Program-made: the position numbers and the translations under genes | Notes under the pieces: generated by a model | What the model was told of the DNA's origin: nothing | Database searches by the model: none | Seen by the model: the letters and a program-made list of their open reading frames with translations, nothing else | Assembly (NCBI GenBank): GCA_021814695.1 | Contig: JAKAHY010000006.1 | Span: forward strand, 49-64,048 | Direction of reading: 5' to 3' | DNA length: 64,000 nucleotides | Origin: a bacterium | GTDB lineage: Bacteria; Patescibacteriota; Minisyncoccia; UBA6257; JAGOQP01 | In this document: one piece after another, positions 1 through 64,000 of the stretch | Numbering within the stretch: position 1 is the stretch's first letter | How the letters are laid out: the number at the start of each line of letters is the position of its first letter

Positions 1-707
1 GCAAAGATACGGTATTTATATTGACCTCAATACAAAACTCCCCTTATCAGCCAATTATAAGGGGAGTTTTCTCATGAAAAATGCCCTCAGCGCCATTTTT
101 CATCAGCTTGCGATATTTCCGCCACATACCCAATCTTTGCGTCCGGCAGCCCAAAAAATCGACCCCTCACAAGCCATAAAATGGGTACTCGGTTTTTGGG
201 CTTATGCTTTTAGCAACTCAATATACATCAAAAGGATAAAATTTATTTGTGACTACTTGTGCGCAATCCTATATTGGATCGCTCACATCACTCAAATTCC
301 ACCTTGACAGACGACGATAGAAATAATTATACGTCCTCTATCAAGGTAGATTTGATATCGTACTAATAGAAATCTATACGTACGATATATGTTAGTAGGC
401 ATAACGTCTCTTCTCTCCACATTGTACGGGCTGGGGCGTACACGCCCCAGCCCTTGATAAAACAAGCACGCCTGTGCTTGTTCAACAAAAATTCAAGAGA
501 AAATTCTGTTTGATGATAATCGTAGCAAATAGAGTCTGAGTGGTAATGAATGCCGGAAATATAGGTTCCAGTTCTCTTTCTTTAGGGGAAGGAGCCTCGT
601 CGCAGCGCCTTCGGCGCCGCTCCTCGTACAAGATGGAATATGGGGGTACGGAGACGAATTATTTGTTTTTACTCCCATAATTTTTTGTTATATACTGTCT
701 GTGTCGT

Positions 708-825
708 CCCACAATTCAATCTCTTCAAAGGGTTTATTTTTACCGCAGTCCAATCGCGAGCAGTAAGGGGCAACTCGAAACCGCTCACGATTGGAACCCT
801 TTGAGCTAACAATTGTGGGACGACC
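708..825. promoter_or_regulatory. Nested imperfect inverted repeat (tcccacaattcaatctcttcaaagggtt ... aaccctttgagctaacaattgtggga, with inner ccaatcgcgagc...gctcacgattgg) upstream of the nuclease gene
   Basis: Palindromic arms read directly in the sequence; they lie in the 5' region of ORF 791..1330. Confidence 0.4.
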
Positions 826-853
826 GGGAGTAGGGTTGTCCCTTTTTGTTACT

Positions 854-1330
854 ATGATTTCTCCAAATAATCTTATAAAAGGTAGGATCGCTGAAAATAT
901 TGTGAGCGAAATGCTTCAAGAGGCGGGGTATTTTGTGTATCGTTTCGGATATGAAGGAGTTCTTCAGAGTCTTACACAGAAGGGGCTACCCAAAATGAAG
1001 CTAAATACTATTCCAGCTCAAAAAATAAGAACAATGCCAGATTTTATTGTTATGGATAAAGAAGGGAACGTTTTCTTTGTTGAGGTCAAATTCAGAAGCA
1101 ACGGAGAAAAAGACCCAATTTTCAAAGAGTGGCTAAAAAGGGCCGTGCGATATTGGCCAGAAGCTAAACTTCTGCTAGTTCATTTACATGAGCCGTATTT
1201 TCAAATCTCCACAATCTTGGATTATATGAAGTGTAATAAACTTTATCCTTTGGATCGTGACCGTTTTCTGTCAGTTGACAAGCAGTTTTTAGTGAAATAT
1301 TCCAAGCTTATCGGCAAATATATGTCTTAA
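854..1330 (+). CDS. Hjc/Holliday-junction-resolvase-like PD-(D/E)xK nuclease (ORF 791 start probably too early, MISPNN start preferred)
   Basis: KGRIAENIVSEMLQEAGY N-terminal motif and PDFIVMDKEGNVFFVEVKF (PD...E-V-K) catalytic signature. Confidence 0.55.
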   Translation: MISPNNLIKGRIAENIVSEMLQEAGYFVYRFGYEGVLQSLTQKGLPKMKLNTIPAQKIRTMPDFIVMDKEGNVFFVEVKFRSNGEKDPIFKEWLKRAVRYWPEAKLLLVHLHEPYFQISTILDYMKCNKLYPLDRDRFLSVDKQFLVKYSKLIGKYMS

Positions 1331-1901
1331 ACATCCTGCAAAGTTATTCACTCTGTCCAGTTGACATATTATACGAAAGGTATAACATGTAAGAGTCAGC
1401 ACATTGACACCGGTTAAAATCAAGTGGTTATTTATCCGTTTATTTAAGACGCTAAAACGTCTGAACTCCCCTTTATGTGTGGAAGGGAACAGTTCATGCA
1501 CCGGGCATGTATCTTCTTGTCCCATAGACTTTCTGTAGACGATCTAGGTCATATAAGCCGACTGGCTATGAGACTTAGTTTGCAGATAGCTGGTCCATAG
1601 AGATTGTGCACGATACAAGTGGTTATTTAACACCATTCTCGTGGTCGTTAAATTCCTGCGTAATGCTATTTTCGGAATCAATGACCACGGAGAAATGGCG
1701 GGTAACCACAATTTATTATTAAAGTCGTAAGTTTCCCTTACAACATATATGACAAATTCAATTACCACGTTTCGTTTCGGTTTTAGCTGGAGCATTACGC
1801 TTGTGGGGGCGATGAAAAATGTTAATTCGAATTTTACGAATAATCTACAAGATTCTTCGTATATTGTTCGACATCATCGAGTAGTCGCCCACTAACCTCA
1901 C

Positions 1902-2249
1902 ATGCATACATTCACAGAATTATTAAAAAATATTAGGGAAGAAGGAGAGCTAACACAAGAAGAATTGGCGCGTGCAATAGGCGTTTCCACAATCTTAATA
2001 TCCATGGTTGAGAGTGGCCAAAAAGATGTGTCGAAAAATCTTGTAGTAAGGCTTGCGAAAGGACTCGACGTTCATCCCAGCTCAATCGCTCCCTTTGCAT
2101 TCATCGATAAGAGCTCCGAATTGAAAAAGACCACTGGCATAGAAAAAACGCTGGTGTCTTTGGGTGAAAGATTACAAGATCATTTAATCATGATCAAGTC
2201 AAAGAGATTAAAAAAATATGTTTCGCGCCCAGAGATATCCGCGAATTAA
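1902..2249 (+). CDS. HTH XRE-family transcriptional regulator
   Basis: LTQEELARAIGVSTILISMVESGQKDVS helix-turn-helix; overlaps the downstream RT gene by 32 nt (operon). Confidence 0.7.
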   Translation: MHTFTELLKNIREEGELTQEELARAIGVSTILISMVESGQKDVSKNLVVRLAKGLDVHPSSIAPFAFIDKSSELKKTTGIEKTLVSLGERLQDHLIMIKSKRLKKYVSRPEISAN

Positions 2250-3189
2250 TATAAGGAGCAAGAATGAATTAGGGAAGCGCATTTCACCGAACAAACTACA
2301 ATTTCCTAAAACTCTCCAACTCATCAATGATGCATTGTCTAATTTTGATAAACAGTGGTACGACAGTGAACGCTCTGAGCCAGAGAAGGGAAAGTTTGTG
2401 CGAAGCGCTGTGGGAACTTCTCTTGGAAAATTACTTAAGCTTATAGACAGAAAGATTCTTGCTCCATACGATAGCTTAATACCGGATTTTATCTTTGGTG
2501 GTTTGTCTGGAAAAAGTCATATTCAGGCTGGCAGTTATTTATTGGGAAATAGACGCGAGAGAACATTGCTACGCCTAGATGTCTTTAGATTCTTTGAACA
2601 GATCCGGGAGCAAAGAGTTTTCAATTTCTTTTATGCGAAGTGCGGATGTAGTCAAAAAGCTGCTCGATTGATTTCTGGCCTTTGTTGCGTACCTTTGGGC
2701 CAAAAAGGATCTGGGTGTACTCAAAAAAGTTTGGCTCGTGGTTTTGCTACGTCGCCACGTCTCTCTATATGGTGCAACTTGGATATATTTTTAAGGTTGA
2801 GTTGGATGGTAAAGAAACAACTTCGTAACCATGATCCCAAAATTGCTGTTTATATTGATGATATCGGCATTACAGCTAGCCGGGTAAAAAAAGAACAAAT
2901 TGAAAAAGTGGCGCTACTCGCAGTGAAGATACTCACTGATTTTGATAGCAACCAATCACTCCCGATCAATCCTGAGAAAAAGGAAATTCTATCTGGTGCT
3001 GGCAAGATGAAACATCTCGGACTGAAATTGGGTAGAAATAAACTATCTATTGGAAATAAGGCGTTTTCTAAACTATTAGAAGTTAGACGTAAGTTAAAAA
3101 GCTCAGTATCGAAACGAGAGAGGTCGCGGCTAGTAAAGAAATACAAATCATACAAGAAATATAAACACCAGGTTATGAGGGCCAAATAG
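2218..3189 (+). CDS. Small (323 aa) retron/Abi-like reverse transcriptase with basic C-terminal tail
   Basis: RT motifs FGGLSGKS (1), LRLDVFRFFEQI (A), VFNFF...LISGLC (retron-like spacer, cf. Ec86 VFNLF...LTELC), ATSPRLSIWCNLDI (B), VYIDDIGI (C, YxDD), HLGLKLG (E); no maturase or endonuclease domain. Confidence 0.75.
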   Translation: MFRAQRYPRINIRSKNELGKRISPNKLQFPKTLQLINDALSNFDKQWYDSERSEPEKGKFVRSAVGTSLGKLLKLIDRKILAPYDSLIPDFIFGGLSGKSHIQAGSYLLGNRRERTLLRLDVFRFFEQIREQRVFNFFYAKCGCSQKAARLISGLCCVPLGQKGSGCTQKSLARGFATSPRLSIWCNLDIFLRLSWMVKKQLRNHDPKIAVYIDDIGITASRVKKEQIEKVALLAVKILTDFDSNQSLPINPEKKEILSGAGKMKHLGLKLGRNKLSIGNKAFSKLLEVRRKLKSSVSKRERSRLVKKYKSYKKYKHQVMRAK

Positions 3190-3246
3190 CCAATACTTCA
3201 TCACTACATATTATAATATTAATAAAAATAATTAGGATTATTGCTT

Positions 3247-4158
3247 ATGGCAAATAGTCATGATGCGAAATGGAAAAAGTTTGAGAAGGTTGTATATGAT
3301 ATACAAAAAGAATTAGCTCCTGATTCTGAAGTTAAGCTAGATGACGCTATCACAGGAGAAGACTCTAAGGTATCTCGCCAAATTGATATCAGCATCCGCC
3401 GCAATATAGGACAATACTCAATTCTGATTGTTATCGATTGTAAGGACTATGGTGTGCCGATCGACGTAAAAGATCTTGGTGAATTTGCTACTCTAGTCAA
3501 AGACGTAAGAGCTCACAAGGGCGCAATGATTTCTAGCAAGGGTTTTACGCCAGCCGCAGTAAGCTTGGCAAAAGCTCGTGGCATTGACACATTCACATTG
3601 ATAGATACTGAAAGCGTTGATTGGAAGGCATATGCCACAATTCCTGTATTATTGAGGAGTACTAATCTAAAAAGTTTTAGAGTAATATACAAAAACTTCC
3701 AAATTCTTCCTAGGGAGATTGTAGTCGCCGACCACAAGAAGCTGAAATTATATTCTCAGCAGCAAAAATTTATAGGCACCATTGGACGCTTAGTGCTTGA
3801 TAAATGGAATAATAAAGAAATAGAACATGCGTCTGGAGAGCACGAGGTTTTATTATCGGAAAATATTATGTTGGAAATAAATAGTCAGAAGTTTGGGCCG
3901 TTAGATGTAGCTGCTGTTGTATTGGTAGAGGAACACACTTATTTTAGCGATCTCCCGGTACACCTGAAAGGTTTTCATGATGCGCAAAAAGGTGGTGTAA
4001 TTACTAAATCGTTCGAAACGGACAAAATTTGGCCGGCAAAGATAGAGCAGGGATTAGTAGAGGGTTGGAGAGAGCTTAAGAATCCTACCGAACTATCGAT
4101 ACAACCACTTTTAGAATTCTATGTGTATGATTCCTATCCTAAAGAGGAGGTGGAGTAA
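3247..4158 (+). CDS. Mrr-like (restriction endonuclease, PD-(D/E)xK) N-terminal domain protein with unknown C-terminal domain; putative effector of the RT system
   Basis: ILIVIDCKDYGVPIDVKDLGEFATLVKDVRAHKGAMISSKGFTPAAVSLAKARGIDTFTLID matches the Mrr_cat pattern (QCK...V...F.G....KG.F.T.S.FT..A...A...I.LIDG). Confidence 0.65.
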   Translation: MANSHDAKWKKFEKVVYDIQKELAPDSEVKLDDAITGEDSKVSRQIDISIRRNIGQYSILIVIDCKDYGVPIDVKDLGEFATLVKDVRAHKGAMISSKGFTPAAVSLAKARGIDTFTLIDTESVDWKAYATIPVLLRSTNLKSFRVIYKNFQILPREIVVADHKKLKLYSQQQKFIGTIGRLVLDKWNNKEIEHASGEHEVLLSENIMLEINSQKFGPLDVAAVVLVEEHTYFSDLPVHLKGFHDAQKGGVITKSFETDKIWPAKIEQGLVEGWRELKNPTELSIQPLLEFYVYDSYPKEEVE

Positions 4159-4240
4159 AAAATGTAGATTATACTTTATAAATATGCTACGAAGGCATTA
4201 ATTTTCTTACCAACCCAACCATTTTTTGTAACAATTTTAT

Positions 4241-4723
4241 ATGAAATCAAACAATGATTTGGTAAAAGATATCAGAGATAAAATAGTATTCGTAACTGCA
4301 ATTGCAATTTTCTTTTTACCCTTCATGTATTCTGCATTCAGAGCTGTAGAAATGAATGATGCTAAATCGAATAGTGAGGTGCTTCCTTGGGGAGTCGGAA
4401 TTGCTTTTTATATACTCATTTACTTTTTTGTAGGTATGGTAAATGAAAAAACAAACACCCGCTGGCTCGATTGGATTAGGGGATTCATTGTTGCTGGCAC
4501 AATTGCCTTTGTTATACCCATATTTTGCGAAGCTCTCTACTATAACAAGCCACTTCCGGCATACATATATTGGCCCTTTTTGATTTCGATTGGAGCAATG
4601 GCATTATTGCCGCTCTTAACATTTATCTTGGTGCTAGGCTGTCTCTATTTGGAAATAATCCGCAATATTGTCTTAATAATGATTAAGAAAATTAAACACA
4701 AGAAAACAATCAGATTGCAGTAG
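4241..4723 (+). CDS. Small polytopic membrane protein, unknown function
   Basis: 4-5 hydrophobic helices; follows the RT/Mrr pair. Confidence 0.5.
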   Translation: MKSNNDLVKDIRDKIVFVTAIAIFFLPFMYSAFRAVEMNDAKSNSEVLPWGVGIAFYILIYFFVGMVNEKTNTRWLDWIRGFIVAGTIAFVIPIFCEALYYNKPLPAYIYWPFLISIGAMALLPLLTFILVLGCLYLEIIRNIVLIMIKKIKHKKTIRLQ

Positions 4724-4902
4724 GTTGTTATAGGATTGAGACTTTGCATCTACCTGCGTGTTGCGTCCTTTTCATCAAAATAGGTTCTAATCTGTTCCAA
4801 TCCCTTCCGCAGTAAGAACTTTTTATCGGGAGACCCGAGTGATATCGACAAAGATGTGGTCTGTTCGCCTAAGCATTTCAAAAATATCTAAACACTTAGA
4901 AA

Positions 4903-5646
4903 ATGGAATTCAATCAAAACAACAACATTGTTAGACTTTGTCTTCGGGGGATAGGCATGGAACAGAAAGATAAACCAGAAGAAGCAAGCAGATTGTTTCT
5001 TCAGGCCTGGGATGAAGCGACAAACGATTTTGAAAAATTTATTTCAGCTAATTATATAGCCCGACATCAGAAAAATGCTTCCGACAAATTACAATGGCTC
5101 GAAACGGATTTACGGCTTGCATTAAAAATCAACGACGACACAGTAAAGAGTGCTTTTCCTCCTCTCTATTTAAATATCGCCAAATGCTATGAGGAGTTGG
5201 GCAATTTTGATAGAGCGAAAGAGAATTATGCATTGGCAACTTCGTTTAAGGACGAGCCCACAGATAAAGGCCCTTTTTATCACGGGACGAAAGCGGACTT
5301 GAAAGTTGGAGATTTGCTGGCGGCAGGAGGCGATTCTAATTACAAATCCGAAATCAAAATGAACCATATTTATTTTACCGCTCTTGTTCATGGGGCGGGA
5401 CTAGCCGCTTCGTTGGCAAAAGGCGATGGACGAGAACGTGTTTATATCGTTGAGCCAACAGGAGGTTTTGAAAATGATCCTAACGTTACAAACAACTACT
5501 TTCCCGGCAATCCGACGCGCTCGTATCGCTCTCAAGCGCCATTGAAAATCGTCGGCGAAGTAACCAATTGGATGAAAATTACACCCGAGGAACTCCAAAA
5601 ATGGCGGGAAAAGTTAGCTAACAATAAAGGAGAAATTATAAATTAA
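4903..5646 (+). CDS. TPR-like N-terminal domain fused to Arr-family (rifampin ADP-ribosyltransferase-like) domain
   Basis: C-terminal half FYHGTKADLKVGDLL...SNY...HIYFTA...RVYIVEPTGGFENDPNVTNNYFPGNPTRSYRSQAPLKIVGEV is near-collinear with Arr-2 (FYHGTKA..GDLL, IVEPTGPFEDDPNLT, FPGNPTQSYR, PLRIVG). Confidence 0.7.
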   Translation: MEFNQNNNIVRLCLRGIGMEQKDKPEEASRLFLQAWDEATNDFEKFISANYIARHQKNASDKLQWLETDLRLALKINDDTVKSAFPPLYLNIAKCYEELGNFDRAKENYALATSFKDEPTDKGPFYHGTKADLKVGDLLAAGGDSNYKSEIKMNHIYFTALVHGAGLAASLAKGDGRERVYIVEPTGGFENDPNVTNNYFPGNPTRSYRSQAPLKIVGEVTNWMKITPEELQKWREKLANNKGEIIN

Positions 5647-5693
5647 TTTTTGAAATGCCATTGACCGAATCAGGATTCTAACCGAGATTTGAA

Positions 5694-5725
5694 ACAAAAA
5701 TCCGCAAATAGCGGAATTTTTGTTT
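5694..5725. terminator. Bidirectional hairpin between convergent genes
   Basis: caaaaatccgcaaatagcggaatttttg. Confidence 0.4.
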
Positions 5726-5824
5726 ACCAGATAAAAGGAATCAGCGCTTTGGTCCTTTTTTTATATTCCGGATAAGCGTCGGGGAATTGTTCGGTCATTA
5801 TTTTTTCTTCAGCGGGTATTCTTA

Positions 5825-6304
5825 TTAAAAAAATACAGTAGCAATCAAAAATAATATAAACCAGGGAACTCCAATAACCAGAGCTGTTCCAAAAGCCCCC
5901 AAAATCATTCCGGTATAAATCGGATGCCGGACGTATCGGTATGGACCGGAAGTTACCAGTTCGTGATCAATCTTGTGTGTCGGATAATTGCTCCAGTTTC
6001 TGCCCAAATGAATTCTGGACCAAACCGAAAATCCGAGTCCGGCAATAACTAAAATTACTCCGAATATTTCTATATATGTTATTTCACGCGAGGTGAATGA
6101 TTTTACCGCTTGTCCAAAAGACAACTTAGCTTTATCGTTAAATTCCAAAAGAGCAATTACTAAAATCGCGATAATTACTCGTATCCACCACCAATTTTTC
6201 CAGCTTGATTTATCGGCATTCTTTTTAACGTTAAAAGCGGATACCAACCAGAAGATAAGCCAAGCCAGCCACAGGATTCCGACTATCGGACCTAATATTT
6301 TCAT
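5825..6304 (-). CDS. Isoprenylcysteine carboxyl methyltransferase (ICMT)/phospholipid methyltransferase family membrane protein
   Basis: HELVTSGPYRYVRHPIYTG motif, multiple TM helices. Confidence 0.75.
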   Translation of the reverse strand: MKILGPIVGILWLAWLIFWLVSAFNVKKNADKSSWKNWWWIRVIIAILVIALLEFNDKAKLSFGQAVKSFTSREITYIEIFGVILVIAGLGFSVWSRIHLGRNWSNYPTHKIDHELVTSGPYRYVRHPIYTGMILGAFGTALVIGVPWFILFLIATVFF

Positions 6305-6319
6305 AAATGTAATATATTT

Positions 6320-6670
6320 TTAAGCCACGCGGACAACAATAATCAGCGTTCCTATAACCACAAGCCCGAGCCACACTTTTGCGGCATATTTATCGAGGGT
6401 GTCTCCGCCTATCCACTGGAAAAGAGTTTTGTCGTCTCCATAGCGCTGATGGACCGCATTCAATGGGCATTCTCCCTTACTGAACAGAAGAATAATTCCT
6501 TCAACTCCGTGAGCGGTGATCGCCAGCCATGTCCAGAAGGTGGCTATTCCAAACAGCGCGGAATACCAGATGTAAGAAACGGCGGTAGTATAAAAAACTC
6601 CGATTACGGCATGGAGGGCCCTGAGTTTGTAAAACATCGGATGATTATTTTTGTCTTCATTCATATTCAC
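6320..6670 (-). CDS. Small membrane protein (DUF2784-like)
   Basis: Hydrophobic helices, conserved ECPLN motif. Confidence 0.45.
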   Translation of the reverse strand: MNMNEDKNNHPMFYKLRALHAVIGVFYTTAVSYIWYSALFGIATFWTWLAITAHGVEGIILLFSKGECPLNAVHQRYGDDKTLFQWIGGDTLDKYAAKVWLGLVVIGTLIIVVRVA

Positions 6671-6753
6671 AATTATAACTCTATTTTAAAAAAAGTTATA
6701 TTTGTCCCGATATTAATTATGGTGTGGTAATATAAATCAAAACCTATCAGTTT

Positions 6754-7518
6754 ATGTCCGACAACCAAGAATATTTCAATCAAATAAAGCAGGAGTGCAT
6801 CAACGAATGTAAAACACATTCTCTTAAGGAAGTAGCCGAAGGAATGTTTGCCACAGAAGAAGTGGCCGATTTATTTTTGAAACAGGAAAAAGAAGATGAG
6901 GCGTATTCTTTTATTATTGATTTGATCGGCAAATATTTTACCAGAGAGGCAGGGGGTAAGATATATATTCCCGGAAGCGGAACGGGAGGATTAGCGAGAA
7001 GAATTATGGATGATTATCCCAAGATGACGGTTATCCAGATTGATAGTAGCCCAAAGATGAGTGAGGCCAATAAAAAAGCATCTAAAAATTATAAGAACAC
7101 CGATATTTTGCAGGGCGACATCCTTAATTTAAAGCAAAGTCCCAAATCCGTAAGTGCCATAATTTCCTACGGAGTAATGCGATATATTCCGGAAGATAAA
7201 AGAAATAATTTAGTGTCTTCGTGGGCCTTAGCTCTGGTAAAAAATGGGATAGTTATAGTAGGCGAGGGAATAGCAAAAGACGTTATCGATGGGATAAGCT
7301 CTCAGGGATATGCTTCCGAGAAACTCTTTGAAAGAGACGCCAAACTTTTCAGAAATTCTTTATTTTATACGTTATTAAAACGTTATCATTCGGACAATAA
7401 ATTCAGAGGCATCGTGAATGGTGAAGCGTCTGATAATAACCTGAGTTTTGCGGATGTTTTAAATAAAATAGCCGGATATGCTCATGGAAAAATTTATGTG
7501 AAGGTTTTACAAAAGTGA
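6754..7518 (+). CDS. Class I SAM-dependent methyltransferase
   Basis: IYIPGSGTGGLARRIMDDYPKMTVIQIDSSPKM (motif I and post-I). Confidence 0.65.
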   Translation: MSDNQEYFNQIKQECINECKTHSLKEVAEGMFATEEVADLFLKQEKEDEAYSFIIDLIGKYFTREAGGKIYIPGSGTGGLARRIMDDYPKMTVIQIDSSPKMSEANKKASKNYKNTDILQGDILNLKQSPKSVSAIISYGVMRYIPEDKRNNLVSSWALALVKNGIVIVGEGIAKDVIDGISSQGYASEKLFERDAKLFRNSLFYTLLKRYHSDNKFRGIVNGEASDNNLSFADVLNKIAGYAHGKIYVKVLQK

Positions 7519-7983
7519 CCGTCGTCTTTAGTCGGAATTTTGAAACGGTAAAATTCGCCCGAAAAAAAGGGACGCCGGATGGCGCCCTGAGTGGGAGAGT
7601 GTTCGAGTGCTGATTCGACTTGTTTCGCCTCGGCCGTCGCCTTGCTCTAGAGGATGATCACCTTCTTCATTTCTTGCCTCCTTTCCAGGCCCGAACAAGT
7701 GCTCGCGTCCGCCGTACGCGGTCGCCTATTCATATTAATACAATCGATATTTATTTTCAATAAAAAAAGAGAGACGGCCACGTGGGACGTCTCGGTGTAC
7801 TGGGATGGGGCAAAGCCCCGAAAAACGAAACAAGGTGCTGTATATTCGAGAAAGCTCTCGATTGCAGCGCATGGACTAGCCTAAGCGCTTCATAAATCTA
7901 GTATAGCACATATTTTGATTTTGCTGTGGATAACTCGGAGAGGTTGCCAGACCTCGGATTTTCTGATATTCTAAGAACCAATT

Positions 7984-9504
7984 ATGTCTTCTAATAAAGC
8001 CCAAAACGCGGGGCAGGCTCCGCTTAATAACCCGACTCAAAAACCGCTATCTGTCGGAGGCAATACCGGCGCCCTTAAGGCGCGCCCGCCGATTGTGGTG
8101 GTAATGGGCCACGTTGACCATGGCAAAACCACTCTCTTGGATTACATTCGAAAAACGAAAGTAGCCGAACGTGAGGCGGGCGGAATCACCCAATCTATCG
8201 GTGCTTATGAAATAGAAAAAAATGGGCAGAAGATGACATTTATAGATACGCCCGGACACGAAGCGTTTACAAAAATGCGTCAGAGAGGAGCCCATGTTGC
8301 CGATATCGGGATTTTAGTTATCGGCGCCGATGATGGAGTTAAGCCGCAAACCGAAGAAGCGATAGCAATTTTGCAGAATTCGAACACTCCTTTTGCGGTC
8401 GCAATAAATAAAATAGACAAAAACAACGCCGATATTGAGAGAACAAAAAATGACCTGCTTAAACACGGCGTTCTTTTGGAGGGATTTGGAGGAAACATTT
8501 CATGGTGCGCGATATCGGCAAAGCAGGGAGAAGGCGTGGATGAGCTTTTGGATTTGGTTTTGTTAATGTGGCAGGTTGAAAATCTTACTTACAATCCATC
8601 CGTCCCGGCCAAGGGATTTATTATAGAAGCCAAAGTAGACAGCAGGAGAGGGGCCGCCGTTTCGGTAGTCGTTACCGACGGCATTATTCGTGAAGGTAAT
8701 GATATTGCGACGCCGACAGCCTGCGGAAAAATAAAAATGCTTGAAAATTTTTTGGGAAAAAGAGTTACGGAACTTGCTCCTTCCAGCCCGGCTCTTATTT
8801 TAGGATTTGAAAGCCTACCTTCCGTGGGGCAATCTTTCACTGCCGGAGATCTTGAACTTGAAATTGCTCCTAATTTGGCCCCGGGATTGAAACCGAAAAT
8901 GAATCTTAGCGAAACCGAAAAAGAAACCATGATGCCGGTTATGATTAAAGCAGACGTTTCCGGTTCTTTGGAAGCATTGGCGCATGTTATCGGAGCTTTA
9001 GAGATTGACGGGAAAAAATTCAAAATTGTTTCCGAGGAGGTCGGAGAAATTACCGATGGCGACATAAAAGATGCCAGCGCTACGGGGTCTATTGTTGTAG
9101 GATTCAATACAAAAATCATCAAATCGGCTGATAACTTAGCCAGAGGCCAGAATGTCAGAGTTGTAACTTCAAATATCATTTATAGAATTGTAGAGGCTCT
9201 CGAGGAGTCTATTAGAGCCATTGAGGGGGGTGAAAAGGGACCGACAATGGAAGTGCTTGCGATATTCAGCCAGAAAGGAAAAAAACAACTCGTCGGAGGG
9301 AAAATATTATCCGGAATATTTACGCTAAACCAAAAGGTTAATATATTAAGACAGGACAAAGCCGTCGGTGCCGGAAGAATAACCAGTTTGCAGCAGGGAA
9401 AGGCGGTTGTTAAAAAAGTTTCCGAAGGAGAATTCGGGCTTATGGTTGAATCTTCGGTCGTTGTCCAGGTGGGAGATGTGCTTGAAATAGAATATACCAA
9501 ATAA
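7984..9504 (+). CDS. infB: Translation initiation factor IF-2 (short form)
   Basis: GHVDHGKTTLLD, DTPGHEAF, NKIDK GTPase motifs and conserved C-terminal domains. Confidence 0.92.
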   Translation: MSSNKAQNAGQAPLNNPTQKPLSVGGNTGALKARPPIVVVMGHVDHGKTTLLDYIRKTKVAEREAGGITQSIGAYEIEKNGQKMTFIDTPGHEAFTKMRQRGAHVADIGILVIGADDGVKPQTEEAIAILQNSNTPFAVAINKIDKNNADIERTKNDLLKHGVLLEGFGGNISWCAISAKQGEGVDELLDLVLLMWQVENLTYNPSVPAKGFIIEAKVDSRRGAAVSVVVTDGIIREGNDIATPTACGKIKMLENFLGKRVTELAPSSPALILGFESLPSVGQSFTAGDLELEIAPNLAPGLKPKMNLSETEKETMMPVMIKADVSGSLEALAHVIGALEIDGKKFKIVSEEVGEITDGDIKDASATGSIVVGFNTKIIKSADNLARGQNVRVVTSNIIYRIVEALEESIRAIEGGEKGPTMEVLAIFSQKGKKQLVGGKILSGIFTLNQKVNILRQDKAVGAGRITSLQQGKAVVKKVSEGEFGLMVESSVVVQVGDVLEIEYTK

Positions 9505-9548
9505 TCAAACAGATATAAGTTGATATGGGTAGATATTAATGGAGATAA

Positions 9549-9887
9549 TTGAGTAATAGTTTATATCAATTTGTATTGCGAAGCATATATCAACTTTTAT
9601 CAATTTTTACTATGTCTCTTTACAGAAAACCGCGATTAGAAAGCCTTATTGCTCAGCTGCTTTCGGAACAAATTATCAGAACGATAGAATCCGACAAGTC
9701 TCTGATTACCATTACTTCGGTTGAAGTTGACGAGGATCACGACAAAACTATCGTGATTGTTTCTGTCTACCCCGACGAGCAAAAGAAAAACGTCTTAATA
9801 AAATTGAATGCGGAAGCTCCTTCTTTGGCGTGGCACTTGCTCAAAAAAATAAGGATTAAAAAAATACCGACGCTTGTGTTCAAGTAA
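9549..9887 (+). CDS. rbfA: Ribosome-binding factor A (TTG start with GGAG RBS; alternative ATG at 9612)
   Basis: RKPRLESLIAQLLSEQI...ITITSVEVDEDHDKTIVIVSVYPD collinear with RbfA. Confidence 0.7.
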   Translation: MSNSLYQFVLRSIYQLLSIFTMSLYRKPRLESLIAQLLSEQIIRTIESDKSLITITSVEVDEDHDKTIVIVSVYPDEQKKNVLIKLNAEAPSLAWHLLKKIRIKKIPTLVFK

Positions 9888-9911
9888 TTTTTTTGGAAAA
9901 ATAACAATATT

Positions 9912-9983
9912 GGCCTGGTAGCCAAGTGGTAAGGCGAGGGTCTGCAAAACCCTTATACGCGGGTTCAATTCCCGCCCAGGCCT
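9912..9983 (+). tRNA. tRNA-Cys(GCA)
   Basis: Acceptor ggcctgg/ccaggcc, anticodon stem agggt/accct, loop ctGCAaa, T-loop ttcaatt. Confidence 0.8.
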
Positions 9984-10058
9984 CAATACTAGCTGTTAGT
10001 AACTAGTAATCGGTAAATAGTAAATAGCTTTTGATTTAGGCCCTAACGAAAAAAATAA

Positions 10059-10142
10059 GCCCGGGTGCTGAAACTGGTAGACAGTCAGGACTTAAAATCC
10101 TGTGAGGGCAACCTCGTGTGGGTTCGATTCCCACCCCGGGCA
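10059..10142 (+). tRNA. tRNA-Leu(TAA)
   Basis: Acceptor gcccggg/cccgggc, anticodon loop ctTAAaa, long variable arm, T-loop ttcgatt. Confidence 0.8.
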
Positions 10143-10178
10143 CAAACAAAAATACCCCAAGTGGGTATTTTATTTTTT
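10143..10178 (+). terminator. Hairpin plus T-tract after tRNA-Leu (aacaaaaataccccaagtgggtattttatttttt)
   Basis: Stem ataccc/gggtat followed by a T run; the same palindrome recurs at 11011-11050. Confidence 0.5.
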
Positions 10179-10248
10179 GCATTCGGGTAAAATAAAATTC
10201 TTTATAAAAAAGGGCAGAAATGCCGATTTTTTGTTGCCACCGCCACTC

Positions 10249-10277
10249 TTGACATATATATGTATATATGCTAATAT
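10249..10277 (+). promoter_or_regulatory. Sigma70-like promoter TTGACA-17-TAATAT
   Basis: ttgacatatatatgtatatatgctaatat upstream of the GC-rich ORF. Confidence 0.45.
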
Positions 10278-10338
10278 GTAGTTTGAAATATTGCCAACAT
10301 CCAGCACATTCCAAACGGACAGCAGAAAGGAGCAAGCG

Positions 10339-10752
10339 ATGAATAACAAGGTGGAGTCTGTGGACTATCAGGAGTCCCTTTCGATCAAAGTCGGGAAGTT
10401 TCTTCTCTTGAAGGGATTCGATCTTGCCTCATGCACCGGCCTCGCGTTGGATTCGCTGGTCGAGACCTGCTCGCTCGGTATCCTGCGTGAGGATCCCGAA
10501 GCGAGACCGAGAACGTACTTCTTTGGGCTCATCAGGCGAGACCCGCGCCGGGTCTTTCTCGGCACGGTCTGGTTCAGCAACAGTATGCGCGGTGCGACCG
10601 AGCAGAACTGGGTATTCGATGCGTACGGACGCAAGCATGTCAATTTGGTCAGGCAACTGGCCGAAGAGATGGCTTCGGCCTTCAACGTCAAGATCGCCCT
10701 TCGTCTCGTGCATGAGCAGCCCGACGTCGAGACTTACCTCTCCGACTACTAG
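10339..10752 (+). CDS. Hypothetical protein, atypically GC-rich (~58%), inside the tRNA-Leu-associated insert
   Basis: Long ORF with GC3-rich codons, bounded by duplicated tRNA 3' ends; ORFs in other frames and on the opposite strand are likely compositional artefacts. Confidence 0.45.
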   Translation: MNNKVESVDYQESLSIKVGKFLLLKGFDLASCTGLALDSLVETCSLGILREDPEARPRTYFFGLIRRDPRRVFLGTVWFSNSMRGATEQNWVFDAYGRKHVNLVRQLAEEMASAFNVKIALRLVHEQPDVETYLSDY

Positions 10753-11010
10753 TCGCATGGAGAAGCTTCTCAACATGAGCCCCTCGTGGAATCTAACTCC
10801 GCTTGGGGCTCTATCTTTTTCTAAAATTGAAATTTTCATAAAAATAATATTATTCTTTAGATATCCACTCTGATAATTTTTGGGTTGAATATCGCCAAAG
10901 AAAAACTCAAAATTGTCAGCGGTGCGGCTCCGCCACCTTTCCGAATTTTCGCGGAGGGAGTTTTCACCGCCACAGGCGGTGAAACAGGTTCGCACTAATT
11001 CAAGAATAGA

Positions 11011-11050
11011 GCACAAACAAAAATACCCACTTGGGGTATTTTTGTTTGTA
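11011..11050. repeat. Perfect extended palindrome (acaaacaaaaatacccacttggggtatttttgtttgt), inverted copy of the hairpin at 10143-10178
   Basis: Read directly; its reverse complement equals the 10143 hairpin with flanks. Confidence 0.5.
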
Positions 11051-11077
11051 ATTGGTTAGCGGTGAGATAGCGAAGCG

Positions 11078-11093
11078 TCCCACCCCGGGCACA
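11078..11093 (+). repeat. Direct repeat of the tRNA-Leu(TAA) 3' end (tcccaccccgggcaca), putative attR or integration scar
   Basis: 16/16 identity with 10127-10142. Confidence 0.6.
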
Positions 11094-11097
11094 AGAA

Positions 11098-11502
11098 TTG
11101 ACTCTAGATGGTCGCAAGCCTACTATACTAGCAGAACCCAATGAGGCGAGCGTGAGAAGGTTGGCAGACCTACTATTCTCTCTGAATGTCAGAACGGTAT
11201 CGATAAGAGCTGTAGAATCGGAATATTTTCATTCAGCCAGTATTTTTAGTGATGCGGTAGATAGTATTATCTTTGGTGGAAAGTGCATCGGATTCAGGAG
11301 GTTATATTTGAAATGGAGGCGATGGGAAAAGGAATGGGTGCGAAGGGGAGGCAGGCCGATGCCGTTGGAGTGGTTTTCGGAAAGAACCGTCCTCAATCTG
11401 GAAACTATCAGATTGAAATATGTGGACAATCGGCTAAAGCCGGGAGAAGCGCCAACCTATTTTGCTGACGATTACTTTGAGCTCGCTTTTGAAGATGAAT
11501 AA
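11098..11502 (+). CDS. Hypothetical protein (TTG start)
   Basis: ORF only. Confidence 0.35.
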   Translation: MTLDGRKPTILAEPNEASVRRLADLLFSLNVRTVSIRAVESEYFHSASIFSDAVDSIIFGGKCIGFRRLYLKWRRWEKEWVRRGGRPMPLEWFSERTVLNLETIRLKYVDNRLKPGEAPTYFADDYFELAFEDE

Positions 11503-11581
11503 TTTCCGGCATTTGCCGGTCTTTTTATTTTTATGACTTTATGGTAACTTCCGATTAGTTTTTTGACAGGAGGCGGCCAAA

Positions 11582-12262
11582 ATGAGCCGACGGTTCCCGT
11601 TTGCTATCAGCGTGGATTGTACTAAATTGCACGATTTAGTGTCCGATTTCGACAGGCGTCATTCTGTTGAAATAACGGAATTTCAAAATCTGGAATTAGT
11701 CGTCGGGGAACTTCAAAAAAAAGACCCCAGACAGTTCGGGGAATTCGCGTTTTCAACTGAAGGAAATTGGAATAAGACAGTAGTCGATGTTCTTGCCGCC
11801 GTGAAAAGAGCCGGGAAAGAAAAGGATATGGAATCAATGCGCAGAAAAATTCACAAACAGCTGGTTCTTTCTTTAGCTCATGAATCCGGCCACTGGTATA
11901 TGTTCCATACCGATAAAAGGACTCTATTAAATTCCGGTAGGATTCTGGAAAAAGTGTTGAGGATATTTTTTGGATCACTTGCCGGTGTAATGGTTGTTAT
12001 TGCCGGTGTGGTGATTTTTGAGAATTTTTCCGTGATGCATTTTTCTTCGCTGGTCGGAGCCGATGTTTTGGAAGGAGTATTCGGTATTCTTTTGGCCTCA
12101 AGTTTTTATTCGGGGTTGCAATTGGCCCAAACAATGGCCAAAGATCTTACCTACATTCTTTCAAAATCCGAACGTTTTGCCAGAAAATTCGAAAAGTGGG
12201 CCAAGAAAGATACTCGCTGGAATGAGGTAGTATCTGTTAAATGGAATGAACGGCCGCTGTAG
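11582..12262 (+). CDS. Putative membrane-associated Zn-metalloprotease-like protein (HEXXH)
   Basis: LAHESGHWYMFH motif followed by two hydrophobic helices. Confidence 0.45.
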   Translation: MSRRFPFAISVDCTKLHDLVSDFDRRHSVEITEFQNLELVVGELQKKDPRQFGEFAFSTEGNWNKTVVDVLAAVKRAGKEKDMESMRRKIHKQLVLSLAHESGHWYMFHTDKRTLLNSGRILEKVLRIFFGSLAGVMVVIAGVVIFENFSVMHFSSLVGADVLEGVFGILLASSFYSGLQLAQTMAKDLTYILSKSERFARKFEKWAKKDTRWNEVVSVKWNERPL

Positions 12263-12326
12263 AGCGGCTTTTTTGCGAAATTTTTTTTAATTTGCTAATA
12301 TTGGTTCAGTTCGTTGAGAGGCTAAA

Positions 12327-13112
12327 ATGCACGAGGTAGAACCGAAGGTTTTTCTTGTCGGAGAAACGCGAATTATGACGGATGAGTTTATGGAATATTT
12401 GGAGCATATTGAAGTTCCTGGATGGAACTCCGATGCACCATCCGACCCGGAGAAGCTTATCGAGTTTATGGGACGTCTTTGTTACAAGAGTTTTGTTCCG
12501 GGACTGAATCCCAATGTGACAAAAATCCGTGAAGGAAATGACGAATATCTGGCCAATCTTTCCAATGTGAAGCACGGCTCAGTTTTGGAGCACGTTGTGT
12601 TTAACTTCGTATTTTCCGACGTATCGAGAGTATTCACTCATGAGCTTGTTCGCCACCGCGCCGGAGTTGCGATTTCTCAGGAAAGCCTGAGGTATGTTCG
12701 TCTCACCGAGATTGGATTCATGATGCCAAGCGTTTTTGCCAATGACCCCGAGGTTGTGGAGAAGTGTTCCAAGTATGTGGAAGAGGGAGAAAATCTTCAA
12801 CTCTGGTTGGCGGAACATTTTGGTCTGGATAATCCGGGCGTTGGATTTCCTTTTAAGAAAAAGGTCACTTCCGCAATGAGGAGAGTTGCTGTTCTCGGTC
12901 TGGCTACGACTATCGGTTGGTCGGCCAATGCCCGCGCGCTGCGTTGGGTTCTGGAAATGCGTACTCATCCTAGCGCCGAAGAGGAAATTCGTATGGTATT
13001 CGGGAAAGTTGGCGAAATGATGTGTGCTAAATACCCCAATCTTTTCGGAGATTTTGAAGTGGTAATGGAAGACGGACTGCCACACTACAAGCCTCGTAAC
13101 AGTAAAGTATAA
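12327..13112 (+). CDS. thyX: FAD-dependent thymidylate synthase
   Basis: ThyX signature ELVRHRAGVAISQESLRYV (RHRxxSxxxxSxR). Confidence 0.85.
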   Translation: MHEVEPKVFLVGETRIMTDEFMEYLEHIEVPGWNSDAPSDPEKLIEFMGRLCYKSFVPGLNPNVTKIREGNDEYLANLSNVKHGSVLEHVVFNFVFSDVSRVFTHELVRHRAGVAISQESLRYVRLTEIGFMMPSVFANDPEVVEKCSKYVEEGENLQLWLAEHFGLDNPGVGFPFKKKVTSAMRRVAVLGLATTIGWSANARALRWVLEMRTHPSAEEEIRMVFGKVGEMMCAKYPNLFGDFEVVMEDGLPHYKPRNSKV

Positions 13113-13195
13113 AAACAAGGGCACTCTCGCCCTTTTTTGTTGCCAGTTTTTGTGACATCGTGTATTCTTTCTGACAGGACACAAAAGGAGGTTTA

Positions 13196-13516
13196 ATGAA
13201 ACAGCTCGGTTGTGCGATTTTTGGAAACGAAAATATCGGAAAAAATATCAGGGAAGAATGCGCCAGGCTTTTGCTGAAAGCATATGAGGCCGAAAATGGA
13301 TATGTGAGTCCGGAGACGTCCGTTAAGGCTCGCCTTATCGAGGTTGGAGCCGTTGATTTTATCGGTAAAATTTCCGTTCAGATTCTGGTATATCTGGGCT
13401 ATCTGGAGCGTTCCAAGCATTTGAGTGATTCTTACAAGATTACCAAAAAGGGAAGCAATCTGGTTAAACCGTATGTCGATGCCAAAAAGGCACAAGGCCA
13501 TCTGTTCGAAAAGTAA
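13196..13516 (+). CDS. Hypothetical protein
   Basis: ORF with upstream GGAGG RBS. Confidence 0.45.
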   Translation: MKQLGCAIFGNENIGKNIREECARLLLKAYEAENGYVSPETSVKARLIEVGAVDFIGKISVQILVYLGYLERSKHLSDSYKITKKGSNLVKPYVDAKKAQGHLFEK

Positions 13517-13559
13517 CAGTACTCACCGTCACGATGTTTCATCGGGCGGATTTTTTTGT

Positions 13560-13590
13560 CCATGTTATTTCACGATCGTGAAATAACATG
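13560..13590. promoter_or_regulatory. Perfect 14-bp-arm palindrome catgttatttcacgatcgtgaaataacatg
   Basis: Read directly. Confidence 0.35.
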
Positions 13591-13790
13591 GACTGGGGTT
13601 TTGATTGTCTATTCTATTTATCTAAGTGTTGTTGATTATTTTTGCAATTTCAGTTTAAATATAGGTGATTGCATGGCCCTATCGTCTCCTCCTTCGCTTT
13701 CATTGTATTCAAGCTTCGGACGGACAAGTCATAATATTCAATGTTCTGTCTTGCCCCTCGAAGCTCTGATATAATTCAGAGCGTAGTAGG

Positions 13791-13865
13791 GGCCCTATCG
13801 TCTAGTCTGGTCTAGGACACAGGATTTTCATTCCTGGAACTCGGGTTCAAATCCCGATGGGGTCA
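13791..13865 (+). tRNA. tRNA-Glu(TTC)
   Basis: D-arm tcgtctagtctggtctaggac, anticodon stem cagga/tcctg with loop ttTTCat, T-arm tcgggttcaaatcccga; acceptor has two G-U pairs. Confidence 0.7.
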
Positions 13866-13905
13866 CAAAATAAAATTACGCCATAAAGGCGTAATTTTAT
13901 TTTGT
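13866..13905 (+). terminator. Hairpin aaaataaaattacgccataaaggcgtaattttatttt
   Basis: 16-bp stem with T-rich flanks. Confidence 0.5.
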
Positions 13906-14030
13906 GTATCACAGCGGATTTGAATCAGAAGGGGTCGGGGAACCAGTGGTCCCCCGTATAGGAAAAAGTCCGCCCAGGGCGGACGTCAAGAAACCGAGGG
14001 TTTCTTAATCGGGGGTCGGGGGTGAGCGTG

Positions 14031-14048
14031 AAAATCCCTGGGGTCACA
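14031..14048 (+). repeat. Duplicate of the tRNA-Glu T-loop and acceptor 3' end (aaatccc-tggggtcaca)
   Basis: Matches 13849-13867 apart from a 2-nt gap. Confidence 0.5.
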
Positions 14049-14159
14049 CAAGTTATATTTCTTTATATTTTTCACCACAATCCCTAGACGGAGGTTAATT
14101 TGACGCACTATTGATTTTGTGTTAATACGTTATCAGTTCGTTGAATCAAGGGGGATTCT

Positions 14160-14960
14160 ATGAGCCAGCAAAGCTGGTGCACCAATGGACACGGCGCTTT
14201 TACCGGATTCACATGCCCTATCTGCGCCTTGATTGAAGAGTCTCGTGCTCGTGAAGAGCGGGAACGCAAAGAGCGCGAGGAGGAAGATAAGAAGCGTAAG
14301 GCCGAAGAAGAACGACGTAGGTTGGAAGAAGAGGAAGAAGATGAATATGAGGAATCAAAGGAACAAATATTTACCGATATTGGAGAAATGCTCGCTTGTG
14401 CATTTTCAGATCAAAAAGAATTTAAAGAAAAATGCGCAAAAGCGGTTGGGATGATTCTTTCGGGCCAATTTCGTGATGCCGAGTCAGTGCTCCTCACTCT
14501 TATTGGTTGGGCTGAGAGATTTTCATCTGAGGGCCACGCACCAGAATCCTTTTTCTTTCCTCACTTTCTGCTATTTGAAGTTCGTTCCTTTAACGACATC
14601 GATGGGACGCAAGAGCTCGTTGATGGACTGATGAAAGTCAAGAGTGTGTTTGTGATAGGGAGAGGGAATGACTACGACAGCAGTAATTATCTCGGAGACT
14701 CTTTTGCAGATCTTAAAAAGGTACTTGGGCGTGGAGGGTGTCCGCGCAACCTTGAAATTGCGCTGATAGAATTTATCAAAACATATGCGGCGCATAACGC
14801 AGACAAAATGACTGATGCGGAAGCCGAAAGAATTCGGCATTATAACTGGTTTCCTTGGTGGCCAAAGAAAAAGCGTTTACTTTTCCGGCAAGCTGTATAT
14901 GAAAAGGAATTTCTGCGGCTCAAAAATATTCTGGATGCCGCAATAGCGCAAGTCGATTGA
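14160..14960 (+). CDS. Hypothetical protein with N-terminal zinc-ribbon-like CxxxH...CPIC and E/R-rich linker
   Basis: ORF; no family recognised. Confidence 0.45.
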   Translation: MSQQSWCTNGHGAFTGFTCPICALIEESRAREERERKEREEEDKKRKAEEERRRLEEEEEDEYEESKEQIFTDIGEMLACAFSDQKEFKEKCAKAVGMILSGQFRDAESVLLTLIGWAERFSSEGHAPESFFFPHFLLFEVRSFNDIDGTQELVDGLMKVKSVFVIGRGNDYDSSNYLGDSFADLKKVLGRGGCPRNLEIALIEFIKTYAAHNADKMTDAEAERIRHYNWFPWWPKKKRLLFRQAVYEKEFLRLKNILDAAIAQVD

Positions 14961-15127
14961 TTTTTCGCCAAAGCCGATGCTGAGGCGATTTTTTATTACA
15001 AACAAAGCGTTTTAATTGCTTTAAAATATGAGGAAGTTTTGGATTTTAAATTTCTGAATTTACAATGATTGACTCAGGCGTAGATTTGGCGCAAGATTAT
15101 ACACAGGGTCTTTGACCCGTTTTTTGT

Positions 15128-16624
15128 ATGAAACCCCCTACATTTTATCGCCTCATGGATATGGTTCCCGGATCACTTACCTGGGCCACTATTATCCTAA
15201 TGATATTGATTTCGATACTGATACCAGAAGCTGTGGCTGTTTTCATTATCTTATTTGATATTTATTGGCTGCTTAAAACTATTTATTTATCTCTGCATCT
15301 CAGGAGCAGCTTTAAAAAGCTTAAATCTAATATGACCACTGATTGGATTAAGGCATTAAATAGCGATCCAAAAACCAAACAGATCTGGCAGGAAATTTAT
15401 CATCTTGTCATTCTGCCTATGGTTAACGAACCTTACGGTGTGGTTTCCGAAACTTTTAGCCAGCTTGAAAAATCAAATTATCCTTCCGATAAATTAATTG
15501 TTGTTTTGGCTATAGAAGAAAGAGCCGGACAGCAAGCTCAGGATGTCGCTCAGAAAATAAAGCAAAACTTCGGAGATAAGTTTTATAAATTTATTGTTAC
15601 CACGCATCCTAAAGATTTACCTAACGAAATGCCAGGTAAGGGATCCAATGAATCATGGGCGGCTCAACAAGTTCAGAAGGAGATTATAGACGCTCTTAAA
15701 ATCCCCTACGAAAATATCTTGGTTTCTGTTTTTGATGTTGATACCCAGGTTTACTCGGAATATTTCGGAATTTTAACGTACACATTTCTAACCAGCGATG
15801 ATGGCCAGCATTCAAGTTTTCAACCCGTTCCTTTATTTTTGAATAATGTATACAAGGCTCCTGCGCTTGCCCGCATAATAGGATTTTCGTCAACTTTCTG
15901 GCATCTGATGCAGCAGTCTCGGGCAGAAAAGCTCACGACGTTTTCATCGCATTCGCTGCCTTTTAAAGCACTTTCCGAAATAGGCTTTTGGCAAAAAGAT
16001 ATCGTTTCGGAAGATTCCAGAATATTTTGGCAACTCTACGTTCATTTCGACGGTAACTGGAAAGCAATTCCGTTATTTTATCCGGTTTCAATGGACGCCA
16101 ATGCCGCCCCGACTTTCTGGCAGACAATGGTTAATCTGTATAAACAGCAGAGGCGTTGGGCCTGGGGAAGCGAAAACGTCGCTTACATTTTCAGCGGTTT
16201 CAAGAAAAATAAGAAAATCCGGACATCCAAAAAATGGTACTGGGGATTTCATCTTCTTGAGGGCTATCATTCATGGGCTACCAGCTCCATAATACTTTTT
16301 GCTCTCGGATGGCTTCCTATAATTTTGGGTGGGCAGATGTTCCGTCTCACGCTTTTGGCATACAACTTGCCTCAAATTACGAGGCTGATTATGACCCTGG
16401 CTTCTCTGGGAATTGTGAGCTCGGCGGTCCTTTCGATGGCGCTTCTTCCTCCAAAACCGGCAGGGTTTAAAAAAATCAATTCGATTTGGTATTTTGTTTC
16501 CTGGCTGTTAATGCCTCTCACTCTGATAATATTCGGTTCATTGCCGGCGATTGAAGCTCAGACTCGTTTGGCATTATCCGGGAAATTCAGGTTGGATTTT
16601 TGGGTCACGCCTAAACATCGATAA
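15128..16624 (+). CDS. Membrane glycosyltransferase family 2 (processive, cellulose/chitin-synthase-like)
   Basis: DxD (VFDVDTQV), QxxRW (QQRRWAWG), N- and C-terminal TM helices. Confidence 0.75.
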   Translation: MKPPTFYRLMDMVPGSLTWATIILMILISILIPEAVAVFIILFDIYWLLKTIYLSLHLRSSFKKLKSNMTTDWIKALNSDPKTKQIWQEIYHLVILPMVNEPYGVVSETFSQLEKSNYPSDKLIVVLAIEERAGQQAQDVAQKIKQNFGDKFYKFIVTTHPKDLPNEMPGKGSNESWAAQQVQKEIIDALKIPYENILVSVFDVDTQVYSEYFGILTYTFLTSDDGQHSSFQPVPLFLNNVYKAPALARIIGFSSTFWHLMQQSRAEKLTTFSSHSLPFKALSEIGFWQKDIVSEDSRIFWQLYVHFDGNWKAIPLFYPVSMDANAAPTFWQTMVNLYKQQRRWAWGSENVAYIFSGFKKNKKIRTSKKWYWGFHLLEGYHSWATSSIILFALGWLPIILGGQMFRLTLLAYNLPQITRLIMTLASLGIVSSAVLSMALLPPKPAGFKKINSIWYFVSWLLMPLTLIIFGSLPAIEAQTRLALSGKFRLDFWVTPKHR

Positions 16625-16630
16625 TTTTTT

Positions 16631-17713
16631 ATGAGAATACTTTCAATTGAGACAAGTTGTGACGAAACGGCGATGGCGATACTGGATATTTCCGGTTCTT
16701 TATCAAATCCTAAAATAAAAATTATTAAAGACATTGTTGCGTCTCAGATAAAACTGCACGCCAAATTCGGAGGTGTAGTTCCTAATCTGGCAAAAAGAGA
16801 ACATCTCAAAAATCTTCCCATATTACTTTCAAAAGTTGTCACTTCTGAGAAATATATCAAATCTATCGATGTTATTGCCGTCACTGTCGGTCCGGGGCTT
16901 GAGCCGGCTCTCTGGACCGGAATCCAGTTTGCAAAAGATCTGTCCAAAAAATGGAAAAAGCCGATTATCGGGGTAAATCATTTAAGTGGGCATCTCTACA
17001 GTTTTTTACTCTCGCCGAAATCAAAAAAAAGAAAAATATTCCCGGCAATATCCCTGATAGTCAGCGGAGGGCACACGATATTGGCGTATATGAAAAATTC
17101 CGGCGGTTATGAAAAGCTTGGCGAGACTTTAGATGACGCTGTCGGCGAATCATTCGATAAGGTCGCCCGGCTGTTAAACCTTCCGTATCCCGGTGGTCCG
17201 GCTCTGGAGAAATTAGCTCAAAAAGGCAATGAGAAAGCCATTCCTTTTCCTTCTCCGATGATCAACCAAAATAATTACGATTTTAGTTATTCGGGGCTTA
17301 AAACTTCGGTTTTGTACTATCTTAAAAATTTAGGCTCTACGGCCAAAGATTTTTCGCTGTCCTTATCCGACAAAAAATCCCTTAAAAAAATAGAAAGCCA
17401 AAAAAATCTCAAAGCCGATATTGCCGCATCGTTTCAGAGAGCGGCATTTGCCGCGCCGGTTAAAAAAACTTTGGCCGCGGCAAAGAAATTAAAAGCGCGT
17501 TCGATTTTGATAGGCGGAGGAGTGGCCGCAAATCGGATGTTGCCAAAAATGATGAGGGCGGAAATAAAATCCAAAGATTTGGATATTGAGGTTATTGTCC
17601 CTCCGTTAAAATATTGCATGGACAATGCAGTAATGATTGCCCTTGCTTCCCGCCTACAACCCAAAAACAGAAAAAAATATCCGCTACGCGCCGATGGAAA
17701 TCTTAGTTTATAG
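16631..17713 (+). CDS. tsaD: tRNA N6-adenosine threonylcarbamoyltransferase (Kae1/TsaD)
   Basis: MRILSIETSCDETAMAILD, VNHLSGHL motifs. Confidence 0.85.
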   Translation: MRILSIETSCDETAMAILDISGSLSNPKIKIIKDIVASQIKLHAKFGGVVPNLAKREHLKNLPILLSKVVTSEKYIKSIDVIAVTVGPGLEPALWTGIQFAKDLSKKWKKPIIGVNHLSGHLYSFLLSPKSKKRKIFPAISLIVSGGHTILAYMKNSGGYEKLGETLDDAVGESFDKVARLLNLPYPGGPALEKLAQKGNEKAIPFPSPMINQNNYDFSYSGLKTSVLYYLKNLGSTAKDFSLSLSDKKSLKKIESQKNLKADIAASFQRAAFAAPVKKTLAAAKKLKARSILIGGGVAANRMLPKMMRAEIKSKDLDIEVIVPPLKYCMDNAVMIALASRLQPKNRKKYPLRADGNLSL

Positions 17714-17756
17714 AAGGATATTGATACAAACGATTACCGCTGGTAATCTATAACCG

Positions 17757-18830
17757 ATGAACTCTCTATTCAGAAAAATAGATTGGCAGCTTGCGGCAGC
17801 GGTTTTGGTCTTGGCATCTGCCGGACTACTGAGCCTTTTGAGTTCCAGCCCCGATTTATTTTATAAACAACTTTTATGGATCGGAGTCGGTATTCTGGCC
17901 GCCTGTTTTTTTACCTTAGTTGATTTGAGGTCTTTTTTCAGCCATAAGTCGGTTATCAAATGGCTATTTATAATGATGGTTCTGGTTCTGATATTTGCAT
18001 TTATGTTTGCTCCCAAGATTAAAGGCAACCGCTCTTGGATAGTGTTGGGCTCGTTTCAATTTCAACCTTCGGAATTTGCAAAAATTATTCTCATAATCGC
18101 ACTCTCATACTTTTTTTCAAAAGCTCATATAGGAATCGCGCGTTGGAAAACAATAATCTCGTCATTTTTTTATTTTGCGGTTTTGGGATTTCTCGTAGCA
18201 GCACTGCCGGATATGGGGTCGGCCTTCGTTCTGCTCGCTTTGTGGTTCGGGTATGTTCTGGTTTCCGGTATGCCACTCAAAAAAATACTCATTTCCATCC
18301 TGATTTTTGCGATTGCTTTTGCGCTTATGTGGGCAATGGTTTTAAAGGCTTATCAAAAAGAGAGAGTGCTGGGGATGCTTTTTCCGGAAAGAGACCCGAT
18401 GGGAATAAATTATCACGTCATTCAGTCCAAAATTGCCATCGGTTCGGGTGGAATTTTCGGACAAGGTTTCCGTCAGGGCACTCAGGTTCAACTTGGGTTT
18501 TTGCCTGAATCCCAAACTGATTTTATTTTTGCCGCTATTGCCGAAGAAGGGGGATTTTTGGCTGTAAGCGTACTTCTGGTTGCATTTGTCTGGATGCTTT
18601 TCCGTATACTCAAAATAGGCTCTTTAATAGACGGGAATTTCAACAAATTTTTGTGTCTTGGTACGGCAATTCTTTTTTTGACCCAGTTCGCTTTCAATGT
18701 GGGTTCTAACCTGGGTCTATTTCCTGTAGTTGGGGTGACGTTTCCTTTTGTCAGTTATGGAGGCACGAGCATGCTTGCCAACATGATTTTGGTGGGTATG
18801 ATACAGTCTGCCTGGATAAAAAGGAGCTAA
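17757..18830 (+). CDS. SEDS family peptidoglycan glycosyltransferase FtsW/RodA
   Basis: 10-TM protein, FQPSEFAKI and C-terminal SEDS motifs. Confidence 0.85.
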   Translation: MNSLFRKIDWQLAAAVLVLASAGLLSLLSSSPDLFYKQLLWIGVGILAACFFTLVDLRSFFSHKSVIKWLFIMMVLVLIFAFMFAPKIKGNRSWIVLGSFQFQPSEFAKIILIIALSYFFSKAHIGIARWKTIISSFFYFAVLGFLVAALPDMGSAFVLLALWFGYVLVSGMPLKKILISILIFAIAFALMWAMVLKAYQKERVLGMLFPERDPMGINYHVIQSKIAIGSGGIFGQGFRQGTQVQLGFLPESQTDFIFAAIAEEGGFLAVSVLLVAFVWMLFRILKIGSLIDGNFNKFLCLGTAILFLTQFAFNVGSNLGLFPVVGVTFPFVSYGGTSMLANMILVGMIQSAWIKRS

Positions 18831-18839
18831 ATAAATCAT

Positions 18840-19823
18840 ATGAAGCGTTTGATTATAAGTTATGCGGTTTTAATTTCCGTATTAATATTAGTTTTCTGGC
18901 TTGTCGGAGCCTTTTATGCTTCGCAAGGATCGGCGGCGTCGGTTCAATTCACTATATCTCCCGGGGATGGAGTTTTCTCCATTTCCCAAAATCTTGCCAG
19001 ACAGGGCGTACTACAGTCGCCGCTTCTTTTTTTGATATACTCAGTTTTTTCCGGGCATTACGATAAATTTCAGCCGGGGACCTATCTTTTAAAACAACCC
19101 TTGGGGATTAGCAATATAGTAAAGGCGATAACGTCGGGCCCGACCGAAATTTCCGTTATCATAGTTCCCGGCATGACCTTAAAAGAAATTGATTCTACTC
19201 TTGCAAAAAAAGGAGTCATAAAATCCGACTCGCTTATTTCACTGAACCCCGCTCAATTTGGTGACAAATATCCATTTTTGAAAGGAGTCGGTTCGCTTGA
19301 GGGGTTTTTACTTCCCGACACCTATAGATTTTGGCTTTCTATGAAACCAGAAGATGCGGCCAAAATTATGCTTGATAACTTCTACAAAAAAGCCTGGTCA
19401 CAGCTATCTTCTTCGGCTAACCCATATAAAACTCTCATTGTGGCTTCGTATCTGGAAAAAGAAGTAGTTTCAATGCATGACAAGCAAATGGTTGCCGGGA
19501 TAATCAATAACCGCTTGAAAATCGGAATGCCTCTTCAGATAGATGCAACAGTCGTTTATGCCGCTTGCGGGGGAGGATTCCTTAATTGCGGTCAGATTTC
19601 TTCTTCGGATTTTTCGATTCAATCTCCATATAATACATATAAAATAGTGGGGCTGACTCCGACTCCGATAGGAAGCCCGACACCGGATTCAATTAAGGCC
19701 GCTCAAACGCCGATCGCCTCTTCTTATCTTTTTTATTTGTCCGATTCAAAAACTCAAAAAACTATTTTCAGCAAAACTCTTCAGGATCATGCCGTTAATC
19801 GCCAGAAATACCTCGGTTTATAG
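18840..19823 (+). CDS. mltG: Endolytic murein transglycosylase MltG/YceG
   Basis: N-terminal TM, YceG-like domain (GMPLQIDATVVYA). Confidence 0.8.
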   Translation: MKRLIISYAVLISVLILVFWLVGAFYASQGSAASVQFTISPGDGVFSISQNLARQGVLQSPLLFLIYSVFSGHYDKFQPGTYLLKQPLGISNIVKAITSGPTEISVIIVPGMTLKEIDSTLAKKGVIKSDSLISLNPAQFGDKYPFLKGVGSLEGFLLPDTYRFWLSMKPEDAAKIMLDNFYKKAWSQLSSSANPYKTLIVASYLEKEVVSMHDKQMVAGIINNRLKIGMPLQIDATVVYAACGGGFLNCGQISSSDFSIQSPYNTYKIVGLTPTPIGSPTPDSIKAAQTPIASSYLFYLSDSKTQKTIFSKTLQDHAVNRQKYLGL

Positions 19824-20375
19824 TTGTTCAGCATGAAAAAAATATTGCCTCCGAAATTTTTTCAAAAACCCGCATCTGCGGTTGCCCGCGGTCTTTTGGG
19901 GAAAATTATTGTAAGAAAATCGGGACGCAAGATTTATAAAATAATGATTATCGAAACCGAAGCTTATCTTGGCGAAAAAGACCTGGCTTCGCATGCTAGG
20001 TTTGGAAGAACAAAACGAAACGCGGTTATGTTCGGCGAGGGCGGGTGCTGGTATGTTTATTTTGTTTATGGCATGCACTGGCTGCTTAACGCGGTTACCG
20101 AAAACAAAAACTATCCGTCGGCGGTTCTCGTCCGGAGCGGAGTTCTTCTCGGAAAGAATCGGCGGATAATCAACGGTCCGGCAAGGATTACAAAAATTTT
20201 AAAAATTAACGGCCGGATTACGGGAAAGCCCATATCGAAAAAATCCGGGCTTTGGATTGAGGACTGGGGAGTTAAAATTAGCAGAATAAAAAAGAGTCCC
20301 CGAATAGGAGTGGAATATGCCGGAGTCTGGTCCAAAAAATTGTTGCGTTTTACCTTGCAAGAACGCGTGATATAA
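19824..20375 (+). CDS. mpg: 3-methyladenine DNA glycosylase (AAG/Mpg family)
   Basis: IIETEAYLGEKDLASHA...GGCWYVYFVYGMHWLLN. Confidence 0.8.
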   Translation: MFSMKKILPPKFFQKPASAVARGLLGKIIVRKSGRKIYKIMIIETEAYLGEKDLASHARFGRTKRNAVMFGEGGCWYVYFVYGMHWLLNAVTENKNYPSAVLVRSGVLLGKNRRIINGPARITKILKINGRITGKPISKKSGLWIEDWGVKISRIKKSPRIGVEYAGVWSKKLLRFTLQERVI

Positions 20376-20384
20376 TCAAACCAT

Positions 20385-21269
20385 ATGGAAAGAAGAATTG
20401 AGGGAGGTTTTGGGAAAAAAATAGAGAGGAAGGATATAGTGGATAAGGCTTTTTCCCTGGCTAAAGAAATTTTAAGAAGAACTCAGATAAACGAGAGTGA
20501 TTTCGGCGATGTTTATAGTTCGGAAGAAATAAACAAAGACAAGGAATATGTAGAAAAAAGGAATTCGGAATTTAAAGAGTCCCGGGATAAAGAAGGAGGA
20601 GATAATCAAGAAAATTTTAAGCTGGCCACGATTTTTGAGGCCATAGTTGTTATAACCAGAGAATGGTTTGGAAAAAATTGTCAGACATTTAAGACCGCGA
20701 ATTTTGACGATATAGCCAACGGCGTTGATGTGGTTGCGCAATTATCAAAAGGAGAGGGGGATAATTCTTCCAAATCTATCGGATTTGCCATTGATGTAAC
20801 TTTTCATAATGAATTTGAGAACAAAATTGACCGGATACGCAATGAAATAGAAAAGGGCAAGCTGCCGACTGTTAAATATTTCAGACCCGGAAGCAAGAAC
20901 GCTCAAGGTCAGCCGCCGGAAATTGTTCGTGCGGTCATCAGCGCTTCAAAAGATACGGTTATTGAATTGGCCGAAACGTTAATAATGGCAACCAAAAATC
21001 CAAAAATTTTATTTGAAAACCAATTTCAGTTTCAGGCACTTGATGAGATTATTTACCAGCTTAAAACATACGAAGCATATGCCAGAACAATCGGCAAAGA
21101 TTCTATTGCAGAAAAATACGGACAAGCGCTTTCTCAGATTCGTGGAGCAAAAAAAGAGCGTTCTGAATCTTTAACGGACGAACATCAGAGGGATATGCTT
21201 TTTGAAGGGTTGGTTTCTTATCTGAGCTCGTCTTTTAAGCCCAAATCCGAACAGCCTCCGAGGGCTTGA
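20385..21269 (+). CDS. Hypothetical protein
   Basis: ORF only. Confidence 0.4.
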   Translation: MERRIEGGFGKKIERKDIVDKAFSLAKEILRRTQINESDFGDVYSSEEINKDKEYVEKRNSEFKESRDKEGGDNQENFKLATIFEAIVVITREWFGKNCQTFKTANFDDIANGVDVVAQLSKGEGDNSSKSIGFAIDVTFHNEFENKIDRIRNEIEKGKLPTVKYFRPGSKNAQGQPPEIVRAVISASKDTVIELAETLIMATKNPKILFENQFQFQALDEIIYQLKTYEAYARTIGKDSIAEKYGQALSQIRGAKKERSESLTDEHQRDMLFEGLVSYLSSSFKPKSEQPPRA

Positions 21270-21435
21270 TTTTCTTTTTGACATATGGCATCATAGAAGC
21301 GATTACAAGACTGCTGAAATTTAGGGACTTTTTAATGGCCGAGTCAAAATATTTGACAAAGCTACGCCTCGTAGTGTTTAATATTAATTAATTTTAACAG
21401 AGCACTAGACATAATCCTCTAAAAAGAAGGGAGGA

Positions 21436-24400
21436 GTGCTTTTTTTGCATAAGACGACAACCCCTATGCCAAAACAATATCCTGAGGTCAAGACCTTCTC
21501 TACCCATCCGGGCGATTTCACCGAAAAGCCTTTTATGGGCGAAATCCAATTCCACTCGTGGGAGTGGTTTGTTAAGAAAGGAGTTAAGGAGTTATTTAAA
21601 GAAATTTCTCCGATTAGGGATTATACCGGAAAAGAATACGAACTCTATTTTGAGGACTACTCTTTCGATGAGCCCAAATTCAGCGAAGAAGAGTCATGGC
21701 AGCGCGGTTCCACATTTGAAGCCTCTTTGCGGGCGAAGATAAAATTAGTGAATCTTAAAACCAAGAAGGCCATGGTTCAGGAGGTATATCTGGGAGATTA
21801 TCCGATGATGACCGACAGAGGAACCTTTATTATAAACGGAGTTGAGAGAGTAGTTGTCTCTCAGTTTATCCGTTCGGCCGGAGTTTACTTTACAGCCAGA
21901 GCAGTCAAAGGAAAAAAATATTTTGGAGCCAAAATTATTCCTGATCGCGGTAGCTGGATGGAATTTGAGACCGATGCCGATGGCTCAATCGGAGTCAAAA
22001 TAGACAAGCACAGAAAAGTTGCCATAACGGATTTATTTAGGGTTTTCGGCCTTGAAACCAACGAAGATATTTTAAAGGCTTTTGCCGATATTGATGGCCA
22101 GAACAAGCATATTCAGGCCAGCCTTAAGAAAGATAACGCCTCGGACGTTTCTTCTTCATATATAGAAATTTATAAACGCTTAAGGCCCGGAGACCTTGCC
22201 AGCGCCGAAAATGCCAAAGGTTTGATTGATGGCATGTTTAAACGCTCCGATAGGTTCTCACTTTCCGAAGTCGGCCGCTACAAGATGAATCAGAGGCTTG
22301 AAATCAAGGAAAAAGTTGATACTCAACTTGTAAGAATAGAGGACTTGATTTTAATAGCTCGAGAAATTATTCGGCTCAATGATGATGAACAAGCCGAACC
22401 GGACGATATCGACAGCCTCTCAAACCGCCGCGTTCGCTCGGTTGGTGAACTTTTGCAGTCACGCATGAGGGTTGGATTTGCCCGCATGAGGAGAATTATC
22501 CAAGACCGCATGTCTACGCTCGAAGCAGAGCAGCTAACTCCGTTGGTATTAGTTAACCCGAAACCGCTTTCTTCAGTTGCGCGGGAATTTTTGGTTTCTT
22601 CGCAGCTTTCACAATTTATGGATCAGGTTAATCCGCTGGCGGAACTTTCCCACAAGCGCCGCCTCTCGGCGATGGGCCCCGGAGGACTGACACGTGAACG
22701 CGCCGGATTTGAAGTCCGCGATGTTCATGAATCCCACTATGGGCGTATCTGTCCTATTGAAACTCCCGAAGGACAAAACATAGGACTCATCAACCACCTT
22801 GCGACGTTTGCCAAAGTTAATGAGTACGGATTTTTGGAAACTCCTTATGCCAAAGTCAAAAACGGAAAAGCATCCAATGAAATTATTTGGATGGATGCCA
22901 ATGCCGAAAAGAAATATAAGATTGCAGAAGGGGGTGTTGCTTTGGATAAAAGCGGTAAAATTTTAAGTGAGATCGTAGAAGCAAGAATTAACGGAGAGCC
23001 GGGAGTTTGCGCCAAAGAAGAAGTTGATTTTATAGACGTTTCACCGACTCAGGTTGTCAGCGGCGCCACCGCATTGATTCCATTTTTGGAACACGACGAT
23101 GCCAACAGAGCGCTCATGGGCGCAAACATGCAAAGACAGGCGGTACCTTCTATAAGGGCGGACGCTCCTTTGGTCGGAACCGGGGCTGAAGACCAAATAG
23201 CCAAAGATTCCGGCAGGGTTATTATGGCTCCCGAGGACGGAGAAATAGTTGAAGCTGATGCCGCTCATATAGTTTTTAAAAGCAAAAAAGGCGTCAAAAA
23301 GGAATACCAACTTTCCAAATTCAGGCGCTCCAACCAATACACGGGTATTAGTCACAAAACAGTGGTTACTTCCGGCCAAAAAGTTAAGCGTGGAGATGTG
23401 CTGGCCGACGGCCCTTCAACCGAAAACGGTATTTTGGCATTAGGACAAAATCTTCTGGTTTCATTCATCCCGTTTTTTGGAGGTAATTACGACGACTCGA
23501 TCGCAATTTCCGAAAGAGTTGCCCAACAGGACAGATTCACATCCGTTTATATAGAAGACTTTTATTGTGATGTTCGGGATACCAAACTTGGACCGGAGGT
23601 AACGACTTCCGACATCCCCAACGTTTCGGAAGAAAAATTGAGAAATTTGGATGAGGAAGGAATAATCCGAATCGGTGCCGAAGTTCGTGCCGGCGATATT
23701 CTCGTTGGTAAAATTTCACCCAAAGGCGAGACCGAACTTACCGCCGAGGAAAAACTTTTACGTTCTATTTTTGGAGAGAAAGCCAGAGACGTTAAAGATT
23801 CATCACTCTATCTTCCGCACGGAAAATCCGGAAGAATTATCGGAATCAAAATATTTTCTCGTGAAAGAGGAGATAAATTAGAGCCCGGCATAATAAAGAA
23901 AATTCAGGTTGAAGTGGCTCAGTTGAGAAAAATAAGAGCCGGAGACAAACTTGCCGGACGCCATGGAAACAAAGGTGTTATTTCCCGCGTTTTCCCGGTT
24001 GAGGACATGCCTTATTTGGCGGATGGAACTCCGGTAGATATCGTTTTAAATCCATTAGGTGTCGCTTCGCGTATGAACCTGGGACAGATTTTGGAAACTC
24101 ATTTGGGATTGGCTGCCAAGAAATTAGGCTACCGCGCTGTCAGTGAAGTGTTCGTTGGCGCAACCGAAGAGGAAATCAGCGGCGAGCTCAAGAAGGCAGG
24201 ATATCCGGAAAACGGTAAAATGGTTGTCTATGATGGACGTACCGGAAAAAGATTCGACCAGGATGTTATGGTTGGCTACATTTATATGCTCAAACTTAAC
24301 CACCTTGTTGAAGATAAAATCCATATGCGCTCAATCGGCCCCTATTCACTTGTTACTCAGCAGCCTCTGGGAGGAAAGGCTCAGTTCGGAGGACAGAGGT

Positions 24401-24645
24401 TCGGAGAGATGGAAGTCTGGGCTTTGGAAGGATACGGATCGGCACACACCCTTCAGGAAATGCTTACTATAAAATCTGACGACGTCTTAGGGCGTGCCGC
24501 GGCGTTCGAGTCGATTGTTAAAGGAGAGGATTTGAAAATGTCAGCCAGCCCTTCGGCGTTTAATGTTTTAACCAACGAAATCAATGCTTTGGGACTTAAG
24601 GTCGAACCCGTCAAGAAAGAGGATTTACCCGAGGAAAATATATAA
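21436..24645 (+). CDS. rpoB: DNA-directed RNA polymerase beta subunit
   Basis: Full-length collinear RpoB motifs (GEMEVWALEGYGSAHTLQE etc.). Confidence 0.95.
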   Translation: MLFLHKTTTPMPKQYPEVKTFSTHPGDFTEKPFMGEIQFHSWEWFVKKGVKELFKEISPIRDYTGKEYELYFEDYSFDEPKFSEEESWQRGSTFEASLRAKIKLVNLKTKKAMVQEVYLGDYPMMTDRGTFIINGVERVVVSQFIRSAGVYFTARAVKGKKYFGAKIIPDRGSWMEFETDADGSIGVKIDKHRKVAITDLFRVFGLETNEDILKAFADIDGQNKHIQASLKKDNASDVSSSYIEIYKRLRPGDLASAENAKGLIDGMFKRSDRFSLSEVGRYKMNQRLEIKEKVDTQLVRIEDLILIAREIIRLNDDEQAEPDDIDSLSNRRVRSVGELLQSRMRVGFARMRRIIQDRMSTLEAEQLTPLVLVNPKPLSSVAREFLVSSQLSQFMDQVNPLAELSHKRRLSAMGPGGLTRERAGFEVRDVHESHYGRICPIETPEGQNIGLINHLATFAKVNEYGFLETPYAKVKNGKASNEIIWMDANAEKKYKIAEGGVALDKSGKILSEIVEARINGEPGVCAKEEVDFIDVSPTQVVSGATALIPFLEHDDANRALMGANMQRQAVPSIRADAPLVGTGAEDQIAKDSGRVIMAPEDGEIVEADAAHIVFKSKKGVKKEYQLSKFRRSNQYTGISHKTVVTSGQKVKRGDVLADGPSTENGILALGQNLLVSFIPFFGGNYDDSIAISERVAQQDRFTSVYIEDFYCDVRDTKLGPEVTTSDIPNVSEEKLRNLDEEGIIRIGAEVRAGDILVGKISPKGETELTAEEKLLRSIFGEKARDVKDSSLYLPHGKSGRIIGIKIFSRERGDKLEPGIIKKIQVEVAQLRKIRAGDKLAGRHGNKGVISRVFPVEDMPYLADGTPVDIVLNPLGVASRMNLGQILETHLGLAAKKLGYRAVSEVFVGATEEEISGELKKAGYPENGKMVVYDGRTGKRFDQDVMVGYIYMLKLNHLVEDKIHMRSIGPYSLVTQQPLGGKAQFGGQRFGEMEVWALEGYGSAHTLQEMLTIKSDDVLGRAAAFESIVKGEDLKMSASPSAFNVLTNEINALGLKVEPVKKEDLPEENI

Positions 24646-24662
24646 AAATCAAAAATAAAAAT

Positions 24663-27600
24663 ATGGACAATACAGACTTTGATTATTTAAGACTTAAAAT
24701 TCCCTCTCCCGACGAGGTTCTCGCCAATTCTTACGGTGAGGTGACAAAGCCGGAAACCATTAATTACCGAACGCAGCGCCCGGAAAAAGACGGTCTCTTT
24801 TCGGAAAGAATTTTTGGACCTACCAAAGACTACAAATGTTACTGCGGAAAATTTAAAGGCATCCGTTATAAAGGAACCATCTGTGACAAATGTGGAGTTG
24901 AGGTTACCCGCGCCGTCGTAAGACGTGAGAGAATGGGCCATATAAAACTTGCGGCCCCCGTTGCTCATATTTGGTTTCTTAAAACCGGCAATTCTAAATT
25001 GGGAATATTTTTCGACGCTCCGGCACATAAGTTGGAAAAAGTCGTATATTATGCCGCTTATATCGTTACCAATGTCGATGAGGCTAAACGCAAAGAATCT
25101 CTTGAGAGCCTTCAATCCGAATTCAAATCCAGAAAACACGACCTTAAAAACGACGCCAAACTTCTCAAGTCGGTCGAAGAATCATTTTCCAAATCCAAAG
25201 ATTTTCTCTCGTCTCTTAAAGTTGGTTCGGTTTTGGGTGAGGGAGAATATTTTGAACTGGCAAGGAAATTTGGAGATGTTTTTGAGGCCGGAACCGGTGC
25301 TCAGGCATTAAGAAAAATTCTTGAAAAGATAAATATCAAGAAGGAAATTACTGAAACCGAAAAACAAATCAGTGCTTTAGTTAAGCGCAAAGACACGACT
25401 TTCGAGAAAAAACTTTTGCATAAACTTAGAGTCCTTCATGCTTTTTCTAAAAACAATATCAGGCCGGAATGGATGGTAATCATGGTTCTTCCGGTTCTTC
25501 CGCCGGACTTGAGGCCTATGGTCGCATTGGACGGAGGGCGTTATGCCAGCTCCGATCTGAACGACTTATATCGCCGCGTTATCAACAGGAACAATCGTCT
25601 CCAGAAACTTATGGAATTGCGGGCGCCGGAAATTATCGTCACCAACGAAAAGCGCATGCTCCAGGAAGCGGTTGATGCTTTAATCGACAACACTGCTCGA
25701 TTGGGTAGACAACAGGTATCCAGCCAGAATCGCCCCCTTAAATCTCTTGCCGATATTCTTAAAGGAAAGCAGGGAAGATTCAGACAGAATCTTTTGGGTA
25801 AGCGCGTTGATTATTCGGCCCGGTCCGTTATCGTTGTCGGCCCCGATCTTAAACTCAACGAGTGCGGAATCCCGAAAAAAATGGCACTCGAACTTTTCAA
25901 ACCTTTTGTGATAAAGGAAATTTTGGAAAGGGGAATGGCCCATAACATCAAGAATGCAAACAGACTTATAGAGCAGGGAATCCCGGAAGTCTGGGAAATC
26001 TTGGAAGAGGTTATAGCCAACAAATCGGTTCTGTTAAACCGCGCTCCGACTTTGCATCGTTTGAGCATCCAGGCTTTCAAGCCGGTTCTCATTGAGGATT
26101 TAGCTATCCGCGTTCCTCCTATGGCTTGCGCCGCTTTCAACGCCGACTTCGACGGAGACCAGATGGCTGTTCATTTGCCTCTTTCAAAAGAAGCTCAGGA
26201 TGAGGCGTGGAACAGAATGCTTTCTTCAAAAAACATAATTAAGCCGTCTAACGGTGATCCGAGCGCTACTCCGGCTCAGGACGTAGCTTTGGGATCATAC
26301 TATCTGACAAAAATAGTCGGTGATACCAGTGACGATTCAAAAATAAAAGTTTTTAGCGACAAAAATGAAGCTCTCAAAGCGCTTGAATTCGGATATATAA
26401 AAATCAACCAGCCTATAAGAGTCGGCTCTCAGAAATCCGACATTACCTGTGTCGGTCGGCATATATTTAATGAAATTTTGCCCAAAGAATTCGGATTTGT
26501 TAATGCGGTCATGAATAAAAAAGCTCTGTCCAACCTTGTGGCCAGGCACATAGATACATTCGGATCCGAAAACACGTGGGAATTTTTGGACAACGTCAAA
26601 AAACTCGGACTGCAATACGCTGCTCTTTCGGGAATAACTTGGAGTATGTATGACCTCAAAATTCCTGGCGCCAAAAAAGAAATAGTTCGCAATGCCCGCA
26701 AAGAAGTTGAAAATATAACTCATCAATATGAAAGCGGATTTTTGGATTCTTCCGAAAGGAGAGCGAGAATCATAAGAATTTGGGAGAAAGTCAAAGACGA
26801 GATTGCAAAAACCGTTCCCGGAGCTCTGTCGGACACTAACCCGATATTCTACATAATTGATTCGGGAGCAAAAGGCTCTTGGGAACAGGCGGTTCAAACT
26901 ACGGGAATGAAGGGATTGGTCGCCAATCCTCAGGGAGAAACCATAGAATTGCCGGTTGTCTCTTCATATAAAGAAGGCCTCTCGGTGCTTGAATTCTTCA
27001 TTAACTCCCATGGATGCCGCAAAGGTCTTACCGATACGGCTCTAAAGACTGCTCAGGCCGGATATCTTACCCGCAGAATGGTTGATGTTGCTCAGGATAT
27101 AATAATTGACTCTTCCGATTGTAAAACTCAGGAAGGAAGAATAATTGACCGCGCAAGCGGAGAAGCCTACGGATATTCGTTTGCCCAAAGAATTTTCGGA
27201 AGAATCTTGGCTCAAGACGTAAAAGAAGGAAATAAAATTGTCGCCCATGCGGGAGATGCTATCGATAGGGATCTGGCCAGCCATATATCAAAATCCGGAG
27301 TTACTCAAATTATTGTTCGTTCTCCGATAACCTGTAAATCTCTTCACGGAGTTTGTGGTAAATGTTACGGACTTGATTTGGGACGTTTGGAAAATCCAAA
27401 AGAAGGAGAAGCTGTCGGAATTATTGCCGCTCAATCCATCGGAGAGCCGGGCACTCAGCTTACTTTGAGAACTTTCCACATCGGAGGTGTTGCCGGTCAG
27501 GATATTACGTTAGGATTGCCCCGTATTGAAGAGGTTTTTGAGGCCAGGCCGCCGAAGGGTCGCGCCGCATTAGCCGCAGAGGACGGAATTGTTCAGGAAA

Positions 27601-28262
27601 TAGAAGACAGCGGATCACTGCGTATTATCAAAGTCAAAAATTCAAAGAAAACAGGGGTTAAGCCCAAAATAAAAATTGAAGAATATTCCGCCCCAAGAAA
27701 CGTTACGCTTTATGTTGAAGTCGGCCAGAAAGTTAAAAAAGGAGACCAGTTGTTTGAAGGAAGTGTAGACCTAAAAGAACTCTTCTTGCTTAAGGGAACG
27801 GATGTAACTCAGAAATATATAATTGACGAAGTTCAGAAAATTTACGTTTCTAACGGTAACGTTATCAACGACAAACATATAGAAATAATAGTGCGCCAGA
27901 TGTTTTCTCGCGTCATGGTTAAGGATTCGGGAGACGGAGAATACGTACCCGGACAAGTGCTTGAAAAAGGCCAGTTTCTTAAGGCAAATCGCCGCCTGAA
28001 GATTAAGGGCAAAATACCGGCCAAAGCCAAGCAGCTTCTCATGGGTATTACCAGAGCCGCACTTTCCACCGAGAGCTTCCTTTCAGCCGCATCTTTCCAG
28101 GAAACTGCACGTGTTTTGGTTAATGCTGCTACCGAAGGGAAAATTGACAGGCTGCGCGGACTTAAAGAGAACGTTATCATCGGGCGTCTGATTCCGGCAG
28201 GAACCGGATATAAAAAGAAGCTTTCAAAAAAAGAGCCTCAAACAGAGGAGGCCGGAGAATAA
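24663..28262 (+). CDS. rpoC: DNA-directed RNA polymerase beta' subunit
   Basis: Zn finger CxxC...CxxC, NADFDGDQMAVH catalytic motif. Confidence 0.95.
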   Translation: MDNTDFDYLRLKIPSPDEVLANSYGEVTKPETINYRTQRPEKDGLFSERIFGPTKDYKCYCGKFKGIRYKGTICDKCGVEVTRAVVRRERMGHIKLAAPVAHIWFLKTGNSKLGIFFDAPAHKLEKVVYYAAYIVTNVDEAKRKESLESLQSEFKSRKHDLKNDAKLLKSVEESFSKSKDFLSSLKVGSVLGEGEYFELARKFGDVFEAGTGAQALRKILEKINIKKEITETEKQISALVKRKDTTFEKKLLHKLRVLHAFSKNNIRPEWMVIMVLPVLPPDLRPMVALDGGRYASSDLNDLYRRVINRNNRLQKLMELRAPEIIVTNEKRMLQEAVDALIDNTARLGRQQVSSQNRPLKSLADILKGKQGRFRQNLLGKRVDYSARSVIVVGPDLKLNECGIPKKMALELFKPFVIKEILERGMAHNIKNANRLIEQGIPEVWEILEEVIANKSVLLNRAPTLHRLSIQAFKPVLIEDLAIRVPPMACAAFNADFDGDQMAVHLPLSKEAQDEAWNRMLSSKNIIKPSNGDPSATPAQDVALGSYYLTKIVGDTSDDSKIKVFSDKNEALKALEFGYIKINQPIRVGSQKSDITCVGRHIFNEILPKEFGFVNAVMNKKALSNLVARHIDTFGSENTWEFLDNVKKLGLQYAALSGITWSMYDLKIPGAKKEIVRNARKEVENITHQYESGFLDSSERRARIIRIWEKVKDEIAKTVPGALSDTNPIFYIIDSGAKGSWEQAVQTTGMKGLVANPQGETIELPVVSSYKEGLSVLEFFINSHGCRKGLTDTALKTAQAGYLTRRMVDVAQDIIIDSSDCKTQEGRIIDRASGEAYGYSFAQRIFGRILAQDVKEGNKIVAHAGDAIDRDLASHISKSGVTQIIVRSPITCKSLHGVCGKCYGLDLGRLENPKEGEAVGIIAAQSIGEPGTQLTLRTFHIGGVAGQDITLGLPRIEEVFEARPPKGRAALAAEDGIVQEIEDSGSLRIIKVKNSKKTGVKPKIKIEEYSAPRNVTLYVEVGQKVKKGDQLFEGSVDLKELFLLKGTDVTQKYIIDEVQKIYVSNGNVINDKHIEIIVRQMFSRVMVKDSGDGEYVPGQVLEKGQFLKANRRLKIKGKIPAKAKQLLMGITRAALSTESFLSAASFQETARVLVNAATEGKIDRLRGLKENVIIGRLIPAGTGYKKKLSKKEPQTEEAGE

Positions 28263-28307
28263 TCGGCTTGAGTTTGTGTTCATAGTGTGATACCTTAGAA
28301 AAACTTT

Positions 28308-28718
28308 ATGGAAGAAGAAAAAGACAAAAAAGAATACGAATTGGGTTTTTGGGTCAAGGATGATTCGGGACTCGAAAAGGTTAAGGCTTTAATGGCTGAT
28401 TTTGGGTTGGAGCCTACCTATACGGGAGAGTTAAAAAGAATGCAATTTGCCTATCCTATTAAAAAGGAGACGTCGGGAATTTTTGCCTCTTACCACTTTA
28501 AGACCGATATAGACAATCTCAGGGCTTTTGAAAAAGAACTAAAAGTCAGTGGCGATTGTCTTAGGTTTTTGGTTTCCAATAATCCGATGAAGAAAACGGA
28601 AGAGAGGGAATATCGAAGGCCGTCAATGGAAAAGAAGCCGGAAAAAGTTGAACAAAAACCGACCGAAACGGTTACCAACGAAGAACTTGAAAAGAAACTG
28701 GAAGAAATTCTAAAATAA
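28308..28718 (+). CDS. rpsF: 30S ribosomal protein S6 with charged C-terminal extension
   Basis: S6 fold signature, operon rpsF-ssb-rpsR. Confidence 0.8.
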   Translation: MEEEKDKKEYELGFWVKDDSGLEKVKALMADFGLEPTYTGELKRMQFAYPIKKETSGIFASYHFKTDIDNLRAFEKELKVSGDCLRFLVSNNPMKKTEEREYRRPSMEKKPEKVEQKPTETVTNEELEKKLEEILK

Positions 28719-28724
28719 ACTTGT

Positions 28725-29192
28725 ATGAATCTAAATAAAGTTTTTATCATAGGCAGAATAACTTCCGATATTGTTCTCAAGGCGACTCCGAGTAACCAGC
28801 CGGTAACAACCATGTCGGTTGCGACCAATCGTGTCTGGACAGACAAGTCCGGCCAAAAACAGGAAGAAGCCGAATTTCACAATGTCGTTGTCTGGGGAAG
28901 ACAAGCTGAATTGGCCAGCCAATTCCTTTCCAAGGGCAGTCTGGTGCTCATAGAAGGGAGATTGCGTACCCGAAGCTGGAAAGATAATAATAATCAGAAT
29001 CGAAAAGTGACCGAAATTGTCTGTGAAAGAATGCAGTTTGGTCCCAGACCTCAAGGTTCGGCTCAACGCCCATTTGTAGCTAAAGCCAAACCAACAGACG
29101 AACACGAAAGTCTAGAGGAGGAATCATTGCCGCAAATTTCTGTAGATGAGTCGCTTGAAGACGAAATTAAACCCGAAGACCTTCCGTTTTAA
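28725..29192 (+). CDS. ssb: Single-stranded DNA-binding protein
   Basis: OB fold, acidic C-terminal tip DLPF. Confidence 0.85.
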   Translation: MNLNKVFIIGRITSDIVLKATPSNQPVTTMSVATNRVWTDKSGQKQEEAEFHNVVVWGRQAELASQFLSKGSLVLIEGRLRTRSWKDNNNQNRKVTEIVCERMQFGPRPQGSAQRPFVAKAKPTDEHESLEEESLPQISVDESLEDEIKPEDLPF

Positions 29193-29215
29193 TCAGTTTT
29201 TATCAAACAATAAAT

Positions 29216-29416
29216 ATGAAACAGTGCTATTTTTGCTCCCAAAACTTAAAAGACGTTGATTATAAAGAGCCTGGACTTTTAAAGCGCTTTGTTTCGGCAC
29301 AGGGTAAGATTATCGACCCTCAGCATACCAGTACCTGCGCCAAACATCAGCGACGTCTGGCCCGCGCCATCAAGAGATCTCGTGCCATGGGACTCATGTC
29401 GGCAGTTAGAAAATAG
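29216..29416 (+). CDS. rpsR: 30S ribosomal protein S18
   Basis: KRFVSAQGKIIDPQHTSTCAKHQRRLARAIKRSRAMGLM. Confidence 0.85.
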   Translation: MKQCYFCSQNLKDVDYKEPGLLKRFVSAQGKIIDPQHTSTCAKHQRRLARAIKRSRAMGLMSAVRK

Positions 29417-29506
29417 TATCGATACCAATATACAAATTTATACGAATGATGCTAATTTTCTGATATTCGTATAATTGGTACGCATTGGTATATTAGTATC
29501 GCGTAT

Positions 29507-30070
29507 ATGTATTCATTAGATTCAACAATTTTTTATTTTCTGTTTAATATCGGCCACAAGCTTGGCGCTGATTGGCTTTTTGTTTTTTTTGCCAGCTATC
29601 TTCCGTACTTGATAGTGATAGCTTTTTTGTACCTGCTCTATAAAAAAGAGGGTGTTCGTGAAAAGATTTATTTGTCCGGATTTACTCTGATTTCTTTGGT
29701 TTTGAGTAGGGGCATAATTACAGAAACCATAAGATACTTTTTTCCCAGAATCAGGCCTTTTATAGCTCTCGGGTTAACGCCGATGTTGGTGGACAAAGCG
29801 GCCTCATTCCCTTCCGGGCATGCGACGTTTTTTTTCGCGTTGGCTTTTTGTACGTTTCTTATAAATAAAAAATGGGGATGGATTATGACCGGAGCCGCCA
29901 CAATAACAACTGTCGCGCGGGTTGTTGCCGGAGTTCACTGGCCCTCGGATATAGTCGGGGGAGCGATAATTGCCGGATTGGTTTTTGCGGCGATGTATTA
30001 CTGGATTTTGCCTCCCAAAAAAATCCAGCCGCCCCAGGACAAACAGGAAACTTTATTGCCGAATGCATAA
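29507..30070 (+). CDS. PAP2-family membrane phosphatase (undecaprenyl-diphosphatase-like)
   Basis: PSGHATFFFA and SR...GVHWPSD motifs. Confidence 0.7.
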   Translation: MYSLDSTIFYFLFNIGHKLGADWLFVFFASYLPYLIVIAFLYLLYKKEGVREKIYLSGFTLISLVLSRGIITETIRYFFPRIRPFIALGLTPMLVDKAASFPSGHATFFFALAFCTFLINKKWGWIMTGAATITTVARVVAGVHWPSDIVGGAIIAGLVFAAMYYWILPPKKIQPPQDKQETLLPNA

Positions 30071-30100
30071 AACACCCGAAAGGGTGTTTTTGATGATAAA

Positions 30101-31429
30101 TTATTTCAGTTTTGAAACGATTCTGTTGAATATCTCTCCCCGATGATATTCGTTTTTAAACATCCCAAACGAAGCGAATCCCGGGCTAAAAAGGATAACG
30201 TCTCCTTGCTCGGCTGTTTTGCGCGCAAAATTCACCGCATCTTTTAGATTTCCGAATTCGTCGGATATTTTTTTTAGTTGCGGGTTTTCCGAGATTAATT
30301 TATCTGTTCCCGTTCCGGACAAAAGAATAATTTTTTTTGCGTATTTTTTGATAACTCGGACGAGGTCTTTTGTTGAAAGGTTCTTATCGGCTCCACCGGC
30401 AATTAAAATGATGTTTTTTCCGATTCCCACAGCCTTGAGCGCCGCTATTGTCGCATCGGGCGTTGTTGAGTTGGTGTCGTTGTATATTTTTATTCCTTTT
30501 ATCATTTTTATTAATTCCAGGCGCCCCTCAATAGGTTTGAAAGTTGAAAGGGATTTTTTTATCACATTGTCCGGCATCCCCAGAGTACGGGCGGTTTCGA
30601 TTGCGATTGAGGCGTTATATTGGTTGTGTTTTCCCTCCAGATTCATCTTCCAATCGTGGGGCAGATTGCCGCTTGAAACAATCATCCGGCCGTTAATTTT
30701 TCCTCCCCATTTTTTTATGAACGGGAGCGCCTGCTTGCCCGTTATTAATGTATCGTTCTTTTTCTGATATTTGAAAATATTAGCTTTGTCCGAAAAATAT
30801 TTTTTCATATCATTGCCGTAGTAGTTCATATGGTCCGGTAAAAATGTCGTAAAAACAGCCAGTTGTGGGGAAATCTTATCTTCTCCAAATCCCTGCAGTT
30901 GCCAGGAGTCCAGTTCAAGAACGGCAAAATCGTATTTATCGGCTTTGGGCAGAAACGATAAAGTTGAAACGCCTTTTATGTTTCCTCCCATAAGAACTTT
31001 TTTACCGGCTGCTTTTAGTATGTGGGCAATCAAGTGTGTTGCGGTAGATTTGCCGCGGGTTCCGGTAATCCCAATAATCGGCAGTCCGGAAAAACGCGCG
31101 AAAAGAGCCGAGCTCATTTCAACCGGTATCTTATGTTTTTTAGCTTCTTTTATGAAAGGGGAATTTAAGGGAACTCCGGCGGCTTTTAAAATCATGTCCC
31201 GATTTCTGAAATCTTCGGATCGGTGCTTGCCGAGAACAAATCTTACGTTTTTATATTTGGAAAGTTTTTTTAAAGAAGAAGACAGCTGTTTTTTTGTTTT
31301 CAAATCCGTGACTATTAACCTGGCTCCAAGAGATGCTAAAAACGCGGCATCGCCGATGCCGCGCCCAAGCAATCCAAGCCCCATTAAGGTGATTTTTTTA
31401 TTTTTAAAAAATGACTTGTAGGAAACCAT
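30101..31429 (-). CDS. murD: UDP-N-acetylmuramoylalanine--D-glutamate ligase
   Basis: N-terminal GLGLLGRG Rossmann motif, GTRGKST and GGNIG motifs; start taken at MVSYK (the upstream extension of ORF 30101..31804 overlaps a tRNA). Confidence 0.8.
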   Translation of the reverse strand: MVSYKSFFKNKKITLMGLGLLGRGIGDAAFLASLGARLIVTDLKTKKQLSSSLKKLSKYKNVRFVLGKHRSEDFRNRDMILKAAGVPLNSPFIKEAKKHKIPVEMSSALFARFSGLPIIGITGTRGKSTATHLIAHILKAAGKKVLMGGNIKGVSTLSFLPKADKYDFAVLELDSWQLQGFGEDKISPQLAVFTTFLPDHMNYYGNDMKKYFSDKANIFKYQKKNDTLITGKQALPFIKKWGGKINGRMIVSSGNLPHDWKMNLEGKHNQYNASIAIETARTLGMPDNVIKKSLSTFKPIEGRLELIKMIKGIKIYNDTNSTTPDATIAALKAVGIGKNIILIAGGADKNLSTKDLVRVIKKYAKKIILLSGTGTDKLISENPQLKKISDEFGNLKDAVNFARKTAEQGDVILFSPGFASFGMFKNEYHRGEIFNRIVSKLK

Positions 31430-31431
31430 TG

Positions 31432-31515
31432 TGCCGAGGGCGGGGGTCGAACCCGCATGACCTTGCGGCCACAGGATTTTGAGTCCTGCGCGTCTGCCAG
31501 TTCCGCCACCTCGGC
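31432..31515 (-). tRNA. tRNA-Leu(CAA)
   Basis: Reverse complement gives acceptor gccgagg/cctcggc, anticodon loop ctCAAaa, long variable arm, T-loop ttcgacc. Confidence 0.8.
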
Positions 31516-31678
31516 AAATATAATCTCGTCGGACCTCGATCAAAAAAGAGTTTGAGGTGTCGGTCCGGGGAGCTTTTGCTCCCGTTGAAAAGCTCGTCCG
31601 CTTTCCAACCCACCTCGGCAATTCCTGTATCGGAATAAAATTGATAATATCAGCATTTTCCGCTAAAATCAATTTCAA

Positions 31679-32488
31679 ATGGCTCGTGTTATCGCAATTT
31701 GCAATCAAAAAGGCGGAGTCGGAAAAACGACGACCGCAATCAATCTTGGTGCTTACTTGGCCGCGCTTGGAAAAAAAGTTCTTGTTGTGGATTTTGATCC
31801 TCAAGGAAATGCATCATCGGGTTTGGGATTTTCTCCAAGATTTTTAAAGGAAAGCGTGTATCACGCTCTTTTCGGATATTTGCAGCACGATGCCGTTATA
31901 AAACAGGCTCCGCTCATGAATCTTCATGTAATGCCGGCCAGCCCTGATCTTGCCGGAGCATTAATTGAATTAATGGAAGTTCCCGATAGGGAATTTGTTT
32001 TAAGGCGTCTTTTGAATAAATTACGCCATCAATACCATTACATATTAATTGACCTTCCTCCGAGCTTGAGCCTGCTTACGGTCAACGGCCTTGTGGCAGC
32101 CGACGAAGTTTTGATTCCTATACAGGCCGAGTATTACAGTTTAGAGGGATTAGGCCAGCTTCTCGAGACGGTTGAGCTGATAAATAAGAATCTTTTGACC
32201 AATATAAAAATAACCGGAGCGGTTATCACGATGTATAACAAGCACGAGACATTAAGCCGTGACGTTGCCAGGGAAGTCAGGCGGCACTTCCCACATTACG
32301 TCTTTGAAATAGAAATTCCACGTTCCATTTCTCTTGCCGAAAGCCCAAGTTTTTCAAAGCCTGTAATTTTATACGACCCGGGATCTTCGGGTGCTAAGGC
32401 CTACGAACTGCTTGCCCGCGAATTAATCAGGCAAGAACAGGAAGCTTCGGGCGTATTGAACCAAGGCTTTGGAAGCGTTACACTTTAG
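31679..32488 (+). CDS. parA: Chromosome partitioning ATPase ParA/Soj
   Basis: KGGVGKTT Walker A. Confidence 0.9.
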   Translation: MARVIAICNQKGGVGKTTTAINLGAYLAALGKKVLVVDFDPQGNASSGLGFSPRFLKESVYHALFGYLQHDAVIKQAPLMNLHVMPASPDLAGALIELMEVPDREFVLRRLLNKLRHQYHYILIDLPPSLSLLTVNGLVAADEVLIPIQAEYYSLEGLGQLLETVELINKNLLTNIKITGAVITMYNKHETLSRDVAREVRRHFPHYVFEIEIPRSISLAESPSFSKPVILYDPGSSGAKAYELLARELIRQEQEASGVLNQGFGSVTL

Positions 32489-32498
32489 CCATATTTAT

Positions 32499-33473
32499 AT
32501 GTTAGGAAAAGGTTTAGAATCATTGATTCCAAAAAAACAGCCCCCTAAAGACGACACAAATTCGCCTGTTTCTGATTTTTCCGGAAGCCAAAATAATAAC
32601 CGGCCCGCCGACGGTTTTGAGTCGGGCGTAAATGCCGGCGATCCGCCGAAAATATCGGGTCCGATTTTCCATATTGAGGCCGAAAAAATAATTCTCAATC
32701 CTTACCAGCCCAGAAAGGAATTTGACCAGGAAGCGCTAAAAGAATTAGCCATATCGATAAGGGAATTCGGAATATTACAGCCTCTGGTTGTATCCAAAAT
32801 AGAAGAAGTGACGGAAAACGGAACCAGAGTTACCTATCAGCTTATTGCCGGGCAACGCCGCTTAATGGCTTCAAAAATTGCCGGGCTTAAAACTGTTCCG
32901 GTAATAATCCGCAATGCTCTCAAAAAAACCGAAGCGCTTGAGATGGCTATAGTGGAAAATATCCAGCGCGCGGATCTTAATACTTTAGAAACGGCACGGG
33001 CCTACTCGCGTCTTTCGGATGAATTCGGACTGACCCAAAGAGAAATCGCCGCCCGTCTTGGAAAAAGCAGAGAGGTGATTGCCAATGCTTTGCGGCTTTT
33101 ATCGCTTCCGACAGAAATTCAAGAGGCTATCTCCAAAGGAAAAATAAACGAAAGCCATGCGCGCCTCCTTCTGCAGATTGAGGAGCCGGATAAGCAAATG
33201 GAAATTTTTAACCGTATCATAAACGAAAATTTAAGTGTCCGCGATATCAGGCACCAGGTAAAACAACGGACTCCGGATACTACCCTCGAGTCAAAACCGC
33301 TTACTGCCGATGATTTGGAACTCAAACAAGTTGAGCGCGACCTGTCAGAATTTTTGGGCGCTCCGGTTAATGTTGAATTTTCCCGCTCCGGAGGGAAAAT
33401 TGTGATTCATTTCTACTCACCCGAAGAAGCCAAAGGCATCGCTCATCGCATAAAACCCGAAGATTTGATGTAA
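32499..33473 (+). CDS. parB: ParB/Spo0J (start at MLGKGLESLI preferred)
   Basis: GILQPLVV, IAGQRR, HTH region. Confidence 0.85.
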   Translation: MLGKGLESLIPKKQPPKDDTNSPVSDFSGSQNNNRPADGFESGVNAGDPPKISGPIFHIEAEKIILNPYQPRKEFDQEALKELAISIREFGILQPLVVSKIEEVTENGTRVTYQLIAGQRRLMASKIAGLKTVPVIIRNALKKTEALEMAIVENIQRADLNTLETARAYSRLSDEFGLTQREIAARLGKSREVIANALRLLSLPTEIQEAISKGKINESHARLLLQIEEPDKQMEIFNRIINENLSVRDIRHQVKQRTPDTTLESKPLTADDLELKQVERDLSEFLGAPVNVEFSRSGGKIVIHFYSPEEAKGIAHRIKPEDLM

Positions 33474-33499
33474 AAAACCGCCCTAATTTCGGGCGGTTT

Positions 33500-35203
33500 T
33501 TACTCGACTATTTTGTATCCTATCTCTTTAACCCCATTGATTTTTTTCATCTTAAGCATGAGCATTTCGGCTTTTTCTTTGTTTTCAGTGTCGATTACGA
33601 TTTTGATAAACGGATATTTTTCGTTCAAGAAGGTTTCCAATTTTATTACAGGAATGTGATTTCTGGAAATTATGGCGCTCAAATCTTTGATCAGGCCGAT
33701 GCGGGCCTCACATGTAATTTTGTATTCGGTCTTTTTGGGAATTGGGCTGGCTTTTTTTAAGGAGGCTTTGATTTTCTTTTTTGCGTAATGCGTTTTTACC
33801 AAAGCCAGCCATCCCTCGGAAGGCTTTTTATTTTTTTGGGTTAAAACTTCAACGATATCTCCTGACTGCAAGGGGGCGTCGAGTGATACGATTTTATTGT
33901 TAACTTTGGCGCCGACGCACGAATCTCCCACAGAACTGTGAATGTGGTAGGCAAAATCAATCGGAGTTGCTCCAACGGGCATGTCTATAACCCTGCCCTT
34001 GGGAGTCAGCACAAATATCCTGTCGGAAAAGAAATCCACTTTTAAGGCTTCAATAAATTCCTTTGAGCCCGGAAATTGGCTTTGCCAGTTTTTAAGTTGG
34101 CGAATCCAAATCGATTCTTTGGAATCAAGCGCTGCTATTTTTCCCTCGTTATATTCACTAGTGCCTTTTTTGGACTCGTAAAACCAGTGAGCCGCGGCTC
34201 CGTGTTCGGCCTGTTCGTGCATGTCTACTGTTCTTATCTGAAATTCGGTTGGCCTGTCGTCTACACAAAAAACGGTCGTATGCAAACTTTGATAGCCATT
34301 GGGTTTGGGAAGGGCGATATAATCCTTGATTCTTCCGGGAAGCGGGGGCCAAAGCTGATGGATGACTCCAAGCGTTAGATAGCATTCCTCAACCGTATTG
34401 ACTATCAGCCTTAGGGCGACCAAGTCGTAAATATTTTCCAGATTCATATCATAGCGCAGCAATTTTTTGTAAAGGCTGTAAAATCTTTTTGCTCTGTAGT
34501 CCAAAGAGAGAGGTTTTATTCCGGATTTTTCAAGCTGATTTTTTACTACCGGCTCTACATTTTTTAAGTAGCGCATTCTTTCTTCAAAGGTTTCTTTAAC
34601 GTTTTCGGTGACCCATTTGTGCTTATCCGGATATATGTAGGGGAATGCCAGGTCTTCAAGTTCTCCGGCGACGTTCTGCATTCCCAGCCTGTAGGCCAAA
34701 GGGGCATAAATTTCGGCTGTTTCAACGGCTATTCTTTTTTGTTTTTGCTGAGGAACATACCGTAGGGTTTTCATATTGTGCAATCTGTCGGCGAGCTTTA
34801 TAAAAACAACCCGCAAGTCTTTGCTTATCGCAAGTATCATTTTTCTCAACGACTCCAACCCCTGGTCGTCTTCATGGTATTTAAGCGCGCCTAGTTTTGT
34901 AACTCCTTCAACAAGAAATGTTATTTCCTCCCCAAACTCTTTTTTGAGGGATTCGGCCGATATTTTACAGTCTTCAATTGTGTCGTGCAAAAGGCCGGCC
35001 GCTATGGATTGGTAGTCCAGGCGCCACATAGCCAGTTTATAAGCCGTCTCGAAAATATGAGAAAAGTAATTTTCTCCACTGGCCCGCTTCTGATTTTTGT
35101 GGGCGTTTTTAGCGAAAGCAAAAGCCCGGGCGATGACCTGCGCGCCGTTTTCGTCGCTTGGAAAATGTTTTTTGAATTCTTTGATAAGCTTATCCAGCGT
35201 CAT
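33500..35203 (-). CDS. rel: Bifunctional (p)ppGpp synthetase/hydrolase Rel/SpoT (start at MTLDKLIKE)
   Basis: HD domain (LLHDTIED), synthetase domain, TGS and ACT domains. Confidence 0.85.
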   Translation of the reverse strand: MTLDKLIKEFKKHFPSDENGAQVIARAFAFAKNAHKNQKRASGENYFSHIFETAYKLAMWRLDYQSIAAGLLHDTIEDCKISAESLKKEFGEEITFLVEGVTKLGALKYHEDDQGLESLRKMILAISKDLRVVFIKLADRLHNMKTLRYVPQQKQKRIAVETAEIYAPLAYRLGMQNVAGELEDLAFPYIYPDKHKWVTENVKETFEERMRYLKNVEPVVKNQLEKSGIKPLSLDYRAKRFYSLYKKLLRYDMNLENIYDLVALRLIVNTVEECYLTLGVIHQLWPPLPGRIKDYIALPKPNGYQSLHTTVFCVDDRPTEFQIRTVDMHEQAEHGAAAHWFYESKKGTSEYNEGKIAALDSKESIWIRQLKNWQSQFPGSKEFIEALKVDFFSDRIFVLTPKGRVIDMPVGATPIDFAYHIHSSVGDSCVGAKVNNKIVSLDAPLQSGDIVEVLTQKNKKPSEGWLALVKTHYAKKKIKASLKKASPIPKKTEYKITCEARIGLIKDLSAIISRNHIPVIKLETFLNEKYPFIKIVIDTENKEKAEMLMLKMKKINGVKEIGYKIVE

Positions 35204-35269
35204 ATTTGATATAATGCTAACAATATGATAGAAATTAGTCAGTTCGTCAACAATTGAAGGGGGTGGAAG

Positions 35270-35905
35270 GTGGGAGAGTTTCTGCCGGTGGAAACCGAAG
35301 GAGAAAACAAAATAGGATCCAGGTATCCCGGATACAGATGGATTCATTCCAGTTTCGATGATATTGGTTTTGAAAAGGAAGACGGATCGGGGTTTGAGAT
35401 TATTGAGGTTTTAGGAAAGCCGAAACCGGAAGTAAAAGATGGCCAAAGGATTCTAAAGCAGCGGATCATCTGTGTTCTTAAAGACGAAGAGGCGTCTTTG
35501 TATGAAATGCTTCAGTGGGATGATCCCTGGCGACATCATCTTGCCGTGGGAATGGCCTATTTGTTCAGATCGGCAATAGCGTTTTTTATTCTGATTGCGC
35601 TGCAATTTGTGGCCATGAGCTTTATGGTATCGGCAGCCGGAAATTCTTTGTTTTCCGGATTTATAGCAGTGGTCTCGGCTTTGATTGTGTGTGCGGTATT
35701 ATCCGCGCTCGAAATTGCTTTGTTTTGGATAACAAAACCATGGCATTTTCCCAAGATAATCAAAACCATTTTATTTATCCGCTCCCTATCCAGACGCTCC
35801 GGGCGCAATATCGGCTATTACGCGGATATGTTGAAAGTCATCTCGCGTGAAGCGAATTGTTCCGACCGGGCTTCTGCCGCCGGAAAATTGCTTAAATTTT
35901 TTTAA
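35270..35905 (+). CDS. Hypothetical membrane protein
   Basis: ORF with two long hydrophobic segments. Confidence 0.4.
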   Translation: MGEFLPVETEGENKIGSRYPGYRWIHSSFDDIGFEKEDGSGFEIIEVLGKPKPEVKDGQRILKQRIICVLKDEEASLYEMLQWDDPWRHHLAVGMAYLFRSAIAFFILIALQFVAMSFMVSAAGNSLFSGFIAVVSALIVCAVLSALEIALFWITKPWHFPKIIKTILFIRSLSRRSGRNIGYYADMLKVISREANCSDRASAAGKLLKFF

Positions 35906-35946
35906 AAAAAGGACCGCATCACGGCCCTATTTTTATGATTTTGAGA

Positions 35947-38196
35947 TTATTTTCTTTTAGCCGGACGTTTTTTCCCGTCCGGTTTTTCTTTCGGTTTGTT
36001 TTTCCATTGGATATAAAGTTCTCCCAGTTCTTTTTCCGTTTCCGGTTTTTTGTTGATTATAAAATTACAATCCGGCCAGCGGGTGCAGGCATAAAACGGT
36101 TTGCCCCTGCCACGGCCTCTTTTTTCCACTATATCTCCGGGATTGTCCTTCCGTTCGGGAGTATCCAGACACAAGGGGCAAACAAATCCCGTTTTATTCC
36201 ATATTTTTTTAATTCCTTTGCAGGTCGGGTAATCAACGCATCCCAAAAAGTATCCGAATCGGCCTCTTCTGACTTTCATCAATTTTCCGCATAGAGGGCA
36301 CTTTTCCCCCTTGGTTTTTTCCTCGAGTTCTTTGATTTTTGCCGCTTCCTCCGGCATAGGAAGAGTAACTTTGGCGCCTTCGGGACAGGCTAGGAATTTA
36401 CCCATACGGCCGAATTTTATCAGCATCGGTTTGCCGCAATGGGGGCAGGGGGTTTCTGAAATTTGGATATTTTTTTCAACCTCAGCCTCTTTTTCGGTTA
36501 AGTGTTTCTTGAATGGACCATAAAATTCGGCGCAGACATTTGTCCATGGGATTTTGCCTTGGGCGATTTCGTCCAATTCCTCTTCTATATGAGAGGTAAA
36601 GTTGATATCTACAATTTCGGGAAAATGTTCAACCAACATATCGTTGACCATAAAACCGATTTCTGTCGGATGATATTTTTTTTCTATTTTTTCGACATAA
36701 CCGCGCTCCTGAATTGTGGATAGGGTGGGAGCATAAGTTGACGGTCGGCCGACACCGTAAGATTCCAGAGCTTTCACCAGGGTGGCATCGGTATAGCGAG
36801 CGGGCGGTTCGGTAAAGTGTTGCAGGGGATTTATCTCTTTAGCTATTATCTTCTCGTTTTTTGTAAGAGCCGGCAGGACGCCCTCCATCTCTTGGGCGGG
36901 TTCGTCTTGGCCTTCGGTATAAACCCGGATAAATCCATCAAATAATACTACCTGTCCGGTGGCCCTGAAGGTAAATTTGTCATCGCCGGTATTTATATCG
37001 GCCGAAGTCTGTTCCATTTTTGCCGATTGCATTTGAGAAGCGATGGTTCTTTTCCAAATCAAAGAGTACAGTCTCAACTGACTCCTTTCTTTTAATCCTA
37101 TTGAATCCGGCGTTTTTGAAAGATCGGTCGGGCGGATAGCTTCGTGAGCCTCTTGGGCGCCTTTGCTTTTATTAGCAAAATATCTGGGAGAAGAAATCTG
37201 GTATTTACTTCCGAATTGAGAGCCGATTACGTTCTGCGCCTGCGCCAGCGCCGATTGAGCCAAATTGAGGCTGTCGGTGCGCATATAGGTAATAAAACCC
37301 TTTTCATAAAGCTGTTGAGCCACAACCATTGTTTGTTTTGCCGAAAAACCCAACTTTCTGGCGGATTCCTGTTGAAGAGTAGAGGTTGTAAATGGAGGAG
37401 ACGGATTTCTCTGGACTTCTTTTTTTGAAATGTCGGCTATGTGGAATTTAGAACCCTTAAGTTTGCCCATTATCTCTTCGGCCCGTTCACGACCGGAGAT
37501 TGCCATTTTTGAAATTGATTTTCCGTCTATAGCCTGAAGGTATGCATGAAACGTATTGACGCTTTTATCTTTAGAAAATTCTCCCTCAATTGACCAGTAT
37601 TCTTCCTTATTGAAATTTTGAATTTCTCTTTCTTTTTCGACAACCAATCTCAAAGCGACGCTTTGGACTCTTCCGGCCGAAAGTCCGTAACGGATTTTGT
37701 GCCATAAAAAAGGAGAAAGCTCGTATCCAACGAGCCTATCCAGCACTCTGCGGGCCTGCTGGGCGTCTACAAGATTCATATCTATGTCCCGCGGATTTTT
37801 GAGCGCTTCTTGAATGGCATTTTTTGTAATTTCATGGAAAACGATGCGCTTGGTTGGAGGGAGTTTTTTGGTTTCTGATTTTTTACTCCGTTTCTTTTCA
37901 TCGGGTGCCAATGCCTTGGTAAGGTGCCAGGCGATAGCCTCTCCTTCGCGGTCTTCATCGCTTGCCAGAATTATTTCGCTGGCCTTCTGGGCCGCTTCCT
38001 TTAATTCGGCAACGTGTTCCTTGGCTTTAATAGGTATTACATAAGTAGGAGCGAAATCGTTATCTATATCTATTCCTGTTTTGCTTTTGGGTAAATCTCG
38101 CACATGTCCATAAGAAGAAAGCACTTTAAATCCGCTTCCTAGGAATCCGGAAATAGTTTTTGCTTTTGTTGGTGATTCTACAATAATAAGTTTCAT
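35947..38196 (-). CDS. topA: DNA topoisomerase I with C-terminal zinc ribbons
   Basis: TOPRIM MKLIIVESPTKAKTI, catalytic GFITYMRTDS, multiple CxxC...CxxC. Confidence 0.9.
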   Translation of the reverse strand: MKLIIVESPTKAKTISGFLGSGFKVLSSYGHVRDLPKSKTGIDIDNDFAPTYVIPIKAKEHVAELKEAAQKASEIILASDEDREGEAIAWHLTKALAPDEKKRSKKSETKKLPPTKRIVFHEITKNAIQEALKNPRDIDMNLVDAQQARRVLDRLVGYELSPFLWHKIRYGLSAGRVQSVALRLVVEKEREIQNFNKEEYWSIEGEFSKDKSVNTFHAYLQAIDGKSISKMAISGRERAEEIMGKLKGSKFHIADISKKEVQRNPSPPFTTSTLQQESARKLGFSAKQTMVVAQQLYEKGFITYMRTDSLNLAQSALAQAQNVIGSQFGSKYQISSPRYFANKSKGAQEAHEAIRPTDLSKTPDSIGLKERSQLRLYSLIWKRTIASQMQSAKMEQTSADINTGDDKFTFRATGQVVLFDGFIRVYTEGQDEPAQEMEGVLPALTKNEKIIAKEINPLQHFTEPPARYTDATLVKALESYGVGRPSTYAPTLSTIQERGYVEKIEKKYHPTEIGFMVNDMLVEHFPEIVDINFTSHIEEELDEIAQGKIPWTNVCAEFYGPFKKHLTEKEAEVEKNIQISETPCPHCGKPMLIKFGRMGKFLACPEGAKVTLPMPEEAAKIKELEEKTKGEKCPLCGKLMKVRRGRFGYFLGCVDYPTCKGIKKIWNKTGFVCPLCLDTPERKDNPGDIVEKRGRGRGKPFYACTRWPDCNFIINKKPETEKELGELYIQWKNKPKEKPDGKKRPAKRK

Positions 38197-39077
38197 AAAA
38201 TTTTCGAGCTTTTATATTTTCCTCCTTCATCAATTATTATTCCATTAAACATCATCTGCATCAGGGAGGAGGTGATGTCTCGGGGGTTCAGTTTAGTTAT
38301 TTCGCAAATCTTGTCAACCGAAACGGGGTCGCCACTGGATTGTATGATATCAAATATGCGCTTCTGAGTCTCGTTTTCAAAACGGAAGGCGTCGGAAGTT
38401 TTTTCGCCGAGCTCACTACTCCATTTTAAATCATCCAAAACTTCAGATGGCTTTGTCACCAGTCTGGCCCCATTTCGTATGAGTTGGTGGGATCCGGAAT
38501 AAAGACTTGAGGATATATTACCCGGAACCACAAAGACTGGTTTGTTTTGTTTTATGGCAAATTGAGCGGTAGCCAATGCTCCCGATTCCTTGGGGGCCTC
38601 CACTATAATTATCGCCTCCGAAAGGCCGCTTATAATTCTGTTACGCACTATAAATTGGCTGGCATAAGGAGGGGTCAGAGCGGGATATTCCGAAACCAGA
38701 CAACCTCCGGTGTCGATAATTTTTCTGGCAATGCCGGAGTTTGATGATGGGTATATGGAATCCAGGCCATGGGCAAGGACCGCCCAGCTTATTCCATTTT
38801 CATCCAACGCGCCCTGGTGAGCTGCCGCATCTATCCCAAGAGCAAGACCGCTGACGATAGCACATCCATTTCTGGATAGATAACGGGAAAATTCATAAGC
38901 GATTGACTTGCCCGATTCGGATGCTTTTCTGGTTCCGACAATGGCAACCGCTTTTGAATGATTTGGTGCCGTCCCTCTTAAAAATATAGCCTTGGGAGGG
39001 GATGGAATTTTGGACAGTAATTGCGGATAGCCGGCTTCGTTGATGTTTATTTTTATTATGCTCAAATTGTCTTTCAC
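38193..39077 (-). CDS. dprA: DNA processing protein DprA/Smf
   Basis: Rossmann-like DprA core and C-terminal wHTH. Confidence 0.85.
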   Translation of the reverse strand: MKDNLSIIKININEAGYPQLLSKIPSPPKAIFLRGTAPNHSKAVAIVGTRKASESGKSIAYEFSRYLSRNGCAIVSGLALGIDAAAHQGALDENGISWAVLAHGLDSIYPSSNSGIARKIIDTGGCLVSEYPALTPPYASQFIVRNRIISGLSEAIIIVEAPKESGALATAQFAIKQNKPVFVVPGNISSSLYSGSHQLIRNGARLVTKPSEVLDDLKWSSELGEKTSDAFRFENETQKRIFDIIQSSGDPVSVDKICEITKLNPRDITSSLMQMMFNGIIIDEGGKYKSSKIL

Positions 39078-39128
39078 TGTGAATCATTATACAATAATGA
39101 TTAATAAGGGTGTGAGTAATTATTTTTT

Positions 39129-39671
39129 ATGCTTGGAGACGTTTCGGATTATAAGAAGAGTCTTTTTATCAACATAGGCGTTACAATAGGCGCGTTTGCC
39201 GTTTTTGTGGCCTTTTTTGTCCTGCTTCGCATGAATATTTCCCATCAAGTTGATGTTGTAACCGATATCAGGTCTAAACGGGCATATGTTGCCCAATCGG
39301 CTGACGACCTGGCGTCTTTGGTGAAGGATGCGCCTATTGCCAGAAACTACACGAGCGAGTTAACGTCTCTGGTTCCCACTCATGACTATCTGATATCTTC
39401 TTTTTCTAAAGACATAAAAGCAATTGCCCAAAAAGACAACGCATCTCTTGCGTTCACGTTCGGGAACGAGAGCCCGGCAAGTGCCGGGAAGCTTGGCTCA
39501 ATTGCGTTCTCCGCTACAATATCCGGGCCCATGAATTCAATTTTGGGATTTATCGGAGAAATAGAAAGCCGTTACTACGCCATCAAAATCACAACAATGG
39601 ACATTAATAGCGCTTCAAGTAATTCGTCCAATATGAGCGCTAACGGGCAAATATTTTTTGAATCGAATTAA
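39129..39671 (+). CDS. Membrane-anchored hypothetical (possibly PilO/PilN-like)
   Basis: N-terminal TM only; weak. Confidence 0.35.
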   Translation: MLGDVSDYKKSLFINIGVTIGAFAVFVAFFVLLRMNISHQVDVVTDIRSKRAYVAQSADDLASLVKDAPIARNYTSELTSLVPTHDYLISSFSKDIKAIAQKDNASLAFTFGNESPASAGKLGSIAFSATISGPMNSILGFIGEIESRYYAIKITTMDINSASSNSSNMSANGQIFFESN

Positions 39672-39674
39672 TCC

Positions 39675-40028
39675 ATGGCAACCAAAATTTCTTTTGATTT
39701 TATAAAAAAGAACAAGCGGGACATATCCTTCTTTGTTGTGGGTATTATTTTATCGGTATGTTTGATCTATCTTTTCATCGACGGAACCTCTTTTTTGGTT
39801 TCTAATGTCGAAACGTCCCTTAATGTCGGAACATCTCCCTATTCTCCGATGAAATTTAATATCAACGGATTAAAATCTCTGGGTATTTATCAGGGACAGC
39901 CGACGAACTCAGAAGTTCCGGCAAACACTTCTACGCCTTTAGAGCCAAGCGGAAGCTCTTCGGGTATAACATCATCGCCGGTTGACTCGGGCGTCATAAC
40001 TCCCGTCATTCCGCCCGTCACCCCATAA
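39675..40028 (+). CDS. Membrane-anchored hypothetical with S/T/P-rich tail
   Basis: ORF. Confidence 0.35.
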   Translation: MATKISFDFIKKNKRDISFFVVGIILSVCLIYLFIDGTSFLVSNVETSLNVGTSPYSPMKFNINGLKSLGIYQGQPTNSEVPANTSTPLEPSGSSSGITSSPVDSGVITPVIPPVTP

Positions 40029-40079
40029 CTTGCGATTTTTTCGTCTCTTATATAGAATATTAAATCGTAATTGCGTCAT

Positions 40080-40151
40080 GGGCGTATAGTTCAGTGGTAG
40101 AACGCTGTCCTGATAAGACAGAGGTCCCAGGTCCGATCCCTGGTGCGCCCA
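40080..40151 (+). tRNA. tRNA-Ile(GAT)
   Basis: Acceptor gggcgta/tgcgccc, anticodon stem ctgtc/gacag, loop ctGATaa. Confidence 0.8.
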
Positions 40152-40227
40152 CAGATCTTTGCGGTCTTTAAAAATTTATAGGCGCGATTGATTCGAGCGC
40201 CGTATCGGTTCGGTTACTTAAGCTTAT

Positions 40228-40301
40228 GGGCGTTTAGCTCAGTTGGTTAGAGCGTCACATTGACATTGTGAAGGTCAGAGGTTCAACTCCTCTAACGCCC
40301 A
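40228..40301 (+). tRNA. tRNA-Val(GAC)
   Basis: Acceptor gggcgtt/aacgccc, anticodon stem tcaca/tgtga, loop ttGACat, T-loop ttcaact. Confidence 0.8.
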
Positions 40302-40323
40302 CAAAATATATTTATCCAAAAAA

Positions 40324-40638
40324 ATGGAGTCAGAAAATTTTTTTGAAAAAAATAATCAGCAAGAAGGGCTCGATAAAAAGAGATCAGACTTGTTAGAAAA
40401 AGCTTCAATATTGGCTGGTCGTTTGGCCGGTCTTAAAGACCCGGTTTTTATTGAAAAATTTATAAAACTCAGGAGTGATTTAGTTGATAAATACGGCAAG
40501 GATGTTTTCTATCGGTGCGAGCTTTATCATAAGTTAAATAACAGCGGGATCAAAGATGGCGAGCAATCTTTTTTCGATTTGCCCGAGAACGAATTTGAGG
40601 CTTTTATTAACGAAAATATTGATATTAAAGAAAAATAA
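40324..40638 (+). CDS. Hypothetical protein
   Basis: ORF. Confidence 0.35.
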   Translation: MESENFFEKNNQQEGLDKKRSDLLEKASILAGRLAGLKDPVFIEKFIKLRSDLVDKYGKDVFYRCELYHKLNNSGIKDGEQSFFDLPENEFEAFINENIDIKEK

Positions 40639-40643
40639 ACCAA

Positions 40644-40973
40644 ATGACATTTGAGGAATATCAGAAAGAATCGAGAAAGACAGCAATATATCCTAATATA
40701 GGAGATAATTTTGTATATCCGACATTAGGATTGTCCGGTGAATCGGGAGAGGTGTCTGAAAAAATAAAAAAAATTATCCGGGATAAGGGCGGAATTGTCG
40801 ATGACGTTACAAAAAAAGAAATTGCCAAAGAATTAGGAGATGTTTTGTGGTACCTGTCTCAAATAGCGTCGGAACTCGGGATTTCTCTGGAGGATGTTGC
40901 CAATGGAAATTTAGAGAAGCTTAAATCAAGATTTGAACGCGATAAAATATCAGGTAGCGGCGATAACAGATAA
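40644..40973 (+). CDS. MazG-like nucleotide pyrophosphohydrolase
   Basis: EVSEKIKK...LGDVLWYLSQIASELGISLEDV EExxE/D motifs. Confidence 0.65.
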   Translation: MTFEEYQKESRKTAIYPNIGDNFVYPTLGLSGESGEVSEKIKKIIRDKGGIVDDVTKKEIAKELGDVLWYLSQIASELGISLEDVANGNLEKLKSRFERDKISGSGDNR

Positions 40974-40975
40974 TT

Positions 40976-41269
40976 ATGGCAGAAATAGGAGAAATTAATT
41001 TTGATCGCCAAAGACGTGAAAGCACCGCGGATCTTGGCGAAATTTGGCATAAAATCTTTGAGCGTAATCCGCTGGCTTTTTATAACAGAGTCCGAGTTTT
41101 TGAGCGGAATTTAAAGCTCAAATTTCCCGATTACGTGGACTATGAAATGTATCATGTGTTAAACGGAACTTCGGTTAGTCCGTCATTTTCTCTCAGAAAG
41201 GAGGACTTTCCCGGAGAATTTTCTGTACGTCGATTTTTGCACGAGGCAGAAAAAGAATTTGGCAAATAA
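40976..41269 (+). CDS. Hypothetical protein
   Basis: ORF. Confidence 0.35.
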   Translation: MAEIGEINFDRQRRESTADLGEIWHKIFERNPLAFYNRVRVFERNLKLKFPDYVDYEMYHVLNGTSVSPSFSLRKEDFPGEFSVRRFLHEAEKEFGK

Positions 41270-41283
41270 ATCTGGCAATAAAA

Positions 41284-41985
41284 ATGAACAATCCGGAAAT
41301 AATACATTCCGACCAGTCATTGGCGGTTATTAACAAACCTGCGGGACTGCTGGTCCATTCCAGTTCTTATCAAAAAACAAAAGAGCCGACTCTTGTCGAC
41401 TGGCTTTTAAAAAAATTTCCTGAGATAAAAAAAGTCGGAGATGAAACCGAGTATCGCCCCGGGATCGTTCATCGGCTTGATAAGGAAACGTCGGGAGTCA
41501 TGCTGGTACCTCTTACGCAGGAAAAATTTTTTTATCTTAAGAAACTGTTTCAGGAAAAAGGAGTCAAAAAAACATATCTGGCGATAGTTCGCGGATGGCT
41601 TAAGGAGCCCAAAGGAATAATAGAAAAAAGTATCGGAATAAAATCGGGAACAACCAAGAGGACGGTTTATTCGTCCAAGATGGTTAAAGAAGCGGTAACC
41701 GAATATGAGCTGGTCAGAAATTTTGAAAATAACGGTGAAAAATTGGCGCTTGTAAAAGTCTATCCGAAAACCGGAAGAACCCATCAAATTCGAGTTCATA
41801 TGGCTTATATTGGCCATCCGGTGATAGGCGATACGCTTTATGGAGGAAAGGAAAATTCTAAACTTGCCCCAAGACAGATGCTTCATTGTTTTTCGCTGGA
41901 GTTTTCCAAGGAATCCGGGCAGAAGGTGAGATACGAAGCGGAACCGCCGGAAGATTTTAAAGCTATTGTTGGCGTAATTTTATAA
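41284..41985 (+). CDS. RluA-family pseudouridine synthase
   Basis: HRLDKETSGVMLV catalytic Asp motif. Confidence 0.8.
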   Translation: MNNPEIIHSDQSLAVINKPAGLLVHSSSYQKTKEPTLVDWLLKKFPEIKKVGDETEYRPGIVHRLDKETSGVMLVPLTQEKFFYLKKLFQEKGVKKTYLAIVRGWLKEPKGIIEKSIGIKSGTTKRTVYSSKMVKEAVTEYELVRNFENNGEKLALVKVYPKTGRTHQIRVHMAYIGHPVIGDTLYGGKENSKLAPRQMLHCFSLEFSKESGQKVRYEAEPPEDFKAIVGVIL

Positions 41986-42042
41986 GATTTTACTTTTAAA
42001 ATTCTTGTGATAAAATAGGCACAAATTATTAAATAATATTTT

Positions 42043-42738
42043 ATGGGGAAAGAAAGACCGGTTGCATCCGATCAGTTGGCGGAATTGGATAAAGTAATAA
42101 AAAAGGTTAAAAGGGAAACTAAGGCTTCCGAAAAAGCGAAAGCCGAAAGAGGTGGCAAACTCAAGACCGAGTCTGTTGCCGAAAAGAAATCGGAAAAAGG
42201 TGCCGATAATAAATTGGGGAGCGAACAAGCAAATAAGGAATTCAAAAATAAACCCAAAGATAAAGAAATCTCAAGCGAGGAAATAAAAAAATCAGAAAAT
42301 GTCAGCCCGGAGATGGAAAAAGACATGAATGATTTGGTCATCGGTGAACAGGAATTGGCTCAACTTAAAAAGGAGTTGGAAGATATAGTCTCCATAAATC
42401 CTGAAGAGATGATGTTTAAAGGGCTTTCGACCGAGAGGGACCGCAGGAATTTGCATGAAAGTATGTCCAAAAAAGCAAGAAAGAGTTTTGATAAAAAAGC
42501 AAAGGAGGTTGAAAAACTTAAAGAGAGAATCAACGCCAGAAAAGAACTTGATGAAAAAAAGGGAAAACTTGAAGAGTATAAAACCGGACTTGAGAGTGCC
42601 AGCATGAGCGCTAAGCCAATGGAGTCCGCTTACTACGAAGACCTTATAGAAAGTACCGGAAGAGACATAAAAAATCTTAATAAAAAAGTAAAAGGGGGTT
42701 TTTGGAAAAAGTTTTATAGCTTTATCAGCGGTAAATAG
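42043..42738 (+). CDS. K/E-rich coiled-coil protein
   Basis: Low-complexity charged heptads. Confidence 0.4.
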   Translation: MGKERPVASDQLAELDKVIKKVKRETKASEKAKAERGGKLKTESVAEKKSEKGADNKLGSEQANKEFKNKPKDKEISSEEIKKSENVSPEMEKDMNDLVIGEQELAQLKKELEDIVSINPEEMMFKGLSTERDRRNLHESMSKKARKSFDKKAKEVEKLKERINARKELDEKKGKLEEYKTGLESASMSAKPMESAYYEDLIESTGRDIKNLNKKVKGGFWKKFYSFISGK

Positions 42739-42742
42739 AGAT

Positions 42743-43039
42743 TTAATCGAAAATCGGCCGGAGTCTTTGACCCCGCACCTTTTCACTGCTTAGGCTGCGC
42801 CTGGTTATTATTTTCAGTTTAGAATAAACACGGCCATAAGATTTTAGATTTCTTTCCCTATCAATAACATCACCTTGTGAGACATAACCTTCTAGATAAA
42901 TAATTAACCATTTATCGCTTATTTTGGCATACATAGGCTTACCGCTGACATATCCTAATATTCCTCTCGAAACATCGTTTGTATAACCAATATGCAACTT
43001 GTCATAGATTTCATTTTTGAGAACATAAACATAATACAT
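42743..43039 (-). CDS. Small GIY-YIG nuclease (copy 1); the ORF reads through the downstream repeat
   Basis: MYYVYVLKNEIYDKLHIGYTNDVSRG...YLEGY GIY-YIG motif. Confidence 0.7.
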   Translation of the reverse strand: MYYVYVLKNEIYDKLHIGYTNDVSRGILGYVSGKPMYAKISDKWLIIYLEGYVSQGDVIDRERNLKSYGRVYSKLKIITRRSLSSEKVRGQRLRPIFD

Positions 43040-43074
43040 ACATAAATAACAAAGCAGTGGAAAGGTGCGGGATT
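42771..43074. mobile_element. GIY-YIG gene bracketed by inverted repeats ccccgcacctttt (42771-42783) and aaaggtgcgggatt (43061-43074)
   Basis: Repeat family read directly; the same repeat pair brackets the second GIY-YIG gene. Confidence 0.5.
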
Positions 43075-43111
43075 GACACAACCACCACTTTTCTAGTAGT
43101 ATCTTTCCATT

Positions 43112-43438
43112 ATGATAGTTAAAGAAATTGCCGAAAAAATAAAACCGGGGGCTTCAATAATAGTGGTTGAGCGCATTAAGGAAAAAGAAAAGGAGCGCCA
43201 GAGCCAATTTAAGGGAGTCGTGCTTTCGGTTAAGCATGGTAGACAGGGCGGGGCCACTTTTACGGTCAGGGCCATTTTGGGAGGAGTTGGGGTGGAAAAA
43301 ATATACCCATTTAATTCACCTAGTATTACTTCGGTTAAGGTTCTCTCAAGCCCCACAAAAGTAAAAAAATCAAAACTATATTTCTTGCGCAATGTGTCCA
43401 AGAAAAAATCTCGCCAGAAAATCGGAGTAACGGCGTAA
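43112..43438 (+). CDS. rplS: 50S ribosomal protein L19
   Basis: FKGVVLSVKHGRQGGATFTVR...GVGVEKIYPFNSP...KLYFLR. Confidence 0.85.
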   Translation: MIVKEIAEKIKPGASIIVVERIKEKEKERQSQFKGVVLSVKHGRQGGATFTVRAILGGVGVEKIYPFNSPSITSVKVLSSPTKVKKSKLYFLRNVSKKKSRQKIGVTA

Positions 43439-43495
43439 GACGCGGATTTATACGCCTGCCTGCCGGCAGGCAGGGATTAAACGGATTTATGCGAA

Positions 43496-43526
43496 TAAAA
43501 AAAGAGGGCACTGCCCTCTTTTTCAT
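43496..43526. terminator. Bidirectional terminator aaaaaaagagggcactgccctctttttcat
   Basis: Stem gagggca/tgccctc flanked by A and T runs. Confidence 0.55.
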
Positions 43527-43530
43527 TTTG

Positions 43531-43616
43531 TGCGCGGGAGAGGACTCGAACCTCCACGGGACGTAATGCCCGCTACCACCTCAAGGTAGTGCGTCTACCA
43601 GTTTCGCCACCCGCGC
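43531..43616 (-). tRNA. tRNA-Leu(GAG)
   Basis: Reverse complement gives acceptor gcgcggg/cccgcgc, anticodon loop ttGAGgt, long variable arm, T-loop ttcgagt. Confidence 0.8.
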
Positions 43617-43905
43617 ATTATTAACCAAATCTTGAGATATTTTGCCTTAATGGCGGCAAATAATCAATAGGAAAGTGATAAAAACGTCAGATTTTAGTAG
43701 CTTGACAGAATTATTATAGTATGCTAATATATGACCATAATCGGAGTGGAGGAGGAATTGTCCAAGTCCACAATCCGATCAGCACATTGACCGAGAGATC
43801 GTCAGCCGGCGAAAGTTGGCAAGCGATTTCTCACTATCACGTCCCGATTGGAGTCGGGACAGCCCTCCTACGTGCGGGAGCACTACGGAGGACAAGGGAG
43901 ACAAC

Positions 43906-44649
43906 ATGGCCAAGAAAGCGACCAAGCAGAACCCCGCAGTCAACCTGAAGGTGTACGTGAAGCTCGACCCCGAGGCGCAGGTGATGTTCAACCACCAGCG
44001 TCGCGACCAGGCCGTCAGCTTCCCCGCCGTGGTGGCGACCGTCGCGACCATGATCAAGGGCGGCAGCGACATCACCGGCGCGCAGGAGGACGACAAGTAC
44101 GTCGTCACCCTGGACGCCGGACAGCTCGCCGAGGTGTTCGCCGAGGCGCGCGAGTACCAGGCGACGCTCCCGGCCACCGTGGAGATCGCCAAGCAGGCGA
44201 TCTCGACCGCCGATCAGGCGATCGAGTTCGCTCGCAAGAACAACAGCGGGCTCGACCTGTCGCAGGCCGAGGCCAAGCTGAGCACGGCGCAGGCCATGCT
44301 CAAGAGGCTGGTGTTCGGCAAGAAGAGCGACGACTTCCGCGAGGTGGTGGAGACGGCGCACGATGCCGCCAACACCGCCAAGCAGGCCGTCGTCGACCTG
44401 CTCAAGGTCAAGGCCGCCGGCCTCGCCAAGGAGACCGACACGCTCGACGAGTTGTCGCTCGTCCTCTCCGACCTCCCCAGCGACCTCGACCAGGCCCGCA
44501 AGGCCTTGGTCGAGTTCGTCAAGACGGCTCGTACGCTCCGCGTCCCGGCCCGCCCGGCCAACACCAACAAGCCGAACGATGGCCACCTGCGCGAGCGCGT
44601 CGGAACCGGCGTGTTCGGCCGCACCGGCGGCTACACCGGCCGCAAGTAG
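43906..44649 (+). CDS. Hypothetical protein, ~65% GC (foreign), good GGAGGA RBS
   Basis: Strong GC3 codon bias in a 40% GC genome; all six frames are open, the other five taken as artefacts. Confidence 0.55.
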   Translation: MAKKATKQNPAVNLKVYVKLDPEAQVMFNHQRRDQAVSFPAVVATVATMIKGGSDITGAQEDDKYVVTLDAGQLAEVFAEAREYQATLPATVEIAKQAISTADQAIEFARKNNSGLDLSQAEAKLSTAQAMLKRLVFGKKSDDFREVVETAHDAANTAKQAVVDLLKVKAAGLAKETDTLDELSLVLSDLPSDLDQARKALVEFVKTARTLRVPARPANTNKPNDGHLRERVGTGVFGRTGGYTGRK

Positions 44650-44694
44650 GCCCTCTCACCCCTGACGAATCTTTCGTCAGGAACTCCAACAACC

Positions 44695-44742
44695 CGAACC
44701 TCAGGCAATCCCGCCTGAGGTTCTTACTTTTTTCCTGGGAGC
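44695..44742 (+). terminator. Rho-independent terminator gaacctcaggcaatcccgcctgaggttcttactttttt
   Basis: 11-bp stem plus T-tract. Confidence 0.6.
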
Positions 44743-44758
44743 ATAGCTCCAATCGCTG

Positions 44759-44775
44759 AAAGGTGCGGGATTTTT
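44759..44775 (+). repeat. Orphan copy of the AAAGGTGCGGGATTTTT repeat
   Basis: Identical to the right-hand repeats at 43061, 45807 and 47431. Confidence 0.6.
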
Positions 44776-44808
44776 ATTAAATACGGATTTATACGGATAC
44801 GAGAGTAT

Positions 44809-44837
44809 TTGACACAACAATGATTTTGGTATATTAT
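44809..44837 (+). promoter_or_regulatory. Sigma70-like promoter TTGACA-17-TATTAT
   Basis: ttgacacaacaatgattttggtatattat, preceded by direct repeat atacggatttatacggatac. Confidence 0.5.
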
Positions 44838-44857
44838 ATAGACAGTATATTCAAATA

Positions 44858-44921
44858 GTAGGAATGAGCTGACTAACCATATGAATCCGTGTTGCAATGT
44901 GAATAGTCAGCTCGTTCCTAC
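44858..44921 (+). promoter_or_regulatory. 18-bp-stem hairpin in the 5'UTR just upstream of the RBS of ORF 44948
   Basis: gtaggaatgagctgacta...tagtcagctcgttcctac. Confidence 0.5.
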
Positions 44922-44947
44922 AAAGAGCAGAAAGAAAGGAGAATGCG

Positions 44948-45718
44948 ATGTACGACGATAGGAGAGAGGTTAAAGACCCGATGTTCCAGTTTTTTCTGGA
45001 ACAGCAGCGCCACCAGGGTGCCGGATTTGGAATTATGTCCGAGATTTGCACCCTTTCCCGGGAACATCACCAGGCGGTTCTCAAACAGGACTGGCCGGGA
45101 GCTGATGAGCTCGAGGACAAGATGCGGGCCAAGTGGATGGCTTTGACCCAGAAGAACATCATGGGCCGGACCCACATCAAGATTGCCGAAATGTCGGCAA
45201 CCGAGATGCTGGAAGCGTTTTTTGTCCGGGAGGTGTTCTGGGAGATTGCTACAAATCGGACATCGAGTTTCAATCCTTCAGATTTCAAGAAGTACGCGGA
45301 GACATGGTCGGAAGCGTTCCAACTTCCGAAAGATTCTCCCATCGATTACCAGTGGATTATCGCCGGCTGGTTGGACGCCGCCAGTGAGATCTACAAGATG
45401 TTGGTGATTCTGATCAACAGCAGGTATTACTCGGATGGAGATAAATTGTCCATCTGGGAGAGCTACTGCGCGCTCCTCTCTGCTGTTCATGAGGCTTTTG
45501 CTCTCTACGAGCTGATCGCCTCCAGCGTCATCGACAACGGGCAGGGACGTGTGCCCTGGCCAATGACGTTTCGCGGCAAGATGCAAAAGCTCCAAAACCA
45601 CATTACCGAAACTCACGAAAGGATTCAGTATTATCGTGAGCGGACCGCGGACAGGGTGGATCGCGAGGTCCTCATGTCCAAGATCGAAGCCGTGATTGGT
45701 CTCCTTTCCCGCAAGTAA
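44948..45718 (+). CDS. Hypothetical protein (~52% GC)
   Basis: ORF with AAAGGAG RBS and downstream terminator ccgggttgcgaaagcaaccca-T7 at 45726-45750. Confidence 0.55.
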   Translation: MYDDRREVKDPMFQFFLEQQRHQGAGFGIMSEICTLSREHHQAVLKQDWPGADELEDKMRAKWMALTQKNIMGRTHIKIAEMSATEMLEAFFVREVFWEIATNRTSSFNPSDFKKYAETWSEAFQLPKDSPIDYQWIIAGWLDAASEIYKMLVILINSRYYSDGDKLSIWESYCALLSAVHEAFALYELIASSVIDNGQGRVPWPMTFRGKMQKLQNHITETHERIQYYRERTADRVDREVLMSKIEAVIGLLSRK

Positions 45719-45752
45719 GCGGGGCCGGGTTGCGAAAGCAACCCATTTTTTT

Positions 45753-45819
45753 ATCCCGCACCTTTAATTTTCAATTAAAACAGGACGAGTAAAACTCGAG
45801 CAAACTAAAGGTGCGGGAT
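45753..45819. mobile_element. Empty inverted-repeat pair atcccgcaccttt...(41 bp)...aaaggtgcgggat (miniature, gene-less element)
   Basis: Same repeats that bracket the GIY-YIG genes, here with a 41-bp spacer. Confidence 0.45.
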
Positions 45820-45860
45820 AATCCTCCGAAGCTTTATGCAAAGGAGGATTCATAGACCGT

Positions 45861-47060
45861 TTGCCTTTAGGTGATATTTTTCATAGAATAAAACTTACCT
45901 ACACCAGCTTTATGAAAAGAGAACACATTGTCGCCAAAGATCCGGACAGCGAAAAACTCCTTTCCGAACTCAAACAAAGGGAAGACACTAACGGGCTAAG
46001 AATGCGTCGGTTGATTGAACTTCCGGATTTATCCAGAAAAGAAAATTCTCCCATAAAATTTATAGTAGACAGGATTTTGGGGATCAAAGATTTTGAAAAT
46101 TTTGATATATTGGAATTTCCCGAAATTGTCAGTGTGCGGGACAATTTTGACTTGCTTAACGCTCCGGCCGACCACCCCAGCCGAAAAGAAACCGATACTT
46201 ATTATGTGGACAAAGACCATGTTTTAAGAACTCAAACGACCGTAATGTGGCCGTATTATCTCCAGCGGCCGGACACTTTGGATAAACTGAATAACGAAGG
46301 AGAGGTCGGCTTATTGAGCTATGGCAAGGTCTATAGAAAGGACGAAATAGACAGGAATCATTTTCCGATATTTCATCAGGTGGACGGACTTTATATTTGT
46401 AAAAAAGAGAAAAAGATTTTGGGAATTCCCGAATTGCAGGAAGTGCTTTCGGCTATTACTAAAGCTATCTACGGAGAATCGGTTGAATATAGATTTTTGG
46501 AAGACACATTTCCTTTCACGGATCCAAGCACTCAGATTGAAATTAAGGTGGGCGATGCATGGCTTGAAGTTGTCGGTGCCGGAGTTGTTCATACTCAAGT
46601 TTTAAAAAATTTGAATATTGACCCGGAAATTTACAACGGGTGGGCATTCGGTTTCGGGTTGGAACGCCTGGCAATGGTGAAAAACGGAATTTCCGATATC
46701 AGAGTTTTCTGGTCCGATGACCCAAGAATTACGAGCCAGTTTAAGGATATAAACAGTCAATATAAAGAAGTCAGCAAATTTCCGATGACTTACCGTGATA
46801 TTTCATTTGTTGTCAATAAAAATATAAGCCTCAACAATTATTACGAGATTGTCAGGGACTGTGCGGGCAACCTGGTTGAGGAAGTAAAGCTTTCGGACCA
46901 GTATGAAGACGTCATAAAATTCGGCGCGGATAAAATCAGTTATACATTCAGGATTGTTTATCGCTCTCCCGAAAGGACATTAACCAATGAAGAAGTTAAT
47001 CAGATTCAGGACAGGATTATTCAAAAAACAGCCCAGGAGTTGAATGCGACAATAAGGTAA
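45861..47060 (+). CDS. Monomeric (mitochondrial-type) phenylalanyl-tRNA synthetase: PheS catalytic core plus C-terminal FDX-ACB anticodon-binding domain
   Basis: Class II motifs (FPFTDPSTQIEI, WLEVVGAGVVHTQVL, GFGLERLAMVKNGISDIR) and C-terminal FPMTYRDISFVV...YTFRIVYRSPERTLTNEEVN resembling the PheT/mito-PheRS C-terminus. Confidence 0.75.
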   Translation: MPLGDIFHRIKLTYTSFMKREHIVAKDPDSEKLLSELKQREDTNGLRMRRLIELPDLSRKENSPIKFIVDRILGIKDFENFDILEFPEIVSVRDNFDLLNAPADHPSRKETDTYYVDKDHVLRTQTTVMWPYYLQRPDTLDKLNNEGEVGLLSYGKVYRKDEIDRNHFPIFHQVDGLYICKKEKKILGIPELQEVLSAITKAIYGESVEYRFLEDTFPFTDPSTQIEIKVGDAWLEVVGAGVVHTQVLKNLNIDPEIYNGWAFGFGLERLAMVKNGISDIRVFWSDDPRITSQFKDINSQYKEVSKFPMTYRDISFVVNKNISLNNYYEIVRDCAGNLVEEVKLSDQYEDVIKFGADKISYTFRIVYRSPERTLTNEEVNQIQDRIIQKTAQELNATIR

Positions 47061-47062
47061 AA

Positions 47063-47136
47063 TACCCGCACCTTTTTAATAGTGGGTCAATCATCAAAAT
47101 TGAAACAATAAGACATCCCACAAGTGCGGGATTTTT
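47063..47136. mobile_element. Second empty inverted-repeat pair tacccgcaccttttt...aagtgcgggattttt
   Basis: Read directly. Confidence 0.4.
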
Positions 47137-47407
47137 GTCCCGCACCTTTCAGCCACTGAAGGCTACGCCAGATCCTTCTTTTTAGATTTGAATAGGTTTT
47201 TCCATACGCCTTAAGTTGCTGCTCTCTATAGGAAGCATCGTATCGTGAGGTGTAGCCTTCAAAATAAACTAGAGACCATACATTGCTTCTTTTGGTGTAT
47301 ATCGATTTACCGCTATTATGTTCCGAAATTCTTTTAACTAAGTTATTTGTGTATCCTATATATACTTTGTTATCCAACTTATTTTTTAGAATATAAACAT
47401 AATACAT
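47087..47407 (-). CDS. Small GIY-YIG nuclease (copy 2, ~45% identical to copy 1)
   Basis: MYYVYILKNKLDNKVYIGYTNNLVKRISEHN...YFEGY. Confidence 0.7.
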   Translation of the reverse strand: MYYVYILKNKLDNKVYIGYTNNLVKRISEHNSGKSIYTKRSNVWSLVYFEGYTSRYDASYREQQLKAYGKTYSNLKRRIWRSLQWLKGAGQKSRTCGMSYCFNFDD

Positions 47408-47447
47408 ATTATTATAATAACACGTAGCCGAAAGGTGCGGGATTTTT
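47138..47447. mobile_element. GIY-YIG gene 2 bracketed by tcccgcaccttt (47138-47149) and aaaggtgcgggattttt (47431-47447)
   Basis: Same architecture as the 42771-43074 element. Confidence 0.5.
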
Positions 47448-47499
47448 GTTTATTAGCCAATTTGCTATTATGGGTAGTAAGTAATTAATATAAAATTAT

Positions 47500-48522
47500 A
47501 TGAAAGTAGCCATAAATGGTTTTGGTAGAATAGGCCGGTTGTTTTTTAGGCAGGCTTGGGGCAATCCGGATTTGGAGATTGTCGCCATTAACGATTTGGG
47601 AAATGTTGATGACCTTGCTTATTTGTTGAAACGAGACACCGTCTACAGGACTTGGGATGTTGATGTTAAAGGCGACGCCTCAAAAGGCGCTCTGATTGTC
47701 GGAGGCAAGGAGATAAAATTTTTACAGCAAAAAGATGCCACCCAACTTCCTTGGGGCACTCTTGGTATCGATGTTGTTATAGAGTCAACTGGAGTTTTCG
47801 AATCATACGAAAAAGCCAAAGTGCATCTGGATGCGGGCGCAAAAAGAGTTGTAATAACAGCACCGGCTAAAGATGCGGATGGTGAGCTAGGCCAGACAAT
47901 TTTGGTTGGAGTTAACGAAGAAAAACTGGGCGTCTGCAAAATTTCATCAAACGGTTCCTGCACAACCAATTCGGCATCGCCGGTTATTGCCGTGCTGTCG
48001 GAAAATCCCGGAATTGAAAAAGCGATTTTAACCACGGTTCACTCTTATACAGCGACACAATCCTTGGTTGATGGTCCGGTAAAAGGAGAAGATTTCAGAA
48101 GGGGCAGGGCCGCGGCTCAAAACATAGTGCCTTCGACTACCGGTGCGGCCATAGCCGTTTCAAGAGCTTTGCCTGAGCTTGTAGATAAATTTGACGGCAT
48201 AGCGGTAAGAGTTCCTTCGGTAACCGGTTCGACTTCGGATATAACATTTATATCAAAGCGTCCGACAACTGTAGAAGAAATAAATTCAATTTTGAAAGCA
48301 GCTGCCGCTTTACCCCGTTGGCAAGGGATACTTACGGTCAGTGAAGAGCCATTGGTTTCATCCGATATTATCGGCATGCCTTACGGGGCTATTGTTGATA
48401 TGAAGTTTACCAAAGTTGTCGGCGGCAATCTGGTTAAAGTCCTTTCCTGGTACGACAATGAATGGGGATATGTCTCAACTCTCATAAAACATCTTAAAAA
48501 AGTTAAAGACGTAATAAAATAA
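47500..48522 (+). CDS. gap: Glyceraldehyde-3-phosphate dehydrogenase
   Basis: INGFGRIGR, active-site SCTTN. Confidence 0.9.
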   Translation: MKVAINGFGRIGRLFFRQAWGNPDLEIVAINDLGNVDDLAYLLKRDTVYRTWDVDVKGDASKGALIVGGKEIKFLQQKDATQLPWGTLGIDVVIESTGVFESYEKAKVHLDAGAKRVVITAPAKDADGELGQTILVGVNEEKLGVCKISSNGSCTTNSASPVIAVLSENPGIEKAILTTVHSYTATQSLVDGPVKGEDFRRGRAAAQNIVPSTTGAAIAVSRALPELVDKFDGIAVRVPSVTGSTSDITFISKRPTTVEEINSILKAAAALPRWQGILTVSEEPLVSSDIIGMPYGAIVDMKFTKVVGGNLVKVLSWYDNEWGYVSTLIKHLKKVKDVIK

Positions 48523-48537
48523 TCCATTTTTATCTTT

Positions 48538-49845
48538 ATGAGGGATGTGCTCAAGAATAATTTGGGAGTGGTGTTTGTTGCCGCCGCTTGTTTTTTTCCG
48601 GCCGTATTTTGGATTTTTCAGGAACCGGTTAATTATCGTTTCGGAAATCTGGTGGAAACTTTTACCAGCTTCGGCCAGCTTCTTGGCCTTATCGGGATGA
48701 GCATGTTTGCCGTGGTTCTTTTTTTGAGTTCCAGACTTAAAATTTTTGATAAATATTTTGACGGCTTGGGAAGGGCTTATAATCTCCATCATATGCTTGG
48801 GGGATTGGCGTTTATCCTGCTTTTATTTCACCCCCTTACACTTGCCGTCCGCTATATTCCAAGCTCCATTCAAATTGCATCCGGATTTATATTTTCGTTT
48901 GACAATACGGCCATTAATTACGGGAAAATCGCACTTCTGGGGATGATTGCTCTTCTTTTAATTACTTTTTACGTTAAAAAAGTAATCAAGTATCAGACAT
49001 GGAAACTATCGCATAAGCTTCTGGGTGCCTTCTTTTTTATCGGCGGGCTTCACATGCTTTTAATACCCAGCGATGTTTCGGTTAATTTTTCTCTTCGTTG
49101 GTACATGATTTTAATTTCTGCCGTCGGAATTGGCGCTTATTTTTACAGAACGCTTCTCTATCCGCTGAGTATCCGCCGGTTTACCTACAAGGTTGATGAT
49201 ATACGGATGGCCGGAGACGACGTAACCGAGATAACCTTAAGGCCCCTTAATAAGAAAATGAAATATAATCCGGGGCAGTTTGTTTTTATCAGCTTTAAAA
49301 ATAACTTCATCGGATCGGAATCGCATCCGTTTTCTCTCATTTCCAATTTTGAAGAAGACTCGATCCAAGTTGCGGTAAAAATGGCGGGCGATTTTACGGA
49401 CAAGCTTCCTAATTTGAAAATCGGCGATGAGGCAAAAATAGAAGGGCCTTTTGGAAAATTCAATTATGAAAATGCAAAAAGCAGGCGACAGATATGGATT
49501 GCCGGAGGGATCGGCATTACTCCTTTTTTAAGTATGGCGCGAAGCATAAACTGGTCCGAATATAAAATTGACCTGTATTATTCTTTCAGAAATCCAACCG
49601 ACGGAGTTTATTCGGAGGAACTTAAAGATATTTCTTCCAGAAACCCAAACTTTTCGTTTCTGCCTTGGATTTCCGGAAAAGTCGGCCAGCTTAGTGTTTC
49701 GAATATAAGCGCGTTAAGCGGCGGACTACAAGGTAAAAGTATTTTTATATGTGGTCCATTGGTTATGATGCAAGCGATAGAAAAGGGGCTTAAAGACGAA
49801 AAAATTCACTCAGAATACATTCATACCGAAGAATTCAGTATGTAA
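48538..49845 (+). CDS. NOX/Fre-type ferric-reductase-like flavocytochrome (6-TM heme domain + FAD/NAD(P)H-binding domain)
   Basis: HPFSL, EGPFG, GGIGITPF, CGP motifs. Confidence 0.7.
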   Translation: MRDVLKNNLGVVFVAAACFFPAVFWIFQEPVNYRFGNLVETFTSFGQLLGLIGMSMFAVVLFLSSRLKIFDKYFDGLGRAYNLHHMLGGLAFILLLFHPLTLAVRYIPSSIQIASGFIFSFDNTAINYGKIALLGMIALLLITFYVKKVIKYQTWKLSHKLLGAFFFIGGLHMLLIPSDVSVNFSLRWYMILISAVGIGAYFYRTLLYPLSIRRFTYKVDDIRMAGDDVTEITLRPLNKKMKYNPGQFVFISFKNNFIGSESHPFSLISNFEEDSIQVAVKMAGDFTDKLPNLKIGDEAKIEGPFGKFNYENAKSRRQIWIAGGIGITPFLSMARSINWSEYKIDLYYSFRNPTDGVYSEELKDISSRNPNFSFLPWISGKVGQLSVSNISALSGGLQGKSIFICGPLVMMQAIEKGLKDEKIHSEYIHTEEFSM

Positions 49846-49907
49846 TTAGAGGTGAAACTAATTGCCTTTAGATACGTATATAATACTAAGACAATACCTT
49901 TAATCTC

Positions 49908-50429
49908 ATGCTAAAAACCAAGATATTTGTAACAATTGCCCTGGTAATTTTTTGGACCGGTTTGGTGGTTCTTATTACGGCCGGCTTAACTTCCAGGCAA
50001 TTGCCCACATCTTCGGTTTCGGGGGTGTCTGTTTCCGGTGGCAATCTTCAAAGCCAAGGATCGGTTGGCGGCGTTCAAAGCGGCCAACAACAATTAAGTT
50101 CCGCAAAAGGAGTCAATCTTACGGCGGCTGAAATATCCAAACACAATAACGCCGGAGATTGCTGGCTGCTTATCGGAGGAAAAGTATACAACGTCACTGA
50201 ATTTATTCCAATGCATCCGGGTGGCGAATCTACGATCATTCCTTATTGCGGTCAGGATGCCACGGTTGCGTTTGATACCAAAGGAGGTAGGGGGGCTCAT
50301 TCACAAAATGCCCAAAATCTTTTGGCAAGCTATTATATAGGAAATCTAAATTCCAGCGTTAATCAATCGACCGTCCAAAAAACTTCTCAAACATCTCCAC
50401 CTCAAAATATTCCGTTGGGAGACGACTAA
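49908..50429 (+). CDS. Membrane-anchored/secreted cytochrome b5-like heme-binding protein
   Basis: N-terminal TM, HPGG heme-ligand motif (EFIPMHPGGEST). Confidence 0.7.
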   Translation: MLKTKIFVTIALVIFWTGLVVLITAGLTSRQLPTSSVSGVSVSGGNLQSQGSVGGVQSGQQQLSSAKGVNLTAAEISKHNNAGDCWLLIGGKVYNVTEFIPMHPGGESTIIPYCGQDATVAFDTKGGRGAHSQNAQNLLASYYIGNLNSSVNQSTVQKTSQTSPPQNIPLGDD

Positions 50430-50515
50430 TAAAATCAGCTCTATATACGGGGCTGATTTTTTATTTATAGAAAATTGTTTGTTGTAAGTTGCAAGCCGTA
50501 AGTTATAATTAAAGG

Positions 50516-50983
50516 ATGTTAATATACATCGGAGCAGACCACAGGGGATTTGCCCTCAAGGAAGTTATAAAAAGTTTTATCGGAAGTGTCGGTTACGAGG
50601 TTGTGGATATGGGTAATGAAAAACTCGATCCGAACGACGATTATCCCGATTTTGCGATCGATGTCGCCAAAGAAGTGAGTAAAGATCCGTCACTGGGAAA
50701 CGGTATTTTATTGTGCGGTTCGGGGGTGGGAATGGATGTGGTAGCCAACAAATTCAGAAATGTTAGGAGTTCACTATGTTTTTCGGTCGATCAGGCGATG
50801 GCTGCCCGTAACGATGATAATGCCAATGTTCTGGTTCTGCCGGCTGATTTTTTGGACGAAGATAAAGCCAAAAAAATCGTATCGGTATGGATTCAGACAA
50901 AATTTGAAGATATTCCTAAACGCAACCGCCGTCTTAAAAAAATCGAAGAATTGGAATTAAAAACTACGAATTATTTTGAATAA
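50516..50983 (+). CDS. rpiB: Ribose-5-phosphate isomerase B
   Basis: IGADHRGF, LLCGSGVGM. Confidence 0.85.
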   Translation: MLIYIGADHRGFALKEVIKSFIGSVGYEVVDMGNEKLDPNDDYPDFAIDVAKEVSKDPSLGNGILLCGSGVGMDVVANKFRNVRSSLCFSVDQAMAARNDDNANVLVLPADFLDEDKAKKIVSVWIQTKFEDIPKRNRRLKKIEELELKTTNYFE

Positions 50984-50986
50984 ATA

Positions 50987-51619
50987 ATGAGAGTTAACGT
51001 CGGAATAAACACAAAGAATAGGATCGAGCTTAAAACAAAGCTCGATTTGGCTAAAAAATTTTTCCCCAAAAATACTTCGCTCCACGTTGATATTTCCAAA
51101 AAAGGATTCTCTTCCGTGAATTCATTTGTGGATTTTGCCATTCTTAAAAAATATTCCCGGTATTTCAAACTGGAAGGGCATCTTATGGTGACAAAAAAAG
51201 ACGTTCTCTTGCACAAATGGTATTTGTCTCCTTTAAAAACCCTGTTTATCCATTCGGCAATTAGCCCCGATTGGGAAAAAGTTTTCAGATTGGCAAAAAA
51301 ATACCACAAGGAAATAGGAGTTGTCGTGGATTTTGACCAAAGTTTGGACGGCATATTTGTCCCGGTTGGGACAAAAAGGATTCTGGTCCTTGCCGTTGTT
51401 CCCGGAAAATCCGGTCAAAAATTTCACACAAAGGCCTTAAGCGTGATTTCTTTTTTGAGGAAAAAATACCCGCATGCTAAAATATCTGTAGATGGCGGAA
51501 TAACGTTGCAAATCGCTAGGAAAGTAAAATTAGCGGGAGCAAATGGAGTGACTTCTGAGTCATTTATTTGGAAAAACAAAAATCCAGAGTTGGCTTATAA
51601 AAAATTGAGGGATATATAA
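50987..51619 (+). CDS. Divergent ribulose-phosphate 3-epimerase-like TIM-barrel protein
   Basis: HVDI, GHLMV, SVDGGI motifs. Confidence 0.55.
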   Translation: MRVNVGINTKNRIELKTKLDLAKKFFPKNTSLHVDISKKGFSSVNSFVDFAILKKYSRYFKLEGHLMVTKKDVLLHKWYLSPLKTLFIHSAISPDWEKVFRLAKKYHKEIGVVVDFDQSLDGIFVPVGTKRILVLAVVPGKSGQKFHTKALSVISFLRKKYPHAKISVDGGITLQIARKVKLAGANGVTSESFIWKNKNPELAYKKLRDI

Positions 51620-51632
51620 ACAAATTTATTAA

Positions 51633-52208
51633 ATGTCAAAAATAATATCTTTCTTAAATTTAAATTCCATTTTATTTAAAATTATTATTGCCTTATTTCT
51701 TACTGTTTTGTCGGCAATATTTTTTTCCTGGATTCTTAATATATGGTGGGGGGGTGAGCATCAGCTATCTGTGCTTGGGACCTATGTTTCAACTATACAC
51801 TCCGAATCGTCACACTCCGGATCGTCAAATGCAGAGAATTTTATTTTCAATATTTTGAAAAATACAGCAATAAAAGAAACAATAGTGAATTGTACTGGCT
51901 ACAAATATCCCAATATTGATAAAAGCTCCATCAATAACTATAGCAATGATGAAATTAACATATGTAAAAGTTCAAAGCCGCTTAGTTTATTTGGATTATT
52001 TGATTCAGGTGATCCACATGGATTTCCTCTCGGATTTATTATTTATGGAGATTGCCAATTATCTATGGCGGGGCCGACTTACTATTGTTGGCCAACTGTT
52101 GTAGGATATATTAATCTTATTATTGATTTTGTGTTTTGGTTTGTGTTCGTGTATTTAATAGTTTTCATTAAGAATCTTATTTTGAAAAAGAATAAATTGA
52201 AAACTTAA
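51633..52208 (+). CDS. Hypothetical membrane protein
   Basis: ORF with terminal TM helices. Confidence 0.4.
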   Translation: MSKIISFLNLNSILFKIIIALFLTVLSAIFFSWILNIWWGGEHQLSVLGTYVSTIHSESSHSGSSNAENFIFNILKNTAIKETIVNCTGYKYPNIDKSSINNYSNDEINICKSSKPLSLFGLFDSGDPHGFPLGFIIYGDCQLSMAGPTYYCWPTVVGYINLIIDFVFWFVFVYLIVFIKNLILKKNKLKT

Positions 52209-52271
52209 TAATTTTTAAATCTTACATTTCAATTTTACATTTTGATTTTTGAATTTTGATTTATCTATATT

Positions 52272-53129
52272 ATGTATCTTTCCCATCATCGCATAAAAGA
52301 TCTATATGAAGTTGCCAACCGTCTTCGTGAAGATGTGATTGAAATGCTGGTTGAGGCCGGTTCGGGTCATTCCGCCGGTCCTTTGGGGATGGCTGATATT
52401 TTTGCGGCAATGTATTTTTACGTTCTTAACCACAAACCGAAAAATCCGAATTGGCCCTTGCGCGACCGGCTGATACTTTCCAACGGCCATATCTGCCCGA
52501 TTCAATATGCGGCGCTGGCTCGTTCCGGATATTTTCCGCTCAAGGAGCTTTCAACTTTGCGTAAGATAAACTCCCGGCTCCAAGGCCACCCTCACAGAGG
52601 GAGCCTGCCCGGAGTGGAAACTACCTCTGGCCCTTTGGGATCCGGACTTGCGCAGGCGATTGGCATGGCGCTTGCCGCAAAACTTAACAATGAACGGCAC
52701 AGAATTTATTGCATGATGTCCGATGGGGAGCATGATGAAGGCAATACTTGGGAAGCAGTAATGTTTGCCGGGAAAAATAAACTTAACAATCTGACCGCGG
52801 TTATGGACAGAAATAATATTCAGATAGACGGATTTACCGAAAACGTTATGCCATTGGAACCGCTTCGTGATAAATATGAAGCGTTCGGCTGGGAAGTAAT
52901 CGATGTCGACGGGCATAATATCGAGGAATTTATTTCGGCCATTTGGGAGGCAAAGGCAATTTACGAAAAGCCGACTATGATTATTGCCCATACGATTCCG
53001 GGGAAAGGAGTGGATTTTATGGAACGAAAATACGAATGGCACGGAATTCCTCCAAACAAAGAACAGGCAAGGGAAGCACTCAGCCAACTTCGTAAACTGG
53101 GCGGAAAAATTAAAAGCGAGCACGAATAA
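52272..53129 (+). CDS. Transketolase N-terminal (TPP-binding) subunit
   Basis: GSGHSAGPLGMADI, GHPHRG..PGVETTSGPLGSGL. Confidence 0.85.
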   Translation: MYLSHHRIKDLYEVANRLREDVIEMLVEAGSGHSAGPLGMADIFAAMYFYVLNHKPKNPNWPLRDRLILSNGHICPIQYAALARSGYFPLKELSTLRKINSRLQGHPHRGSLPGVETTSGPLGSGLAQAIGMALAAKLNNERHRIYCMMSDGEHDEGNTWEAVMFAGKNKLNNLTAVMDRNNIQIDGFTENVMPLEPLRDKYEAFGWEVIDVDGHNIEEFISAIWEAKAIYEKPTMIIAHTIPGKGVDFMERKYEWHGIPPNKEQAREALSQLRKLGGKIKSEHE

Positions 53130-53168
53130 AATAACATATAAAAATATAAACATTTAAATATCAAAATT

Positions 53169-53504
53169 ATGAGCGCAATTGAGTGGGTTAAAAAAATATA
53201 TATTTATCTTTTTTCGGCAATAGGATTGATTGTTGTTATTATCGGATCCGTCCAGCTGATTAATTTGGGATTAAAGGCGTGGATATTTACTAAAGCCGAT
53301 AATTACTACAATTATCCGATGCCGGTGTCATCTCCGGATAAAGGACAGGTTGTGCAGCAGCCGGACCAGAAAGCAATCGACGAATATCAGCAGAATAATC
53401 TTACGAGCCAGAGGCAGCGCGAAGCGGCTAATGCCATCGCGATGATAATAGTCGGAGCTCCATTGTTTTTATACCACTGGCGTCTTGCCAGAAAACAGGC
53501 CTAA
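53169..53504 (+). CDS. Small membrane protein between the tkt halves
   Basis: Two TM helices. Confidence 0.4.
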   Translation: MSAIEWVKKIYIYLFSAIGLIVVIIGSVQLINLGLKAWIFTKADNYYNYPMPVSSPDKGQVVQQPDQKAIDEYQQNNLTSQRQREAANAIAMIIVGAPLFLYHWRLARKQA

Positions 53505-53522
53505 GCTAATCAATTATTTGTT

Positions 53523-54515
53523 ATGTTGAATCCCGACGCAAAACTTAATCACGATATTTTTTCAAAGCACGTAGAAGAAGCGCCGACACGTGATGGCTAT
53601 GGGCACGGTCTTTTGGAAGCGGGCAAAGAAAAAAATGTTGTTGTTCTTTCTGCCGACTTGGAAGAATCCACCCGCTGCCATTGGTTTGCCAAAGTTTATC
53701 CGGAAAGATTTTTTGAATGCGGAGTGGCCGAGCAGGGAATGACGACAATTGCCGCCGGTCTTGCGGTTGCCGGAAAAATACCTTTCATCAGCTCTTATGC
53801 CAACTTTTGTCCGGGGAGAACCTGGGAGCAGGTAAGGACTACTATCTGTTATAACAATGCCAACGTAAAAATTGCCGGAAATCATGCCGGAATATCCGTC
53901 GGCCCCGACGGGGCAACTCATCAGGCGACCGAAGATATCGCTATTATGCGTTCTTTGCCGAATATGAAAGTCGTTGTACCCTGCGATTCGATTGAGGCCC
54001 AAAAAGCAACGATGGCCGTATCGCAAATTTATGGACCGATGTATCTTCGGCTTCAGCGTGAAAAAACCCCGGTAATGACGACCAAAGAAACCCCGTTTGT
54101 CTTTGGGAAAGCTTATCCGCTCTGGGTCTCCAAAGGAAAGGAAATCGATGTTTTAATAATCGGAGCCGGTCCTTTATTGCACAACGCATTGCTGGCTGCA
54201 AAAGAATTAGAGAAAGAAAGAATCAGGAGCGTTGTATTAAACAGCCATACGATAAAACCGCTTGATGAAAAAGAAATCTTGAATTGGGCCAAAAAAGCCG
54301 GCGCCGTGGTAACCGTTGAAGAGCATAATATTATAGGGGGATTAGGAGGGGCCGTAGCTGAGCTTTTAACCGGGAAACTTCCTTTGCCGCTTGAGCGCGT
54401 AGGCATCCGGGATGTTTATGGCGAATCGGGAAAACCGGAAGAACTGATAAGAAAATATCATTTGGACGTTAAGGATGTCGTTGTGGCGGTTAAAAAAGTC
54501 ATAAAAAGGAAGTAA
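53523..54515 (+). CDS. Transketolase C-terminal subunit
   Basis: Pyrimidine-binding and C-terminal domains. Confidence 0.85.
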   Translation: MLNPDAKLNHDIFSKHVEEAPTRDGYGHGLLEAGKEKNVVVLSADLEESTRCHWFAKVYPERFFECGVAEQGMTTIAAGLAVAGKIPFISSYANFCPGRTWEQVRTTICYNNANVKIAGNHAGISVGPDGATHQATEDIAIMRSLPNMKVVVPCDSIEAQKATMAVSQIYGPMYLRLQREKTPVMTTKETPFVFGKAYPLWVSKGKEIDVLIIGAGPLLHNALLAAKELEKERIRSVVLNSHTIKPLDEKEILNWAKKAGAVVTVEEHNIIGGLGGAVAELLTGKLPLPLERVGIRDVYGESGKPEELIRKYHLDVKDVVVAVKKVIKRK

Positions 54516-54594
54516 AAATATATAAAAATTTAAATATATAAATAAGGAGTTAGCCGCTCCTTTTTTAATACCGGATCTTTATACTTTATACTTT

Positions 54595-55653
54595 ATGTTT
54601 TATACTTATCCTATGTACGACGTTTTAACTATCGGAACGGTAACCGTAGATACCTTTATTAAGGCGGATTTTCTAAAAACCGTGACTGATAAAAAACATC
54701 TTGAAAAAATAGGTTTTGTGACCGGCCAGGCGCAATGTTTTTCGTTGGGGTCCAAAATCGAGATTTCAGAGCCGATAATAGAAATCGGCGGTGGCGCCCA
54801 TAATGCCGCGGTGACTTTTTCCAAGGCTGATCTTGATACTATTTCCATATTTAACGTTGGAGGAGATAGAAATGGCGATATGATAGTGGAAGAATTTATC
54901 CACAAAGGGATAAAGCCGATCGGAATTACGGACAAAAACAAAAAAACCGGAGTCTCATATATTCTTTTGAGTAACAGTGGAGAGAGAACTATTCTGGTAA
55001 ACCGCGGATGTTCGGGAGAAATCAAAAATTCCGAAATTCCTTTCAAAAAACTTGCAGCCAAATGGGCTTATATAGCTCCGGGGAGTATTCCTTATCCGGT
55101 TTTAAAAAAGATATTTTCTTATTTGCATAAAAACGGGACAAAAATAGCAATCAATCCTTCTAAGGACATGCTGCAATTGGGGATTTCCAAATTAAAGCCA
55201 TTTTTAAACACGGCTTCGGTTGTAATTCTAAACAGAGAGGAGGCCGCGTATCTTACCCGCATTCCTTATGACCAAAGCGATAAGATATTTTCGAAGTTGG
55301 ATGATTATGTTCCGGGAATTGTCGTTATGACGGATGGTAAAAAAGGAGCCGAGCTTTCCGATGGTAAAACATTCTACAAGTCGGGTGTTTTTTCGGAGAA
55401 AAAAATAGTCGATAGAACCGGTGCGGGGGATGCTTTTGGAAGCGGATTTATTGCCGGAGTGATTGAGGCTGATGAGCAGTGCATTAAGGGCGTCTGCAGT
55501 CCGCATAAAATAGCCTACGCAATTAGACGCGCTGCAGCCAATTCAACTTCGGTTATAGAGTCCGTGGGAGCAACTCCGGGAGTTATTTCCAGGCATGAAT
55601 TTTTAAAGAGCCGTAGGTGGAAAACATTACCGATCGAAATTAGAAAAATCTAA
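54595..55653 (+). CDS. PfkB-family carbohydrate/ribokinase-like kinase
   Basis: DRTGAGDAFGSGFIAG signature. Confidence 0.75.
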   Translation: MFYTYPMYDVLTIGTVTVDTFIKADFLKTVTDKKHLEKIGFVTGQAQCFSLGSKIEISEPIIEIGGGAHNAAVTFSKADLDTISIFNVGGDRNGDMIVEEFIHKGIKPIGITDKNKKTGVSYILLSNSGERTILVNRGCSGEIKNSEIPFKKLAAKWAYIAPGSIPYPVLKKIFSYLHKNGTKIAINPSKDMLQLGISKLKPFLNTASVVILNREEAAYLTRIPYDQSDKIFSKLDDYVPGIVVMTDGKKGAELSDGKTFYKSGVFSEKKIVDRTGAGDAFGSGFIAGVIEADEQCIKGVCSPHKIAYAIRRAAANSTSVIESVGATPGVISRHEFLKSRRWKTLPIEIRKI

Positions 55654-55654
55654 C

Positions 55655-56926
55655 ATGACTTCCGAAGAAAAAATAGCCAAAATTTTGAGAGCCGATAAGG
55701 ACACTATTATGGATTTGGAGAGCAGGCTTGGAAAAATCACCGGAAAAACCGGAGTCATCGATGAAATTCGAGCCCAAAATGATTCCGCCGTGGAAAACCG
55801 CCTGGAACAAATGAAACTGACAAGGAAGTCTTCGGCAAAAAAAGTATTTGAAGCTCTTATAAAAAAAATAAGAAAAGACGACAGAAGCCTTTCAATGCTT
55901 ATGGGCAGCCCCGACTTTACCTGCAAGAGCGGTTGTGATGTTGTGGCTAAGTTTGTCACTTCGGTAGCGGGAGATATGACCGGTTTTTTCCTGAAAAAGG
56001 AAAAATTTATTGAATTTTTGCACAAGACTCCTCCAAAAAAAGTACTAATGATGCTTGGGTATTCTTCGGTGGATGAGCTTATTGAAAAAGAAGACTGGCG
56101 TGAGGTTGCCGCTTCTCTCAGGTTTGTCGAGGGTGGGGAATGGATAAATGACGTTCTTCTCCCTTCTTACGAGTCCCTCAGTCCGGCCGACTTTGAGCGT
56201 AGAAAATTTGAAATTATCTCACTAAATCCTAAATGGGAAAATCTGGCAAAAAATTTTGTTGAAAAAAAATATCACAATATCAGCCACCTTAAGGAATTGG
56301 GAATAATTTTTATAATACCTACCTCGCTTAACTTACTCGGAGAGCTGATGAGAACGGTTGGACTTTTATTACATTACGTTAACGAAATAAAATTTTACTC
56401 CAACATTTTTCTTCACATAGGCGGGAGGCCGGTAGACTTTTCCAGAAACCTTATGTCCCTGCTCAGGGGGGACGTGGTTGATGATAAGAAACTATCCAAT
56501 CAGGGAGAGTGGCTCATAGTCCAGAGATATCTGGCAAAAGACGACGAAAACGACTGGAGGCTTTTTGTTCCTCACGTAAATCCGGAAGCGATGCATTGGG
56601 AAAAGGCGGAGAGTATGTTGGTTGAACTCGGTAAGAAATATGACGACTTGGGGCACGAATTTTCTTTTTGGAAGGAGATGAACTGGGTGGGTGATTATTT
56701 TGGAACCAATACCGGAGTGGATGTTCTTGTCAGTTTTAACCTTATTGATACCTCAATGGCATTGGTCCAGGAAAAAGAAATGATCAAATATCTATATCAT
56801 CACCAGGAGGCTCTTTGGAACAAAATATTCTCGTCATATTTTGGAGAGGAAAAGATGGAGGAAATGATGCGCGAGGACATAGAGTTCGGATACATAAAAC
56901 TTTCCGATAAATTAACCCAATACTAA
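55655..56926 (+). CDS. Hypothetical protein
   Basis: ORF. Confidence 0.4.
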   Translation: MTSEEKIAKILRADKDTIMDLESRLGKITGKTGVIDEIRAQNDSAVENRLEQMKLTRKSSAKKVFEALIKKIRKDDRSLSMLMGSPDFTCKSGCDVVAKFVTSVAGDMTGFFLKKEKFIEFLHKTPPKKVLMMLGYSSVDELIEKEDWREVAASLRFVEGGEWINDVLLPSYESLSPADFERRKFEIISLNPKWENLAKNFVEKKYHNISHLKELGIIFIIPTSLNLLGELMRTVGLLLHYVNEIKFYSNIFLHIGGRPVDFSRNLMSLLRGDVVDDKKLSNQGEWLIVQRYLAKDDENDWRLFVPHVNPEAMHWEKAESMLVELGKKYDDLGHEFSFWKEMNWVGDYFGTNTGVDVLVSFNLIDTSMALVQEKEMIKYLYHHQEALWNKIFSSYFGEEKMEEMMREDIEFGYIKLSDKLTQY

Positions 56927-56930
56927 TAAT

Positions 56931-57809
56931 ATGATTTCACTCAGGAATCTTATTGCTGATGCCCGCGGTCGAAACGTTGCCATAGGCCATTTCAATATTT
57001 CTGACTTGGCGATGCTTCATGCCATTTTTAACGCGGCTTTTGAGATCAAGGTGCCGGTAATTATCGGAGTTTCCGAAGGGGAGCGGGAATTTATCGGAGT
57101 AAAGCAGGCGGCTGATCTGGTCCATAGTTTCAGAGACGAATACAACTACCCGATTTTTATCAATGCCGATCACACACATTCGTTTGAAAAAATAAAAGAA
57201 GCCGTTGACGCCGGATTTGATGAGGTATTGTTTGATGGTGGCCAAAGACCCATAGAAGAAAACATTGCCATTACCAAGCAGGTTGTTGATTACGTGCGCT
57301 CACACAATGAATCCTACGCTACCGATATTATGGTTGAGGGGGAGCTGGGTTATATAGGTTCTGGTTCGGTTATTTTAGACAGAATCCCCGAAGGTGTTTC
57401 CATAAAAAAAGAAGATCTGACAAAACCGGAAGATGCTCAAAAGTTTGTTAAAGAAACGGGAGTCGATTTGCTGGCGCCGGCCGTAGGTAATATTCACGGG
57501 ATGTTTGCCGATGTTCCAGACCCCAATCTGGACATCCAGAGAATTGTTGAAGTTTATAATGCCGCGAATATCCCCCTCGTTCTTCATGGTGCGTCGGGAA
57601 ATTCGGATGACGATATTCGCCAGGCGATTGGTGCCGGAGCAAGAATAGTTCATGTCAGCACGGAGCTCAGAGCGGCCTGGAAGCGGGGGCTGGATTTGGC
57701 CCTTTTGTCCCACCCGAAAGAAATTGCTCCTTACAAGCTTTTTCCAGAAGTCGTTCATGAAGTTCAAAAAGTGGCGTCGGAAAAACTGAAAATATTCAAT
57801 AATCTCTAG
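56931..57809 (+). CDS. fba: Class II fructose-bisphosphate aldolase
   Basis: HFNISDL, INADHTHSFE, GELGYIGSGS, LVLHGASG. Confidence 0.85.
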   Translation: MISLRNLIADARGRNVAIGHFNISDLAMLHAIFNAAFEIKVPVIIGVSEGEREFIGVKQAADLVHSFRDEYNYPIFINADHTHSFEKIKEAVDAGFDEVLFDGGQRPIEENIAITKQVVDYVRSHNESYATDIMVEGELGYIGSGSVILDRIPEGVSIKKEDLTKPEDAQKFVKETGVDLLAPAVGNIHGMFADVPDPNLDIQRIVEVYNAANIPLVLHGASGNSDDDIRQAIGAGARIVHVSTELRAAWKRGLDLALLSHPKEIAPYKLFPEVVHEVQKVASEKLKIFNNL

Positions 57810-57903
57810 CGTATACTGTATGCCGTATATCGTATACCGGAGGTAAAAATAGAGTAGATAATTTTATTGATTTAGATAATCATAAGAAGCATTAGAATTT
57901 TAG

Positions 57904-59166
57904 ATGACTATAGATATTCTGACTAAAATAAAATACGGTCTACGGCGTACGGTTTATAGTATACGACGTGCGGTCTACGGTATACGATATACGGTATACG
58001 AATCAAACTCTTTCACTCTCGTGGAGCTTTTGGTAGTGGTTGGAATTATAGCGATATTATCGGCAGCGGTAATTGTGCTTCTTAATCCCACCGAATTACT
58101 AAAACGAGGAAGGGACTCTCAAAGAATTTCGGATTTAAAAAGCATCCAGACCGTAATTGAGCGCTATCAATACAGCGGAAACCGCATCGGATCGATGGGA
58201 TTGGCCAATACCATGTACGTTTCGCTAGTAGATGTGGGATCGTCATCCTGTGCCGATTTAGGACTTCCTAAGCTTTCGAATGGGTGGTCATATAGCTGTG
58301 TTACATCGACAAGTACTCTGCAGGATGTGGACGGAACCGGCTGGGTCCCGGTAAATATCTCTAGTACAGGACTGCTTTCTGATCTTCCTATAGATCCAGT
58401 TAATAGCACTTCAACTTCAAATTATTATTTTTATGCCTACAATCCTTCCGGTGGTTTCGTGCTGGGCGCTGCTAGTTTTGAAAGCAGTAAGTACGGCATT
58501 GCGGGTAGCAATGACGCTGTCTCTACCGACGGGGGGGCTAGCGATTATGCATACGAAGTCGGAACGAATACTACGTTTTATCAGACGCCCAATATTGCCG
58601 TAAACGGAAATTTCAATTCCTTAACTTCTCCCTATACGCCCGGATGGGATACGTCGCTGAACGGAACATACAGGCCGACAACAGGATTCAGTTCCGGTTA
58701 CAATGCCGGTGTTACCGCGCCGACTGTAGGATACCATGCCCATGCAACTCCGTCGTGCGGATTGAATAATTCCGGGTGTATGGAATACATCGACCAGAAT
58801 TGCCAGTTCGGATATTGCCACCGGTGGCTGGGAGATTCCCAAAGTTGGAGCAACCCCGCATCACTTTTTGGCTGGGGTCCCGGAACGGTAATCACCGTCA
58901 AAATGATGATCAAAGTGGATAACACAGGAAAGATTCCTCAGTTTGGAATCTATCATTATTCGGTCAGCGGGGGGGCGTACGCTTTTGGGACTGCTATTAC
59001 TCTTGTTACTTTATCCGCGGCAAATAAATGGCAGCTGATTACGCAACAATATACAATTGACAGTGATTGGGAGCTTAGTTCTCATACGGCATCTCTTTAT
59101 ATTTACGGGCACAATGGTACCGAAAACAAAATGTGGATAGATAGTGTTGAGGTCACTTATAAATAA
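57904..59166 (+). CDS. Type IV pilin-like (class III signal) secreted protein, paralogue of the DGR target but lacking the lectin domain
   Basis: SFTLVELLVVVGIIAILSAAVIVLLNP; N-terminal leader contains tandem nucleotide repeats (57925-57990). Confidence 0.6.
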   Translation: MTIDILTKIKYGLRRTVYSIRRAVYGIRYTVYESNSFTLVELLVVVGIIAILSAAVIVLLNPTELLKRGRDSQRISDLKSIQTVIERYQYSGNRIGSMGLANTMYVSLVDVGSSSCADLGLPKLSNGWSYSCVTSTSTLQDVDGTGWVPVNISSTGLLSDLPIDPVNSTSTSNYYFYAYNPSGGFVLGAASFESSKYGIAGSNDAVSTDGGASDYAYEVGTNTTFYQTPNIAVNGNFNSLTSPYTPGWDTSLNGTYRPTTGFSSGYNAGVTAPTVGYHAHATPSCGLNNSGCMEYIDQNCQFGYCHRWLGDSQSWSNPASLFGWGPGTVITVKMMIKVDNTGKIPQFGIYHYSVSGGAYAFGTAITLVTLSAANKWQLITQQYTIDSDWELSSHTASLYIYGHNGTENKMWIDSVEVTYK

Positions 59167-59222
59167 TTCCAGAATACTTGATTTAAACCACTTTTTGGTA
59201 TATCTTATACACACTATAAATT

Positions 59223-59873
59223 ATGCTTAAACTTGAAGTTAAAAAACGCGAAACTTTCGGAAAAAAGGTGAGGGCTCTGTTCGGACAGGGTTATATTCCG
59301 GCTGAAATCTACGGCCACGGATTTGAAAATATCCATGTCAGTTTGCCGGTAAAGGAGTTTGGTAAGGTGTTTAAAGAAGCGGGCGAAAGCTCTCTTATTA
59401 CCATAACCATAGACGGGAAAATGTTTCCGGTCCTTGTCCACGAAGTGAAGAAGGATGTTCTTGGAGACAAAATAATCCACGTTGATTTGTATCGGGTAAG
59501 GATGGACGAGAAAATAAAAACTCAGGTGCCTTTGCATTTTGTCGGCGAGTCGCAGGCGGTTAAAGAGAAAGGCGGAGTGCTTGTTAAATCGGTTGAAGAG
59601 GTGGAGGTTGAAGCTCTCCCAGCGGATCTTCCGCACGAACTTGAAGTGGACCTTTCCAAAATCGTCGAACTTCATCAGAGCTTACACGGAAGCGACATTG
59701 TTGTTCCCAAGGGAGTCAAAATATTTATCGAGCCCGAGATGGGAATTGCTACCGTTATTGAACCGCAGAAAGAAGAGGTGGTTGAAGCGCCTGTAGCTGA
59801 GGTTCCTGCCGAAGGAGCCGAAGGCGCAGCAGCTGCAACTTCTGCCGAGGAAGGGGAGGCGAAAAAAGAATAA
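59223..59873 (+). CDS. rplY: 50S ribosomal protein L25/general stress protein Ctc with acidic tail
   Basis: MLKLEVKKRETFGKKVRALFGQGYIPAEIYG. Confidence 0.85.
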   Translation: MLKLEVKKRETFGKKVRALFGQGYIPAEIYGHGFENIHVSLPVKEFGKVFKEAGESSLITITIDGKMFPVLVHEVKKDVLGDKIIHVDLYRVRMDEKIKTQVPLHFVGESQAVKEKGGVLVKSVEEVEVEALPADLPHELEVDLSKIVELHQSLHGSDIVVPKGVKIFIEPEMGIATVIEPQKEEVVEAPVAEVPAEGAEGAAAATSAEEGEAKKE

Positions 59874-59991
59874 CAGTCGGAAAAAAACAACCATTATAGT
59901 CCCTCTGCTCTTTATCGGGCGGGGGGATTTTTGCTATAATATAATCACATATAGACCATGTATTCGGTGCGGTTTTCCGTACGATTTTTTC

Positions 59992-61446
59992 ATGAAAAGG
60001 ACTTTAGTATCGGACATAACTCAAAAAACCCTTTTAAGACGCTCTGGCAAAAGTGACCAGAGGGTCAATTTGCACAACCAAAAAGTAATAACCGTCCCCG
60101 TCAAAAAGGTTCTGGTTTCGTTGATATTGTCGTTGGCTATCTTTTCTTTCCTTCTTGGCGCAGCCAATGCCCCAATAAGTACCGGTTATCTTTTGGCGGC
60201 TTCGAATGTCGATACTCAAAGAGCGGCTTATGAGGCGCAATTGCAGGATTTGGAAAATCAGATTGCTCAGGATGAGCAGACAATTGCCCAATACAGTAAA
60301 CAAGGCAAGTCGCTTCAGTCGGAAATAAATAAGCTGAATGCCAAAATTGTCCAACTTAATCTTCAGATTAAAGCTATTACCTTGACCCTTAACAGTTTAA
60401 GCCAGGAGATTGATGATACCAAAACAAAAATCTCTCAGACAGAAGGCGATATTACCAAACAAAAGGATTATCTTTCCGCTACTCTTCAGAGCGTTTATGC
60501 CAGCGATAACACAAGTCCGATGGAAATGATGCTGGCCAACCCCAAACTTTCGGATTTTTTTCTTGATGTAAATAACCTGTTGGCCCTGCAAGATGAAGTT
60601 AGAACTACTCTGGAAAACATAGTCCAATTGAAAAGCCAGTTGATTGACCAGAAAGAAACTCTGGCCTCACAGTACGGCGATGCCCAGCAGTTGAAAGCGT
60701 ATCAATTAGCCCAGCAGCAGTCCGCAAAACAAACAGAGACCGATAAAAAAAGCCTGCTTCAGGTTACCAAGGGGCAGCAGTCAAAGTATGAACAATTGGT
60801 TGCCAGCAAACAAAAAACTGCAGCTCAAATCAGAAGCCAATTATTTGAACTTCTGGGTGGAGGAGAGCTTCAATTTGGTGAGGCCTATCGTTTGGCAAAA
60901 ATCGCCCAAGATGCAACGGGAGTTAGAGCTGCTTTAATTCTTGCTGTACTGGATAGGGAGTCGGCTCTCGGGAGAAACGTCGGTAAATGTAAATATAACA
61001 TCAACCCTTACTATCCGACAAAAGCCAGCAATCCGACCACGATGAATCCTAAGCGTGACATTCCTGTTTTTCTCCAGATTGTCCAGTCGCTGAATATCAA
61101 TCCCGACACGGTTACTGTCTCCTGCCCTATTCCACAGGACGGAGCTTACGGCGGAGGCATGGGCCCGGCGCAATTCATTCCTTCGACGTGGAATCTATAT
61201 GCCGATAAAATCGCTTCTTTGAGCGGACACAATCCGCCATCGCCCTGGAATAATCTGGATGCGTTTGTAGCAACCGCTCTTTATCTGAAAGATGCGGGCG
61301 CGACCGGTTCTCTTTACAATGAAAAAGTTGCGGCCGCCAAATACTATGCCGGAGGAAACTGGAAATATTATATAAATACTTACGGAGCGGCGGTTATCGC
61401 CAAAGCCAGCGATTTTCAGGATGATATAAATGTGCTAATCGGGTAA
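59992..61446 (+). CDS. Secreted coiled-coil protein with C-terminal MltB/Slt-like lytic transglycosylase domain
   Basis: N-terminal TM, long Q/L heptads, GPAQFIPSTW motif. Confidence 0.65.
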   Translation: MKRTLVSDITQKTLLRRSGKSDQRVNLHNQKVITVPVKKVLVSLILSLAIFSFLLGAANAPISTGYLLAASNVDTQRAAYEAQLQDLENQIAQDEQTIAQYSKQGKSLQSEINKLNAKIVQLNLQIKAITLTLNSLSQEIDDTKTKISQTEGDITKQKDYLSATLQSVYASDNTSPMEMMLANPKLSDFFLDVNNLLALQDEVRTTLENIVQLKSQLIDQKETLASQYGDAQQLKAYQLAQQQSAKQTETDKKSLLQVTKGQQSKYEQLVASKQKTAAQIRSQLFELLGGGELQFGEAYRLAKIAQDATGVRAALILAVLDRESALGRNVGKCKYNINPYYPTKASNPTTMNPKRDIPVFLQIVQSLNINPDTVTVSCPIPQDGAYGGGMGPAQFIPSTWNLYADKIASLSGHNPPSPWNNLDAFVATALYLKDAGATGSLYNEKVAAAKYYAGGNWKYYINTYGAAVIAKASDFQDDINVLIG

Positions 61447-61455
61447 AATAAAAAT

Positions 61456-62979
61456 ATGTTTGCTGGAAATAATCCGTTTACTCTCATAAAATTATTAGTT
61501 GCCACACCAATCGGAAAGATGCGGCGCATCTTCAAATGGGGCAAGTCGGCATCTTCCTTTACTCTCGTCGAACTCTTAGTTGTAATCGGTATCCTGGCCA
61601 TCCTTACCGCCGCAGTAGTAGTCGTTCTCAATCCCGCCCAGCTTATCGCCCAATCCCGTGATACCACCAGGTTTTCTGACATAGAAACTCTCAACAAAGC
61701 CCTCTCTTTATATCAAACCGATGGAGGCTCTTCTTTTGGCACATCCACTACCGTCTATGTCTCTATTCCCGACACTTCTACCTCCTGTGCCAACTTAGGT
61801 CTAGCTACTCTTCCTTCCGGATGGACTTATGCCTGTGTCACATCTGCCAATCTTCAAAAAACAGACGGTACCGGTTGGATTCCGGTCAATTTCAGTTCCG
61901 TTTCCACCGGCTCTCCCTTGAGTTCTTTACCCACCGATCCCATCAATGCCACCTCCACCAACAATTTCTATACCTACATTACTTCCGGTTCCAACTGGAC
62001 TGTTTCAGCTCAAACCCTTGAATCCACCAAATATGCTTATCGTGCCCAAACCGATGGAGGCACTTCTGCCACCGCTTATGAAGTCGGAAGCAGCTTAACC
62101 CTCTCTCCTTACATCTATCCTTCCAACTGGGTCAAGGTTCCCGGTAACTCTACCTTTGGCACCTCTGACTTCTGGGTTATGAAATATGATGCCAAATGTA
62201 TCCAGGCCTCAAACAGCACTCCTCTGACTGCTCCAGATACCGGATACCATACTTATTCCAATTCTTCTCAACCCTGTGTCGGACCCAATTACTACATCGC
62301 TTCTGCTCCAGGAGGATATCCGATAGCTAATATCTCTCATACCGATGCTCTGACTTATTGTGCTTCCATCGGAGCTCATCTTTTGACCAATGATGAATAT
62401 ATGACTATCGCCACCAACGCCATAAATCAAAACTCCAACTGGTCATCTGGAACTGTTGGAACCGGATATATCTATTCGGGGCATAACGACAATACTCCAC
62501 CCAATGCTCTAACTGCCGACTCCAACGATTCCAACGGTTATTCAGGAGAGACCAATACCGGAGGCAACCAAAGAAGAACTCTTACTCTCTCCAACGGCTC
62601 TGTTGTCTGGGATATGGCTGGAAATGTCTGGGAGCATGTTCAGCGAAGCGTAAATAACATTGGTGATCTTTCCACTACAATGACCGTTCCCGCCTGTACC
62701 GGAGGGACGGCAACCTGGCAATGGTGCGAGTTTCCCAATGTCTCCGCCTGGACATCCGATGTTGTTCAATCCAAAGTCGCCCCTCCTAATTCTTCCTGGA
62801 ACTCATCTCAAGGAGTTGGACAAGTGTTGACTTATGGTACCGGAGGAAATCAAGGGACAACCGCTTTCATTCGCGGCGCGGGTTGGGGCAACGGCTCTAG
62901 TGCCGGGGCGTTCGCGCTCCACTTGAGGTGGGTCACGGGCAGCGCAGACTCCTCTGTCGGGTTTCGTTGCTCTCGGTAG
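61456..62979 (+). CDS. DGR target: pilin-like N-terminus plus C-terminal C-type-lectin/FGE-fold variable domain (likely true start MRRIFKWGKSASS-FTLVELL at 61522)
   Basis: Prepilin-like SSFTLVELLVVIGILAIL; C-terminus FIRGAGWGNGSSAGAFALHLRWVTGSADSSVGFRCSR with GFRC ending typical of CLec variable regions. Confidence 0.7.
   Translation: MFAGNNPFTLIKLLVATPIGKMRRIFKWGKSASSFTLVELLVVIGILAILTAAVVVVLNPAQLIAQSRDTTRFSDIETLNKALSLYQTDGGSSFGTSTTVYVSIPDTSTSCANLGLATLPSGWTYACVTSANLQKTDGTGWIPVNFSSVSTGSPLSSLPTDPINATSTNNFYTYITSGSNWTVSAQTLESTKYAYRAQTDGGTSATAYEVGSSLTLSPYIYPSNWVKVPGNSTFGTSDFWVMKYDAKCIQASNSTPLTAPDTGYHTYSNSSQPCVGPNYYIASAPGGYPIANISHTDALTYCASIGAHLLTNDEYMTIATNAINQNSNWSSGTVGTGYIYSGHNDNTPPNALTADSNDSNGYSGETNTGGNQRRTLTLSNGSVVWDMAGNVWEHVQRSVNNIGDLSTTMTVPACTGGTATWQWCEFPNVSAWTSDVVQSKVAPPNSSWNSSQGVGQVLTYGTGGNQGTTAFIRGAGWGNGSSAGAFALHLRWVTGSADSSVGFRCSR
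62840..62976 (+). repeat. Putative DGR variable region (VR)
   Basis: GC-rich, adenine-depleted (~9% A over the last ~96 nt vs ~30% genome-wide) 3' end of the target gene. Confidence 0.5.
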
Positions 62980-63042
62980 TATTACCGTAGTTCACTGACC
63001 CACTAAAACCACAACATAGAACGGGCATAATTTAATATAACT

Positions 63043-63387
63043 ATGGACTATCAAAAACTTGTCACTTTCCAAAAATCATACGATTTTACAATCTGGCTGG
63101 TCCCGCTTCTTAACAAATTTCCCAAAAACCAGAGATTTACTCTTGCCCAGCAGATTGAAAACGCTTTAATAAATCTTCTTAAATTTCTGCAAAACGGGGT
63201 TTTATTGCAAGGACAAAAAAGATTAACCAACTGGCAGGAGGCCAGTCGTGAACTTGATGAAATTAGGTTACTTGTGAGAATTGCCAAGGATTTGCGTTTA
63301 TTGAGCATCAAGCAATATGGTCTGTGCGCCGAAAAAATAAATGAAATAGGCAAATATCTAAACGGTCTTGTAAAAAGCGCGTCATAA
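63043..63387 (+). CDS. avd: DGR accessory variability determinant (Avd, four-helix-bundle protein)
   Basis: ~114 aa helical protein between target and RT; YDFTIW...FPKNQRF...L..QI N-terminal pattern typical of Avd. Confidence 0.65.
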   Translation: MDYQKLVTFQKSYDFTIWLVPLLNKFPKNQRFTLAQQIENALINLLKFLQNGVLLQGQKRLTNWQEASRELDEIRLLVRIAKDLRLLSIKQYGLCAEKINEIGKYLNGLVKSAS

Positions 63388-64000
63388 AAAATTTGTTTTA
63401 TTTGGGCGTTTTAGCAACAGCGAGTTTAGTTTTTGATTGAGCCGAAATGAATCGGCATGTTTGGCATAGCCATGCCAGGCGGAGGAATATGGAGTGGAGG
63501 CGGTTAATTTCATCCGCCGGAATGCTCGGGAAACGGTGCTTTTGCGCAGGCGAGTGTGGTGTCTAAAAAGAGTCAGGCCGAGAAAATCAATCCTGTCTAT
63601 CGGCTGGACCCCGCTTCTTTTTTGATGAAGAGTAAGCTTTAGTTCTTGCTCTAAAAATATTTTTATATCCGATTGCCACGCGAGCAATGTCTTGGGTTTT
63701 GCATGAAATAAAATAAAATCGTCCATATATCGGATATAATATTTAGCGCGCAGTTTTTCCTTGATAAAATGGTCCAGTTTATTGAGATAGATATTGGCAA
63801 AAAGTTGGCTGGTCAGATTACCTATTGGCAGACCTTTTTCCCCGCGCTTGCTTTCTATAATTTTTTTGATGACAGCCAATAACAGTTCGTCTTTTATCTT
63901 ATCTTGAATCAAACTTATTAAAATTTTGTGATCAACGGAGTCAAAATATTTTTTGATATCAAATTGCAGAAAATACGCCCGACTTTTGAAATTAAGAGAA
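63382..64000 (-). CDS. DGR-type reverse transcriptase, C-terminal part (gene continues beyond the window)
   Basis: GLPIGNLTSQLFANIYL (motif B), YIRYMDDFILF (motif C), IDFLGLTLF (motif E/7). Confidence 0.8.
   Translation of the reverse strand, partial: SLNFKSRAYFLQFDIKKYFDSVDHKILISLIQDKIKDELLLAVIKKIIESKRGEKGLPIGNLTSQLFANIYLNKLDHFIKEKLRAKYYIRYMDDFILFHAKPKTLLAWQSDIKIFLEQELKLTLHQKRSGVQPIDRIDFLGLTLFRHHTRLRKSTVSRAFRRMKLTASTPYSSAWHGYAKHADSFRLNQKLNSLLLKRPNKTNFL

Follow-up and report, generated by a model that had tools for sequence, protein, structure and literature searches.

The DNA analysed here, a 64-kb stretch of a bacterial chromosome (64,000 nucleotides; hereafter the window), carries a phenylalanyl-tRNA synthetase (PheRS) gene that combines in a single chain what aminoacyl-tRNA synthetase catalogues assign to the two subunits of an (αβ)2 heterotetramer in bacteria, the single-chain form being described there as organellar (PMC3275996, PMC11580382, PMC10810186). 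Full-text literature searches turned up no account of a single-chain PheRS from bacteria in general or from CPR bacteria; the single-chain accounts found concern organellar forms. The locus raises the question of whether this gene, which lies among GIY-YIG-associated repeats, is a mobile acquisition or the resident PheRS of its lineage.

Gene boundaries, architecture and fold

The mechanical open reading frame (45861–47060, + strand; 399 aa from a TTG codon) is present exactly as the initial annotation gave it, and the peptides quoted there (FPMTYRDISFVV... and FRIVYRSPERTLTNEEV) are found within it. Translation probably begins at ATG 45912, not at TTG 45861. Both the gene call for the contig itself and those of every database relative begin at M18 (ATG 45912, 382 aa), N-terminal conservation among the relatives sets in at this ATG, and a sigma70-like promoter (TTGCCT-17-TAGAAT, 45861–45889) overlaps TTG 45861. 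The first 17 residues (45861–45911, +), which are not conserved among relatives, are therefore probably untranslated, leaving a probable coding sequence of 382 codons plus stop at 45912–47060 (+).

Pfam places a tRNA-synt_2d domain at residues 61–294 (PF01409, 1.4e-57; 46041–46742, +), corresponding to the class II PheRS catalytic core with motifs 1–3 and the phenylalanine pocket FPFT plus GWAFG, and a B8-type FDX-ACB anticodon-binding domain at residues 305–399 (PF03147, 3.5e-24; 46773–47057, +). No match to the PheS N-terminal coiled coil (PF02912), to PF03483 or to PF03484 was found by Pfam in the protein. The proposed architecture, a PheS-type core followed in the same chain by an FDX-ACB domain of ~95 aa at the C-terminus, with the coiled coil missing, was therefore borne out. 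In the PDB, the FDX-ACB region has its counterparts at the C-termini of PheT chains. It also matches the C-terminus of E. coli PheT, which aligns only with the last third of the gene (query residues 627–794). The fusion of PF01409 and PF03147 in one chain recurs in all relatives listed (best 120).

Among PDB sequences, the best match is human mitochondrial PheRS (1.7e-57). The AlphaFold2 model (pLDDT 87.9, pTM 0.86), in which residues 1–60 form short helices only, superposes over its full length on 5mgv/3cmq in Foldseek (E 1.8e-33, 388 columns, TM 0.78, rmsd 3.1 Å), whereas bacterial PheS α chains superpose on its core only. At the active site, motif 2 R142, F154-H155-Q156, F200-P-F202-T203, A245 and motif 3 R252 are all kept, the residue map to the E. 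coli enzyme comprising R195, F248–T251 (F200-P-F202-T203), A294 (A245) and R301, and the catalytic and specificity residues are invariant across 36 relatives. The sole change among the Phe/ATP-pocket residues is D158 at the position of E. coli E210; this Asp is family-wide, and the Glu found there in classical PheRS contacts the amino group of phenylalanine.

Distribution, synteny and the search for pheST

Among Parcubacteria/Paceibacteria, at least 562 species-level genomes encode an orthologue, at 50–80% identity, and more than 100 relatives reach 70–82% identity, all named ones being CPR. Closed genomes that carry the gene include AP024682.1 (562 kb), OZ246412.1 (626 kb) and JBBTWE010000001.1 (702 kb). 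The order in AP024682.1 is relA/spoT-topA-dprA-...-rplS-tRNA-Leu-PheRS-...-gap-...-rpiB-rpe-tkt, with no GIY-YIG genes, and across the syntenic genes PheRS is the most conserved (75% identity), ahead of gap (72%), RelA (67%), L19 (65%) and TopA (52%). In the window, the backbone neighbours are rplS upstream (L19; 43112–43438, +; PF01245) and gap downstream (GAPDH; 47500–48522, +; PF00044 and PF02800), 65% and 72% identical, respectively, to their counterparts at the related locus L003, where the order is shared. Between rplS and PheRS lies tRNA-Leu(gag) (43530–43616, −), likewise part of the conserved backbone, which is on the opposite strand in L003. The PheRS gene is not a mobile acquisition; it is best read as a housekeeping gene, conserved and passed on vertically, of a large group of tiny-genome CPR/Parcubacteria. 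The NCBI annotation of the protein as 'hypothetical protein' counts against a housekeeping PheRS.

The canonical subunits were sought by tblastn, with the E. coli PheS and PheT proteins as queries, over the 64-kb window and 83 related loci (about 20 kb per homologue, 1.24 Mb). Neither a second PheS-like gene nor PheT B3/B4-B5-B6/7 domains were detected in the window or the 83 loci. A canonical pheT directly beside the gene had been named as the observation that would turn it into an ordinary PheS with misread boundaries; none is present, so the gene is not such a misreading. The ancestral infC-rpmI-rplT-pheST cluster is likewise absent from all locus DNA examined. At six Moranbacteria-type loci, an ORF for a PheT-derived B1-B2 tRNA-binding fragment sits ~20 nt upstream of the PheRS gene, which ties the gene to PheRS function. 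With this B1-B2 fragment as query, the best 120 matches are all standalone proteins of 108–210 aa and include no full-length PheT, which is suggestive only.

We therefore favor, with a probability of about 0.8, the reading that the gene is the housekeeping single-chain PheRS of its lineage, ancient and vertically inherited, and most likely standing in for (αβ)2 PheST. This reading is based on the architecture, fold, active-site residues, distribution, synteny and conservation described above, together with the lack of pheS/pheT nearby; we infer from these the synthesis of Phe-tRNA-Phe, the monomeric state and the lack of PheST in the rest of the genome. The class II PheS-type core is predicted to activate phenylalanine and transfer it to tRNA-Phe, and the fused B8-type domain, by analogy with mitochondrial PheRS, may read the GAA anticodon. 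With no β subunit, the enzyme would also have no B3/B4 editing site. It is probably the sole, editing-less PheRS of the lineage, and its likely replacement of canonical PheST would be ancient and shared across this lineage of reduced genomes, not recent. Against this stands the report that some other CPR lineages possess a PheRS β subunit (PMC5370408).

Relation to known PheRS forms and to SrmL

The initial annotation had called the protein mitochondrial-type. It shares with mitochondrial PheRS-M (human FARS2, PDB 3CMQ/3TUP; yeast MSF1; TIGR00469) the single chain of a PheS-type core and a C-terminal FDX-ACB (B8) domain, the lack of coiled coil, β subunit and editing domain, and the motifs PADHPSR, YRxDxID..H.P.FHQ, FPFT.PS and GWAFGxGLERLAM, in addition to the full-length superposition. 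Unlike PheRS-M, however, the CPR enzyme is bacterial and chromosomally encoded, has no targeting peptide, lacks the insertion that the mitochondrial enzyme has between motifs 2 and 3, carries its own N-terminal helical extension of roughly 45 residues, and has Asp in place of the Glu of FHQxEG. In a neighbor-joining tree (300 bootstraps; a distance method only), the CPR proteins form a bacterial clade of their own (95% bootstrap), apart from a clade of mitochondrial plus viral sequences (86%). Because the protein sits in a separate bacterial clade, 'mitochondrial-type' applies to its architecture only.

Relative to canonical (αβ)2 PheRS (TIGR00468 plus TIGR00472; E. coli, T. thermophilus), the catalytic core is homologous to PheS (34–37% identical to the E. 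coli protein; 34% at 8e-47) and the anticodon-binding domain to E. coli PheT residues ~690–795. Here, however, both pieces are fused, and the N-terminal coiled coil and B1–B7 are missing; without B1–B7 there is neither a B3/B4 editing site nor a tetramer interface. The short single-chain PheRS of huge phages and giant viruses has the same architecture as the CPR enzyme, and these viral forms pass the TIGR00469 cutoff. They lack the CPR N-terminal extension and cluster not with the CPR clade but with mitochondrial sequences, with which they interleave. No CPR-type PheRS was found on viral contigs in IMG/VR, and the single-chain forms on such contigs are only 33–40% identical to the PheRS of the window.

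SrmL proteins ('PheS-related mystery ligase', NF051887) have the same two-domain, single-chain architecture. An alternative, which we regard as distinctly unlikely, is that the gene encodes an accessory PheS-like paralogue, either an SrmL-like ligase or a tRNA-dependent or non-ribosomal aminoacyl ligase, working beside a canonical PheST encoded elsewhere. SrmL is the nearest sister clade of CPR PheRS (80% bootstrap in the same tree), and its profile gives the highest raw NCBIfam score for the protein, 268.6 bits; this falls short of the curated cutoff of 300, and a true SrmL (P0198) scores 415.3. The curated mitochondrial profile (TIGR00469, pheS_mito) is narrowly missed, at 255.2 against a cutoff of 258.35, and P0121, a more distant member of the protein's own clade, passes it at 264.3. 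The Glu-to-Asp change falls at the residue that binds the amino group of the substrate, which speaks for a paralogue, but the Phe pocket is otherwise intact, as are the ATP motifs (FPFT, FHQ, GWAFG). SrmL, by contrast, differs at five pocket positions (the equivalents of E. coli H149, F206, G211, F248 and F295), and the two SrmL sequences examined show a remodelled pocket (HPYT, PHQ/IHH, GLASG/GWALG). The context differs as well: the one SrmL whose surroundings were examined lies beside a reverse transcriptase and large uncharacterized ORFs, whereas CPR PheRS lies among housekeeping genes and shows the strongest conservation in its neighborhood. Also against a paralogue are the operon-like linkage to the PheT B1-B2 fragment in one sublineage and the class-wide presence of the gene in genomes of only ~0.5–0.7 Mb, small enough that retention of a redundant paralogue of 380 aa would be unlikely.

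If the gene is instead the housekeeping PheRS, a wider scenario can be drawn, although we consider it rather unlikely as a whole. The Parcubacteria/Paceibacteria class would lack the (αβ)2 PheRS that is supposed to be universal in bacteria, together with its editing site, and the CPR, SrmL and viral forms would represent the pool in which single-chain PheRS arose and from which the mitochondrial enzyme was captured, possibly via a phage-like intermediate. Phage-like capture has been proposed for the mitochondrial RNA polymerase, which offers a parallel for the origin of mitochondrial PheRS. Were these readings true, the group would be a rare free-standing bacterial lineage translating without PheRS editing, with predictions to be drawn on Tyr and m-Tyr misincorporation and on genome reduction in CPR bacteria. 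They would also explain the failure of the marker and annotation models TIGR00468, TIGR00472 and TIGR00469 on these genomes, in which the missing pheT would depress completeness estimates. Bacterial and viral outgroups would become available for tracing where mitochondrial PheRS came from, as would a compact one-gene PheRS scaffold of roughly 380 aa for engineering.

GIY-YIG repeat elements around the gene

The repeat arms are marked by a 12-mer, AAAGGTGCGGGA, which with at most one mismatch occurs in eight copies, all within 42771–47442, against 0.43 expected. The arm is found nowhere else in the 64 kb and does not occur in any of the 80+ further PheRS neighborhoods. Ordinary terminators were considered as its identity and rejected, since eight copies within 4.7 kb and none in the rest of the window are not explained by terminators.

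Two GIY-YIG units, both absent from L003, carry such arms. Unit 1, upstream of rplS (42743–43081, −; PF01541, 2.2e-05), encodes 98 aa from ATG 43039 and has inverted arms at 42772–42791 and 43052–43071 (inverted repeat I4, 95%). Unit 2, between PheRS and gap (47138–47449, −; PF01541, 1.5e-17), has inverted arms at 47138–47161 and 47427–47449 and an ORF of 106 aa (47087–47407, −) that begins 27 nt past the PheRS stop codon. The remaining arms are gene-less: a hairpin of two inverted arms (TTATCCCGCACCTTTA ... TAAAGGTGCGGGATAA; 45751–45821; inverted repeat I5, 95% complementary) 5' of PheRS, a second arm pair recognized by motif matches directly after the PheRS stop codon (ACCCGCACCTTT ... GTGCGGGAT; 47064–47131), and a solo arm at 44747–44770. 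The repeats reported on both sides of the gene are therefore real, but the nearest upstream arms are those of the gene-less hairpin, the upstream GIY-YIG ORF being 2.8 kb from PheRS and beyond rplS. Arm pairs enclose either a GIY-YIG ORF or nothing, and never PheRS.

The solo arm falls within a stretch of two inserted ORFs between tRNA-Leu and PheRS (43905–45718, +), of 247 aa (43905–44648, in a high-GC stretch) and 256 aa (44948–45718). These are not present in relatives, have no counterpart in the related loci L002–L004, and gave no family in Pfam, NCBIfam, PHROGs or PADLOC. GC content is 0.549 over 44001–46000, compared with ~0.41 elsewhere, and 0.40 over 46001–48000, which contains most of the PheRS gene and equals the genome background.

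These features bear on the suggestion, also made from the repeats in the initial annotation, that the gene is a recent acquisition or a mobile one, carried in or between GIY-YIG elements, and supplements a host PheRS. Arms less than 100 nt away on both sides, the closely following GIY-YIG ORF and the non-conserved ORFs just upstream, one of them high in GC, would fit such an origin, yet we hold it to be highly improbable. The chromosomal position is shared with a 75%-identical relative in a closed genome that has no GIY-YIG genes, and the gene recurs across the same class; the arms, private to this genome among the PheRS loci compared, do not co-travel with it; GIY-YIG homologues lie within 10 kb at only 6 of 83 loci (GIY2-like) and 2 of 83 (GIY1-like); and background GC and the distant viral forms add to this. 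As cargo of a GIY-YIG or inverted-repeat element, PheRS fails on two counts, lying outside the arm boundaries and without these arms at other loci. The GIY-YIG repeat elements are later insertions beside PheRS, not its vehicle, and the finding is not one of a mobile aminoacyl-tRNA synthetase gene. Together with their inverted-repeat arms, the GIY-YIG genes would represent independent small elements, inserted into intergenic spaces around PheRS in one genome.

The chance that the gene is an ordinary bacterial PheS α subunit with misread boundaries and a partner PheT nearby is negligible: the JGI label 'phenylalanyl-tRNA synthetase alpha chain' on relatives and the core identity to E. coli PheS speak for it, but it is refuted by the domain, fold and neighborhood results, namely an FDX-ACB domain in frame here and in every relative listed, a TIGR00468 (PheS) score of 180.5 against the curated cutoff of 237.45, the missing PF02912, the lack of pheT in the window and the 83 loci, and a full-length fold match to the mitochondrial enzyme.

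Two further observations concern the surrounding DNA. The ORF at 42043–42738 has no match in Pfam, PHROGs or PADLOC, and conventional terminators, separate from the repeat arms, lie at 43499, 44696 and 45727.

Domain architecture, start codon and fold

The ORF at 45861-47060 (plus strand), which the initial annotation read as a 399-aa PheS catalytic core carrying a C-terminal FDX-ACB domain and lacking the PheS coiled coil, is present as a mechanical ORF, and its Pfam domains support this architecture. In the numbering of the 399-aa ORF, residues 61-294 match the class II PheRS core (tRNA-synt_2d, E = 1.4e-57) and residues 305-399 the FDX-ACB ferredoxin-fold anticodon-binding domain (E = 3.5e-24), with no Pfam match to the PheS N-terminal coiled-coil family. 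Judged from sequence, translation probably starts at ATG 45912, giving a 382-aa product, because the database copy and all close relatives start there, conservation among relatives sets in at this Met, and the TTG start of the mechanical ORF falls within a sigma70-like promoter match (45861-45889).

Among solved structures, human mitochondrial PheRS entries are the nearest in sequence (1.7e-57); bacterial PheS structures match the core only, and PheT chains only the last ~100 residues. With 36 relatives as input, AlphaFold2 gave a confident model (mean pLDDT 87.9, pTM 0.86), which superposes on human mitochondrial PheRS over 388 columns (TM 0.78, rmsd 3.1 Å, E = 1.8e-33), whereas bacterial alpha chains reach TM ~0.53 and cover the core alone. 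The first 60 residues of the model form short helices, and the long PheS coiled coil is not seen. Mapping onto E. coli PheS revealed conservation of the motif 2 Arg (R142), F154-H155-Q156, the Phe-ring pocket (F200-P-F202-T203, equivalent to E. coli F248-T251) and the motif 3 Arg (R252). A245 is also kept and corresponds, in consistent numbering, to E. coli A294, a known specificity determinant. The sole change among key residues, Asp158 in place of E. coli Glu210, is common to the whole clade.

Canonical subunits and family placement

Canonical subunits were sought by tblastn with E. coli PheS and PheT probes across the 64-kb window and 83 related loci (1.24 Mb). Only the single-chain PheRS gene was matched, and neither a second PheS-like sequence nor any B3/B4 (editing site), B5 or B6/7 sequence was found in these loci; in the window, no canonical pheT adjoins the gene. 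The exception is six Moranbacteria-type loci, in which the single-chain gene is preceded, at a distance of ~20 nt, by a separate 141-142-aa ORF (L066 9545-9970 and L062 9543-9971, both read in detail and downstream of tyrS; also L035, L059, L024 and L028). This ORF is equivalent to PheT residues 1-160, comprising B1 and the B2 OB-fold tRNA-binding domain, at 42-46% identity to E. coli PheT. The best 120 of its 471 relatives are standalone Moranbacteria and Parcubacteria proteins with a tRNA_bind domain only, none being full-length PheT. It may represent a trans-acting tRNA-binding partner or a PheT remnant. Its operon-like link to the single-chain gene supports a genuine PheRS role for the single-chain protein. 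A PheRS beta subunit has been reported in other CPR lineages (PMC5370408).

Against NCBIfam, the protein narrowly misses both the mitochondrial pheS equivalog (255.2 bits, cutoff 258.35) and the "PheS-related mystery ligase" SrmL (268.6 bits, cutoff 300), and scores 180.5 bits for canonical pheS (cutoff 237.45). Searched exhaustively, a set of 1.84 billion representatives yielded 360 proteins at E = 1e-30 or better. In a distance-based neighbour-joining tree (300 bootstraps), single-chain FDX-ACB-bearing proteins split from canonical PheS at 100%. The Parcubacteria clade holding the window PheRS was recovered at 95% and its grouping with SrmL at 80%; viral and mitochondrial forms grouped at 86%, while mitochondrial sequences alone reached 10%, interleaved with and inseparable from viral ones. 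The description "mitochondrial-type" therefore holds for architecture, in domains and full-length superposition, yet not for lineage, as the protein belongs to a distinct bacterial clade.

Taken together, we favor, at a probability of roughly 0.8, a vertically inherited housekeeping enzyme, a single-chain PheRS predicted to lack editing and probably the only PheRS that Parcubacteria have. The main rival, an SrmL-like accessory paralogue, draws on the near-miss score and the shared grouping; a true SrmL member (P0198, 415 bits) and an SrmL-clade protein (P0255) differ from the window PheRS at five pocket positions, and we consider this explanation improbable. In the one SrmL context looked at (L088, 605-8741), P0255 is followed by large unknown ORFs (two, ~740 aa each) and a reverse transcriptase gene, a layout suggesting that SrmL may reside in a defence-type or retroelement-associated cassette.

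Short proteins (~345-360 aa) above the mitochondrial cutoff, including those encoded at L086 8001-9065 and L087 8001-9047, sit on phage-like contigs of 160-340 kb. IMG/VR added 14 viral loci (L090-L103) on huge-phage and giant-virus contigs, at only 33-40% identity to the window PheRS. The sequences carrying these viral-type genes include huge-phage-like contigs of 160-430 kb with PhageMetallopep, PcfJ and dNMP kinase, and giant-virus MAGs of up to 1.47 Mb.

Under the definition in current aaRS catalogues (PMC11580382, PMC10810186), PheRS-M is mitochondrial-like, and a full-text literature search turned up no account of a single-chain PheRS from CPR or other bacteria; relatives are labeled "hypothetical protein" at NCBI and "PheRS alpha chain" at JGI. 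The window protein is apparently a so far undescribed bacterial member of a known enzyme kind, a finding that would gain weight if pheST proved to be missing genome-wide and a connection to how mitochondrial PheRS originated were confirmed.

Chromosomal setting and repeat arms

The window is ordinary CPR chromosomal DNA, with seven tRNAs and housekeeping genes including rpoB/rpoC, infB, topA, relA/spoT, a Mur ligase, dprA, rplS, gap, tsaD and ftsW. More than 100 relatives share 70-82% identity with the window PheRS under CPR names only, and at least 562 genomes carry a relative when one per species is scanned; Wolfe-, Staskawicz-, Nealson-, Moran-, Harrison-, Taylor-, Yanofsky- and Liptonbacteria and Paceibacterota account for the properly named ones in the top 80. 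AP024682.1, a closed genome of 562 kb, shares the window's gene order (relA/spoT-topA-dprA-...-MazG-...-pseudouridine synthase-rplS-tRNA-Leu(gag)-PheRS-...-gap-...-rpiB-rpe-tkt) without the GIY-YIG genes. PheRS shows the highest identity among these syntenic genes (75%), followed by gap (72%), RelA/SpoT (67%), L19 (65%), pseudouridine synthase (57%), TopA (52%) and DprA (41%).

The flanking repeats are real: allowing at most one mismatch, AAAGGTGCGGGA occurs eight times against 0.43 expected, all within a 4.7-kb span (42771-47442). Inverted arms of ~20 nt with core AAAGGTGCGGGA stand on either side of each of the window's only two GIY-YIG ORFs (minus strand; 42743-43081, and 47087-47407 with its unit extending to 47449). 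Gene-less hairpins of arms lie upstream of PheRS (45751-45821) and just past its stop (~47064-47131), and a solo arm lies at 44747-44770. The layout resembles REP sequences flanking RAYT transposase genes, with a GIY-YIG nuclease instead. The motif falls in different reading frames in the two ORF tails, which implies action at the DNA or RNA level.

Mobility or acquisition of the gene, proposed initially from these repeats, is unsupported: the wide CPR distribution, the conserved synteny and arms that are private to this genome (absent from every other PheRS neighbourhood examined) and never enclose PheRS indicate that the gene was already resident when the elements inserted around it. Only a few of the 83 loci have a GIY-YIG homologue within 10 kb of PheRS (six GIY2-like, two GIY1-like).

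The GIY-YIG ORFs and the ORFs at 42043-42738, 43905-44648 (high GC) and 44948-45718 have no AP024682.1 counterpart, nor do the window's ferric-reductase and cytochrome b5 ORFs, which lie downstream. tRNA-Leu(gag), between rplS and PheRS, occupies opposite strands in the window (43530-43616) and AP024682.1 (L003, 9514-9598), implying a small local inversion or re-insertion beside the inserted ORFs. Adjoining this tRNA, the 247-aa ORF at 43905-44648 has neither a known family nor a counterpart in relatives, and is followed by the orphan ORF at 44948-45718. GC reaches 0.549 in 44001-46000 (~0.41 elsewhere), and the high-GC stretch 43800-44760, in which several frames hold long ORFs that overlap, may be what is left of a foreign element that integrated here.

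A 414-aa protein nested in the CPR clade (L089, JAIBBV010000034.1, 10001-11245) lies in an ordinary metabolic context in a MAG labeled Oligoflexia, which could mean that the gene was transferred horizontally out of CPR, or that the sequence was wrongly binned or labeled. CPR-type copies also occur in several "binchicken" MAGs labeled Saccharibacteria, Gammaproteobacteria or Bdellovibrionales, making those labels look unreliable. Elsewhere in the window, this CPR genome probably encodes a retron or defence module at 2218-4158, where an RVT_1 reverse transcriptase ORF (PADLOC RT_VI, retron type VI-like, 5.8e-28) is directly followed by an Mrr-type restriction endonuclease-domain ORF.

Follow-up and report, generated by a model that had tools for sequence, protein, structure and literature searches.

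An apparently active diversity-generating retroelement with a convergent reverse transcriptase and a pilin-like, lectin-headed target in a probable Patescibacteria genome

The right-hand end of the 64,000-nt stretch of DNA analysed here (the window) carries the parts of a diversity-generating retroelement (DGR). The target gene, which encodes the variable protein, is a 507-amino-acid (aa) open reading frame (ORF) on the plus strand (61456-62979). It has a prepilin-type (class III) signal with an N-terminal methylation motif (61549-61617; PF07963 and homologues) and a head domain of the FGE-sulfatase/C-type-lectin (CLec) fold at approximately residues 235 to 507 (62158-62976; Pfam and Foldseek). 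Its last 39 codons and stop codon form the 120-nt variable repeat (VR; 62860-62979, plus strand), as defined by ungapped alignment to the template repeat (TR) of sibling strains. The VR includes an 86-nt hypervariable part (62869-62954) and ends at an IMH-like 3′ boundary (62956-62982) containing an A-free stretch of 21 nt, GTCGGGTTTCGTTGCTCTCGG, that is the same in VR and TR. The avd accessory gene (63043-63387, plus strand; 114 aa) follows, and a reverse transcriptase (RT) gene enters from the right on the minus strand (63382 to beyond 64000), with its C-terminal 205 codons (residues 127 to 331 of 331) inside the window. The avd and RT genes are convergent, and their stops overlap by 6 nt. 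Judging from the names on homologues, the host is probably a member of the Patescibacteria/Paceibacterota. A sequence-only reading of the window had proposed a DGR made up of a CLec target, Avd and a convergent RT, with the TR outside the window; Pfam and NCBIfam matches, together with the TR of sibling contigs, bore this out.

The Avd protein, which had been proposed from its 114-aa Avd-like gene, matched Pfam bAvd (3.4e-19) and the NCBIfam equivalog DivGenRetAVD (84.8 bits, above the cutoff of 80). The RT segment in the window (63382-63999, minus strand) matched RVT_1 (1.7e-16) and contains the DGR-like motifs noted earlier, IGNLTSQLFANIYL, YIRYMDDF and IDFLGL; the IGxxxSQ motif reads IGNLTSQ, and the catalytic YMDD is present. 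The full-length RT, taken from the sibling contig L001, matched Bordetella bRT (8ub7) across residues 3 to 313 with 171.9 bits (1.9e-49), far ahead of the best group II RT (79.9 bits; 1.8e-21) and of retron-type RTs (64.6 bits). Its NCBIfam scores were well under the cutoffs for TIGR04416 (143.9 bits versus 300) and retron_St85_RT (56.2 versus 235), and Rfam gave no match to an intron or retron RNA family in the window or in L001. By match score, the RT is thus predicted to be of the DGR type and closest to bRT. Its start codon (ATG at 11335 in L001, equivalent to window position 64377) is conserved between L001 and L094 and fits the bRT N terminus; we rejected a public 400-aa RT gene call, which overlaps the TR. 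Relatives of the RT number in the thousands and carry Patescibacteria, Wolfebacteria or Pacebacteria names, with one Aenigmarchaeota name.

The sequence-only reading had found no TR between 62980 and 64000 and had placed it upstream of the RT, past 64000. The absence held for the entire 64 kb, on either strand, in scans for ungapped A-tolerant matches, in a search for repeats and when the true TR was scanned back against the window, and no second VR for the TR was found within the 64 kb. We extended the locus by using sibling assemblies with an identical Avd (98.5 to 99.7% identity to the window); identical copies of the Avd protein occur on 11 contigs. The TR, whose sequence accordingly comes from assemblies of near-identical strains and not from the window's own contig, is present in L001, L002 and L003, with partial copies in L007 and L008, in all cases on the RT strand. 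It lies at window-equivalent positions ~64559-64678 (L001 11517-11636, minus strand), ~560 to 680 nt past the window end, and is separated from the RT start by a structured spacer of 181 nt (~64378-64558, minus strand). As predicted, this 120-nt repeat matches the VR with mismatches almost only at TR adenines. VR and TR form ~85% identical inverted repeats 1.6 kb apart.

The TR contains 30 adenines in 120 nt, including 11 AAY codons, from which no stop codon can be reached and ~3.5e16 (roughly 10^16) proteins are possible. The window VR mismatches the TR at 18 TR adenines and 3 other sites (Fisher p 7.4e-11); T-to-G changes at two sites of the window VR fall outside the adenine-directed pattern. 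Each VR allele has 13 to 19 mismatches at TR adenines and 1 to 3 elsewhere, the alleles other than that of the window having a single one elsewhere. Among seven assemblies we found six distinct alleles, and TR adenines account for 26 of the 28 variable columns. The window and L002 differ at 17 positions over 10,958 nt, 16 of them within 62869-62954; outside the VR, they differ at a single site in ~10.9 kb. That near-identical strains differ mainly within the VR indicates that the DGR is active in nature. This evidence is a between-assembly comparison and speaks for natural strains rather than for variation within one sample. It makes the locus a clean natural example of DGR activity, with the differences between near-identical strains of separate samples confined almost entirely to TR-adenine positions of one 86-nt stretch. 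Several short contigs start or stop within the VR or TR, as expected where a population is heterogeneous there. No record of the exact target protein was found in a protein search, consistent with VR variation, and no further VR alleles were found in JGI metagenome contigs with an IUPAC TR pattern carrying N at adenines.

The last 120 nt of the target gene are 10% A and 66% GC, compared with 29% A and 43% GC for the window, and only 0.02% of the window's 120-nt stretches are equally A-poor. The GC-rich, A-poor end that had been singled out as the VR is therefore real, although the extent given for it (62840-62976) did not hold: TR homology places the VR at 62860-62979, with the variable part at 62869-62954. 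Another A-poor 120-nt stretch, at 18157, was rejected as a VR; it encodes a transmembrane segment of FtsW/RodA. Just after the A-free stretch, the VR has a fixed T (stop codon TAG) where the TR has C (CAG), and from there the sequences diverge. The T is kept in all six VR alleles, and the C is kept in all TR copies. The A-free, GC-rich stretch and the T/C difference would mark the end of information transfer, compatible with IMH/IMH*. A hairpin or cruciform downstream of the VR is found in BPP-1 and many DGRs but is not universal. Just downstream of the present VR we found no convincing one (z -0.07 relative to shuffled sequences); a 5-bp stem, CGGTA/TACCG, spans the target stop codon and is not conserved in the relatives L093 and L094.

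The 181-nt spacer between TR and RT folds far better than shuffled controls (z -5.7). One helix is predicted to join the 3′ end of the TR (CGGCA) to the spacer (…TACTG). The same three-helix structure is found in this spacer and in four relatives, with 88.5% of cells paired, versus 37 to 52% with slid partners, and 13 pairs with compensatory changes, versus 2 to 6 with slid partners. Between L001 and L003, the TR and spacer are nearly invariant, whereas the flank upstream of the TR has many substitutions. An 86-aa ORF that lies next to the TR in that flank (L001 11675-11935, minus strand) was rejected as a gene because stop codons interrupt it in L003. We found no avd remnant upstream of the TR, and a promoter and terminator scan around the TR-RT unit did no better than shuffled sequences.

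The target protein probably starts at M22 (61519), leaving the first 21 codons of the ORF untranslated, since its homologues mostly lack an N-terminal extension. It ends in ...GAGWGNGSSAGAFALHLRWVTGSADSSVGFRCSR*, described earlier as a CLec/FGE-fold variable-region ending. That description agrees with a Pfam FGE-sulfatase match at residues 268 to 398 (5.3e-08) and with Foldseek searches of an AlphaFold2 (AF2) model of the target (pLDDT 84), in which the top PDB match was TaqVP (5vf4), followed by FGE enzymes and Mtd. The N terminus, described as type IV pilin-like, matched Pfam N_methyl at residues 32 to 54 with 22.9 bits, above the cutoff of 21.2. The class III signal region reads ...KSASS|FTLVELLVVIGILAILTAAVV (alternative listing, ...KSASS|FTLVELLVVIGILAILTAAVVVVL). 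Across 30 homologues, F+1 (F35) and E+5 (E39) never vary, and the hydrophobic α1N segment is conserved. The residue at -1 is Ser, where Gly is canonical; across the family, it is G, S or A. NCBIfam gave matches to GspG and prepilin N-terminal models, those to the GspG/GspH pseudopilins scoring well under their cutoffs. Cysteines C111 and C127 are invariant in the homologue alignment. In the AF2 model, helices 37-57 and 60-88 make up a long helix (37-88) that is followed by β strands at 99-230, with a pLDDT of ~90; the α1 helix is modelled as packed on a small globular β domain, as in pilins.

At least 838 homologues of the target were found, most with both N_methyl and FGE-sulfatase domains, and those with names are Paceibacterota/Patescibacteria. 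A paralogue 2.3 kb upstream (57904-59166) has the pilin module in common with the target but a different head. A profile search of genome contigs with the target alignment returned mostly unrelated pilins from many phyla via the generic motif FTLIELL and was not used for architecture or taxonomy. None of the 31 window ORFs scanned against Pfam was a prepilin peptidase or pilus assembly gene.

A same-strand order of target, avd, TR and RT is typical of DGRs without defining them. That order is not found here, where TR, spacer and RT lie on the strand opposite to the target and avd. The view that such a convergent layout is less common agreed with what we found in relatives: in each of the 34 related loci where a TR/VR pair could be detected, the VR was on the RT strand and never opposite to TR-RT. 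The two closest relatives, L093 and L094, have canonical same-strand DGRs on the same kind of pilin-CLec target; their targets are 63 to 64% identical to that of the window, the L094 RT is 61% identical, and the L093 RT is split into two ORFs. Four homologous pilin-CLec genes have no Avd, RT or TR in the flanks examined (at most 6 kb; for L095, less than 1 kb downstream). Pilin-CLec genes without an adjoining DGR indicate that the head domain is independent of a neighbouring DGR. The pilin-CLec family thus includes some members with a canonical DGR, one lineage with an inverted DGR and some without a neighbouring DGR. DGR cassettes with components on different strands are known from surveys (PMC11661182).

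The convergent layout might be an assembly artefact of the VR/TR inverted repeat, with a canonical true locus, or the RT might belong to a nearby group II intron or retron. Inverted repeats as similar and as close together as VR and TR, where contigs often break, would favour the former, and the window does contain a second, unrelated retron-like RT (2218-3189). However, the convergent avd-RT junction with its overlapping stops recurs in nine contigs that come from separate samples and were built with different assemblers, RT, spacer and TR are continuous in five contigs, and a flip between VR and TR would invert avd too, which was not observed. The full-length match to bRT, the group II score far below its cutoff and the lack of an intron or retron RNA family in the window and L001 likewise argue against another kind of RT, and we regard both explanations as barely credible. 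It is also very improbable that the locus is a fossil DGR, with recognisable parts that no longer diversify and VR differences that are old polymorphism or the result of allele recombination. The window and L001 do show 12 differences in the N-terminal half of the target gene (61938-62193), like those of ordinary allelic exchange; the split RT of L093 indicates that decay occurs in the clade; and the variation is known at the level of assemblies. Nevertheless, RT, Avd and TR are intact, TR and spacer are conserved, and the 16 sites inside the VR versus 1 outside, together with the concentration of variable columns at TR adenines, require recent adenine-directed rewriting.

A different question is whether the target of a real DGR is a pilus subunit. 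The protein could instead be an uncleaved membrane anchor or a secretion or competence pseudopilin, with its head in the envelope or at the cell surface. In favour of this, the N_methyl score is marginal, the sub-cutoff GspG/GspH matches are to pseudopilins, Ser occupies the -1 position, the window contains no pilus machinery, a nearby DprA hints at competence functions, and at ~480 aa the protein is much larger than a major pilin. On the other hand, the invariant F+1 and E+5, the conserved α1N segment, the modelled ~50-residue N-terminal helix followed by a small β domain, and the upstream paralogue with the same pilin module and another head all argue for a pilin. There is also an established precedent: Streptococcus sanguinis has large modular type IV pilins onto which adhesin or lectin modules are grafted (PMC8179133, PMC9934059). 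We consider a target outside the pilus rather unlikely, though with a real share of the probability. The fullest form of the pilus reading, with a true modular type IV pilin at the tip of host-contacting pili of episymbiotic Patescibacteria and the DGR as a host- or ligand-range switch, we put forward tentatively, at somewhat less than an even chance.

The DGR parts, the A-specific TR/VR pattern and the VR-restricted strain variation are all demonstrated by the comparisons above. We consider it highly probable that the locus is a genuine chromosomal DGR with a CLec-fold target, Avd and a convergent TR-spacer-RT unit, that it is apparently active, and that it works as follows, with pilus display as the most likely role of its target. 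The TR-spacer-RT unit on the minus strand would have its own, separate transcription. RT and Avd, the latter encoded convergently on the plus strand, would copy the TR RNA into cDNA with misincorporation opposite adenines, and the cDNA would take the place of the target gene's 3′-terminal VR of 120 nt, with replacement ending at the A-free, GC-rich, IMH-like stretch right before the stop codon. The resulting protein would be modular, with a class III signal, a long α1 helix, a small globular domain and then the variable lectin head. It would be processed by prepilin peptidase and most likely serve as an adhesin for ligands or hosts, presented on a type IV filament or at its tip; a role as a pilus-tip adhesin, proposed previously, would fit this architecture. 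The DGR mechanism here is textbook-like and leaves existing knowledge unchanged. The element is of a well-understood kind, with two uncommon details: its layout is rare, and its class of target has been little described.

The prototype DGR of BPP-1 (mtd-avd-TR-brt) has the same parts: a CLec target with a C-terminal VR, a four-helix-bundle Avd, an AAY-rich TR and an IGxxxSQ RT. Both systems have a structured TR-RT spacer and an A-free, GC-rich VR 3′ end, just downstream of which the TR sequence differs. The present element, in contrast, is chromosomal in a cellular genome, whereas that of BPP-1 is in a phage; no VR-proximal hairpin was detected just downstream of its VR; and its target is pilin-like rather than a tail-fibre tip. 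It also differs in that TR, spacer and RT are inverted relative to target and avd, with no avd sequence ahead of the TR, so that avd cannot be cotranscribed with the TR. The TR-spacer-RT module apparently remains functional in inverted orientation and without being transcribed together with avd, which bears on the needs of the DGR RNA at its 5′ end.

Cellular DGRs of Patescibacteria (CPR) and DPANN were reportedly described by Paul et al. in 2017. The present element resembles these ("DGR clade 2" of Roux et al. 2021, PMC8144416) in the names of its relatives, a likeness by naming and not by phylogeny, and in its chromosomal housekeeping context and FGE-sulfatase-type CLec target. According to Roux et al. 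2021 (PMC8144416), however, no transmembrane or other domain can typically be recognised in CPR-clade targets, whereas the present target has a clear prepilin N terminus. The sequence-only reading had described pilin targets as already reported for CPR DGRs, and this was not supported. The pilin motif was absent from all 30 related targets, a search of the Roux 2021 supplements gave no pilin terms, and in the open-access literature we found no description of type IV pilin targets of CPR DGRs beyond a one-line domain listing (PMC11661182). Nor did we find an open-access description of DGR-diversified type IV pilins, the type V pilus tips of Bacteroides being the only pilus case found.

The Bacteroides type V pilus-tip DGRs embody the same concept, in that the CLec head of a modular pilin is rewritten and would bind ligands at the pilus tip. 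The pilus systems are nevertheless unrelated, type V pilins being lipoproteins that assemble through strand exchange and the present target having a class III signal and an α1 helix. The Bacteroides DGRs are also from another host phylum and are often on ICEs or prophages, some with an Msl factor, none of which was seen here. The design of the target itself is closer to S. sanguinis PilB (vWA module) and PilC (lectin module), in which a type IV pilin likewise carries a grafted C-terminal module (PMC8179133, PMC9934059). The window holds two proteins of this design, with a shared pilin module and different heads. The S. sanguinis modules are static, whereas a retroelement rewrites the head here, which has a CLec/FGE fold; filament assembly was demonstrated in S. 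sanguinis, whereas the present target is predicted to be a pilin from sequence and modelling. We hypothesise that the locus links a DGR with a family of pilin-like adhesins in bacteria that are ultra-small and probably dependent on hosts, a link that would bear on partner recognition. If the type IV pilin reading is true, the Paceibacteria pilin-CLec family, with at least 838 members, would show how one adhesin scaffold has repeatedly gained and lost programmed hypervariation.

The best structural match to the target, TaqVP of Thermus aquaticus (PDB 5vf4; Foldseek E 8e-08, probability 1.00), is itself a DGR variable protein, and in both proteins a CLec/FGE-type fold ends C-terminally in the VR. 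TaqVP lacks a pilin module, and its identity to the target is only 17%; TM-scores are low (0.29 to 0.39) because only the head domain superposes.

Three genes of a diversity-generating retroelement (DGR) lie at the right end of the window. The target ORF (61456-62979, plus strand; 507 aa) contains Pfam N_methyl (residues 32-54) and FGE-sulfatase (5.3e-08) domains and ends in GAGWGNGSSAGAFALHLRWVTGSADSSVGFRCSR and a stop codon. The 114-aa product of the next ORF (63043-63387, plus strand) matched Pfam bAvd (3.4e-19) and the NCBIfam equivalog "diversity-generating retroelement protein Avd" (84.8 bits; curated cutoff, 80 bits). On the minus strand, a reverse transcriptase (RT) ORF (Pfam RVT_1, 1.7e-16) ends at 63382 and exits the window at 64000; its stop codon overlaps that of avd by 6 nt. 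The final 120 nt of the target gene, the variable repeat (VR; 62860-62979), are 10% A and 66% GC, compared with 29% A and 43% GC for the window, and only 0.02% of 120-nt segments are equally A-poor. No copy of the VR was found in the 64 kb on either strand, even when adenine mismatches were ignored. Because the ORF, domain, composition, and no-copy results agree, the description given by the sequence-only reading (pilin-like target with an A-poor end, Avd, convergent RT, and no template repeat [TR] in the window) was accurate in all details. The surroundings are chromosomal and of housekeeping type, with genes for L25, FBP aldolase, transketolase, and RpoB/C in the window and for RF-1, L31, and 16S rRNA past its end. 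The host probably belongs to the Patescibacteria.

The identical Avd sequence is present on 11 public contigs, none of which carries the exact target protein. Three contigs from sibling assemblies (L001, L002, and L003) reach past the window end. L001 runs collinearly with the window, and subtracting 53042 from a window coordinate gives the L001 coordinate. Using BLAST of the VR against the extended sibling loci, we located a 120-nt copy, the TR, at L001 11517-11636 on the minus strand, which is the RT strand. Its window-equivalent position is ~64559-64678, ~560 to 680 nt beyond the window end and upstream of the RT, where the sequence-only reading had predicted it. The public 400-aa RT gene call overlaps the TR and was rejected; we preferred the ATG at L001 11335 (MNQDLF...), which is kept in a close relative (L094) and fits the N terminus of the Bordetella RT (bRT). 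Therefore, a 181-nt spacer separates the TR and the RT. No avd remnant was found upstream of the TR.

Across residues 3-313, the full-length L001 RT (331 aa) matched bRT of the solved complex 8ub7 at 1.9e-49, a match that spans the motif GIPIGSLTSQLFAN / GLPIGNLTSQLFAN. The best match to a group II intron RT was 1.8e-21, and those to retron-type RTs were ~1e-16. We rejected a group II or retron identity, for which scores were far under the curated NCBIfam cutoffs of both models; no intron or retron RNA families were detected in the window or L001. The RT is thus of the DGR type, as originally read. Its relatives number in the thousands, and their names, where present (Patescibacteria, Wolfebacteria, Pacebacteria, and one Aenigmarchaeota), would fit a CPR/DPANN DGR radiation.

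A second, unrelated RT gene is located at 2218-3189 (plus strand; RVT_1, 7.7e-12). Its best PADLOC match was a retron type VI RT (5.8e-28), and it has YIDD and no DGR IGxxxSQ motif. An XRE-like HTH ORF read off the sequence (1902-2249) precedes and overlaps it, and next downstream lies an Mrr_cat nuclease-like gene (3241-4158). Region 1902-4158 looks like a retron or defence-type island separate from the DGR. Beside this island, region 4903-5646 encodes a TPR-like N terminus joined to an Arr-ms rifampin ADP-ribosyltransferase domain (4.9e-46).

Of the 120 nt of the TR, 30 are adenines, and 11 of its codons are AAY. Mismatches between the TR and the window VR fall at 18 adenines and 3 other positions (Fisher P = 7.4e-11). 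One of these three is a fixed difference, C in the TR (CAG) versus T in the VR (stop codon TAG), directly after a 21-nt A-free stretch common to both repeats that we read as a putative IMH-like boundary. Seven assemblies yielded 6 distinct VR sequences; 26 of the 28 columns that vary among alleles are TR adenines, and one or more alleles carry substitutions at 27 of the 30 TR adenines. Comparison of the window with L002 over 10,958 aligned bases gave 17 differences, 16 of them within 62869-62954. Several short contigs start or stop within the VR or TR, as would be expected of assemblers where a population is heterogeneous. The TR could encode ~3.5e16 protein variants, and stop codons are unreachable by mutation of its AAY codons. 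This between-assembly comparison, the counterpart of the read mapping proposed in the sequence-only reading, speaks for recent adenine-directed rewriting of the VR, and the DGR is apparently active. We concluded that the element is a real and complete DGR, with its TR supplied by siblings, in a chromosomal housekeeping context. The tests that define a DGR were positive for it, and it apparently works as the Bordetella prototype does; canonical gene order and a VR-proximal hairpin are unmatched, and neither is defining.

The other two nonadenine differences in the window VR are T-to-G changes at 62910 and 62928, each adjoining substituted adenines and common only to the closely related allele of sibling contig L005. 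The L003 TR (1628-1747) has one A-to-C change (GGAACT to GGACCT). As the VR of sibling contig L007 (111-230) has C at that site, the two contigs may represent one strain in which this TR site is no longer mutable.

The convergent RT had been called less common than a same-strand layout, and related loci bore this out. The closest relatives examined, L093 and L094 (targets 63 to 64% identical to the window target; L094 RT 61% identical to that of the window lineage), carry target, avd, TR, and RT in canonical order on a single strand. We also surveyed 80 metagenomic RT loci that are more distantly related, and an A-biased repeat pair was detectable in 34. TR and VR were both on the RT strand in all 34, with the TR before or after the RT. 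Among the loci compared, the window lineage alone has an inverted TR-spacer-RT module. An assembly artefact was rejected as the cause: the convergent avd-RT junction recurs in nine contigs from different samples and assemblers, indicating that the layout is real. Since published surveys already include cassettes with components on different strands (PMC11661182), the inverted layout is rare in this clade and not new in kind. With this arrangement, TR-RT would need a promoter of its own and avd would be expressed separately; nothing distinctive for TR-RT emerged from a simple promoter scan. The value of the locus comes partly from this rare module and from clear natural diversification. In the otherwise canonical L093, the RT (8335-9365) is broken into ORFs of 159 and 165 aa, possibly by frameshift, decay, or assembly error.

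The TR and spacer fold far better than shuffled sequence (z = -5.7). Between L001 and L003 there are 4 substitutions across ~310 nt of TR and spacer and ~20 across ~270 nt upstream of the TR. We aligned the TR 3' end and spacer of L001 with those of four relatives, L093, L094, L098, and L099. A three-helix element (L001 11446-11522, minus strand) begins at the final TR bases and has an equivalent in all four. The TR ends in CGGYA, which pairs with a segment ~70 nt downstream, and GGCCCGA and CTGYGCC are invariant motifs. In this element, 88.5% of cells are paired (37 to 52% with partners slid), with compensatory changes in 13 pairs (2 to 6 in slid controls). No shuffle of 500 reached the observed values on four of five measures, and 2 of 500 did on the fifth. 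These five sequences are suggestive of a conserved three-helix structure and indicate that the inverted module probably retains the RNA architecture of canonical relatives. A second hairpin (CCCCGCG...CGCGGGG) just upstream of the RT start is kept in relatives with changed stem bases.

Upstream of the TR, ~2 to 3 kb past the window end, a mostly noncoding 1.2-kb region (L001 12023-13193) contains five copies (one degenerate) of a perfect 18-nt palindrome, GCTGTGCTATAGCACAGC, interspersed with other short tandem repeats and surrounding a small Trp-repressor-like HTH gene (L001 12695-13105). The palindrome has no copy in the 64-kb window. From the end of the target gene through avd, RT, and TR to ~270 nt upstream of the TR, L003 is 98.5% identical to L001; the two diverge completely upstream of L001 11909, where L001 leads to the palindrome region, RF-1, L31, and 16S and L003 to RNaseH-like, Fic, and ClpB genes. 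This break beside the DGR would be a strain rearrangement or a chimeric join.

The target has at least 838 homologues. The best 120 of these are full length (46 to 98% identity), most with N_methyl and FGE-sulfatase domains. Named homologues come from Paceibacterota or Patescibacteria and are annotated [quoted passage not shown] or, under a misleading name, "SUMF1/EgtB/PvdO family nonheme iron enzyme." Across 30 aligned homologues, the pilin signal always has F+1 and E+5, with G, S, or A at position -1, and two cysteines of the pilin domain never vary; hypervariable positions are set in a conserved C-terminal scaffold, FxRGGxW...GxF.L.L.W..G....VGFRCAR. An AlphaFold model (pLDDT, 84; pTM, 0.79) has a helix (residues 37-88), a small beta domain, and a large head, in that order; among PDB structures, the DGR variable protein TaqVP matched it best, with formylglycine-generating enzymes and Mtd next. 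A 420-aa paralogue (57904-59166) shares the pilin module (39% identity) and has a different head. The target has the predicted architecture of modular type IV pilins, which are established in Streptococcus sanguinis (PMC8179133, PMC9934059); its cleavage and incorporation into a filament are putative. A Pfam scan of 31 window ORFs revealed no pilus machinery.

The pilin signal recurs in degenerate form within the first 21 target codons: FTLIKLLVA (61477-61501) resembles FTLVELLVV (61558-61582), with 80% identity as DNA. This extension is common only to the closest homologue. It is probably a remnant, and translation probably begins at M22 (61519). The paralogue head is unannotated and has no VR. 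GTATACG-type direct and inverted repeats at the paralogue 5' end and upstream (57807-58001) are rendered by the ORF call as an odd N-terminal extension. A 484-aa protein (59992-61446), ending 10 nt before the target, is coiled coil in its N-terminal half, carries an SLT_2 lytic transglycosylase domain, and could have a putative role in cell wall remodelling for filament assembly.

The statement that pilin-like targets have been reported for CPR DGRs was left unconfirmed: a one-line domain listing (PMC11661182) was the sole trace, and the literature searched on DGRs with type IV pili, prepilin, or Patescibacteria yielded nothing more specific. CPR-clade targets typically have no recognisable transmembrane or other conserved domains (Roux et al. 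2021; PMC8144416), and the supplements of that study that we searched contain no pilin terms. The only pilus-linked DGRs in the literature searched are those on type V pili of Bacteroides. The pilin motif was present in none of 30 related targets sampled and in the targets of the two closest relatives, L093 and L094. The link of a DGR to a type-IV-pilin-like adhesin family, which also gives the locus value, is largely undescribed. Full-length pilin-CLec homologues (49 to 59% identical) occur in L090 (6001-7590), L092 (6001-7413), L095 (6001-7497), and L096 (6001-7506), with no Avd, RT, or TR beside them in flanks of up to 6 kb (<1 kb downstream in L095). The adhesin scaffold thus appears older or broader than its link with a neighbouring DGR; a distant DGR in those genomes is possible. 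The L090 gene, like the window pilin paralogue, comes after FBP aldolase.
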